This document shows, in pieces, positions 1 to 64,000 of a stretch of DNA of 64,000 bases. The translations under genes were made by a program, and so were the position numbers. The notes beneath the pieces were generated by a model. The model was not told where the DNA came from, did no database searches, and saw nothing but the letters and a program-made list of their open reading frames with translations. Location of the stretch: the NCBI GenBank assembly GCA_016748015.1, contig JAAOMT010000328.1:248001-312000 (forward strand), written 5' to 3'. Within the stretch, counting starts at the first letter, position 1. Each line of letters opens with the position of its first letter. Origin of the DNA: Geosiphon pyriformis uo1. Lineage: Eukaryota > Fungi > Glomeromycota.

Positions 1-534
1 ATTTATTTTAATAATCAGTGTATTTATTCGAACAATTTAGTTTTATTTATCACCATATTAGAAAAAAGTTTGCATTCATGATTTTTGTTCGTTTTCATTT
101 AAAATTGCGTTTATCTCGATGAATTGTCCATCCAAATTGGCTATTAATGCATAATTATCAAAATACCGAGGCATAAATTTTTATGACTTGAATTGTTCGA
201 TGAAATCCATTAGCTACTAATCATCTAGCACGTCAGCGCAGTTTGATTGAATTGACTAGATTTTTTCCAAGTAAACAAAAAGTATTTAGTATCACGTGCT
301 GTGACCCTCCACTAACCAAAAGTCACCCGGGGTCTCGGGTCCTACAAAGGATCGTATCAAAATTGAATAAATAGCTTTTCTAATACAAACCTCAATGAGG
401 AAACCTTATTTCTGCAAAACAAAACTAAGCGTTTTTTGGATTAAAAACGAGATTTTTTTGAAATCTCCAAGAGTCGATTTATTAATCCCTAACGCTCATG
501 AGCAGTTGCACTAACCTTGTTACGTCTGTTGGGG

Positions 535-3500
535 TTAATGTATCCTGGTAAGTTCTTCCACGGTCTTGAACAGATCTTCTACCGGGTGTCCTGTTTCCAT
601 GGCGATCTGTTCCATTTGTTTACGGCTGAGATCCAGATATGTTTCAATTAGATCTCCATCTAGATACTTGCGAGCTTCTTCAGTTCGACGCTCATTGCGA
701 AAAGCTCGCCACCTTGACAAAATTTTAATATTATATTAGTGCTTTCATTTTCGGAGGGATCTGATCATATGGTGCTCTAATAAATTGTACCGTTCGTGAT
801 TCAAATCCCCGATTCCTTCAATTAATCTCTGCAATGCATCCTGTAGTTTACGTAGAACCGAATGTTTCCTTTCGCTAACCGTGGCAATCACACCTATAGC
901 ACCTGATACTGTGCAATAAAGTAATTCAGGATTTGCAGTTGGATCTGTCTCAGGAAGGTTCATTGCCAATGAACCTGTCAAATGAATTGGAAAAAATTAC
1001 GATCAGCAATTTTAGTTATAGATTCGAGCCCATAAATGCTTTGAAGTATTTTTTATTGTTTTTGAAAAATGTGAAAAGTTTACAAACCATGCCGAAACCG
1101 ATTGACCATATCTCCTATGTGAAATAGACCTATTTCATCTAATTTGCCTCTTTCATCTTCAGATGTCGCGTCAGAATTTTTACGGAGGGTGAAGAGATTG
1201 TAGGATGTATCGCAAGCAACAAAATGGTCATCATCAATGGCTTCCACTGCACTGATCCAATTAAGACTATGATCTTTCGCAATTTCTTCAATTTTTTGTT
1301 CCATAGGCTTGTACAGCAATAAGGTGATAGATCGCATAAGATCCCCCACAATTATGAAGTCACCTCGTGTAATAATACAATATATTAGCGTAAATCCACA
1401 ATAACTGCATATTGGAACAAGATCAAATGTTCCAGAGTCAGGCAATGAATTTAGTTTGTAAACAGTAATCTAAAAAAATATAAAAATTATGATTCACTGA
1501 ACTATTAACAAAAATATTCAAGAATTTTTTTGATACCTTTGCATTTATACTAGCCACCAAATATTGATTCAGAGGAGCCAATGAGTACACTGCCCCCATT
1601 ACTTGAGAAGCAGTGATCAAACGTAATTTACGTGTTTGTGTAGACTCCGTTTTTTCTACTAAAAAAATCAGAATTCGACCTTTACGACAGTCGTCTTGAT
1701 TTGGTATTGAAATAGCTGTCCCAACTGCAAAAAATTCTGCAGCATCTTCGGTCTCATGAAACCTAAGAGTTGTAAGACATTGGACAACCTCCCCGACTTC
1801 CATCATGTGCTGATCAAGCACTGAGAATTAGAATGTTGAATTAATCCTCAAATTACAAAAAAAATTAAATTGCCGCTGAGCTGAACTCACTGTCAAAAGT
1901 GTGGTCATCAAGGATCCTGAAAAAAGAATGCGTTTCTTCATTAATGAATGCTCGGACAGTTAAGACACCAAATGTTGAAGTGCTTTCTTGATAACATATG
2001 CGACGTGGCATTTCGTTTAATGTCACAGTCCGAATATGGAGTTTTGAAATATCATCTATTGTGCCAATAGTCAATCCTTCTTCATGTGAGATCGCCAAGG
2101 CATTTGGAAAGGAGGCCGAATTGAATGGGCACATGTGTGTAACTTCCTGTTTCAAGATGTAATATATTCTGTAGCCATTGAAAACAATAATTATAGAAGC
2201 GAAGATGAATATACCTTGGCGTTAACATTGGAGTATAGCAATTTTTTGTTACTGCTGTAAATCACAGTAGGCCGATCGGACGAGGCAAAAACATTAGTCG
2301 TGCCATTTGACATAAATGTAGTAAGCATAACAGGCTGTGTTCCTAACAACAACTTCCTCTTGTCTCTAAGTTCCTTCTTAATCGGGTCAAGGATAAAATG
2401 TAATAATTGTCCGTCGCCTAATGCCGCTAACAAATAGTGAACATTGTCGAAAGTTGCAAATAAGATTGAGCGTGGAATAACTTGGCCTCCTAAAAATTCT
2501 TTTGCAACTAACTCCAAATCAGGTACAGCTAGTACCGCCACGCTAATTTCTGTCCAAAAGCCTACGGCTACTAAAGATGATTTATAAGGATTTGATGCTT
2601 CAAATGGATTTATACTGAGGCATGAAATTTCATAGGGGAATTTGATTAGTCTAAAAATTATAAAGAAATTAATAAGAATTTTTAGGTTACATGCATATTA
2701 TTAATGAGTAAACATGATTTCATACTGCACTTGAAACAATTCTGTGCCTCTGACTTCCAAATAAATTAGGAGTCCACCACCAAGCGCGACTACTATTTGG
2801 CTAGGGCTCACAGAAGCAACAGTAATTTTACTGCCGTGAAATGGGGGATACCATTGAGATGTGACTATTTGACTTTGAGAATTAATCAATCGTATACTAT
2901 CTTCAGTGATCTGAAGGAAAAAGAAAAAATTTAGTGGATATTAAAGACCTAATTTTGATGCTTTGCTTTTCTTACTTGAACTAGATAATCTCCCAACATA
3001 TTTCCGGTACAAAGGGTCATCTTATTCATCTGAAAATTGCAAAATTCCTCAACTTCATGCATTTCTTCTCCTTCAGTCATTGTCAATACACGTGTTTCTC
3101 CCGTGAAGGAAATAACAATGGTGCTGTCATTTCTGAAAAAAGAAGATATATATTAAGAAACCAAAACTTGAAATTATTTTACTTGTTCAAAAAGGAAAAA
3201 GAATACAGACTCTGAATCAAAATTTGAACGCAATGACCATAAACCACGAATGCCCCTCATCTCGAGCATGGCTTGTTCTGTTATTCCTACGCCATTGCGG
3301 ATAATCCTCAAAGTTCCGTCTTGAAATGCCCCGGAACATGTTACAATTTGTCCCTAAAAAGCATATGTTGCTTTGAAATGAGATATTGGTTAAGGTGAGG
3401 ATTCAAAAGATAATAAAATTACCTGTCCTTGTCTCTCCAAATCCACGACACAAAAATCAGCAATAGGAGCTAGGTTGGTAAATCTCTCAAAAACATCAAA

Positions 3501-5193
3501 GTACCACCCAAGCTCATCGGGTTGAGGACGCAACTTTATTAACAAAGAGTCATGAAAATGGGATCCAACAAAGGCGAATCCATTGTCTAGGTAAGCTATG
3601 CATTGAGAGATGGATGTCTAATATTTACGGAAGATTGATAAATTTTAGAACTGAATAAATTAGGAGTTCGGTGAATCACAAAAGATTTTACCTTCCCAAG
3701 AAACTCTACGTTCATATCTCCATCCTCACTCATAATTAATAGATGCAAATCTCCTTTGTCATCCCCGATAAAATATCTTGAGCCATCTTGATCAATTCGA
3801 GCTACTCTATAATTGATATCCGAAAAAAGCATGAAATTTTTTTTCAAAGCCTGGGTCACATAATTACTTGATTTTAAAATAATTGGCTAGTCTTGATATA
3901 AATCAAGAATTTTTGGCTGTAGTGAGTATATGTCGATAAATTTGAGAAGTAACTTACGCTCTTATAGGCATGGCCTTTGACAACATGTGATCTCTTTCAT
4001 TAAATTCTTTATTAAAGAAGGTAATCTTTAAGTCGGAAAAGGTAATAAAACCGCCTGTGCAATAGAATGAATTTATGCTGATAAAAAAGATAACCATATG
4101 ATACTCCCAACAACATTATCTGATTTCTATTTACCTGTTGGAAAAGCTGCAATGGCTAAAACATTTCCGGCATCATCTAAGTGAAAAGGCCCAGTAGAAA
4201 ACTCTTCTTCTCTTAAATGTACAAAATATGTCTTGAGTTTAGGAATCCCATAAACATCTAAATAGAGTATCAACAGCGTGGGGACTGGAGTTTGATGTAG
4301 AAATTCGATTTTGCTTATTTGTAATTCTTCAAGTCTAAAAATAGCATCATGAAAATTTTGTACTAAGAGTTCATACAATATTACCAAGAATATCAGAATA
4401 CACAAACTTACCTTAAATTGAAGGCGTCTTTTGGTTGACCTGGCTGGGACGGTTCTTTGTAGCTCGGTAGGCCTTTCAAAGTAACTCTTTTCTTTGCACC
4501 AGTCGCTGTTTCCAAAGGTATGACCTTAAAGATACCTTGATATATATGTAGACCAATCAAGCGACATTCCGGATCGATTGCACATAATTGCCCAGATTCT
4601 ACAGGAGTTCCTACTGTTTGTGATAAGTCGCCAGTTCCTTCAGTTACTATGCTATCAGTTGTTGGATCAAATGAAATTACGAAAAACTGATAAGATTCTG
4701 TGGTAACGAATAAAAGATCGGTTTTCCGACCCTTTTGAAATAGCAAAAAGAATCAGTATCGTTAAAGCAAAAAAGGAAATAAAAGGATTAACAGGGGCTG
4801 AAGGGCGAAGTCTATCAGAAGACGCGAATCAGACGCTGAAATTTGTGATTTTTTGGGCCCTAAAGTTTATGATTAGACCTTTTCAAAGAGTTCAAAATAC
4901 CTTTTGAGCTTACCTCGGGGTGAAATAATAACATGCAAGCAATTCGATCATAAACAGGAAAATCAAAAAAGGACTTGAGCCCTTCAGGTGCCAAAATGTA
5001 TATTTCTATGCGCGTCAGTTTCCTTGGGAAATAATTTTATCAAAAATGAGTGATAGGGTTTTTCAATTTCTCCCAAGTTAAAATCAAAATCATACTGAAT
5101 AATTAGATTTGTAACGTCGGGGGAAGTGAAGCTTCCTGTTGCGAGCCCAAGGATTGTGCTTGGTTTATGTGCTGTGACAACATAGTTCCACAT
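535..5193 (-). CDS. DDB1: DNA damage-binding protein 1 (CUL4 adaptor), multi-exon
   Basis: Exons give [124 protein letters not shown] and C-terminal [13 protein letters not shown]...VEELTRIH. They are separated by short GT-AG introns. Confidence 0.96.
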
Positions 5194-5364
5194 TTTTGCA
5201 TTTGCCTAATAATTCTAAAACTTCAAGAATTTCTGGTTGGGAAATAATAGTCGGAAAAGACTAGCCACGGCTTCCAAATTTTTTACACATGATTTACAGA
5301 TAAAAAATTGATTGATCAATTGTTAAACAGGTTGTCATCTAATTTACTATTCCTGCGGGTAGAT
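5194..5364. promoter_or_regulatory. Putative bidirectional promoter between DDB1 and the telobox Myb gene
   Basis: Head-to-head start codons only 171 bp apart. Confidence 0.6.
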
Positions 5365-6457
5365 ATGTCTGCTGAACGAGCAACCTCTGCTGAGTTTGCC
5401 GATTCACCTCTGTCTCCACTTCGTCCTCGTCGAAAATGGACTCCAGAGGAAACTTCGCAACTCGTTGATGGCTGTTACACTGTTTGTCGTTTTAAGAAAA
5501 CTTTGCATTTAATATTTTAGTGATTATTCACTGACAACGTTGCATGTCTGGCTTTCAACTGTCCACTACATTTTCACTCTCCGCTTGGTCTTCTAGCATG
5601 GTGTTGGATCATGGAAAAAAATCCTTGATGATCCGCAATATAACTTCAATAATCGAAGGGCTGTTGACTTGAAAGACAGGTTAGCATAAAAGCTCCTCAG
5701 ACGATTAATTTATCTCCTTGGTTGATACCGTCAACCTTTACCCTCTTGTCAATTTCATTTAAAAAGCATCTGAAGTTTTTTCTCATGTCTTTTGATCGTA
5801 CAATACAAGATTTCGTGTTCTCTTTCCTCAAGAATATCAACGTTTGTATGGTGCACAGGATCGAGGTGTAGGCCGAGTCGCCGAAGAATACAATTTGCCC
5901 TCTCAGCCTCCGCCATTCCGGCGTACACCCAGACGTGGCAAAAGTCATTTTACTGCAGAGGAAGATGCTGCGTTAATTCGAGGCCTTACACTGGTAAGTC
6001 TGCTAACAAATACTGGTATACTTTTCAAGTTTGAAGAACCTTTGTACCGAATAAGTCCCATACAACCAAGTATTCGTCTTTGCATTATTCTGTATATTCT
6101 GCTCCTTTGATTTTTTGTTTTTACATGGGTAAAAAGCATGGTCGTGCTTGGACCAAAATTGCTCAAGACGTTAATATAGGTTTGACTCATAGAAGAGGAA
6201 GTGACCTTAAAGACCGGTATTACTCATTATTTTATGATTTCCATTTTGCTCAATGTCCTATTAATTATATTTAATAAATTCACAGATGTCGAAACGCTTT
6301 TCCCGAAAAATACTCTCGATTGGGTTTTCGCCCTAAAAAAATGTATCAAATTGAACGTGAGAAGGAAATATTTAACACCTCACGTATATCTGATGATTCT
6401 CCCACTTTGCAAAATGATTCATTGTATTTACAACATGACGGCGTACCCCCTCGATGA
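5365..6457 (+). CDS. Double Myb/telobox protein, TRF-like (Tay1/Teb1 type), 5 exons
   Basis: Spliced translation: RRKWTPEETSQLVDGCYT|HGVGSWKKILDDPQYNFNNRRAVDLKDR|FRVLFP...HFTAEEDAALIRGLTL|HGRAWTKIAQDVNIGLTHRRGSDLKDR|CRNAFPEKYSRLGF...TGA at 6455-6457. Two DLKDR telobox motifs. Confidence 0.88.
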
Positions 6458-6836
6458 TAGAAATTAAAAGAATGGATCTCTATTAAGATATATTTATAAA
6501 ATAGTCATCTCCCCTTACATTCAAGTTTATAAATTTTTTATGTATTTGAATCGTTGAGAGATCACAGCCGATATTAGATTTGTACTAATATGTAATTGTT
6601 ATTGTCTAATTTTTTTGAGGCGCGAAAGAAACAACTGAATGGGCAATACTAAATACAAGAAAAGAAAGATACGTATCAATTTCAAACTAATTCACTAATA
6701 ACTTAATTTCTCTAAAATATGACCAAGCGTGTCTACCAAACCAAGAACCTGAAGGTTACCTTGAAGAGACCTACATTAAACTTAATATCAAAGATCAATA
6801 AATTCCTTTGAGCTACGCAGCACAGTATATAAACCT

Positions 6837-7589
6837 TTATCGCTCTTCACACCATTCATTCTCCCTGCGAACTTGTTCCTCCTCTTCAGGGGTAAAATCA
6901 TTTTGAATATTAAATGTTTTTCGAAGTTCCTCAGGGGATTTGCCTTTAATCATATTAGCTACAGTTTTACAGGTAAGGTCCAGAAGGGGTTTGATATCAA
7001 GGTAATTTGCCGCCTTCATAAAAACTTGATTAGTAACAAAATTTCATTAAATATCATTCCACAGTAAAATTATGTTTACCAAAATAAGTTCAAACAAAGT
7101 TCCCTGGTCGACTTTACAGAATTCGCTGTCCCAATCCCCGATGTGGTCACTTAGTTTCTTGCTTTCATCGTCTTGATTAACCACGGGATCATCGCGATGA
7201 TGTGTACAGTATTCGATTACTTTCGTGAGGATCGGCCCAGTCACATTTGCCAATGGAATGGCTGATTTTGTTTCGAAATCCCAGTAATAATTAATATCAA
7301 AAGCCTTATATCGGAGGATAAACCTTTAAGAACTCTGGGGTGAAAAGCTCAAAGTGTAGAACTGGAAACTAATTTACTGGAAGATAATTGGTGTTCTTTC
7401 AGTTAAGGGAAATTCATAGAATAAATTGGTCAACTTACGCATATCACTCTCGCCCACATCTTCTAGCATGTTTTTCAACAAGATTGACTTCTCGCCGACA
7501 TCTCTATCTACCAGGAATTCGGTACCTTCAGATGAGGTGAGTTTGATTTTTCTCGGATCTCCTGTAGTGTGATTACCAGTTGTCCCCAT
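6837..7589 (-). CDS. SKP1: SCF E3 ligase adaptor Skp1, 3 exons
   Basis: [14 protein letters not shown]...LKNMLEDVG; [21 protein letters not shown]; [18 protein letters not shown]|[58 protein letters not shown]. Confidence 0.97.
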
Positions 7590-7824
7590 ATGAGCAGATA
7601 GGAAGAGTATTTTTGGTTTTGAATAAAACAGTGAACCGACTAAGTATGTATGGAGCAACTTTTTTTTCTCGCGGAATTAAAGGAGCTTAAGAATAAATTA
7701 GGACTTCAGTACTTTGATTTGCTTAATAATGCCTATCAATAAAAATACTAATCAGTGGCTAAGTAATGCTTATCAGATTCAAAATCGTGAAATTAAACTT
7801 CTCAAAATGCTGAGACCCCTACTC

Positions 7825-8153
7825 CACCTCCTCTATACCCATGTCTAATTCAAAGCAAAAAGAGGATCTTAAGCGACAAAAACAACGTCTCGTTCGATTC
7901 CCGAGACGAGCTTGACAGCAATATCGGCTCTGGCGTTAACTTCAAGCGCCAAGGGCTTAAGACCCTAATGGAACGATCAAGTCTTAGAGGTTGCCATTAC
8001 CCGCTGTGATCGGCTCTGCGTGTTTGCCTTTGACCTCTTCCAATATATTTTCTTGATGAGACCTCTGGCAGGCACAAATTCTTCTAGTAAATTCTTGCTG
8101 TCAATACAGTCTTCATTTGCCGCATGCAGGAAAGGAGAGCTTCTCGCTATTGA
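7825..8153 (+). pseudogene. tnpA: IS607-family serine recombinase (TnpA) pseudogene
   Basis: LLYTHV*..SKQKEDLKRQKQRL, NIGSGVNFKRQGLKTLME, EVAITRCDRLCVFAFDLFQYIF and ILAVNTVFICRMQERR match the IS607 TnpA motifs YARVSS-KQK-DL-RQ, DIGSG-NF-R-GL, DRL-RF-F and TVFS-R--G-R. The N-terminal HTH is not seen. Confidence 0.85.
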
Positions 8154-9416
8154 AGGGAACGCAGGAACAAAAAGCGCAAGGGAAAGGCAACAGCAACCCA
8201 TGGGAAACGCCAGAAGACAGAAGGCATTCTCAATCGCATGTTACTAGTCAAGATATATCACTATTTTCAGGAGCTTGGCGAGATTTGCCTTTAATACTGT
8301 AGTGGGATGGAACAAAAGGCGTCCCATCATTATGAAACAATATGGTATCATGGAACAGGGATGGTTAAAACCTATGATGTCTCAACAAAAACGTCTGCTC
8401 TTAAGAGGTTACTTAGGCTCAGCTCCTGCCAAAATCACAGACGAAGCGATTGATCAAGTATTGGTTCCGCGAAAGGAAATTATTAAACGTAATGCACAGC
8501 GACAACAAGGTGCATCAACAAATTATCTTGTTTTTCAATCTCGTAAGGCACTGTATCACACCATGATAATTCATGCTCGGAACTTTGCCAAATTATCTTA
8601 GAGTCGCTTCTATCTATCTTACCTTCACACTCCAGCAATTATGCAGATGTACATCGATACAAGGTAAAGATAATGAATTTTTTATGTTTTTTAAATTGTT
8701 TTACATCATTATTTATGTCACTTTATGCCATTTTTATTTCAAAGGATAAACATGTATTATGACCTCTTGACTTCAAAAAAAAAGCGTAAAAATAACAAAT
8801 GGTCTAATCCAGATTGCAAGCTCACTAACATTCGCAAAACTAAGGAGTGGAGGTATACGAGACGTGAAAACAGCTCCGCAGATGGCTCTGTTCATGCAGT
8901 CTCCATAGATCCTGGCATTCGCACTCCATTTACATGATATTTCCCAACAAAAGGTGTAGGTAAAATAGGCTCTTGTGACATCAAAGAAAGATGAATTAAA
9001 TACCTCAAAACGTAAGAAAGCTAAAGCCAGAAGATTAGAAAAGGCGATTGGGTGTATGCATCAAAAGATCTTACACTTGCAGTCAGAAATACACAGAAAG
9101 GCTGCTGCATTTTTCACTCACGAATTTGATGCTATTGTCATTCCCTTTGTGGTATCTGACATGATGAAAAACGAGAAAGAGGTCAAGACAGAAGAATTGG
9201 GAGTCCGATTTATCATCCAAAATGAGGCTTATACTTTTAAAACTTTTTAGCTGATGTGGAAATATCCAAGGAATCGGAGGATCTGAGGTGTACAGCCGTT
9301 GGAATTGTAAGCTTGTTATGAATAGAGATCTTCCTCCGGGGATTGCTTGGTCGTACAGTGACCATGCAGGAAATAATAGTATTACCTATAATTGATCCAT
9401 TCCGTATAACACTATA
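8154..9416 (+). pseudogene. Fanzor2/TnpB RNA-guided nuclease pseudogene
   Basis: RMLLVKIY..LARFAFN (TnpB N-terminus); VSIDPGIRTPFT (RuvC-I, Asp codon at 8908); IHRKAAAFFTHEFDAIVIPF (Pro at the canonical Glu site); QNEAYTFKT (relocated Glu at 9224); CGNIQGIGGSEVYSRWNCKLVMNRD (zinc finger + RuvC-III Asp at 9327); IFLRGLL tail. Confidence 0.88.
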
Positions 9417-9639
9417 AATAATATGATATCATTGATTAAAAACTATCACAACGCAGCAAATGATACACCCCCTGCTTGAGCCTGGGCAGGTCACTTAGAA
9501 GTTATGCCTAATTAATGTAATTGGTTATAAATAAAATATTTTCGAACAGATCATATATTCTAATATGATTTACTTGATTGCATACATCTGTAATTTTCTA
9601 GCTTTCTTTCTACTGCTCAATAGAGTACTTATTTCGTAA

Positions 9640-10289
9640 ATGTCACAACCTTCGCTAGCAAAATACATCAAGAAAAGCCCTTTTCTAACTGGGCTCTTGA
9701 AACCTGTTGCTAACTGGTACGCAAACGCTGCCGGTTATAGAAAATATGGTAATTCTAAGAAGCTAAATACTTTTTGGTGTAAATAACCAGTTACTTCCTC
9801 CTTACTGAGTCTTTTCCTTCAAAAATTCACTGAATTCATTAAATTAAAAAGGTAAAAAACCGTGTTCAGCAAATTGTATTTAAAGAAGTTGATTTCATTT
9901 TTATGAATCACTGCTTACAATCCACTTTGATCCATGGAATAATCATAAAGGCCTAAGATATGATGACCTTTTGATTGACGAAAGTGAAACTGTCCAAAAG
10001 GCCTTAAAGCGGCTCTCACCCGAGGAGACTGCTATGCGCACCTTACGTTATCGTAGGGCGTTTCAGTTGTCTATAGAACATCATGTTTTACCAAAGGAGA
10101 AATGGACTAAGCCTGAAGAGGTATGTTCAAAATTTGTCTAAAAATGTTCAAGAAAATTACGGAAAAAAATTAACTACTTTCGTCCCAATTAAAAAGGATA
10201 TAAGATATCTCACCCCTTTTGTTGAACAAGTCGCAGCAGAAGAAGCCGAACGTGAGGCATTTGAGGCATTGAAAATTATCAAGAAGTGA
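9640..10289 (+). CDS. QCR7: Cytochrome b-c1 complex subunit 7, 3 exons
   Basis: [10 protein letters not shown]...[16 protein letters not shown]|[22 protein letters not shown]...[22 protein letters not shown]|[23 protein letters not shown]. Confidence 0.95.
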
Positions 10290-10863
10290 AGATTATCATT
10301 AAATGAACATTAGATAAACAACAATATAAAAACAGATATTCGTGACTGTATAATTAAAACTTTGAGGAATATAAGGTAGGAAAGATATATTTGCTACTTT
10401 CTATGAAATATTTAATAAAGCCCACAGAATTCAATTCTCATGGTCGTTTTCAGAATTTGAAAAAAAACTCCTGGTTTTTTATTTTATTTCAGCTTAAGTT
10501 TAGATGTATTAGTTGATCGGGTGCTTAGTTTCTTCTGAACGTTTGAAAGTGATCTAATGTAATATTGTGAGTCTTTGGATATCAGAGACCCAATTTCTTT
10601 TATTTACATAAAGAAAACTTCGGGCAAGGTTTAGCCAGAATATCTTTTTAGCACGTAGCAAGGTTCTACTCTCCCCGTTTTGCAATCTAATATTCGTGTC
10701 ATTTTAACTTTGATTCCCAAAAATGAAAAGTTGGATTTTTAACCGAATTATCATGTTCCAGGTGTTTACCTATATTAAAAGTGGTCAAAGTAATAAATTC
10801 CTTGAACATTAGTATGGCGGAGTATGACACAAAAACTTAGCGAGTACAGGCGATAATCGGCTA

Positions 10864-10916
10864 TGAGTCAAGAGATTGCGCAATCGACTGTGTAACACTG
10901 AGTTCGATTATATAAA
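10864..10916 (+). promoter_or_regulatory. Promoter of the sulfite reductase gene: bZIP sites plus TATA box
   Basis: TGAGTCA (Gcn4/AP-1 type) at 10864-10870, perfect palindrome GATTGCGCAATC at 10874-10885, and TATATAAA at 10909-10916, about 110 bp upstream of the ATG. Confidence 0.6.
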
Positions 10917-11022
10917 TACGTAAAATTTTTGGCCACTATTCCAATTCCTTTGCCACCATAGGGTTCTCTTAGCTAATTAATCCTAGAAAAATTAGTATAA
11001 AAACCACAAAATAAGTCTTAAA

Positions 11023-14000
11023 ATGGCAGCTAATGATACTTCATACAATACCTTAATAATCGGCTGGCGTCTACAAGGACTTCATGTTCTAATTATTGGT
11101 GGTAATCAAGTGGCTGCCAACCGTCTGGAATTTGCTAATTCCTCGAATCCCGCCAAAATCACTGTGATTTACCCACGAGCTAAAATAACTTCCCTTGTAC
11201 TTATAGAGCATATTGATAAAGGGGCGATTTCATTCATTAATAGAGAATTTCAAATTGAAGATCTAGATGATAATGTTAAACCTAAAAGCAATGAGGGATC
11301 TCATTATGGTAAGGTGGATTTGGTGCTGTCAGCAACAAATAATCTATCGCTTTCAAAAGAAATTGCGGCGGCTGCCAGGAAAAGACGAATTCCTGTGAAT
11401 GTTGCAGAAATCCCGGAATTATGTGATTTCCTTTTTATGCCAACCTACCGAGATAAATATCTACAATTTTCTGTTACTACGAATAATAGCTCTTCCCCAA
11501 GTGGAACAGGATTAGTTACGCGTAAGATAAGAGACCACTTATTGAATAGTTTACCGAAACAAAATGTCATTTTGGCCGCCATTAATAATATTGGATTATT
11601 GAGAGATAATTTAAGTGTTGATTCACATACTTTGGCAACCCTATCAAAAATTACTGAAACAATGGCTCTAGATCAATTGGCGGGATTATCTGAAGAGGAC
11701 ATAAAAATATTGGTAGCTGAGAACTCTGTTTCAATAAGTAATCGAAGTGTGGATTTAGACGAAGTAGCTTCGAGTTCGAGTAACGACGAAAAAAAGTCAG
11801 ATGATACAGTTTTTGACGAAAATACTATCTCAAACGATAATTTCTCAATAAATTCCAAGTTTTATGAAAATTTTCTAGATTGGAGCTCACATGGGTCTCA
11901 TTTAATAGATGGAAAAACCGCTGTGGCATACATCGCCTACGCATTGAGTTCTATACTTTTCGTCTATCCGGGAACCACAATAGAACATGTTAGGCAAGTT
12001 GCCGAACAATGGGCCTCACAAAATGTTCCAAATATATTTGAGGGAAATGTTGTCGTTCAAGCAATGGAAACTAGATTTGGTGCTTCCACAGCTATTCTTG
12101 GAGTGGCAGAAGCTTCTCGGAAGATTTCAGAAATAGATTTAAGATCTGGACATATATCTACTTTTGCAACTTCGCAAACAATTGTTAATATGATTCCAAA
12201 TCTTTATGAAATTTCGCTCCAAAATATACCAATGGTTGTTCATGTAGCAACACAAGCAAATGATCAAGAGTTGAATAACATTGTGAATTATCATGATGTT
12301 CTGGAAGCTCGTGAGACAGGAGTATCTATTATAAATTCATATTCAGTGCAGGAAGCACATGATATAGCATTGATTGCATATTTGTGCTCTGCCTTGGCAA
12401 AAACTCCATTTCTGCATATTTTTGATGGAGTAAGAACGGCCCATGAATTTTCAAACATCAATACATTGTCTCACATTGATATCTTGAAGTTATACAGAGA
12501 GATTAATAGCGAGGAAACCACTTCTACGAATTATGATTTTAATCCACATAAAGTAAATTATGTGGGAAGCTCATTATCGACTATCTCGGAATTTGAATTG
12601 GTTGCAAATAAATTTGGTCAAAAAACTGGTCGACATTATAAATTGTTTGAATATGTAGGGGCACATGATTCAGAATCAATTTTGGTAGTATTTGGTGGAG
12701 AAACTATCCAAGTTAGAAATGCTATTAACAAATTAGGACATTATGGTGGGAAAGTTGGTGCTATAGTTGCAAGAGTTTACCGACCTTGGTCTGAAAAACA
12801 TTTTCTCGCTGCCGTTCCAAAAACCGTGAAACGAATAGCCATATTGGAACAATTTGCAGATGTGACGAAGACAAATGTAAGACACAGCTCTTCATTATTT
12901 TATGATGTTACTGCTTCGTTTCAGTCGGATATTTGGAATGGCTTGCCTCCGATACTTGTTGACGTAAAATACCCTATTAGTCAATCTATCAACGCTCGCA
13001 TAATAAAATTGTTACTTCATCAATTGGTAACCGGCACTAGTATTAATTTCAACGATGAACTTTTATCAACAATTGAGATTTCACCCTCTTCCCATAATTT
13101 GAAGCAATGCATCTTTTGGGATTCTGGATTGACGACAACCTCGATTGCTACCAAGCATATTTCGAAAATTTTAACGCTTGATCCACAGTTAAATATTTCT
13201 TGTTTATCCACTCATGACGCGTATAATAATGGTGGAGTTATAAAAACACACTTACAATTTGGCACTGATCGTATTTCCGGTGTTTATGAAGGTGAAGCAG
13301 GAGCTGATTTCATCGCTATACACGAGAGTAATTTGATATCGAAATATGAAATCCTGGCAGCAGCAAAAGAACGTACTGTTGTTCTCTTGAACACAAATTG
13401 GGATGTTGAGAATCTTGAAACAAAACTACCAAATGATTTCCGATTTGAAGCAGCTCAAAGAAACATTATGTTATATCTCATCAATGCCGAAAAAATTGTT
13501 TCTGAAGAAGGGTTAAATTCCGAAGCTGTCTGTTTAGTCCTTCAAATTGCTTTCTTGCGACTTTATAGTAATTCAAAACTGGACAACTCAATACAAACCG
13601 CAATTTCCGATTTGTATGAGGGACAAAATCCAATAGAGATTGCTAAGATTATTGGGAAAATCATCGAGAAGACTGAAAATTCACTTTTGCGATATGAGAT
13701 TCCTCCAACATGGTTACCCTTAGGAAAGTCGGATCAAGCTTTACCTTGCTCAATTTTTAACAATTCATTTGGACTGAACGTTGATGTTCCAATAACAAAA
13801 TCAAAGTTGAACAATTGGCACAAAGCTGCTTGGAATATTTTATTCAAAGAAGCGTTAAATACCGATCAAAAAATTCGACCAGACTTACCTGAAAAAACTT
13901 TTATAGTTCATGTAACTGAGAACCGACGTTTGACACCATTGACATATGATCGTAACTTGTTTCATATCGAATTTGCTATTAGTGATAAAGATTTTACTTA

Positions 14001-15045
14001 TGATCTGGGCGAAGCACTTGGAGTTTACGGACATAATGACCCCGTTGAAGTTCATCAATTTTTGGAATATTACGGACTTGATCCGAATGATATAATTTCT
14101 ATACCTAGTAAGGAAGGCAATCATTATGAAACAAGAACCATATTTCAATTGTTTTCACAAATTCTGGATATATTTGGTCGACCCTCAAAAAGATTTTACG
14201 AATCTCTCGCATTTTATGCCACAGACGAAACAGAAAAAAACAAATTATTATGGATTGCGAGTTCTGAAGGATCAAAAGAATTCAAACGCCGCGTTGATGA
14301 TACGATTAATTATGCCGAATTATTTTATGAATTTCCATCAGCAAGGCCACCTCCTCAAGATCTCGTGAATATCATTAACCCAATTAAACCACGTCATTAC
14401 TCAATTGCTTCAGCACAAAGTGTACATCCGGATCAAGTTCACCTATTAGTTGTCACCGTTGATTGGACTAACTCTCTCGGAAAAAAACGATTTGGCCATT
14501 GTACAAGATACCTTGCTGGTCTTAAAGTGGGTGAAAAAGTTACAGTATCAATAAAACCATCGGTGATGAAATTACCACCATCAGATAAACAACCAGTAAT
14601 CATGGCTGGACTCGGAACAGGAATGGCACCCTTTCGTGCTTTCATTGAGGAACGTGCATACAGAAAGTCATTGGGTAAAGAAGTAGGACCTATGATGTTA
14701 TATTTTGGCGCAAGAAATCGGTCAATGGAATATTTATATGGAGAAGAATTGGAAGCCTATCACGCCGAAGGACTTCTTACTTATCTTAGATTGGCGTTTT
14801 CTAGGGATCAACCACATAAAGTTTATATTCAACATAAGATGCAAGATGATGCCGAATTGTTACATGATTATTTATTGAAACAAGAAGGATGGTTTTATTT
14901 ATGTGGGCCAACTTGGCCAGTACCTGATGTACGTGATGCTATTGTCGACAGTTTTATAACTGCGGGTGGATTGACTGTGAGTGAAGCTAATGATTGGGTC
15001 AACAAATTGAAAGATTTGGAGCGTTATATTTTGGAGGTTTACTGA
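11023..15045 (+). CDS. MET10: Assimilatory sulfite reductase flavoprotein subunit (Met10-type) with N-terminal Met8/precorrin-2 dehydrogenase-like domain; intronless
   Basis: 1340-aa ORF. aa ~8-230 are Met8-like (LIIGWRLQGLHVLIIGGNQVA; RRIPVNVAEIPELCDF...LQFSVTTN). PFOR-like domains follow (IDGKTAVAYIAYALSSILFVYP; YSVQEAHDIA; VYRPWSEKHF), then the FAD/NADPH module (RHYSIAS, GHCTRYL, MAGLGTGMAPFRAF, AFSRDQPHKVYIQHKM, FYLCGP, RYILEVY). Confidence 0.9.
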   Translation: MAANDTSYNTLIIGWRLQGLHVLIIGGNQVAANRLEFANSSNPAKITVIYPRAKITSLVLIEHIDKGAISFINREFQIEDLDDNVKPKSNEGSHYGKVDLVLSATNNLSLSKEIAAAARKRRIPVNVAEIPELCDFLFMPTYRDKYLQFSVTTNNSSSPSGTGLVTRKIRDHLLNSLPKQNVILAAINNIGLLRDNLSVDSHTLATLSKITETMALDQLAGLSEEDIKILVAENSVSISNRSVDLDEVASSSSNDEKKSDDTVFDENTISNDNFSINSKFYENFLDWSSHGSHLIDGKTAVAYIAYALSSILFVYPGTTIEHVRQVAEQWASQNVPNIFEGNVVVQAMETRFGASTAILGVAEASRKISEIDLRSGHISTFATSQTIVNMIPNLYEISLQNIPMVVHVATQANDQELNNIVNYHDVLEARETGVSIINSYSVQEAHDIALIAYLCSALAKTPFLHIFDGVRTAHEFSNINTLSHIDILKLYREINSEETTSTNYDFNPHKVNYVGSSLSTISEFELVANKFGQKTGRHYKLFEYVGAHDSESILVVFGGETIQVRNAINKLGHYGGKVGAIVARVYRPWSEKHFLAAVPKTVKRIAILEQFADVTKTNVRHSSSLFYDVTASFQSDIWNGLPPILVDVKYPISQSINARIIKLLLHQLVTGTSINFNDELLSTIEISPSSHNLKQCIFWDSGLTTTSIATKHISKILTLDPQLNISCLSTHDAYNNGGVIKTHLQFGTDRISGVYEGEAGADFIAIHESNLISKYEILAAAKERTVVLLNTNWDVENLETKLPNDFRFEAAQRNIMLYLINAEKIVSEEGLNSEAVCLVLQIAFLRLYSNSKLDNSIQTAISDLYEGQNPIEIAKIIGKIIEKTENSLLRYEIPPTWLPLGKSDQALPCSIFNNSFGLNVDVPITKSKLNNWHKAAWNILFKEALNTDQKIRPDLPEKTFIVHVTENRRLTPLTYDRNLFHIEFAISDKDFTYDLGEALGVYGHNDPVEVHQFLEYYGLDPNDIISIPSKEGNHYETRTIFQLFSQILDIFGRPSKRFYESLAFYATDETEKNKLLWIASSEGSKEFKRRVDDTINYAELFYEFPSARPPPQDLVNIINPIKPRHYSIASAQSVHPDQVHLLVVTVDWTNSLGKKRFGHCTRYLAGLKVGEKVTVSIKPSVMKLPPSDKQPVIMAGLGTGMAPFRAFIEERAYRKSLGKEVGPMMLYFGARNRSMEYLYGEELEAYHAEGLLTYLRLAFSRDQPHKVYIQHKMQDDAELLHDYLLKQEGWFYLCGPTWPVPDVRDAIVDSFITAGGLTVSEANDWVNKLKDLERYILEVY

Positions 15046-15789
15046 ATTTACAAGTACACTGAGGTGTGTTTTTAATTGGCATTTGCGTTTCTTAATAGTA
15101 AATCAACTGGGTTTCATTGAATATTACATATTTACGCTTCAATAATTCTGATGTAAATATGAAAGTTTTGCCATTAGATGTTACTAAACAGTAGCCAATA
15201 GCATAAAGAGACTTGATGACTTGTATGAGTAATCGACCAACTATTATTTACAATCTTAACTAAACCTTTCCAAGTTCGCTTATAATGGAGAGTTTTTTTT
15301 TGAAAATTGTTTTGCTTTATTTTTTTCTGTACATTTTACATGTATATTTCAAGAAATTTTTTTTTGATCCAAGCACATTTATGGCATTTTACAATATTCG
15401 ATGCTTGTAAAAAGGATGTTAAATCTCTGTTACAATTAACTTTGGCATTTTAGATTAATGGTATTCCTATTTGAATTTAATTTTTATTATTACTTAATGT
15501 TATATTTGAAAAAAATATGTTTACATGACAAGAATTTTTGCAACAGATTTTAAAAAAACACTTTAATTTAATATTATGTATATACAAAATATAGTTTCAT
15601 TAAGTTTTTAATTATTAATATGAATATTTAAAATTATTTTATTTTATTAATTAAAAATATTGATTTAATATATACATTAATAAATTTAAAAAAAAAACAT
15701 AAAATTTAATTAATAATAATAATAATTTTAATTTGTAAAAAATTATGAATTTAATATGTCATCTTTTATATTATTTATATTTAATATTG

Positions 15790-16598
15790 TTCGCTCTGGC
15801 TTCACGAGTTCGTCGTCTGCGGCGCTTCGGTCTTATTTTATGAAGGCCCTGCACCATCGCTTGCCTGTGGCTAAGAGGAAAAGATTGTATAGTCCAAGTT
15901 ACCCTAGTGTGGCCTGCATCCGATGTGGGATGGTTGAGGATTCTGATCATAAGTTTTCTTGCGTCCATGATAGTCGCGCCAGAGAGGAACTGATTTCTAA
16001 CACTATTCAAGGATGGATTGGGTTGTTGGGTGCTTCTGCTGCCGGTTGTGAGGTAATCCGATCTCTACGTGAGGCTGGGTCTTCTGATCGCTTGTATATG
16101 TCACTGGCTAAGGGCTTTGTGATGAAGGAGTGGGTAGCTGAGACGACGTGTTTGTTGGGCGTCGAGTCTGATGGTGGCGTTTTGGTTGTTGAGTTGGTGC
16201 GTGGGTTTGCTGAAGTTCACAGGTCTGCCATGTGGTTGCCGACCGCTAAGCTGAGGGCGCATTACGAGAAGCACAACCTCTTGGTACGAGATGGATCTTC
16301 TATTCCGTCGATTTCTGGCTTGTCATCCTTATGGTCTCCTGAGCTGGTTCACAGTTTTGGTTTCAGGTTAGGTACGCATGTTTGCTTTGGGTTGCATCCA
16401 TGTTTGTCCAGGATGCGTTTTGGTTTCTTGCGAGATTTCCCTGTGTGCAGTGATTTAGGTGTATAGTGCTGCCTTGATTGGCCCGAGTGGCTGGTCACGT
16501 GTAGAAAGAGCATGAGCCACACTTAATTTAGAATCTTATATGATTGTATTTCTTTAGGTAGTGGTTGGGCTCGTAAAACGCAATAAAAAAAAATAATA
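15790..16598 (+). mobile_element. 5'-truncated LINE (3' zinc-finger region + 3'UTR + A-tail) with 11-bp TSD; little decayed
   Basis: SYFMKALHHRLPVAKRKRLYSPSYPSVACIRCGMVEDSDHKFSC; AATAAAAAAAAA tail; ATTTAATATTG duplicated at 15779-15789 and 16599-16609. GC- and CpG-rich inside very AT-rich flanks. Confidence 0.88.
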
Positions 16599-17143
16599 AT
16601 TTAATATTGATTTATTTAAAAAATATATATTAATTTAAACAAATTTAATTTGTAAAAACTTAAAATATTTAATATTTAATAGAACAATTAATAAATATTA
16701 TTTTTATTAATATATAATTAATTATAAACATTAATTTTTATAATGCTCAAAAATTAATTTTTGGTAAATTTTAATATTTTATTTAAACACATTTAATTTA
16801 AATTTTAAATCTTTGTAATTAATAATAAATTAAATAATATTTTACAATATAAATTTGTTAAAAATATCAAAATAATTTAAAATTAAAAATGTGAATTAAA
16901 TATTTGTAAAAATAGAATTACTTCAAATAATGATATTTTTATAATTTCAATAACAAGATATGTTTTACAAATTAAATTAAACCAATTAAAATAATTTCCT
17001 AAAGGGCCAAATACAATGATCACGGGATGAACAAATAATATATGCTCTGATCCATTCAAAAAAACTTTAGTTTTTTATAAACACTTCTTTCTCGCTATTC
17101 TGAAAGTACGCCGTAACCTTTATCATTAGCATTTTTGTTCAAA

Positions 17144-18230
17144 ATGTCGTATTCCTTTGCCTCCAGCTCAAGGAGTGCAGCTGATCTTTTCATGCCTGGA
17201 ATTGCTTTCAGTCGTGAAAAAAATAACGAAAAGAACTTAACTTCCAGTCGCCCTTACTCTCTTTCCAAAGCAAAAATGGATGGTGCGGATATTCGTTGTC
17301 GGAACTGTAAAGCCATCAAATCGCAGTTCAGCCAGATTGTTCGGGCTGGGGAGGAAGAAATCGATAAATTGAACGACCTAATTCTAGCCAAGGATAATCG
17401 AATAATTGAGTTTAACAAACGCTTAACACAACTAAACGACGCGACAAAGGTCAAGGATTCGCGAATCCGTCTACTCGAGGATTCTTTACGCGACAGAGAA
17501 TCGAGAATTATCGCGTTACAAGATCAGCTTATTTTCGAAAAGAACACTTCTCAAAAGGAAATTGAAGACGACGATGAAAATAAAGGACAGAGTGTGGCAA
17601 AAGAAGGTTCGACACCTTCTGTTTATTCCGCCTCATCAGTTTCTAGCGCTATAGATGACATACATGACGAAGATGATAAAAAACAAGAAATCGAGTGGGT
17701 GTTGTCTTTTGAAAAAAAATTTCAAACCTACGCTCAGCAGAAACACTATCATCATAATCCTCAAAACGAGAGAAACGGTACTTGAAAAAAATTTCATTTG
17801 AATAGTATTTCTACCAGCAATATCCAATCTCTTAACTTTTTTTCATCCTCTTTTCAGCGGTTGTTTCTAGTGAAACGAATCCTAAATCGACTAATCGAGT
17901 TTACATTGGCGGTATTCCACCAGAGATCCAAAAGCCCAGGTTGAAAAAATGCTTAGAAGTGACCTTTAATGGCAGGGTAGTGGAGATTGACATGTTGCCG
18001 ATCAAGGTTAGTCCCCGTTTTTGTATGTGGATTAATTTAAACTAATCAAATTCCTTGAATCACAAATTGATTCGCTTCCCTTCGTTTAGAAATGCGCGTT
18101 TGCTGAGTTTGCTCATCACGAGACCTACATGAATGCATTGAATCAGGGATACATTCAGCTGGATGGTGACACAATGCACATTAATCGCGTTAAGAAGCAT
18201 ACTCTTAGGGCGATGGGTTTTAAGGTCTGA
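17144..18230 (+). CDS. Coiled-coil + C-terminal RRM protein (exons 17144-17777, 17858-18006, 18090-18230)
   Basis: Exon 1 has CxxC and a heptad coiled coil. GT-AG splicing restores the frame into NRVYIGGIPPEI (RNP2) and KCAFAEFAHH (RNP1), with stop TGA at 18228-18230. Confidence 0.8.
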
Positions 18231-18526
18231 AATTATCAAGATCAGTTTAGTTATGTTGTAGATAGTTCTTTTCAAAGATAAACGCCCACACGTCAAGTTC
18301 TTTCGTCATGTATTTTTCATCTTTATATAGTCTCGTCTGGAGCTGTTCCTCTCGTTTTTTTTTGTTTTTTTTTTCGAATTTGGGTAAAATCCTAAATAAA
18401 TGACTTACGGTTGCATAGAGTATTTTCCATACTAGTATTTGCAAAATTTCTTTCTGCACAATTGTAAATGGCGATAATATGTAAAAGAAATGAAGTATCT
18501 TCAATATAGATCAAAGGTATTTTTGT

Positions 18527-20404
18527 TCATGATACATCCATTTCTGTATCGTATACTATTTCTCCACGTGCAACTGCGTTAACGAATTCCCGGCGAATCT
18601 CGGGTGTAATTAGCTTGTGGTTCTTAAATTTAAGTAATTCAAGCAATGAATCTTTCTGTTCAGGTGTCAAGTCTTGTTTATATCTTAGAGTGAGAAGAAT
18701 GAATGAGTAAAATAAGTTAATCATAATATGGTATTCAAGGATTTTAATTGCAAAAGAATATTTTGCTTAAATTCTTACCTTTGCGCGAATACAAGCAAGG
18801 ATTGATGCCATAAAACAGGCATTATTCGTTCATCCTTTTTAAATCGCAGAAAATGAAAAACTAACGCGTCCACTACTTTAAAAGGCAACGCGTATTTTTT
18901 GTCCAGTAATATGCGAATGAATAAACTATTGGATCCACTATACTCCATTTCAGCCAGTCTTAACAATGCGGCAGAGGAGTGCAAAACTGGAATGCTAACT
19001 TTGGTTATAACGCTTCCTATTATGGCTGCTTCTTTCAAGGTACAGGTGCCGGTCTGTAAAGTATAGTAGCCATATCAGTCCAATTTTTCCTCATGCATAT
19101 ATGGACCATTAAATCATTATAACTTACTTCACAAAGGGGAAAGAGAATTCCTTTGAAAAACCCAGCTGGCTTATACAATGCTTTTTTTAAAGCCATATAT
19201 AAGTGAAAATTTAGTTTTTTGTTTTCGTGAATGTCATCACGAACTTTTTCCAAAAGAATTAGATCGAAAAATCTAGAAAATATATAGATAGAGAAATAAA
19301 TATGATAAAGCACCAAAGTGTGAAACCGTCAGTAAAGCTAAAATAATTTGGATATTTACCTCTGAGCTTGTTTAGGCTTAACCGATACGAAGATTCTAGT
19401 TGCCTGGTAGGTAGCATTTGGGGTCCATTTTTCTGGACGTGTCAGATACAAAATATCCTCCCAGTTTGGCAATGAAGGTATGATCTTAAAAGCTTTCGGA
19501 AGTTTACCAGACTTGTACCGACTTAGCAATAAGCCCACCCTATAAATTGAATCATAAAACTTGTTTATAAAAAACGGCATAAACATCGTAGACAGAAACC
19601 AAACGTTTTGAATAAAATCTTGATTTTACTTCGAGTAAACTTCTAAGACTTTTGGATCGAGCCCACCTGGATTTGATTATCAAATAAATAAATAAATAAT
19701 TTGGAAAATTTAGGTTTATCAATAAAATCTCACCATTTTTACCCGAAACTTTTTTTCCTGACTTTGCATTTTGTTCTTCAATTTTTTCCGTGATAAGATC
19801 TGACAGTTTTCTTCGCTCCTTGCCACTAGGCAAAAATTTGCTCACTAGCTCTTGATCCTCTTCATCAATTTCCTATGTTTTTTAACAAAAAACAAATTTG
19901 CTGTTATCGGATGAGCCCCTATGTCTCATCGAATTACACATTTGAAAATAGTAATCCATACCAATTCTTCATATTCCTCTCCCTTCTCCCCTTCCTCATC
20001 TGAAGAATTAAATATATCTTTGCTTGTAGCACGATGAATTAATTGATCATCAATATTAGAGGTATTCAATTCCTCATTTTCACTCGCATCTTCGTCGTAA
20101 TTTAAAGAATCATCCTGAATCTCATCCTGTTGCTCCTTTGCTATTTTTAAGATTTTTCTTGATAGCTTCGGATCAATATACTCCTAGAAATAAAAATTTT
20201 CAGTCTAAATTATTATTAATTCATCAAAGGTATAAAAACACATATATAACTTACGTCCTCTTTTTCTTGCTGCTCATTTCTAGTGACAAATTTATTACGC
20301 AGGGGCTTCTTAGATATCTTTTCAGCATCTTCCAACTCAAGATGCAGCGGATCGTGACGCCGTTTTTTGGTTTTCAAACTTCTTTCTTGGGTGTCTTTAC
20401 CCAT
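18527..20404 (-). CDS. ENP1: Bystin / Enp1 (40S ribosome biogenesis factor), multi-exon
   Basis: [12 protein letters not shown]; [11 protein letters not shown]|[21 protein letters not shown]; [29 protein letters not shown]; [15 protein letters not shown]; LLDKKYALP; [11 protein letters not shown]; ITPEIRRE. Confidence 0.96.
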
Positions 20405-21051
20405 ATTGCAGCGTCAAATTTATTTCTGGGCTCGATAATTTTTTGTACAGGACAGGTGACTGGTCATTTCAACGAGTTTAATTCAACCAATCAGACAAAT
20501 CTTATGTTAATTTAAAAAACTAAACATTTGGTTTAATATTCTTATTAATTTTATATTACTAATATAATTAGAGTGTTTAATTTTAGACTACAGTGTTATT
20601 CCGAATTTAAATTCTAATTAATAAATAATTGTGTTGTTAAATATAATTATATTTAACAAATTATTTTTGGTTATAAAAACAAAACAAAACATATTTTAAA
20701 ATATAATTTTATTTAATTACATTATAATATTATTTAACTTAGAATTTTTTTTAAAAAAATACTATTGGTTTTAAAAGATAATTATGATTATTAAACTTTT
20801 TTTAAATAAATAGTTTTTACTTTAATATTTAATGTTTCTGTTAAAATTAAGTTGAACAATTTAAAAATTGTTTTTTAATTAATGTTTTTACAATTAAAAA
20901 TCATAGTTTTTATTAATTAATACATGTATTAACCAGATAATATTATATAATTAACCATTTTATTTTTAAATAATTATTATTAACTTAATTATTAATCTAA
21001 TTATTGATTTAATTGTTATTTAATTGTTAATTTAATTATTAACTTTTTAAT

Positions 21052-24000
21052 TTTTTTTTTATTAACGTTTAATGAGTGAGACCCAAAAGCCACCTAGTGC
21101 AATATATCAAACTAAGCAATCTAAACTAGGCACTAATCATGTACTTTCTACACGTAACCAGCCACTCAGACTGATCAAAGCAACACTATAAATCTATTAG
21201 AACAGAAATCACACCATTTATACCAGAAAAAAAGCAGCTATGTTTACAAAAACCAAAACAGACACCAACTGCCTTGGAAATTCCAAGCAATCTAATCACC
21301 CCAGCAGAAAACATACATGACAAACTATGAGTCACAGAATACACAAAACCATCAAATAGAATTAAACTGCTTTTTTCCATCAAAGCCCTATATTTAGCTC
21401 TAATCACCCAAATATCTAAGTAGTGAGCAGCACCTAATTCTCGAACAAAATCAACAATAAACCTTCTCACAACTTTGGTATTACCTAGAATAGACAAAGT
21501 TTTCTGAACTCAATCTCTGAACACAAAACCTTTGCCCATGGTAGTATACAACACATTATCAGATATGCACAGAGAGAGCACTTGTGAGACATGAGACAAA
21601 TGCAAGCCCAATCCAGAAACACTTTGCCACTTGGCCAGATGAGACTTGAGAATGCTTTTACAAGCATCAGAATCAAATGTGCAAACAAAAAAATGGTCAA
21701 AACTTTTCACTTCACCACAATACAGACATAAGACACTCAGGTAGACCTTACTATACAGATGTTTTTGCACAGCAACTGGAAGATGGTAGTAGAGAGCCTT
21801 TAAAAAATAAAAGTGCAAACTAACCATAGATTTACTGGTAAAGCTGGCTGCCATATAGGAGTCAGGATGCCACATTGAAGCAGTGCAAAACCAGTTCACA
21901 TCACCAAGCAAACTGTCATCAACAATGTTAAAACCAGGACCAACCTCCCAGTAAGCCCCTTACTATACAGATGTTTTTGCACAGCAACTGGAAGATGGTA
22001 GTAGAGAGCCTTTAAAAAATAAAAGTGCAAACTAACCATAGATTTACTGGTAAAGCTGGCTGCCATATAGGAGTCAGGATGCCACATTGAAGCAGTGCAA
22101 AACCAGTTCACATCACCAAGCAAACTGTCATCAACAATGTTAAAACCAGGACCAACCTCCCAGTAAGCCCAATTAATAGATCTGAAAATCTCATAAGCAA
22201 AATGACAAACATTTTCAGACATTGCTTCCCTGATAGCCATAATAAATCTCTTTCTAACCAAAACAAGAAGTGCCAGAGAAGAGCTCACAGCTAGACTAGC
22301 CAACTTATCAGCACGCTCATTACCTATAATACCTGAATGTCCTTTTATCTTATGCCAAGAAACAACAAGCCACTTTTCTCTAATTAAATTGACAATGCCA
22401 TGCCACTTCATCTAACAGCAGTTGCAGAAATCTGGAGACACCAGAGCAGATTCAGCCACACATGCATCCAATACAACCTGACTGTTTGAATAAACCATCA
22501 CAAAACTGTCAAAGGGAACACACTCTAATGCCAAAGCAATCATCTGCAGTTCCGCCATAGTCAAAGACACCAATTCACCAATCTTAGCACCAATACTCAT
22601 GTCCAGATCTGAAAAATAAGCAGCAGCATCACATTTTATTTCACGTGAACTCAAATCTCTCAATGATCCATCAGTGTAAACATTGACTACTCTCATATTC
22701 GCTGAAGAAAGACAATGGCTCAATCCAAAAACTGCACCTGAATTGCAAACATCTATATTCCACAAACCTTCAATATGCAAATCATCAGAAATAGAAGATT
22801 GATCCAAAAAGTCACAAATCAAAGTGAACCAATGAGAAACAGGACCCTTCGGATCAAGTCTTTTCCAATGATAAAAGCTTTTCCAATCAAAAATTAAACC
22901 TTTTTTGGTATATAACTGCTTGGCAAAGGCAACCTCAAACTTTCTGAGAGACAAAAAGACATCATAAAATAAAGAAGCACCTAGGACTGCAGATATTGGT
23001 GCCCCACCAGAAAATTGGAATGCAGAAACAGAGAGATTGCCGAGAGACATGTCACAGTTCAAAAAAATTCTAATGACTTCTGCCAAAAAATTATTGACTG
23101 GACTGACACGCAACCTAATCGGACAACGTAGAAAGTAAATAGGTGACCAATCCAAGACTTGAAGATCCAGAGATCTATGATTGAACAAATGACCAAGAAT
23201 ACTATCAGCATTTAAGAAACACAACACAAAAGCCATCTTGTATTTAGTTTACAACTGCTCAAAAGATCTTAAACCATACAAAGAAGGATAATGAAGAGCC
23301 TCATTGGGAAAGTCTCTTAGAAGACCAGCTTTAAGCCTCACTCCTTCCTGATCAATGTATCCCATTTCATACACACATTCCTGGAGACAAAGCTGAACTG
23401 AGTCCTGTAACTAATAATCGGTTGCAATACAGCTGATACTAGATAAAGAAACTGCTTGTCCGAAATAGCTTTCTTGAGAACCAAATTGACAAAAAACTTG
23501 ACATTCATGTGTGCCTTAGCCAAGCTTGGTTTGAACAATCCCTCAGATAACAAATAAATGCCAAGGTATCGATAAGACTCCTTCCTGTGAGCAATTGAAA
23601 TTGGCAGACCACTAATTGACAATGAAGTATTACTAATCCTCTGATTGATAAGAATAACTACAGTTTTTTCATTATTGATAGAAATGTCATTTATCCTGAA
23701 AAATTTACTCACTGTGTTCAGGATATACTGAATGGCAGCCTGACTGCTTCTCACCCAGATAATATCATCCATGAACACACCAGCAGTCAGAAAAGAAGTC
23801 AAACTGTCTTGGTTTTCTATTCTGCCAGTCTTAGCTACAAATTTAAATTCGGTAACCACACAAACTTTCCTATCTCTTGACCTCACACAAAAGGGGGTCA
23901 TAAAAGATCCTCCACAGCAAAGGAGAGAAAATTTCACTCTGATCAAGACCATCATACATCCAGTAGCCATCCGTTAGACCAAAATCAGTCATAATCCGAT

Positions 24001-24077
24001 TAATGTGGTCATTGTAATTTGAACCAAAAAATCTAATAAAACATCTGCACATTTTGATCCGAACCAAACTATTATGC
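21052..24077 (-). mobile_element. 5'-truncated LINE with partial RT, RNase H and zinc finger; 11-bp TSD
   Basis: SPLLWRIFYDPLL, VFMDD, YRYLGI (RT); VNVYTDGSL and WHKIKGHSGIIGNERAD (RNase H); poly(A) at ~21052-21063. AACTTTTTAAT is duplicated at 21041-21051 and 24078-24088. The 3'UTR is homologous to the copy at 16466-16590. Confidence 0.9.
21747..22170. repeat. 212-bp tandem duplication inside the LINE
   Basis: 21747-21958 and 21959-22170 read identically (CTTACTATACAGATG...CAGTAAGCCC). Confidence 0.9.
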
Positions 24078-24645
24078 AACTTTTTAATAGTTATATAAAC
24101 AATGTTTTTTTTATTTGAAAAAAACATTAAATAATTAAAATTTAATTTCTTTTTTTTTATTACTTATTTCCTTATTTTTAAATATTTAATATTTTTATAA
24201 TACAAATTATTTATTGATATTTACGTTTTTTTTTTAATTTGTGTTATTAAAATTAATTTGAAAAGTTATTTGTTTGTTTTAGTAATTTATTAAATAAAAA
24301 ACAATTAAAAAACACAATAATATCTGTTATTAATCATAAAAATTACGAAATAAAACGTAAAATATTATTATTATCATTATTATTATTATTATTATTTTGT
24401 TAATAGCTTATTTTTTTTAAAAAAATTAATTATATATATTAAATTATAAAATCTAATTTTATTATTTTTATAATTACAATTAAAACAAAGAATAAAAAAT
24501 TTACAAATATTATTTTTCTTATAATAATTAATAAAGTTTTATTATAAAAAGTTTTTTTTATTGTAAAAATAATTAAACAAAATATTTTACATGTGTTTTT
24601 TTAAATATTAATAATACAAAATTGTTTTTAACAGTTTTTAAAGCA

Positions 24646-25985
24646 TTTTATTTTATTTTATGAGTACAATTTAATTATTATCTAGTATATAAAAGAAAAC
24701 TAAGTAATCTTAACTAAATATAATTTATGTATTTACTATATATAACTAGCTACTTAGACTAATTAAAACAATAGTATACATTTATATAAATACCAGCACT
24801 ATTATTTATATCTGAAAAAACAAACAAGTCTTATACAAACTAAAATCAATAACAAATAATTCAATAACACCAAGTAATTGAACAATTTTATTAGACAAAA
24901 CATTAAACAAACTATACAAAACACTTGACAAAATCTTTGTATTAAATTTGAACTTAAACAGCCATAATACACTATAATGTTTTTTAGCCAAACAGCAAAT
25001 AAAATCAACTACTACCAAAACTGTTTTTTTCTTATTACTAAAAACCAATACTGTCTTGTCAATTTAACTTCTAAAAACAAAAACTCTTGTACAAAATTAT
25101 GTGTATACTAATATCTAATATATATAATAAAAGAATTTAAAATACTAAGAATATTAAAAAAAGCAAATCTCTACTAAAGATTTTTACAATTCAATACATT
25201 TTAACAAAATTCTAAAACATACAAAAGCATTCTTTAAATAAGTAAAAACATGATTTAACAGTTCAATATTATCATATATTAAACACAAAATATTTAGATA
25301 ATTTTTGTTGTAAAGTTTTTTTCTGATAGCAACCAACAATTTTTTATAAACTACTTTTATTAAATATATATAAAATATAGCTAAAACTTTATTTGTAAAG
25401 TCAATAAACATATAAGAATCTAAATATCAAATCATAACAATACAAATCTAGTTAATTTTACAAATAAATAACAATTTTAGAGTCTAAATCTATTTTTCAC
25501 TAAACATAACAAACAAATTAATAAATATTATAAACAAAGTAATAAATATTGCCTAAAACAACCAGACTATCAGCCATAATAAATTTTTTATATATATTAA
25601 CAAAAAAAACCACATAAAACTATGTTGTATTACTAATAAAAACATTAATTTAGTCATTGTTAAAATCTTTTAAATAGTTTTTAACTTTTACTTGCTATAT
25701 AAAAATATTCTTAGACTTAATTAAATTAGTTATATAATGCTTTTTTAACTAATACTTGTTTTGAAAATTTGGTAACTACTGTTTAAGTTCTAAAACACAC
25801 ATATTTATAACAGCTTAATTGTCTGTATATACAATTACTAAATAAGATAAAAAACATATTCTATAGTCAATGCAATTATTTGCAATTTAATTATTGTTAA
25901 AAACAATAGTTTATAAAGTTCAATACTTATTTTTATGTTAGCATTAGAAAAATAAGCTGCAGTTCTATCAATTATATGGTTAATA
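24646..25985 (-). mobile_element. Heavily decayed LINE 3' fragment of the same family
   Basis: (TAAAA)n tail, eroded 3'UTR motif, YIYLIKVVYKKLLVAIRKKLYNKNYLNILC and RTAAYFS (RNase H region). Confidence 0.75.
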
Positions 25986-28900
25986 ATTTCTAAAGATTTT
26001 TGAATTTAAAGATTTTAGTTAAGTTTTTTGTATAATAAACAGAAATTTACTTAATAATTGTTTTTCCAATTTTTTTTTTAGCATAAAAATTGGTTTAATT
26101 TGGCAGTTATGCTTTTTTAGTAAGCTATTCTTAAGTTTTTACTTTTGTTTTATGGATTTTTTATTAGACTATTCTTGACATCAATATTTTAATACTTAAT
26201 CTTTTAATTAATTAATATTTAATATAAAACAAAAAAAAAGAAAGTAAAAGAAAAATAAAAAATTGGGATTTTATTAATAACCATAATTAAAAGCTATTTT
26301 TTTAGTATAATTAAGTAGTAAATATTATTAGTATAAATTGCTAATAAAGTTAGAGAATAATAATTTTAATCTATGATAAAAATAATATAAATTAAATGAT
26401 AAAGCAATAATTTTATTTAATATTTAAATAATTTCTTTTAAGATATAAAAAACTATTTTTTAAAAAGAAAAATATATTATTAATATTTATTGTTTAGCTA
26501 ATTAAGAACTTGTTAAAGTGTAAATTAAATGAATATTTTTTTTTATTCCTAATATTATTGTTATATATACATAATTTTTATTATATAAGATCTTATATAT
26601 TTCTACTTTTTTCTATATTATTTTCTAAAACTGTGCTTATTTCTAAGCAATATGCTATGATTTTTTGAAAATATGCTTATTTTTTGTTAATATACACATT
26701 TCTAAAAATATGTTATAATTTTCTGAAAATGTGTTTACATATTAAGTACTATTTTCTTATTAATTTATTTTTATAATCTGTTTTTTTTATTTTTTTTTTA
26801 TACTTTTTTTCTATAAATAATATTATTTTTTTCTTTAATTTTAAGCTCTGTTAAAATTCTTATTTTGAATTAATTTTATTACTTTTTTTTAATATTGTGT
26901 GTTTAATTTTGGTTTTTAGGTTTTTAAATTAGAAGTTGGTCATTTTTTCTCATTGGTTAATAGTTATTGTTTCTATTTTTGTATGTAGTAGTATTTTTGA
27001 ATAATTTTTAAATATAGTATATAGTTAATAAATTGTTTTAATATATAGTATAAAACTTCTTTCAATAAAGTTTTTAATTTATTGTATTATTTATTAATTG
27101 AATGTTTTTTTAAATTTGTTTATATACAATTTCTAAATATTTAATTTTTGTCTTAGTTAATAATAATATTATGTCTTTGAAAAATGTTTTATTTATAACT
27201 TTTAATTTTTTTTAGTCAATTTTTTTGTTAGAATAATATTTGGTATTTTCTTAAAAATGTTTTTTACTTTTTTTATAATTTTATCTGATTAGTAATTTGG
27301 TTGTTTCTGTGATTGTTAATATAAACTGCTCTTTGTTTTTTTTTCTTTGTTTGTGTTTTTATAACAAATTGTTTAATAATTAATAATTATTTCCATGTTT
27401 AATTGTTGCTAATTTATTGTCTAAAATAATTGTTGTGCTAATGTGTAAATATGATTTGAAATTTTCATTTTTTCTGATTTTTTTTGTTGCATGTATTGGT
27501 TTTTTATATACTATTCTAATAGCTTAGATTAATATGTTTGTTTCAATAATTATGATTGGTTCCAAATCTTATAAAATTTTATCTAGTTTAATTAGTATTT
27601 ATTATATTTTTAGTTGTGAAATATTATTGATAAAAAATAATACTATATTATAATATAGTTTTAATTAATTATTATATATTGTTTTAGTTAAAATTTTATT
27701 GATTTATCTTAACTTATATGCTCTGTTTTCCAGAATTTTTTCAATATAAAATAAACTGTTCTATTTAAAATCAAATTTTCTACTTTATTGTTTTTTTGCT
27801 TTGGTATAATATAAAAATATTTTGTTTTCAATCTTGAATTTAACTGGTTTGTTTAATAACTAATTATTATGTTATTTTTTTTATTTTTTTTGTGATCTTT
27901 GTATATTATCAACTGGTTTTTTTCTAGTGTTTTTATTAAGTAATAAGTTTTTTACAACAGTGTTTTTTGATAATTAGTTTTTGTTATTGGTTTTGTTGAA
28001 TATATATAAATATTTATTTTTACTGATAGTATTACTGTTTTATTATATATTAACTTAAATAGTATTGTTTATGTGGTATTCTGCTTTATTGTTCAATAAG
28101 CAAATAGTACTAATAATATAAACAAATTCTATTTGTCTTGGTTTTTTTGGCAGATTTTGGTTATTGTTTTACACAATATTCTATTAAACTTTTTGATTAA
28201 GTTATTGGTTTATAGATAATATAAAAATAATAATAGTTTTTTAATTTCAAATTTTTAACTTAATTCTGTTAATGTTCTGTTTATAAAGTGAATTTTTTGT
28301 TTGACAACAATTTTTTTAGACATTTGTGTTAACAAATTAAATCTTGGTATATAAATTCAGTTATAAATTTTGTATTTGTTTTTTAAATAACTTTAGTTTT
28401 TAACCATTTTGTGAGATAGTTCATGGCAATTGCTATATATAAGTTGTTTTTGCTGGTTATTGTTAATAATTTAATTAATTTAATTTCAATTTAATTAAAT
28501 AATTGTTTCACTTTAATTGGTTTTAGTGATTTATGGAGTTTTGTTCTTTTTTTTTTAATAAACATTACAATTTTGAATATATTGAATAATATTTGAATAT
28601 ATTAATGGTCAATAATATCTTTTTCTGGTTTTTTCTATGATAACTTTTTTATAAAAGTGTTTTGTTGTTGAATTTAAGTACATACTAAACAATATTGTTT
28701 TTTTTTCTGGTTCTATAATAATTTTAAGTGGTTAATTTAATTTTTTTCTGTTTTTTTAATATAATATATTTTGGTAAATAATAAAATATTTTGATTGTTG
28801 TTTTATGTTGTTTTGTTTTTTTTGAGATAATTTCTTCTTAAATTATTGAGTATTAATATAATATTGGAGTTATTAATATTTTTGTATATTTTTTCATTTT

Positions 28901-29080
28901 TTATAGTGTACTGTATATTAAAATAGTAATAGTTTTTTTTAATATTGCATGTTAATTATTTTCAAATTTTTGTTTTTAGATTGATGTTAATTTTTTGTGA
29001 TCAGTACATACATCAAATTTCTAAATTAAGTATTTTTTCTATTTAATAATAGCTCAATAAATAGCTAAATGTTTTAATGC

Positions 29081-29893
29081 TGTTACTCATAGAATATAGG
29101 GAGTATATTAGCATATAAATTAACCAATTAGGAGTAGCCATAATAAATGTGGAATTCCAGGATTCTTTTCAAAGAGAATCGCAGAATTCCAGGAATTTCA
29201 GGATTCTCATACAAAGAATTGCCTGATTCCTGGTGTGAAAAATTAAGAAATTGAGGAATCTTAATTATGTATATATATAGCAGTAGTGCTAAAAGTAAAA
29301 AAGACAGAATTTTTTTAGTTAGAGACCTCCCAGTTTAGATCTGATCTAAATAAACATTTCATTCACAACTATCAATAAATAATTATTTACCATCTCAATC
29401 CACTTTCCACTATCAGCACTTCATGTTGATAGTAATTGACACTTAACCACACTAGAACAATAGCTCTTGATCACAGCTATTGACAAAATACTAACTTGCA
29501 ATTGCTGTTGTTTATTTTTTTTATCTTTTTTTATTTTCTTTTATTTCTTTTGTATTTTTTTTTGGTTAACTAATTGATTAAAGATTAAGTGCTAAGATAC
29601 AGATGTTATAGAGACTGGTAAAAGACCTGTGAAACAAGGGTAGAACACTTATAGATTTGAGAATAGCTTACCAGAAAGATTACTGGCTACCATGCTAAGA
29701 AAGAAATTCGATGGAATTGCGATTCCAGAAGGCTACTGAAAACAACTATTAAATCTCTGTTCATTATACAAAGAACTCCACAACAAAACTTTCAGATCAA
29801 TAAAACCTTCAGATATCAACACCAGAATACCAACCAAGCACCAAGTTATGGATTTGTTATTTGCTTTGAGACCCCAAATAATCATCTGTAACA
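29081..29893 (+). repeat. 5' LTR of element A
   Basis: TGTTAC...TGTAACA; homologous to 46082-46908; GGATTCC/GGAATTCC subrepeats; followed by PBS-like TTTAGTGCTTCTTGTGAGG. Confidence 0.93.
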
Positions 29894-32800
29894 TTTAGTG
29901 CTTCTTGTGAGGTATAATCTTATAGAGAACTGGCACTAACAACAATCATCCAAAAGTGACAGAATCAGAAATCATAGGAGCAAACCATTTAGGATTCGCC
30001 AAATTCTTGTTTCAACAGTACAGCTAACAATTAAGATTAAACAATAACTATTTTCCAGCAGAATCAGTCTTTAATTTCTATGTCAATAATAAAATCATAG
30101 ACTGCTTAGGAGGAACAGTTGACATTGAATCTGCAAAAAAAAACTTCTATACAGAATTATTTCAACATACTAGCTTACCAAGAAACTACAGTTTCACACT
30201 AATCATTAGGGAAATTAATTAAACCATTAAAAGATACACACAACAACAATTTCCCATCACCTATACAGACAAAGGCAAAGGAAGATTGCAAATACCAGCA
30301 GTAACACCAAAACAAATACAACCACCTACTTGGAAAAAAACCAGAGTTGAATCACTAACAAACTCATCATATCACTATACATCCGGAAGTGCCATTAACA
30401 TCTTATCAACAGACACATCCACATCACATGCAACATCAATATTTGGATGACTCCTATTCCAAAGTAAACAAAAGAAAACAGAATTACTAAGAACCTATGG
30501 CAATTATTTTGAAGGATTTAAATCATGATTGCCAACGCCATCAGGATTTTGATTACTGTCAACTCAACCAAATTTTGGAAATGCAAATCTCTGGGAGATA
30601 ACAAAATCAGAAGAGAAAGAAGAAAAAAAAGCCAAAGATCAAAAATTTACTTATCAGAACCCGATTACAGAAAACCCGGAAATCAAAACTCTAAATTTTC
30701 AAACTCAGCAAAATTGGAACAATCAAAACCCTGAAGCAATTAATCAGCAACACTTACCTCTAATAATCGTTATTAATCAACTATCAATTGAACCGATTAT
30801 TGAACCAATTTAACAGCTGCCACTTCAACCACTCCAACAGCCACAACAGCTATTTCAACAACCACAACAACAACTTCAACAACCAAATTTAGATCCAATG
30901 GTCTACATCCCAATAGCAAAACTTGAGAAACTTACCAGTAAAGAAGACGACACCCAAATATGGCTCAATAACATTGAAAAGACCATCATAGTCAATGGAT
31001 GAAATAACGCAAAAGCACTCTAAGTCATCCCCTATTTCTTACAGGATACTACCAACTCATGGTATCAAAGTTTAGTCACCAAACCGCAAACATTTCAGGA
31101 ATTTAAAGTTGTATTCTTAGGATATTTCAGTAATAATAATAGCATCAATCAATTGGCAAACACCTTCATCACTATCAAACAAGGGGAAAATAAAGCAGTC
31201 ACCACTTACCTAGAATGCTTTCATAGAAATCTGCACCAAATTCAAGTAATCCAGGCTGATTATTTTACAGTATCACAAATCCTAAATCAATTTATTAGAA
31301 GTCTGTACAATAGCATCTTCCAATACATATATCTAATGCATCTAGTAGATCTTCAAGCCACCATTACAAATGCCAGAGATTTTGAAGCAGCTGAACTCAA
31401 AGCTAACCACACCCAAGCCATTAATCTAGTAATGAATGGGATTATCTGAATTGAATTCCAAATTGAAACAATTTAGTAACTCAATCAATCAGAAATTAGA
31501 AGGATACTTAGCTAACAATCAGGCAATTTATCAACCACCACAATGATGCAATAATTCTGGAAATGCGAATTGTTTCCAGAATCAGTTATGTTCATCATTC
31601 TTGACCAATCAACAGTGGCTGCAGGAGATGCATGTTTGCCACTACTGTAGTAAACAAGAATATTTAAAAGTCAATTGTAGGTTAAAAATAGAAAACCAAT
31701 GATCAAAAAATCAATATTGGAACTCCAATTGCAGATTTTCAACTCCAAATTATCAAACAAACTCAGCAATATATCAACCAAATTACATATCTATAATGCA
31801 GCTGCAAATTTATCAACCACCAATTTATCAGCCAACAACACCTGTCATTTATTAACTGCAGCTCCAACCCATTTATCAGCTGCAGCTTCAGGTAATTTAT
31901 CAGTTTCAACAAATTCAAACACTGCTGCAGAACTTATCTCAAAACAGAACCCAAAGGCTGAGACTGACACAACAAAACTGGAAATCATCAATAGTAGTCT
32001 ATCAACCAATTTCCAGTTCCATGACACAACTATCAGGATTTTGACAATGGAATTTAGACACCAGATACACCTAAAACCTGAGTTTCCAGAACTATTTAAG
32101 TCTTTTGATTGCCCCAGAAAACACCCAACCCAATAACTCAGAAACCAACCAACAAGCAACACCTACTAGTAATATTCTACCAGCTACTATTATGGAAGAT
32201 GAATCACTGGACACCATTTTTCTGTTTGAACTTAAGGAATTGTTAATCATGCCATTGTTTAGTAGAGCTGCTTTTGAAGAAAAACCTATTACCACCATGT
32301 ACACTGATGCCAAAGTTGATGGCCACCTCATCAAATTGATCCTAGACAGTAGATCAGCTGGCAGCATCATCACAAGACAACTTATGGACCAATTAGGTTA
32401 CCAAGTTAATCAAGCTGCCAGCACCAAAATTATAACAGCTGATAGAGCAACCAAAACTCTGATTAGTAAGATAGATGACTTACCTATTGAAGTCAATGGC
32501 ATTATTGTACTAATCAAGGTATTAGTCATGAAAGCCATTCAATACCAAGCACTTGTTGGCAATGACTGGCTGTCCAAAACTCACATAACACTTAATTGAA
32601 ACATCCAAGAGCTTCAGCTTAGTCAAAACAGTTGACACACATATATACCAGCCATGTATAGCCACTTCAAGCCAATTACCATACCAATAGCACCACTGAT
32701 TGAATTCGAAAAAGAAAAAGAGAAACTTATCTGAGAAGCCTACTAAGTTTTCTGGGCCAATGAAGATCACAACAAGCTACCACTGATGCTCTCTTGGGAT

Positions 32801-33561
32801 AACAAGGGAAAAAGAAAACAAAAAAAAAACCTATCTGAAATGCCAACCAAGCCTAAATAACCAACAACAATTAGGATGAACTAACAACTTGGAAGTGGAA
32901 AAAAGATAACAATAAAAGAAAGGAAAAAGAAGAGGAAGAAGGTCCAACACTAATCACTACTTATAGCCTATATGCTTACTCTTTATTACTGCCATCTAAC
33001 TATTGGTGACCAAAATTAGTATATGTAAATTGCAGTAAGAAATTGTCATCAATGGGTGCATGTTGTAGTGATAATGAGGAATATTCCACAGCAACAAAGT
33101 TTTATTGTTGCCCATGTATCATAGAATGGTTTGGACACCCAAAAAGACAGAGAAAATGGAATAACAAATCTTGTTTTACATATGGAGCTATTTTAGCTGA
33201 CAAAAAAATGTGAAATGACATTTCTGGACAAGGAGGAACATGTGATGAGACATGCCAATATACTATTCTGATAAATGACTGGGTCCATAAAGGAACTCCA
33301 ATCAACAATACCTGGAAAAGAGCATTGCGATAGTTGAAAAAATATCCTCATGATGAACATGAAATCTGGAGAATGGCAAGTGCAAAAGTAGAAGGTGCTA
33401 CTACCAGCGAGTTATTAGAAATTAAAAATAACCCACTTTCACTGTTTGAACCTGAATATGTCCTTATTTTCGATGTTTTTGGTAACATGGAAGATAATCT
33501 GGAAAAATTCTATGAATATTACTAACAATTAGTACTCACTAAAAAAGAACAAAAGCAGCAT

Positions 33562-34529
33562 TGTTACCAGTGGAATTTTAGCTATTAATTAGCATGAAAT
33601 TATTTTCATAATTCTTATTATTAAGTAACATATTATTATTATTTCAATTATCACTTATTAATTAGCCAAATTATCAAATATTATTACTCAATCAATAACC
33701 CGATTTGTACCATAGAAATTAAGATAATCAAATTACACAATACTCTCAACCATTTAATATAGTCAAAATTCGCTGAAATTAATAAAAATTGGCCGAAATA
33801 ATCAATAGTTCAGTGAAATAACTTGTAGTTCACCAAAATGTATCTTTAGTTCATCTAAATTGTAGCAAAAAGAAAAGTACAAGTTTAAAGACTAGTACTA
33901 CAACAAGTTGTATAAAAAAAGAGCTTTTTTCTTCAAGAAAATATATTTTTCTTATACCTTATCATAGTATTTTACTGTAGATATCTTAATTGAAACAAAT
34001 CATCTTTTACAAAATCAAATAAAAATCAAATATTTGAAAACCAAATTCTTAAATTATTACACTTGAAATTCCCTCAATACAACTAATGTTTTAAAATTGA
34101 TTAGCTACCAATTTCAGTAAACTGTTAGTGACTCCAGGCCTAGATAGAAAACGTTTCCCTTGATAAAATCCTATTTATTTTATATTTTTTTTATTTTTCT
34201 TTTATTTTCTTATTACAAATTATTAGAGTAGCCTACAGACAAAATTCCTGTAGAAGAGTTGACTTTCACAGCAAAGTAATTACACATTTTTAGTGAGCTT
34301 CCAGATGAGCAATTCCTGGAAAAGAGTTGACGTTTACTACAATGTAACTACACAAAATAACTGGCATAGAATTGGTCATTCTACTTATAAGCCCAGCAGT
34401 TTAAATTATAGGAGATAATTTGAAAATAAATTTAGTTATTGGAGATTCAACTACTTTTAGAAAACGTGAATCTAAAACAAACAGACATTAATAACATTTA
34501 AGAAAAGAGACCAAAAACCTCTGGTAATA
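33562..34529 (+). repeat. 5' LTR of element B
   Basis: TGTTACCAG...GGTAATA; matches 42472-43440 and 59967-61151. Confidence 0.93.
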
Positions 34530-34577
34530 TTTGATGCTCTCTCACAAAAATAACACAGCAATAACAAATTCAAAATA

Positions 34578-37500
34578 GTGACCACACCAGACACAACAAC
34601 TCTAGAGTATTATCAGTCAATCTACACACACTGCAAGCAAGAATTCAACATCCAAGATGGAATTGAAATTTTCAAGAAATCACTATACCAATACATTGAA
34701 AATCGCATTAATAACTATCTTTTTGGAAACTACAACATTTTAGAAGTCAGAAACAATCTCTACAATAATTTAGTACACTATTCACAATTGGGAACAGAAG
34801 ACCTGAACAGTGAAACACTTGCTACCTATTTTCAAGAACTTAATTTTAATATTATTGAGTATTGTGAAGAAAAATACCCAGTACAGTCTCAATACTCTAT
34901 TGACTTTAAATTAGAAACAGAAACAAGCAACAAAGGCAAACAAAAATTGAAGCAATACTCAAAAACCACTCCAAACACTCCAATACTACAACTGCCAAAC
35001 ACTTGCAAACACCTGAACAAAGAACCAGTGTCAAATTACCACTTTCTATTACACCATTTCCAATTTCACTTGCTCAGCCACAAACACCAAGTTCACTACT
35101 TAACTGTTTCTCCAGACCAGAAGATTTTCAGTCACCTAGAAATCCTACTCAACAGCAGGAACCAATATCAACAAGTGCCAATATCATTGATTACTTACAG
35201 GAAAACGAAAGTAATCATTCAGAGAGTCTGAAAAGTAAAGAAACTGAATCAGAACAAAAAGAAACTACAGAAAACAAAGAAGAAATGGCAACTGCTTATA
35301 TTGCAAAAATTCCAGAATTTACTGGTGAAAATAATGATACCAGTCCTCAAGAATAGCTTGACAAAGTTCAAAAAGCAGAAGATGCAAATAGTTGGATTGC
35401 AACAAGAATGCTCAAAGCAATCTCATACTTCCTCCAAGGAATTGCAGGAGAATAGTTTGAAAATTTAGGAGAACCATTTGAAAACTGGCAAGCATTTAAA
35501 GATGCTTTCTTATAACAATTTACCAACAACAACACATCTATCACTCTTCATAATCACTTTCACAATATCAAACAAAAAACATCTGAAACTGTTATGACCT
35601 ATCTGGAAAGATTCAATAAACTTTTTTGACGAATTCGACAATTGAAAACCAATAAATACTATTCTGATGCCCAGATTCTGGATCAGTTTATAGCAAGATT
35701 AAAGAACAAATTAATCAAGAAAGTTTGCCCACATGCTCCAGAAAACTTAGCAACAGCCATTAAACATGCAAAGAACTATGAAATAGCTATAGAAAAAGCA
35801 AACCACACCAAACTTGTCAATCTAGCTATTGGAGAAACCAGTTCAACAGCTGAAGAGAAGATAGACCAACTCACAAAGAAAGTTGAAAGCTACTTCACAA
35901 ACCAACAACAACAGCAACAACAACCACAAAGATATCAACCCCTATAACAACGCAATCAAAACAATTTTGGATCACCATCCAACAACTAAACTCAAAATTG
36001 TTATTATTGTGGAATTCCAGAACATTGGAAATGGAATTACAGAAAATTGCAAAGAGACCAACAAAATATGAGTAATCAATGTTACTTTTTACCACAACAA
36101 TCTTATTACCAATCTCCACCACCAACTTATTATTTACTAAGACCACAAAATCAAAACAATTACTATCAACCAGCTCCACAACCAATGCAGCAACAAAATT
36201 AGCAATCTTTACCAATTTAGCAATATCAAACACCACCCATTTAACAATATCAAATACCAGCCAGAAGATTGGTTCAACATAATCAATTCACACCCCAAAA
36301 TCAATTTCAGAATAACAACAATAGAATCAATCCAAATAACCAGTTGGTTTCCTGAAATTCTGGTCAACAAAGACCCAGTCACTATTACACTCAATCCAGT
36401 TATCTTACAATGCTTGAAGAATCGGATTTTCAACAATCTGCACTTTCTGAAGGTGAAGTTGCAGCACCAAGATCAAACCCTTTTAACAACACTATTCCAC
36501 CAGCTCAAATTGCCCAAAATACCAATCTCTCAAATATATTCCTATTCGAATTTGAAGCAAATGAATCATTCTTGCTTAGTAATGCAGCAGCTAATAAACA
36601 AAAAGCTATCACTGTCATGTATACTGAAGCTACAGTAGAAAGAAAACCCATTCGATTAATTCTAGACAGTGGATCAGCTGAAAGTATTATCACCTACCAG
36701 TTAATGCAATAGCTTCAAAAAACTGTTGACAGACCAGCCCAAACTGTAATTGTTATAGCAGATGGTATGAAAAAGACACCAGTAGGGGAAATTGACAATT
36801 TCCTATTTACTATTGATGGAATCACTATTTCAGTCAAAGTTCTTGTTATGAATACACCCCAATACCAAGCTCTAGTCGGAAATGATTGGTTTCTTAAGGC
36901 CAATGCAAATTTAGATTGGGAAACCCAAGAATTGAAGATTTTTTACCAAGGACAATACACTAGAGTATCTGCCACCTGTGGTACTTTTAATAAAAAAACT
37001 GAAAAAGCCCCAATATTCGAATTTAAAAAGGAGAAAGAACTACCAGTCACTGAAACCTTTATGGCTCTTGGATCATCATCCAATTGGGCTGAAAAAACAG
37101 AACAAGAAATCTTTGAAGAGACCAGAGGATAAAATGTAGTTAAATATTCTACACCAGAACCATGGAAACAACCATCCTACATTCCACTCAAATACAAAAA
37201 TTGCAACAAAAACTTTTATTAATAGGAGCATGTATTTCTCCAGAAGAAGAATATGAAACTTGCATCTGTTATTTTTGCAAAGCATGTTATAGAAAACGAT
37301 TTGGATACCCTAAAAGAAGTGGAAAATGGGACAACACTCTTTGTCTCACATGTGGAAATATGTTATCAGAAGAATGCAACTGGATTGATGTTGCAATGAG
37401 AGGAGGAGTATGTGATCAAATCTGTTAATATGCTCTATCAATTTCGGAAAAAATCAGAAGAGGAACACCATTTGATGCAGCATACAATAGTGCTCTTAAT

Positions 37501-40187
37501 AAACTTTACCACTACCCTCATGATATTGAAATAATCTTTGATTTAGCAATGGCTTTAATTAATAGAGCCACACAGGAAGATATCCGCCAAATGAAAGAAG
37601 CTAAGTACATTAAATATACAATAGAATTAGTTAGATTCAACTATGAAGATGAGGTAGAGACATATTACCAAATTGCAAATCACACATATCCAATACAAGA
37701 AGCTCAAATTCAACAATTAGAGCAAATAAACATTCAATTGTGTAAAGAATGCATCATGCCTTGTGATAACAAATGATGTCCAGAATGCTATGCTCTTAAC
37801 ATTTCTCTGCCCAGTGAAAATAACCAGGAAGAAATCGAATTTGGGAAACCTGAAACAAAGAAAGAAATCACAACAACACCAATCTATCTTATTGAAAACC
37901 AGCCTATTATACAACTCAAATACTTTGAAAACAATGGGCAAGGAATAAAACCAAAAAAAGCCCACAAAATTGATGTAGAATATGACCTCAGATATTCTGG
38001 CAAAGACATTTTGGTTCTCCAACCAAAGTCCTTGACAAAAATCAATCTTAAAATTGCTCTTAAAATTTCACCTGGAGCAATAGTTCAAATTACATTCAGA
38101 TCATCATTGGCAAGCAAAGGAATCAATATTAGAGGAGGAGTCATAGATGCAGGATATACTGGAGATATTACTATCATGTTGTAAAATGAAACAGACAAAC
38201 CATTCAGGATTGGACATGTTGAGAAATTGCCCAAGCAATTTACCTACTCTTAATCAACATTTTGGGTTTACAATCAGTGAAGAACAGAAAACAATTGGGA
38301 AAAAGTGAAAGAAGAACTCAAGATTTTGGTTCAACTGGACTATTTACAATGCCAGTAAACATAGCTCTCAATACACAAAATGAATCCCACCAGATTCTTC
38401 AACTTCCCCAACCAATTACCATTTCATCTTTTGGAAAACATCACGAAATTTACACCTGCTCAAAACCCATCACTACTCAACAAATTTTTGAATCCAATAA
38501 ACAAATCTGTTTGAAGCATGAAATCTCAATCCCAAACGTTTATATTCCTAAAGGAATGAAAAAATTTTGAGTTATATTCTACAACCCCAACAGTTACTCT
38601 ATTGTCCTATTAAATAAATTAGAAATTGGAATCATACATAATAACATCTTCCAAGATGAAAACCCTTAAATTGTCTCTAATTTCATCGAAATTATAAGAC
38701 ATACTCTACTTCCAAATCCAAACATCATTTCTACTACTGAAAACTACCACCTTTTGGAAGAAAAACTCTCTCGAATTAACATGGGTTCTCTAGAACCCCA
38801 ACAACAAAAACAATTGAAACAGCTAATAGCTGAATTTGCAGATATCTTTGCAAAAAACAACAATGACTTTAGAAAAACTGATATTGTTCAACATCAAATT
38901 CACACAGGAGATGCTTTACCAAAAAAACAACAAGCTTATTGAGTGCCACCTGCCAGCCACCAATTCATCAGAAAAGAGGTCCAAAGAATGTTCAATAATA
39001 GATTAATTCAACCATCAAGAAGTCTTTGGGCCTCACCAGTAGTTTTAGTTAAAAAGAAAAACGGAAAAATCAAATTCTGTGTTGATTATAGACAACTGAA
39101 TAGTGTTACAATTGGAAATGCCTACCCTCTTCCAAGAATTAATAACATGCTAGATGCTCTAAAAAAAGCCAAGTTCTTCTCAACTTTAGACTTGAAAAGT
39201 GGATACTGGCAAGTCGAAATGGACCCAAAAGATAGACTTAAAACAGCATTTACTATCCAAGAAGGGAACTATGAATTCAATGTTATGTCTTTTGGACTCT
39301 GCAATACACCAGCAATATTTTAATGACTTATAGATGTTGTATATGAAGGATTTTTATGGCAATTAGTAGTTGTCTATCTTGATGACACTGATGTATACTC
39401 ACCAAGCTTTGAAACCCATCTTATCCACCTGTGAGAAGTTTTTCAATGATTATGGAAAGCAGGATTAAAGTTAAACATTGAAAAATGTCACTTTGGAAAA
39501 ACAAGCTTAATTTTTCTTGGACACATTGTTAGCAAAAATGGAGTCAAACCAAACCCTGGAACAATCAGCACTGTTAAAAACTTTCAAACTCCCAAGAATA
39601 CCACAGAGCTATGAGGATTTGTAGAATTAGCCTCTTATTGTAAAAAATTCATAAAAAGATTCTCAAAAATTGCCAAACCATTCAACTATCTTATCAACAA
39701 AAATGTGCCATATCAATGGACTAAAGAACAACAAAAAGCTTTTAAAACTCTCAAAACAAAATTGACAACAGCCCCAATTCTTGCTTACCCAGACTTTAAC
39801 AAACAGTTTCAACTAGCCACTAATGCTTCACACATAGCATTTGGTGCCATTCTATTACAATTAAATGAAAATGGCCAGGAACAAGTCATTGTCTATGCCA
39901 GTAGAACACTCAAGCCAACAGAACTCAAATATGGCTCAACTGAATTGGAAGCTGCCACAGTCATTTGGGCTGTTAAACATTTTCAACAATATCTGAAGAA
40001 TGGAAAAGAATTTGACATTATAACTGACAATATTGGTCTCAAATGGCTCAATAAAAAGAAAACTAAACAAAATGCCAAACAGTCTTGATGAAATGACTTT
40101 CTAGCAGACTACAGATACATTGTACACCACAAACCAGAAAAACTACATACCAATGTTAATAGCCTCTCAAGAATAAGACAAGATTAA
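34578..40187 (+). pseudogene. Element B polyprotein: N-terminal extension, capsid, CCHC knuckle, aspartic protease, Cys-rich region, dUTPase, RT, RNase H
   Basis: MATAYIAKIPEFTGE; CYYCGIPEH; LILDSGSAES; FCVDYRQLN, LDLKSGYWQV, YLDD; YASRTLKPTE; ends VNSLSRIRQD*. Multiple nonsense mutations. Confidence 0.9.
37945..38341 (+). pseudogene. dUTPase domain in element B
   Basis: All five trimeric dUTPase motifs are recognisable: VEYDL, RSSLASKG, GGVIDAGYTGDI, (I)AQ and ERRTQDFGSTG. Confidence 0.9.
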
Positions 40188-40244
40188 CACCAACAACAAT
40201 TCCACCACAACTTACCAATCTACCAACAAAATAACCAAACAACA

Positions 40245-41630
40245 ATGAATCCCAAAAACTACAGCAATCTTAAAAACTATTTGGAGACCCTTACCATGCC
40301 AGAAAATTGGTCTCCAGGTAAAAAACATTGTTTACAATACCAATCAAAACAATATTTCATACACCACAACAAAATCTATTATAAAAATTGCAAAAATTCA
40401 AATCAACTACTCAAATTAGTACAAAAAAAAGAAAAAGAAACAATTTTATACAACATGTACACAGATCCGTCCTCAGCACACTTGGGAAGAGATGGAACAA
40501 TTCAAAGAACTTTTGAACATTATTTTTGGCCTCACATGCAAAAAGACATTCGACAATATATAGAATCTTGTGATAGTTGTCAAAGAAGAGAAGGAATTCA
40601 CTTCACAGAACCTTTAAATCCAATCAAAGTTGGACAACCTTTTAACAGAGTTGGAATTGATCTAGTTGGACCATTACCTATCACAACCCAAGGAAATTGT
40701 TATATTGCAGTTGCAGTAGATTATCTTACCAAATGGCCTGAAGCTAGAGCCATCCAAAGAGCAGATGCAAAATTAATAGCAAATTTCATCTATGAAGACA
40801 TTATATGTAGACATGGATGTCTAATTGAACTTTTATTTAATCAAAGAACACATTTTGTGAACAACTTAATACAAAAAATTTGTGAACAATTCAATGTCAA
40901 AAAACCTCTATCATCACCTTATCACCCTCAAACAAATAAACTTGTAAAACATTTCAACAGAACATTGTGTGAATCTTTAGCCAAAGTCTCAACAAACTTT
41001 GAACAAAAATGGGATATCTTTATTTCATTAGTATTACTAGCATACAGAACACTAAAACAAGATACTACAAAACACACATCATTTGATCTTATATATAGAA
41101 AGACAGCAATATTACCAATTAATTTTACAGTGAAAACATATTTAGTGCAACCAATCAATGAAGAAAACTTCTAAGAAACACTCCAAAGAAGAGCTTATAT
41201 TCTTCTTAGCACATTGGAAGAAAAAAAACACATAGCAGCCACTCATATTGAATATTTCCAAGCCCTACAAAAAGAAAGACATGACAACAAACTGCTACCA
41301 GTTACCAACGAATTTAAGATTGGAAATAAAGTTCTCTTACACAGAACTAAGGCTGAAAAACAATAGAGTGGAAAATTTGAACATAAATGAAATGGACCAT
41401 TTTATATTCACAAAATTTTAGGCAATGAATCATACAAGTTAAGACTTGATGACAAAGTACTTATAAAAGTTGCACATAGAGATAGATTGAAACACTATTA
41501 TTCTAAAAACAATCCTGAACCATTAATTCCACAAATTAATACATATTCTCCTATAGTTAATCCTGAAGATATTCTTCAAAATTTAGAACCAATAGTTATA
41601 ATAAAACAACAACCAAACTTGAACACTTAA
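40245..41630 (+). pseudogene. Integrase of element B (HHCC, DDE core, GPY/F motif; no chromodomain seen)
   Basis: ATG at 40245; AHLG...CDSCQR; VGIDLVGPL; DYLTKWPEA; PYHPQTN; K*NGPFYI. Confidence 0.92.
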
Positions 41631-41786
41631 TTTAATATTTATAATAATCTTTTTAAAAATATAAACAAAATATAAAACAAAAATAGTAAATAATTACAAG
41701 AAACATTCAAACCCAAAAACAAATAAAAACTCTATACCCAAAAATAATTTTTTTTATTTTTTTCTTTATTAGTTAGTCATTTTATC

Positions 41787-42491
41787 ATGATTATTCCCTG
41801 AAATATTCAACAAATATCCTAAAAATTAATGTTAGTCTTGAAAACACTTCCTGACTTATTCATAACAATTAATGGAAGTCAAATTAATTACATTTAGAAA
41901 AAAACTACAGCCCCAGTAGTAAATAATTCGCAGAACTATTACCTCTATAGAAGAAAAACAAGAAGTCACTCTGGAAATAGATTACCAGAACTTTTGAAGC
42001 AAGCATTGAAAGAAAATTTTTTAATTGCCCCTATTGACATTCTACCAAATGCTATATTGTAAAAACTTCTACTATTTCTTAATGAACAAAACAATGAATA
42101 TACCCCTATATATAGATATTTTCATATTGGAAAAACACTTTATGAACGAAAACTGGAACTTGAAGCAACCAACATTACTCCTGAAACTGTACAAAAACAA
42201 ATTCACAATGAATTTAAGGCAGCAGCTGGCCCAAAAAACACTCACTACAAACTTAAAACAGCTTTTAGACTCTATGATTTGTTCAATGCTTGTGAAAATG
42301 TCCTACAAAATCCAATGCTGCAACCAATGAAAGTTCAATACATTGGCAAACTCACAAAACTGAAATTTCAACAATTTTTAGACCAAATTACTTCAATTAT
42401 TCTGGACTACTATTTTGACATCACAGATAGTGCTTGGACTTTGATGGAGCTCAGTCTTGAGGAGGAGATTATGTTACCAGTAGAATTTTAG
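41787..42491 (+). pseudogene. ORF3 of element B (unknown function, env position)
   Basis: One frame of ~234 codons with four internal stops (…YRYFHIGKTLYERKLEL…KTAFRLYDLFNAC…), ending inside the 3' LTR. Confidence 0.7.
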
Positions 42492-43440
42492 CTATTAATT
42501 AGCATGAAATTATCTTTATAATTCTTATTATTAAGTAACATATTATTATCATTTCGATTATTACTTATTAATTAGCCAAATTATCAAATATTATTACTCA
42601 ATCAATAACCCGATTTGTACCATAGAAATTAAGATGATCAAATTACACAATACCCTAAACCATTTAATATAGTCAAAATTCGCCAAAATTAATGGAAAAA
42701 TTGCCGAAATAATCAATAATTCGTAAAAATAACTTGTAGTTTGCCAAAATGTATCTTTAGTTCACCCAAATTGTAGAAAAGAGAAAAATGCAAGTTCAAA
42801 GACTAGTACTACAACAAGTTGTATAAAAAAAAAGCTTCTCTCTTCAAGAAAATATATTTTTCTTATATCTTACTATAGTATCTTACTGTAGATATCTTAA
42901 TTGAAACAAATTACTTTTTACAAAATCAAATAAAAATCAAATATTTGAAAACCAAATTCTTAAATTATTATACTTAAAATTCCCTCAATACAATTAATGT
43001 TTTGAAATTGATTAGCTACCAATTTCAGTAAACTGTTAGTGACTCCAGGCCTGGATAGAAAACGTTTCCCTTGATAAAATCCTATTTATTTTACATTTCT
43101 TTTACATTTCTTTTATTTTCTTATTACAAATTATTAGGGTAGCCTACAGACAAAATTCCTGTAGAAAAGTCGACTTTTACAGCAAAGTAACTATACATTT
43201 TTAGTGAGCTTCCAGATGAGCAATTCCTGAAAAAGAGTTGATGTTTACTACAACATAACTACACAAAGTAACTGGCATGGAATTGGCCATTCTACTTATA
43301 AGCCCAGCAGTTCAAATTATAAGAGATAATTTGAAGATAAATTCAATTATTAGAGATTCAACTACTTCTAGAAAACATGAATTTAAAACAAACAGACATT
43401 AATAACATTTAAGAAAAAAGACCAAAAACCTCCAGTAATA
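42472..43440 (+). repeat. 3' LTR of element B
   Basis: Follows the PPT and ends CAGTAATA before the TSD GCAT. Confidence 0.93.
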
Positions 43441-43789
43441 GCATTTAGAGCAGTTAAATACTTGATTATATTAATATTGCTTAATTCCCTGTAACTTTCA
43501 ATATTGTAATAAGTGTGACCTCATTTACAATCCACCAATCTGCATGATCTATATGATCTTTGAAGAAGAAGGATCAATCAGCAACTGTGCATCAGAATTG
43601 GAATCAACTTTCAATCCCAATTCAAACTCTGACAATGATGATGACAAAAACAATGGTTCCAGCTCTGCTCAATGTGACAATAGAAAATATAGTGATTCAA
43701 ACTCTGATTCAAATCCCAAAACATATATCACACTCCCTGATTTCACCAAGGAACAGAAACTTAAATGGTTCAGCAATAATAATGAAGGT

Positions 43790-44062
43790 ATTATGCCAGA
43801 ATATGTGCATGATACCAATGCAGAGTTTGATCTGAGATATCTGAGAAAAGATCTCATCAAATTGGAATCCCATTTGTACACTGGCATTGATTTCAAAATA
43901 GCACTGGAAATCTCAGCAACAACAATAGTTCAGTTAGCATCTAGGAGTAGCTTAGCCAAAAGAGGAATTAACATCAGAGAGAAAATAATTGATGCAGAAT
44001 ATATAGGAAATATTATTGTGATGCTACAAAATGATTCAGAAAAGACATATATTGTAGAATAG
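43790..44062 (+). pseudogene. Partial dUTPase domain in element A
   Basis: HDTNAEFDLRY, ASRSSLAKRGINI, IIDAEYIGNIIVMLQN. C-terminal motifs are missing. Confidence 0.82.
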
Positions 44063-46081
44063 ATGTACCAGTTAATATGGCAGAAGAAGAAATTATTGAC
44101 AAAAGAGAAATTATCTCCACCCATCAATCAATTTTCATTCCACCATATGACCAATACATGGTAGTCATAGAAAGAAAAGTAAAAGATCAGATACAGATTT
44201 TTGAAGTGGAAGCAACACTTTGTGAATCAGGAAAGATTGGATTAGTTAATTTACACATACCAGCAAAGAACCACAGTCACATTAAAATCCTCATTTACAA
44301 CAACACAGAAGATATCATTGAAATACCAGCAGGAATTACCATTGGATACTTGACCACAGAAATTGAAAATCAACTTTTAGACACCATTCCAGACTTTTTA
44401 CAACTGTGCAGATATGTAGACATTACATCACAAACAATATACAGATGAGAAGAATGTTATCTGCTTCAACCAAAACAGTTGGAGCAAATGAACATAGAAA
44501 ACTTGGACCCACTTCAACATATGTAGTTTAAGATGTTGCTTAACAACTTTAATAACATTTTTGTCAGCAAAAATGAATTTGGCAGAACTAACATCATTCA
44601 ACATCAAATCAAAACTGGAGATGCAACACCAATTAAACAGAGAGCATACAGAATGCCACCAGCTAGCCATGAGATCATCTGTCAAGAAATCAATCAGATG
44701 CTTGACAATGGACTAATTCAGCCATCAATGAGTCCATAGTCATCACTAGTGGTACTAATCTATAAGAAGAATGGAAAAATCTGCTTTTATGTGGATTACC
44801 AGAAACTGAATAGAGTAACAAAAGAAAACAGCTACCCAACTCCAAAGATCCAAGAACTTTTCAATGCTTTTGAAGAAAAGAAATGGTTCTTAATATTATA
44901 CTTAGACAGTGGTTACTGACAAGTAGCCATGAACCCAGAAGATAAAAAAAAGACAGCTTTTACAACACAGAAAGGAAATTTTGAATTTGAAGTAATGCCA
45001 TTTGGCTTGATAAATGCACCAGCAACATTCCAATGGCTAATGAAAATTGTATATACTGGACTACTATGGAAATCAGTAGTTATATACTTGAATGACACCA
45101 ATGTGTTTTCAAAAATATTCAATGACCATTTACATCATCTTCAACAAGTGTTTGAAAGACTAAAAAGAGCCAGATTAAAGCTAAATACAACTAAATGTTT
45201 CTTTGGAAAAACTGAACTCAAGTTTTTGGAACATGTGATAAGCAAAGATAGAATTAAAACGGATCCAAATAAAATTGCAATAGTAAAGAACTTTTTAGTA
45301 CCAGCCAACTTGACAGAACTAAGAGCATTTTTGGGATTTACTAGATATTATTATCATTTCATCAAAGACTTTTCTAAACTGGTCTAGCCACTTCATTATT
45401 TACAAACTAAGAATGTAAAGTATGAATGGACAGAAGCTCAGCAGGAGGCATTTAACACACTGAGAAGAAAGCTTATTCAAGCTCTAGTGTTGATGTATCC
45501 AGATTACAACAAATCATTTATCATCATTACTAATGTATCAAACCAGGCATTGGGAGCAGTATTGTTTCAGAAAAAACTGGACAGATGAAAACATCCAGTA
45601 GCTTATGCAAGTAGAAGCTTAAGTCCAGCTGAAAAGAACCATGGAACTCCAGTACTGGAACATTTAGCTATCTATTAAGCTGTTATCAAATGGAAAGAAT
45701 ATTTGAGTCAAAAGTTTGATGTGTACACCAATCACAAAGGGTTGACTTCAATTCAGAAACAAGAATTTGCAGATGACCGCCATACCAGATGGAAAATAGA
45801 ACTTTCACCATTTAATTATATAGTACATTACAAAAAGAGAAAAAAAAATGGAAATGCCAATGGTCTGTTGCAAATAAGACAAATCTAAAAACATTTCAAC
45901 CCAAAAATATAACAAAAAATGAATATACAAAAATAACCAACACCCAATTTGAAGAATTACAGAACAAAATAACCTAAGTAATTCTTGAAAAAAAAGTTCA
46001 AGAAATACTCAAAGACAGAGAATTAGAGTTAGAAGATTTAGGAGATCTTGATGGAGCTTAATATTAAAAAAAAGAGAATAA

Positions 46082-46908
46082 TGTTACTTATAGAATATAA
46101 GGAGTATATTAGCATATAAATTAGCCAATCAGGGGTAGCCATAGTAAATGTGGAATTCCAGGATTCCTCTTAAAGAGAATTGCAGGATTCCAGAAATTTC
46201 AGGATTCTCATACAAAGAATTGCTGGATTCCAGAATTCCAGGATTCCTGGTGTAAAAAATTGAGAAATTGAGAAATCTCAATTATGTATATATAGCAGTA
46301 GTGCTAGAAGTAGAAAAGACAGAATCTTTTTAGTTAGAGACCTCCCAGTTTAGATTTGATCTAAACAAACATTTTATTTACAACTATCAATAAATAATTA
46401 TTCACCATCTCAATTCACTCTCCACTATCAACACTTCATGTTGATAGTAATTGACACTTAACCACACTAGAACAATAGCTCTTGATTACAGTTATTAACA
46501 GGATACTAACTTGCAATTGCTGTTGTTTATTTTTTTTATCTTTTTTTATTTTCTTTTATTTTTTTTGTATTTCTTTTTGGTTGACTAATTGATTAAAGAT
46601 TAAGCATTGAGATACAGACATCATAGAGACTGGTAAAAGACCCATGAAACAAGAGTAGAACACTCATAGATTTGAGGATAGCTTACCAGGAGAATTACTG
46701 GCTATCACACTGAGAAAAAAATTTGATAGAATTGCGATTCTAGGAGGCTACTGAAAACAACTATTAAATCTCTGTTTATTATACAAAAAACTCCACAACA
46801 AAACTTTCAGATCAACAAAACCTTCAGATATCAACACCAGAATACCAACCAAGCACCAAATTACGGATTTGTTATTTGCTTTGAGGCCCCAAATAATTAT
46901 CTGTAACA
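46082..46908 (+). repeat. 3' LTR of element A
   Basis: Preceded by a purine tract; differs from the 5' LTR mainly by transitions. Confidence 0.93.
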
Positions 46909-47768
46909 ATGCTAAAATTTTATAGTTTTTTTCAACTGTACTTAAATTTTGGCTAGTATATATCATTAAATATTCTTATCCATTTGATTTTTTTGTAATA
47001 ACACAGCTCCTAATGCTTGGTCTAATGTATTTGTAATAATAATAAATAGTTTATTATAATTTGGATAAATTAATACTGAAGTTTGAATAAGCTTTTTTTT
47101 AATATATTAAAAACTTCTTATTGCTTTTCAGTCTATTCATATTTGGTGTTTTTGGCTTAGAGTTAGTTAAGTAATTGAACCAACTTAAATAAATTGTGGA
47201 TAAAATGTCAATAGTACTTGACAAATTCCAGAAATAATTGGAGTTCAATAAGATTGATAGGTACTGAAAAGTTCTTAACTATCTCAATTTTGTCTGGATT
47301 TATTTTGATGCTGTTTTTGCTTATAATATGTTTCAAAAACTTGAGTTCTGTTTTTCCAAAAAAGCACTTGGTAGTATTCAGTTTTAATTCTATTTGTTTT
47401 AATCTTTTAAATACTTATTGGAGATAATAAAGATAATCATTAAATATTCTGAAGAAAATATTAGTGTTATTTAAGTAAACTATTACTAATTTCTATAATA
47501 ATTTAGTATAAACAATTTCTAATAACTATTAAAAAGTAGCTGGAATATTGGTTAAACCAAAAAGCATAATATTAAATTCAAAATTCTCTTCTTTTATAAT
47601 AAATGCTGTTTTTTTCTTATTAATTATATTTATGACTATTTACCAATAATTACTATCTAAGTTCAATATAGAAAACTATTTTTTTTACCAAAAGCATCAA
47701 ATAATTTTTGAATTTATGGAGTTGGATAGCTGTTTTTATGAGTAATATTGTTCAGTTTTCTGTAATCT

Positions 47769-50700
47769 GGCTTCTCTTTGGAGATAAAACCTCTTTTATT
47801 TGTGTTTAAAGAAGTAAATAATAAGTTTATTACTTTTGAATACAGTTTTAATAATCTTATGAAACAAATTAGTAAGTTGGCTAAGAGATTAAATATATTT
47901 GGGCCAATAGTTTCTCAGTCTAGTTTTGAATGTCAGCTATTGGTGATTTTTTTATTACAGAATCAAAAAACAAATATAGTAATAAATAAGAATTTAAGTA
48001 CAGTCACTAATGGCAAAACTGTTATAAAAGTAAAGTATTTGGATTAGTCAATTGTCAAGAAATTTAAAGATAAAATGAACAATTTGTCAAGTACAATTAT
48101 GAACTTACTGGCCAAAATAGATAATAAAAACTTAAGTTTAAATATTTTTCTTTAATAATAACTAATTTAATCTAGAAAATTGCTATATGTAATATTAGAA
48201 ATATAAATAATTTAGCCAAGCAAAAAAATATTATATAATAGTATATAAATTTTGAGAACATAATATCTATTATAACTAAAACAAAACTTAAGTCTAATGC
48301 CAAGTCATAGATAATAAATAAGTTTAATAAAGTTCATATTTTTACATTTGGTATGGAAAATAGCTTTTTTAGTACTAATATGACTATTATTATAAACAAT
48401 TCTTTGGCTCATTATGTTATGAAAGTGAAGGAAATTTCTGGTAAAATAATTTTAGTTCACTTTTTGTTCAAAGACAAGCTGTTAGTTGTGATCTTGGATT
48501 TGTATACTAGAGCATTAATTGGAACCAGATTTATGTAAATCTCTAATGTTAACTTTTTTATTTTTAAGACAACTGATTTTAGTTCATTTATAATCTTGGA
48601 TGATAATTTTAATAAGAATAGTTTCAAAAAGTGTGCAAATCTTAGTAAATGTCCAAATATAAATTTAGTAAATTCTTTTAGTGAATATTTTTTGATTAGA
48701 AATCTTATTTGGTACAATTTTAAAGAAATTAAAAAAGTTATTAATTATATTTTTTTGAGTAAAAATTTACTTTTAGCTATTGTAAATCATAATGTTAATT
48801 CTGTTTCTGATTTCCTTAGTACCAACCACAAGGCAGTTTTAATTCAGATTGGTTTAGGAGACTCATTAAATATTCATTTAACAATGTTTACAAACAGACT
48901 AATAAGAATCATTGAAAATTTAAAACTAAAAATACAGATAATGTTAAATAAATAAGATTTAAGAATTGTTTCTTTTTTATATTATTAATGATTCAATACA
49001 AGTTTTCAAAGACTAAGAATTTTTAGGACTTAAATACAATATAAAAAATCTTAAATAAAGTAGTGTTACAAGTAATTATTTAGAGTGTGGAAACAAATAA
49101 CAAATTCATAACTTAGTGCTCAATAGCTTAGTAATATTGGTAATTTTTGAAGATTTTTGTAATTTGAAGGTTTTGGTTAAGTTATTTGTATAATGAACAG
49201 AGATTTAATTGCTGTTTTAGTACTCTTTCAAAAGCTTATTCTATGAATTTCTTTCTTAGCTTAATGGCTGGTTTTTCTTGATAAACTATCCTTAATTTTC
49301 AAGTTTCTATTCTTGTTTTTCAGATCTTTTATCAGTCTTTCTTGACATTAATAACTTCATATGTTAATCTTTTAATTAATTAGTAAACAACAAAATAAAA
49401 TAAAAAAAAAATAAAAAAAATAAAAAAAAATAAAAAATTAGTATTCTGTTAATAGTTATAATCAAGAACTATTGGTCTAGTGTGATTAAGTGTTGAATTT
49501 TATCAACATGGAGTGTTAATAAAATAGAAATGATTAATATTTTTTAATCAAATAATAATAATATAAATTCAAGTAATAATTAATATTTTATTGATATGTA
49601 ATTTGATTTTGTTTCAAGTTATAGAAAACTATTTTTTAAAAGAAGAAGTATTAGATAATTAATTGATTATTGGTATTGATTTTAAACTGAATTCTTTAGG
49701 AATTACTTTTTCTGCTTTTTAATACTTTTACTATATATATATAATTTATATTATATGAAATTTTTTGAATTTCTTTAATTTTTTTAGCCAGAAATTCTGA
49801 AATTCCTGGAATTCTGTAATTTTTTAGAAAAATTCTGAAATTTTTCTTTTACTACACCTGTTTTTAATTGGCTATTTTTATATCTTTATTAAGAATTTCT
49901 AAATTTTTATGAATAACAGTAGTAGTAAATATGGCTAATAAAATTTTTTTCAGACATTGATACAGTAAATTTAATTACTTAAGAAATAACAGTTTTCTGA
50001 ATTTTACAAGCTAAAATTGTTAGTTTTTAAGTTGTCTAAAATATTAAATTTAGACAATAAACTAAAATTTGATTATTTTATTAAGATTTAATTGTCTATT
50101 AATAAAGTAAAATTTTTTAAGATTAGCAACTTGATTAACAATAGTGCAAATTTTGTGAATGTGATTAGACATCTGTCAATAATTAAGAAAAATTATTACA
50201 AATCCAAATATTATGAGTTTGAAACAGCAAAAAATATGGCTATTAAAAAAACAATTAAAAAACACATAAAAAATTTTAATTCTAATGAAGACAGTATAAT
50301 CAGGAGTGTTTTAGAACAGCCATTTCAGAAAATAATTCTGAACTATTTAGTGATTGAAGAAAAATTAGTTTTAAAGCTAAATAAGATAAAGCTTAAAATC
50401 AACAAAATTATAGAGAATTGGATAAAAATATATGAAATTCTTTTAGCTCTGTTTGATTTATGGACTTGTTAATATGTGTTCTTGGCATATATAAATAAAG
50501 ATGTTTTTTATAATATAATAAATATTATTAATTTGGAAATTTAATTTCAGTAATTAGTAGTCTACTTAATAACAAAGTGGTTAGTCTATTTAATATAATC
50601 AATAAACTTTGGAAACATTATAATATTACAGTAATTAATTGTCTCTTGAATTTATTAAACAATTGTTTAACTTTTAGTAATATTCTAGCTTTCTAAAAAA

Positions 50701-53441
50701 GAGCATAGGTTTCAATGATTCTTAAATTATATAATTAGAATGGTATTTTAACAAACATATAGTCCATAATATTAATTGAAACAGCTAAGAAAATTTTGTC
50801 CAAAATTCTGTCAGATTGTATTTTATCTGCTTGTAATAAATTTAATGTTTTCCATAATAATAATTTTTTAATGTTAAAAAGTACTTTAACTTAATTTTCA
50901 GTGTTTGCTGTTGGTTTGATTGTGAAAAATGTTTTAGAAAAAGACCAAGAGCTTTAGTTAGTTTTACAAAACATGTATAAAACTTATAATTTAGTTAGAT
51001 AGCATTATTTAAAAACTAGTTTGAAATGCATTAAGATATATAACAAGTTTATTAATTTTTTTGGTAACATATATAAGAACAAAATCAATAGAATAATAAC
51101 AGATTTTGGTTTTTTAAACAGTTATAAAATACATAATAAGTTAAATTAAAGTGAAGTTTTCTTATTACTTCTTTGGAAAATTTTTTATGATTTTTTATTG
51201 TGTAAAGTTAAAAGACAGAAACATTTGTATAAATACTAAATTAACACCAATTTTGTAGCCAAAACAGACAAAATAGAAATCAGTACAGAAAATTTTTTTT
51301 TTTATAATGAGTGCTTTTGTAGATAACACTATTTAGATAGAAAATAGTTAGACTTTAACACAATACATTCTGGATCTAGCTGATCAGTTTTTTAAAATTA
51401 ATAATATTTGCATTAACAATGAAAAAACAGTTGTAATTTCCATAAACCAGAAAGTTATAATTGTTTCATTATATATTGGTGGCCAACTTTTTTTTATTGT
51501 CAAGCATAAAGGATCTCACAAGTACTTAAAATTTTTTTTATTAACAGAAGATATGTTTAAGTCAAGTTTTACTAAGACATATTTAGATATCAAGTTTTTT
51601 TTAAACATAATACTTAGGAAAACTTTATTAAATAAACAATTCTTCTACTTAGTTTTAGCAATTTTACAGCCTATAATTAGTTATTAAATACAATTTAGTT
51701 TTGTATTTAAAAGTATGTGTCAAAAGTAAGATGTCATAATTAAAAAAAAACTTAAGTTTAAGGCTAATTTGCCAAGAAACTTTCTTAATAAGACTTTGTA
51801 TTATTTATCTTTGTATAAGCTTAAATTATTTAAATAATTACAAGTAAAAAACAAGATAGCTTTATTGATTTGGTTTTTTAATATGATGGAAATTCTTGGT
51901 TATTTATTTGTATACAGATTTTTAAATTTACAGATTACAGACTAAACACCAAAAAACTTACTGCAATTTTCTGTCAAATTAAAAATTAACTCTGTAAATA
52001 GTTTTTTGGTAGACATAATAAGAATATTTTTGGACAACAATAGTTCTTTAACAAATGAATTATCCTGTGTATTTTGCTTTTCTGGCCATTTTTTAATGTC
52101 TAATATTTTGAGTAATTTATATTATTTTGATGTGATTTAATTTTTAAAGCAATTTGATATTGTTTTTAATTATTAATTGTTGGATAAACATGACTTGATT
52201 ATGAATTAAAAAATTTTTTATTGTTAAAAAAAGCTGAATTTAAAAGGCCTAATATTAGTGTGGTTTTTAAAAACTTTAATTTATATGAATAATCTTTCTG
52301 TTAACTTTATAAAAAGTAGTTTTAACTCTGGCTGTTCAGATTTTTATGGCTCAAAAAAATTTAGATGTTTAGAAACATTTGTACAAATTATAAACAGAAG
52401 AAATTAACATATATACTAATGGTTCTTTGAATAATTTGAGTATTGTTAATATAATAAACAGAGCAGCAGCATATTTTTCTAATGTTGAAGTAGATTTGGG
52501 TGTTAAAGTTTCCAGTTTGCTGTTATTAATAATGTTAGAATTACAGATTATTGTTTTGGCTTTAAAATATGTTCTCTTTTTTTGTTTAATAGTTTTATAT
52601 ACAAACAGTCAAACTGCTATAAATACATATATATTAGAGCTTATGTTTTATATATCTGATTTCTAAAATAAATACTGGATTAAAAGATGGCATGTGGCTA
52701 ACTTAATTAAATCTAAGAACATTTTTGTAAAGTAAATAAAAATTAAAGACTACTTAAAAAATGTTAACAATAATAAAGCCAATGTTCTTATAAGTGTTAT
52801 AGTGCAATCTGGTATTTTTTTTACTTATTAGTATGTATAAAAAGTTTATCTTGGCAGATGGTTTAATTATTTTAAGTTATATTCATTATTTTGTTCATAA
52901 TATTTATTAAACAGTTAATTAAACTTGATGAGAAATAGGTCTGAATATAAAAATTTTACAGGATTCTTTTATTTGAAACATTAATTAACACTATACTACT
53001 TTAATTTGGCACCTTAACTCTCATATGTTTTCTGGTTTTATCAGCAAATCTTTGGCAAGTCTTTATATATATCTAATAAAAGCAGTTTATAGGAGACTAC
53101 CAACTGCAGTCAGAAAAAAACTATTTAATAAGGAGTATTCAAGCATATTGTGTCTTTTTTACAGTAATGTTAAACTGTCTAATTATGTTTTCATTTGTTC
53201 AAAAAATGCTTTAATGCTTTAAAATTTTGTTAGATTATGTCAATTGTGGAAATTTTTGGTAAAATCTTGCTTTTTACCAACTTTTTTAGTATTATATACT
53301 CTTTTTTTGGAAATATTAAACATTAGTATTTATGAAGTTCTGTGCAAAAAGTTTGTTTTTAAAGATTAAATTAATAAAGCAACATTGAAGTTTAAAAATA
53401 AGAAAAAAACTATAATAATAATAACTGATTTTGTTTAATAT
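47769..53441 (+). mobile_element. Heavily decayed near-full-length LINE (end of ORF1, AP endonuclease, RT, RNase H, zinc finger), inserted in O and interrupted by a solo LTR and element C
   Basis: KIAICNIR and INYIFLS...STNHKAV (APE); IILIETAKKILSKILS, LLWKIFYDFLL, AFVDN (RT); RAAAYFS (RNase H); YLIKAVYRRLPTAVRKKLF. Confidence 0.8.
49064..49918 (-). repeat. Solo LTR related to LTR-A, TSD GTAG
   Basis: TGTTACA...GAATAACA termini; GTAG at 49060-49063 and 49919-49922; reverse-complement similarity to 29081-29893. Confidence 0.82.
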
Positions 53442-54130
53442 TGTTACGGTTGAAATTCATAGTTTTTATTAGTTATCACATGTATTAGCCACTGATGTTA
53501 TATAATTAGCCACCCTATTTTTAAATAGTAATCATTGACCTGATCAATGACCTAACTGTTGACCTAATCATTGATCTGATCATTGACCTGGTCATTAACT
53601 ACTTTCAATAGATATATAAGTGATAAGTCTCTTAGCTGTAAAAAAATATCAATGTAAGAAATCAAGACAATCAAAAAAATAAAATAACAAACTTCCATCT
53701 CAAACATTCTCTTATTGCTAATTTTTCTTTCCTTACCTTCAAGTATCTGAACATTTTTTGGATAAAAGATTACTTGTTGGTACTTTTCTGAAATGTGTAA
53801 TTGCAGTATTTGAAGATTATTTGAATAAACGTGACTGAAGAGCACAAGTTGATATCTAATATCAAATTCTAAGAGCACCAACATGAGGCATAGAATTATA
53901 CCAGTGGTTATCAATTGTTGACAGTATGGACTATTCCTCTACTTTCAGATTCCCTTGTTATCTTTTTGAAAAAAATAGTGACTGAGATATTTTATAAGAC
54001 TGATCTCGCATATTGAATCTATACTCATTCAATTTGCTCTTTAAAGTTGAATTCCCCTTTGATTATTTCCATCATCTTACAATCCTGTTCTCCCTTGCTA
54101 TCTATTAGCTTGTTACTTCAACTCATAACA
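53442..54130 (+). repeat. 5' LTR of element C, with 12-bp tandem repeats (TCATTGACCTGA-like) at ~53532-53597
   Basis: TGTTA...TAACA termini followed by a PBS. Confidence 0.85.
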
Positions 54131-57100
54131 TAAAAGTGGTGCTTCCTGTAAGGTTGTCAAAATTCACTTATTTTCTCATTGTATGAGTGATTATTCATAC
54201 TTGTTACAGCAATCAGAAAAACACTTTGTAGCACACAACAGAAACAACTTAGAGTTTATTGAACTCAATTCTTTGCCCTCCTGCTTAATCTGTTTCTCTG
54301 TTGAAGAACAATCCAGTAGATAATTCCAAGACTTTTGGAATTGGTTTTTAAACAAGCATTCAGCTGAAACCTACACAGCTTATATCATCTATTACTTTGA
54401 TCAAGCTTATTTTGAAGACAATTTTGAAGAAAGAAATACCAGCATCAATCAGCTCTTATACTCCATAACCTTTGAACAACAGCCCCCTAATTTCGAATAT
54501 CTGAATCACCAAATCCATATTTGGATTGCTGCTCACCAACTAGTTGAAAACCCCTTTGAAACAGAAGAAGAAAGTTACCAAACTGCCCCTATTTTTGATA
54601 TTTTCTCAAGTGAATCAGAGCACTCCACACAAACAGTAACTCCTGAACCAATGGCCCAAGATCCAATACAAGCAAACATTCTGGCTGCCCTCCAAGATAT
54701 ACAAACTGCCTTGGGGCAAAGAAACAACACTCCACTACTATTATTTAAAGGTGATGCACAAGATCCAATTGAATGGTTGGATGACTTTGAGAGAGCTGCT
54801 ACAGCTAATCAATATGATAATGAGTACAAGTTTCAAATTGTTGGTGGCTACCTTCAAGGCTCCCCTGCCACCTGGTTCTCACAGAAAACTGATACCAATG
54901 CCCATCAAAGAATCATTAAATGAATGCCAGCAAATACTAGAGAAAACAACATCTCTTTCACAACCTGGTTTGAAAACAAGTTCAGAACCCCAATCTTAAT
55001 ATCCAAGTGACACATGAAATTGGAAAAAAGAATTCAAGGTCCAGGAGAAGTAGTAACTGAATATGCCAAAGCAATCAGAAAGTTAATCAAACAAGTGGAC
55101 TTTAAAAGAAACTGGACAGAAGAACAAAAGATTCATTCCTTTACAAAAGAATTGAGAACCAACTTATCCTATGTTTTTTGGTCTCTCTTGGCTTTAAAAG
55201 ATAATCCTACAATAGACATGGCCATTGAACTTGCCCAAAGAATTGAAAACAACCAAAGAATGTACTTGGGATCCACACTTTTAGTTTTCGCTCCTGCTCC
55301 TGTTATAGCTCCTGCTCCCCAAATGGCTGCTACTTCTTTTGCTGCCCAAACTCAAGACCCAAATGAACAGTTGATAGATAGACTTACAACAAATCTTGCT
55401 TGGCTATTAGAATCATTAGCCCAAGCAGTCAGAGATAACCAGCAACCCCAAAAACCCAGATTTGAGCCACATTTTAATCAGTCTCAGCAACCACCTTATC
55501 AAAGACAACAAAATCGTGGCCCACCTGTGTGCTATTGTTGTGGATTAACTGGACATTTTTCAAGAGATTGCAACAATCTTCCTTTACCCCCTCCAGCTCC
55601 CAGAAACAATGATAACCAAAACAACAGAACCATTAACAACAACATCTCCAATCAAAAACCTAATCATGTCAATATCAATTTCTTTGGAGAGGATCCCCTA
55701 GTTGAAGCCACAGTCTATCAGCATTTAAACTGGTAGGTGCACCTCCAAAGAGTAAGAGTGCAAGCCAACCAAAAGAAAACTCTTTTTTTGCTTTTAACTT
55801 AACTAATGATGACCATGACATGGATGAATTAGCAATCAACACTTCTGAATCAACCAGAAAAAAGAAAAAAGCCAAGATTGATTTCATTTTAGACCCCAAC
55901 AAAGCCTCAACTTCCACTGCTAATAACAATAAGCCACCAAAAGCCAAAGTTTTTAAGAATTCTCCAAAGTTGAAACCTCCAGAAATTGTACAAAAATCTG
56001 GACCCTATTCTGTTGTCAAAGATTTCATGAAAACCCCAGCACACATTACCTTTGGCCAGTTAATGACCCATCCACAGTTCAGAAAAGATTTCTGCAAATC
56101 TCTAATCCCCAAGAAAAAAACACCAAAGATCAATAAATGCTCTTGCCAAGCTGAACTTGCTAACAATAGCAATGTTACTCCTCTAATTTGCAAAGCACAA
56201 GTGGCTGGTTACTTCATTGACTTGATCCTAGACAGTGAATTATCTGTTAGTGTAATTGCCAAACACTTCCTTGAAGCAATTGGCAAAAAAATTGATAAGC
56301 TTTCTACTCGACCAATAACCAACGTACATGGTGATAAGAAGAAAGGTCTGGGCATTGCCAAAGCTATTCCTGTCTGCATCAATGGCATCAGTATTGAAAC
56401 TAACATGGAAGTTTCTGAAGCTAAAGAATACACCATTATTGTTGGCAATAAGTGGCTCAAGAAAACAAAAGCCTTACTCGACTATGAACTTTGTGAGCTA
56501 ACCATAAGATGTGGTGAAAAACCCATTGTGGTTAAATGTTGCCATTAGACAACTCTTCTAGCAACCAAACAAAATCAAGAAGATGAGCAATCAGAGGAAT
56601 CAGATGATAAAGAGAGTGATAAAAAAATAAACAAAAAGAACAAGAAGAAATTGCTGAACTTGCCTACACCACCTTCACTAGCAATGGCAAGCCACTAGAT
56701 AATGTTAAAGCTAATAGAGAGAGAATCATTGTAAATGGCAAGCTGATTTGCTGATCCTACTATAATATTCTAAGAAGAACCTTTGACCAAAAGCCTGGCA
56801 AGAAAGCCAAATACAGTTATTGGTGGCATGGCCCTTGTGCCCAGTGCTGGTGCAATAAACCTTTGTATTCTCCAAGTGATGAATGCAAATCATGCCTGAT
56901 CTATTACAAAGATTGGGAACCAATTAGCCTAATACCAAGAGATAAATTAAAAGAAGTACAGAAGTCCTTTGAGAATGAACTATCTGAGATCTAATCATTA
57001 GTAGTAAAACAAAGAGAACCCTCCCCAGAAGAAAGAAAGATAGACATTGAAAATCTGTTGGCAAGAAACAGCCCAGTTATCTCAAAAGAAAATGATATTC

Positions 57101-59957
57101 CAGGACAAACCCATGTGATACAACACACCATTACCACCAGAGAAACTTGCCCCATCCATTTGAAGCCTTATCAATCCAATCGCCAAAATGATGAGTTCAT
57201 TAAGAAAGAAATAAACTGGATGAAAGAACTTGAATTTATACAAGAAACCAAGAGTGAATGGGCTTTCCCAGTTGTAGTGGTATCCAAAAAAGATGGAACC
57301 CTACACTTCTGTGTTGACTACTGCCAATTAAATGCCATCACTAAAAGAGACATGTACTCACTTTCCAAGATTAATGCAATGCTGAACCAATTCAAAGATG
57401 CTGCTTTCTTTTCAATCATTGATCTAATTGCTGGATTCTGACAAGTAGAGATGGATCCAGAAAGCCAGAAGAAAACTGTCTTCATTACCAAGTATGACAT
57501 CTATGAATTCACAGTCATGTCTTTTGGTCTCACCAATGCCTCTTTCATCTTTTAACACTTAATGGATAAAGTATTTGAATCAGTGAAAAAAAACTTTGTT
57601 CTGATCTATTTGGACGATATAATGGTGTACTCAAAAACCTAGAATGAACACCTTGAACATTTGCAAAAGATTTTGATCTTCTCAGAAATACAGATCTTAA
57701 GATTAACCCAATCAAATCTTTCTTTGAAAGACAATCCACCCAATTCCTTGGCCATCTTATTACAAAAGATGGAATTTTCTCTGATCCAGCCAAAGTGAAA
57801 AAAGTTCAAAACATAAGACAACCAATGAATGTTTATGAGTTATGTTCTTTCTTTGGTTTGGCCTTTTATTATCATAAATTTGTTAAAAATTTCTCCAAAA
57901 TTGCCTCTCCACTCAATCAGCTACTCAAAAAAAATGTTTACTATTGAAGCACACATTAGCAGAAAGCATTTGAAACCCTCAAAGAAAAATTGGTTACAGA
58001 ACCTATTCTCAAGCAACCTGATCTGGATCAACCTTTTATTCTTTATACTAATGCATCTGGCTATAGACTTGGTGCTGTTCTCTCACAAAAAGATGAAGAT
58101 GGCAAGAAACATGCAATAGTCTATGCCAGTAGAACTCTTACACCAGCAGAAAAGAACTATTCAGTTACTGAGCAGAAATGCTTAGCAGTAGTTTGGGCTA
58201 CCAGCTACTAGAATAAATATCTTCTTGGTGTGAAGTTTTTGGTGGTAACAGATTACCAAGCTTTGGTTTGGCTGCACAACAAGAAAAGGCTAGAACATAA
58301 ATAGATAACCTGCTGGATACTCCACTTAGATGAATTTGACTATGATATTTAACACTGTAAAGGAGCTAATCATCAAAATGCTGACACTCTCTTCAGACTT
58401 ACCACCAAGTGACAGTACAATCTCTCAAACCAACCTAATTATTAGTAATTCTCTTACAACCAAAAACGATAATAGACTTGGACAACTACTCTGCCTTAAT
58501 AGAATTTTTGGGTAAAGAACAATACCCACTAGAATACACTTGACAGCAAAGAAAACATTTGCACAAACAATCAAATTTTTATTTAATCTGCCAGAACCAA
58601 TTATACAAAAAAAATAGAAAAGATCCTGACCACTCCCAGAGAGTTATAAGATTTGAAGAAAAAGAAATTGTGATCTATAACATGAACACTGATCTATTAA
58701 CTGGACACTTTGGAAAAACAAAAACAATTCAGAAAACTTTAGCTCACTATTATTGGCCTACCTTGGAAAAAGACATTGCTGAGTACATCAAAATCTGTGA
58801 TATCTGCCAAAGAAGAGGAAAACCCAATCACAAAGAAGACATTCATCCAATCTTTGTTGGCCAACCCTTTGACAGAATTGGTATAGATGTTATTGGACCA
58901 TTAACAGTAGATGGCAACAGATACATTATCACAGCTACTGACTATCTTACAAAGTGAGTAGAAGCAAGAGCCACCCCAGATCAAACAGCAATTTTCATTG
59001 CTAATTTCATTTATGAAGATATTATTTGTTGCCATGGCTGCTCCAAAAAACTTTTATCTGATAGAGGAAGAGCTTTTCTCAATACACTGGTTAAAAAACT
59101 TTGTAGAAAAATAGGAATATGTCACAAACTTTTCTCCCCTTATCACTTTCAAACAAATGGCCTAGTGAAACGTTTCAATAGAACACTGTGTGAAACCTTA
59201 GCCAAAACAAGTGAAGAAACAAACTTATGGGACAAAGTACTGCCTTCAGCTTTGTTTGCTTATAGAACTGTGAATTATGACATAACAAGTTATGAACTCT
59301 TTTACCTGCTTTATGGACAAATGGCAATACTACCAATAAAAACTGATATTGAGACAATACTCTTTGAAGAAATCACAATAGAGAATTACAAAGACATTTT
59401 GCAAAGAAGACTTGGTACCATTCTTGACTCATTGGTAGAAGCACAAATAGTTGCTTTTGAAAAGATAAAACAGTTCCAAGAGAAGCTTAAGAAAAAAAAA
59501 ATCTATAAAACACTTTCCTTAAGCATTGGTGACTTGGTTTTAGAATATCATTCAGACAAAGACAATGTCTATGGTGATAAATTCTCTAACCGATGGAAAG
59601 AATCCTTTATAGTCAACAAAGTTCTGAACAATGGTTCTTATATTCTTCAAGATTAATCCAGAACAATCTTTAATGATTGTTCTGTTCATGGCATACAACT
59701 CAAGAAATATCACAAACGATCTGATTGGTTACCTGTTGTGGTAATACTGACCCAAATGATCAGCAAAAATCAGATATAAATAAATGCATCACTCCCAAAA
59801 CAGAGGTATTTTCAATCAACATGAACAATTATTTTCTAGATCAAAACATTCAAAATGCTTTCTATACTCTTCATGAGTATTGGATTAAAAACTATCTAAA
59901 TGCTACTCTGACCATTAAAAAACAAACTACAATAACTGACAACAGTGGAACACATAC
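53442..59957 (+). mobile_element. Ty3/Gypsy LTR retrotransposon 'C' (gag-PR-RT-RH, integrase, start of ORF3), interrupted by element D
   Basis: LTR 53442-54130; PBS TGGTGCTTCCTGTAAGG at 54137-54153; FKGDAQDPIEWLDDFE capsid; CYCCGLTGHFSRDC; LILDSELS; FCVDYCQLN; IYLDD; GHFG...CDICQR; IGIDVIGPL. No dUTPase seen. Confidence 0.92.
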
Positions 59958-59966
59958 TGTTATCAG

Positions 59967-62900
59967 TGTTACCAGTAGAATTTTAGCTATTAATTAGCAT
60001 GAAATTACCCTTATAATTTCTATAATTAATTAGTATATTAATATCATTTCAAATTATCATTTATTATTTAATCAATTACCACATATCACGATTCAATTAA
60101 AATAATCTAATTAGTATAACAGAAAGTAGGATGATTAAATTATACAATACTCTGAACTTTGTAACATTCTAAAATTCGCCGAAATTTACAGAAATTCGCC
60201 GAAATTTATAAGAAATTCGCCGAAATTTACAGAAATTTGCCGAAATTATGAATAGTTCACCCAAATTAATCAATAGTTCAGCAAAATAACTTGTAGTTCA
60301 TCAAAATGTATCTTTAGTTCACCGAAATTTGAGCAAAGAGAAAAAGTGCAAGTTCATAGACTAGTACTACAACAAGTTGTATAAAAGAAGAGCTTTTCTC
60401 TTCAAGAAAATGTATTTTACTTTAGATTTATCACTTAGAACCATTCCTATACACACNNNNNNNNNNNNNNNNNNNNTATCTTTAGTTCACCGAAATTTGA
60501 GCAAAGAGAAAAAGTGCAAGTTCATAGACTAGTACTACAACAAGTTGTATAAAAGAAGAGCTTTTCTCTTCAAGAAAATGTATTTTACTTTAGATTTATC
60601 ACTTAGAACCATTCCTATACACACAAAAAGAAATAAATATCAAATAATTCAAAAAACCAAATTTTTTAATTATTGCACTTGGAAAATCCCCAAAACCCAA
60701 CTAACGTTTTGAAATTGATTAGCTACCAATTTCAGTAAACTGTTAGTGACTTCAGGCCTGGATAGAAAACGTTTCCCTTGACAAAATTTTATTTCTTTTA
60801 TATTTCTTTTATTTTCTTGTATTTTCTTATTACAATTATTAGGGTAGCCTACAGACAAGATTCCTGTAGAAGAGTTGACTTTCACAGCAAAGTAACTACA
60901 CATTTTAGTGAGCTTCCAGACAAGCAATTCCTGGAAAAGAGTTGACATTTATTACAACATAACTACATAAAGTAACTGGCAAGGAATTGGCCATTTCACT
61001 TATAAGCCCAGCAAATTCAAATTATAGAAGATAATTTGAAGATAAATTCAGTTATTGAAGGTTCAACTACTTCTAAAAAAGAAAAACGTGAATTTGCAAC
61101 CAACAGACATTTACAATATTCAAAAAAAGAGACCAAAAACCTCTGGTAACATTTGGTGCTCTCCTACAGAAACGACACAGCAAAAACAACTTCAAAGTGG
61201 CAACCACACCAGATGCAACAACTCTAGAGTATTACCAGTCAATTTACACCCACTGCAAACAAAGATTCAACATCCCAGATGGAATTGAAGTTATCAAGAA
61301 ATCAGTATACCAATACATTGAAAACCATATTAACAATTATTTTTTTGGAAATTACAACATCTCAAAAGTTAGAAGCAACCTTTACAATAATTTAGTGCAC
61401 TATTCACAGTTGGGAACTGAAAACCTTAACAGTGAAACACTTGCCACTTATTTTTAAAAACTTAATTTTAATATTATCCAGTACTGTGAAGAAACATATC
61501 TAGTGCAGTCTCAATACTCTATTGATTTTGAATCAGAGACAAAAACAAGCAACAAAGGCAAACAAAAACTGAAGCAATATTTAAGAACCATCCCAAATAC
61601 TCCAATACTACCAAAAACAACTGCCAAACACTTGCAAACACCTAAACAAAGAACCAGTGTCAAATTACTACTTTCTATTACACTATTTCTAATTTCACTT
61701 GTTCAACCACAAACACCAAGTTCATTACTTAAACGTTTCTCTAAACCAGAAGATTATCAGCCACCTAGAAATCTCACTCAACAGCAGAAACCAATATCAA
61801 CAAGTGCCAATATCATTGATTACTTACAAGAAAATGAAAGTAATCATTCAGAAAGTTTGGAAAGTAAAGAAACTGAATCAGAACAAGAAGAAACTACAGA
61901 AAACAAAGAAGAAATAGCAACTGCTTACATTGCAAAAATTCTGGAATTTACTGGTAAAGATAATGATACCAGTTTTCAAGAATGGCTTGACAAAGTTCAA
62001 AAAGCAAAAAATGCAAATGGTTGGATTGCAGCAAGAATGCTCAAAACGATCCCATATTTTTTCCAAAAAACTGCAGAAGAATGGTTTGAAAACTTAGAAG
62101 AACCATTTGAAAACTGGCAAGCATTTAAAGATGCTTTCTTAAAACAATTCACTAACAATAACATCTCTATTACTCTCTGCAATCGCTTTCGCAATATCAA
62201 ACAAGAAACATCTGAAACTGTCATAACTTATCTTGGAAGATTCAACAAACTTCTTCAACAGATTTGACAATTGGAGACCAATGATTATTATTCTGATGCT
62301 CAGATTCTGGACCAATTTATAGCAGGGTTAAAAGACAAACTGATTAAGAAAGTCTGTCCACATGCTCCAGCAGACTTAGCAACTGCTATTAGACATGTAA
62401 AGAGCTATGAAATGGCAATAGAAGAAGCAAATCACACCAAGCTTGTAAACCTTGCAATTGAAGAAACCAGCTCAGCAGCTGAAGAGAAAATAGACCAACT
62501 CACAAAAAAGGTTGAAAGCTACTTTACAAACCAACAACAACAGCAACAACAACCACAAAAATATCAACTCCCACAACAATGCAACCAAAACAATTTTGGA
62601 TTACCATCCAACAACCAACCTCAAAATTGTCATTATTGTGGAATTCCAGGACACTGGAAACAAGATTGTAGAAAATTACAAAAAGACCAACAAAACAGAA
62701 GTAATCAACGTTATTCTTTACCACAACAATCCTATTACCAATCTCCACCACCAACCTATTATTCACCAAGATCACAAAATCAAAACAGTTACTATCCACC
62801 AGCTTCACAACCAATGCAGCAATAATATCAGCAACCTTTACCAATTCAGCCATATCAGACACCACCCACTCAATAATATCAAATACTAGCAAGAAGATTG

Positions 62901-64000
62901 GTTCAACATAACCAATTCACACCCCAAAATCAATTGCAAAATAACCACAACAGAATCAATTCAAATAACCAGTTGGTTCCCCAAAATTCTGGTCAGCAAA
63001 GACCCAATCACTATCACACTCAACCCAGTTATCTTACAATACCAGAGGAATCGGATTTTCAACAAACTGCACTTTCTGAAGATGAAGTTGCAGTGCCAAG
63101 ATCAAACCCTTCCAACCACACCATTTCACCAGCTCAAATTGCCCAAAATACCAATCTGTCAGATATATTTCCATTTAAATTTGAAGCAAATGAATCATCA
63201 TTTCTGCTTAGTAATGCAGCAGTCAATAAACAGAAAGCAATTACTGCTATGTACACAGAAGCTATAGTGGAAGGAAAACCCATTCGCTTAATCTTAGATA
63301 GTAAATCAGCTGGAAGTATCATCACTTACCAGTTGATGCAACAACTCAAATGAAACATAGACAGACCAGCTTAAACAGTTATTGTTACAGCTGATAGTAT
63401 AAAGAAGACTCCAGTAAGAGAAATTGATAATTTTCCCTTTTCAATTGATGGAATCACCATTCCAGTTAAAGTTCTTGTTATAGATATACCCCAATACCAA
63501 GCTCTAGTCGGAAATGATTGGCTTCTCAAAGCCAATGCAAACCTGAACTGGAAAACTCAAGAACTTAAAATCTTATACCAAAGACAATATACCATAGTAC
63601 CTGTAATCTGTGGTACCTTTAACAAACAATCAGAAAAAGCCCCAGTATTTGAACTTGAAGAGGAGAAAGAAATGCCACTTACTAAAACCTACATGGCTCT
63701 TGGATTAACATCCAATTGGGCTGAAGAAACAGAACAGGAGATTTTTAAAGAATCAAGAGGATAGAAAAAAGTTAGATATTCTACACCAGAACCACGGAAA
63801 CAACCACCCTATATTCCACTCAAATGCAAAGATTGCAACAAAAAACTTTCATCAATGGGAGCATGTATTTCTCCAGAAGAAGAATATGAAACTTGTACCT
63901 GTTACTTTTGCAAAGCATGTCATAGAGAACGATTTGGATCTCCAAAAAGAAGTGGAAAATGGAACAACACACCTTGTTTTACATGTGGAGAAATGCTACT
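59967..64000 (+). mobile_element. Ty3/Gypsy element 'D' (same family as B) nested in C; runs off the window
   Basis: 5' LTR 59967-61151, PBS TGGTGCTCTCC, then gag/CCHC/protease/Cys-rich region collinear with 34578-37360. Confidence 0.93.
60457..60476. other. Assembly gap (20 N) with duplicated flanks
   Basis: About 148 bp before the Ns is repeated immediately after them. Confidence 0.95.

Follow-up and report, generated by a model that had tools for sequence, protein, structure and literature searches.

A decayed Fanzor2 gene of Geosiphon pyriformis carries a probable ancestral spliceosomal intron

We analyzed a 64,000-nucleotide stretch of contig JAAOMT010000328.1 from the fungus Geosiphon pyriformis (hereafter the window) and found that the segment at positions 8664-8744, inside a decayed Fanzor2 gene, is very probably an ancestral U2-type (GT-AG) spliceosomal intron that now lies in a dead copy of its element. 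An earlier note, made from the letters of this DNA, had proposed a host-type GT-AG intron in a Fanzor gene of the IS607 type. This proposal is supported by paralogues in the same genome, by intact relatives, by sister lineages that are contiguous at the site, and by an annotated gene model.

The element in the window is the relic of an IS607-type Fanzor2 ('IS607EU') transposon, comprising TnpA and Fanzor2 (Table 1). Three-frame translation together with the family consensus revealed the remains of a serine recombinase and, downstream of it, a TnpB-like gene. The three-frame translation of the TnpA relic contains the motifs SKQKEDLKRQ, IGSGVNFKRQGLKTL, and DRLCVFAFDLFQYI, which are the same in the family consensus and in the relative L053; TnpA pieces of L053, placed upstream of its Fanzor, match the Pfam families MerR (31 bits) and Resolvase (35 bits). 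Exon 2 retains RuvC-I (SIDPGIRTPFT) and RuvC-II (QNEAYT). The window copy is too decayed for Pfam, in which its stop-free pieces had no meaningful match, and the family was therefore identified via sibling copies and relatives. Sibling copies and intact relatives match PF07282 (Cas12f1-like TNB), located in exon 2 of the intact relatives, with 72-78 bits and PF12323 with 32 bits, and exon 1 of the relative L060 matches HTH_OrfB_IS605. A PF07282 scan of the Geosiphon genome matched 68 places, several of which are sibling copies of the window element. The best solved structure for the full-length relative P0044 is 9b0l, the mimivirus 'TnpB-like protein L79' (E 4.7e-19). In relatives, the RuvC-II glutamate lies six residues ahead of the zinc finger (QNEAYTSKTC, QNEAYTSKTCSWCG), and the window copy retains QNEAYTFKTF at RuvC-II. 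A review (PMC13565253) lists such a rearranged site, with about six residues from the glutamate to the zinc finger, among the traits of Fanzors. As a separate observation on the start of the gene, the frame of Fanzor exon 1 in L053 (631-1725) stays open for ∼200 codons further upstream, where it overlaps the TnpA ORF, which is in a different frame, and the same long overlapping frame lies upstream of the nuclease in other lineages; L053 and the proteins P0051 and P0059 have no ATG near the lysine/arginine-rich nuclease start.

Table 1. Parts and lesions of the Fanzor2 element in the window, and the corresponding segments of intact relatives. A slash marks a border between exon and segment.
Feature	Position	Strand	Remarks
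TnpA relic (IS607-type serine recombinase)	7826..8170 (approximate)	+	broken by stops and frameshifts
Fanzor2 exon 1 relic	8170..8663 (start approximate)	+	lysine/arginine-rich stretch, HTH/REC, first WED strands
Deletion in YPNHPQKQLLKRWMG motif region	exon 1 relic	+	
Deletion, ∼72 nt	8395/8396	+	exon 1; nearly all sibling copies have the sequence that is missing here
Stop TAG	8599-8601	+	exon 1; W in relatives
Deletion, 1 nt	8639/8640	+	exon 1
Candidate intron	8664..8744	+	81 nt, GT...AG, 18.5% GC; reconstructed as phase 0 in the family ancestor
Fanzor2 exon 2 relic	8745..9400 (end approximate)	+	WED strands, RuvC-I, RuvC-II, zinc ribbon
Stop TGA in ancestral frame	8760-8762	+	exon 2; W in relatives
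Insertion, +1 nt in A-run	∼8775-8785	+	exon 2
Deletion, 21 nt	∼8809	+	exon 2
Stop TGA	8935-8937	+	exon 2; W of FTWY
Frameshifts and deletions	after ∼8960	+	exon 2
Segment in relatives L054, L055, L056, L058 (different samples)			HRHK AAG/GTATGT...ATAAG/GAT; 82 nt; exon 1 open for at least 165 aa; exon 2 277 aa to stop
Segment in relative L060			PRYK AAG/GTAAAT...ATAAG/GAT; 85 nt; exon 1 open for 281 aa; exon 2 274 aa to stop

The window copy is a long-dead relic. The earlier note had spoken of a Fanzor ORF, but stops, frameshifts, and deletions leave no intact ORF in this copy. Three tryptophan codons have turned into stops (8599, 8760, and 8935). Across window positions 7700-9500 and 26 sibling copies, we counted 1896 GC-to-AT versus 822 AT-to-GC changes. 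RIP-like decay was considered and rejected: GC-to-AT changes dominate, yet without a strong dinucleotide preference, the rate being only mildly raised at CpG and CpC. The loss of ∼72 nt in exon 1 causes a recurrent alignment break that could be mistaken for an intron. We considered a second, lost intron at this break (8396-8402) and rejected it, as the extra 72 nt of the siblings are coding (LLFDDVSAIWGERKFCRAIVRLGM).

Rereading the sequence bore out the description of the candidate as an AT-rich GT...AG segment with in-frame stops; in the earlier note's frame, TAA, TAA, and TGA stand at its 5' end. The 5' border is ACAAG/GTAAAG and the 3' border TTTCAAAG/GAT, that is, AAG/GTAAAG...CAAAG/G, and the flanks have 38-41% GC. 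T-rich 3' portions are present, and by eye the branch point is only a weak or loose match to motifs of the yTnAy or TTAAT-like type. The neighbors of the element are a Skp1-like and a QCR7-like gene, each with short AT-rich GT-AG introns (177 and 66 nt in the former, 202 and 76 nt in the latter). These four host introns have 21-33% GC, begin with GTAAGT, GTAAAC, GTAATT, and GTATGT, and end with CAG, AAG, AAG, and AAG. Compared with them, the segment has the size and composition of a nearby host intron, as had been claimed, and similar end motifs. Protein alignment also breaks where an intron would predict it: P0044 aligns to window positions 8395-8646 in exon 1 and resumes at 8770-8988 in exon 2, bracketing the segment.

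The Geosiphon genome (128 Mb, 792 contigs) contains 112 matches to the element, with 67-75% identity and spread across many contigs, and every copy examined is broken. An AT-rich segment occurs at the same place in ∼24 other genomic copies (27 non-redundant copies were aligned), which is nearly every copy that extends across the site. Where complete, it measures 57-99 nt and has 12-25% GC; the 5' GT is present in 21 of 23 and the 3' AG in 20 of 27 copies. The consensus of the ends is CACAAG/GTAAAGATAAT...TTTATTTTTAAG/GATAAACATG, and in the family consensus an in-frame TAA begins at the base after AAG/G. Taken together, the aligned copies show that the ancestor of the family already had the segment. 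Because all copies are neutrally decaying pseudogenes, the retention of GT and AG among them reflects ancestry and not selection. Decayed intron-less lineages also occur in this genome. One sibling copy, G000:C662, is covered by an NCBI entry from Geosiphon pyriformis (G9A89_013499, P0062; annotated as a hypothetical protein), which maps to it at 98-100%. The gene model of this entry is spliced as IHRQK/DKHILSPLRF, with the homologous GTAAAG...TTAAG segment removed in phase 0 at the same sites. Having been predicted on a decayed copy, the model is not independent RNA proof; it adds a second predicted intron upstream, which looks like a device for skipping a stop codon.

To find relatives, we queried a word search with a stop-free part of exon 2 taken from a sibling copy, searched again with exon 1 of a relative, and compared the DNA of metagenome contigs; further protein matches came from Rhizophagus, Gigaspora, Glomus, and Cetraspora. 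Relatives of the L054 type and L060 have intact exons and carry segments at an identical codon boundary, in phase 0, matching the Geosiphon family (Table 1). Neither segment has a length that is a multiple of 3, and both contain stops. When copies and homologues are aligned at the GT and AG, the ends recur in the sibling copies and in the L054 and L060 lineages. The 120-nt exon flanks are 69-78% identical among the Geosiphon consensus, L054, and L060 (z 7.5-11.6 versus shuffles); the intron segments of the same three resemble one another no better than shuffled sequence does (z 0-0.9). Exon 1 (dN/dS 0.19) and exon 2 (dN/dS 0.13) show purifying selection between L054 and L060. Exons that are under selection across an untranslatable, diverged segment imply that both halves are maintained as protein, which is the signature of a real intron. 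Two protein searches, with exon 2 and exon 1 as queries, returned no spliced-form protein of the intron-bearing lineages. In the exon 2 protein tree, built to test for a single intron gain, the base is not resolved, and neither is the grouping of the three lineages with the intron as one clade.

Sister lineages are contiguous in DNA at this site (P0044, P0045, P0046, P0053, P0054, L051, L052, L059, and L075). They read HRHK-PTTIDNNKRA-LWPLHF or variants of it, with 4-7 codons in place of the intron at HRHK/D, and they are single ORFs of 469-493 aa. The segment could alternatively be an unspliced insertion or spacer that splits the nuclease gene, either yielding separate products or marking a non-autonomous, dead element mobilized in trans. 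We consider this unlikely. Although the broken state of every copy in the Geosiphon genome would fit a dead element, and in L053, a variant of the L054 type, the segment begins with AT and not GT (and TnpA also has a stop), a spacer would not explain the purifying selection on both halves around a fully diverged sequence, nor why the GT and AG ends and the AAG/G context are kept in three lineages. Exon 2 moreover has no conserved start codon, with none near its beginning in L060, and the segment-free homologues are continuous proteins. We therefore favor an intron over an unspliced spacer.

Reconstruction from the family and its relatives indicates that the ancestral phase of the intron is 0, as AIYAYAHRHK/DKHVLWPLHFEKKRKNNKWP (HRHK/DKHVLWPLHF). 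In Geosiphon copies, the modal distances are 132 nt between the FQSRK codons and the GT and 51 nt between the AG and the KWPNP codons, identical to L054. In the window copy, the spacings are 131 and 52 nt, due to the single-nucleotide loss at 8639/8640 and the gain in the A-run. Excision of the segment from the window copy fuses MQMYIDTR in frame with INMYYDLL, and the join MYIDTR/INMYYDLL reported in the earlier note is thus literally in frame; however, it is an off-frame product, because the two compensating indels make this phase-2 join run off-frame between them. Exon spacing is in frame in only 5 of the 12 measurable Geosiphon copies. Removal of the segment restores the frame in the intact L054 and L060, but in the window copy it does so only through the two compensating indels, and other stops remain.

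The dependence of the window copy's in-frame join on two indels would also fit a different view, in which GT and AG are paired only by chance in an AT-rich, decayed pseudogene and mean nothing biologically. The copy contains 68 GT..AG pairs at 40-200 nt spacing, 4 of which leave 8602-8934 open, and the pattern within this copy by itself is only suggestive. Chance is nevertheless very improbable, as the ∼24 sibling copies, and also intact relatives sampled elsewhere, have the segment with its ends at the matching position. A self-splicing group I/II intron, conceivable from the union of TnpB elements with group I introns in IStrons (PMC10690162), has next to no probability and is excluded in practice by the length of only 81 nt and the absence of structure, with zero Rfam matches in window positions 7700-9600 (E up to 1), a fold no better than that of shuffled sequence (z 0.36), and an internal sequence that is not conserved between lineages.

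Other intron positions were seen among the relatives. L075 carries at 826-916 a 91-nt GT-AG segment with 9% GC (GTATGA...TTTTAG), in phase 2 between EALTAR and DNIINH, and its Fanzor2 exons are open. L076 is 95-99.6% identical to L075, lacks exactly these 91 nt (at ∼846), and has one 469-aa ORF; it comes from JGI sample 3300012212, which may be a soil metatranscriptome and for which a literature search gave no match. As a transcript, L076 would represent a fungal Fanzor2 that is active and spliced; as DNA, it would reflect a very recent and precise gain or loss of an intron inside a DNA transposon. With HRHK/D common to three lineages and the L075/L076 pair, introns might be turning over in living Fanzor2 transposons of Glomeromycotina-like fungi, a possibility that we put forward only tentatively. 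In L051, an AT-rich tract at positions 1-63, where the contig is cut, ends in AACTAATTTTAG/GAACAAG, ∼35 codons upstream of the HRHK/D site, and resembles the 3' border of an intron at a further position.

The comparison with relatives and the intron-bearing flanking genes also support the claim of long nuclear residence, as opposed to contamination or recent transfer from an endosymbiont. Besides these flanking genes, the marks of nuclear residence are the presence of more than 100 copies over many contigs and the 98-100% match to a Geosiphon pyriformis protein. Hence, the Fanzor relics of the Geosiphon genome appear to be neither contamination nor a recent endosymbiont transfer. Elsewhere in the window, positions 24001-28000 (15-17% GC) and 48001-53000 (∼20% GC) are very AT-rich, the remainder having 30-38% GC, and there is a strong negative GC skew from ∼30 kb onward.

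Overall, our analysis suggests that in Geosiphon-type (Glomeromycotina) fungi an IS607-like DNA transposon had an intron in phase 0 within its gene for Fanzor2, the eukaryotic TnpB. The transcript of the active ancestor would have needed splicing between HRHK and DKHVLWPLHF, which would link the N-terminal HTH/REC/WED half to the half with RuvC and the zinc ribbon, and we infer from the sequence comparisons that the spliceosome removed the segment. Because the element moves as DNA, the intron would have been copied at every transposition. GC-to-AT substitutions and indels later degraded the window copy and all genomic copies seen, leaving the intron without function there. This one traceable intron would indicate that an RNA-guided nuclease gene of prokaryotic origin has spent enough time in fungal nuclei to become dependent on the spliceosome. 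The practical value is modest and lies in a correct exon structure (phase 0, HRHK/DKHV) for annotating such elements. The intact L054 and L060 types are candidate compact fungal Fanzor2 nucleases after removal of the intron.

Intron capture by Fanzors was already published in 2023, and the Geosiphon intron is a case of it and not a new principle. The same capture was reportedly described for fungal and other Fanzors by Saito and colleagues in Nature in 2023. Fanzor genes were found to have captured introns at host-like densities, which was read as long nuclear adaptation (Jiang et al. 2023, Sci Adv, PMC10530073). In that work, AUGUSTUS and Spaln served for bulk intron prediction, the intron-bearing tested example was Fanzor1c of Chlamydomonas, and viral and tested Fanzor2 genes had no introns. 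The Geosiphon element shares with those Fanzors that it is a TnpB-derived RNA-guided nuclease gene in a eukaryote with spliceosomal introns; here, in contrast, a single intron position was traced by its presence and absence across lineages of an IS607-type Fanzor2 in Glomeromycotina-like fungi. It resembles the Fanzor2/IS607EU protein L79 of the Acanthamoeba polyphaga mimivirus (9b0l) in the structure match of P0044, its linkage to TnpA, and the position of the RuvC-II glutamate. Unlike the viral and tested Fanzor2 genes, the fungal family has one intron, and related lineages have others. Bacterial IStrons (PMC10690162) likewise tie an intron to an IS607/IS605-type RNA-guided nuclease element. 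There, the entire element acts as a ribozyme and splices itself out of the host mRNA, whereas here a short, unstructured intron interrupts the nuclease gene.
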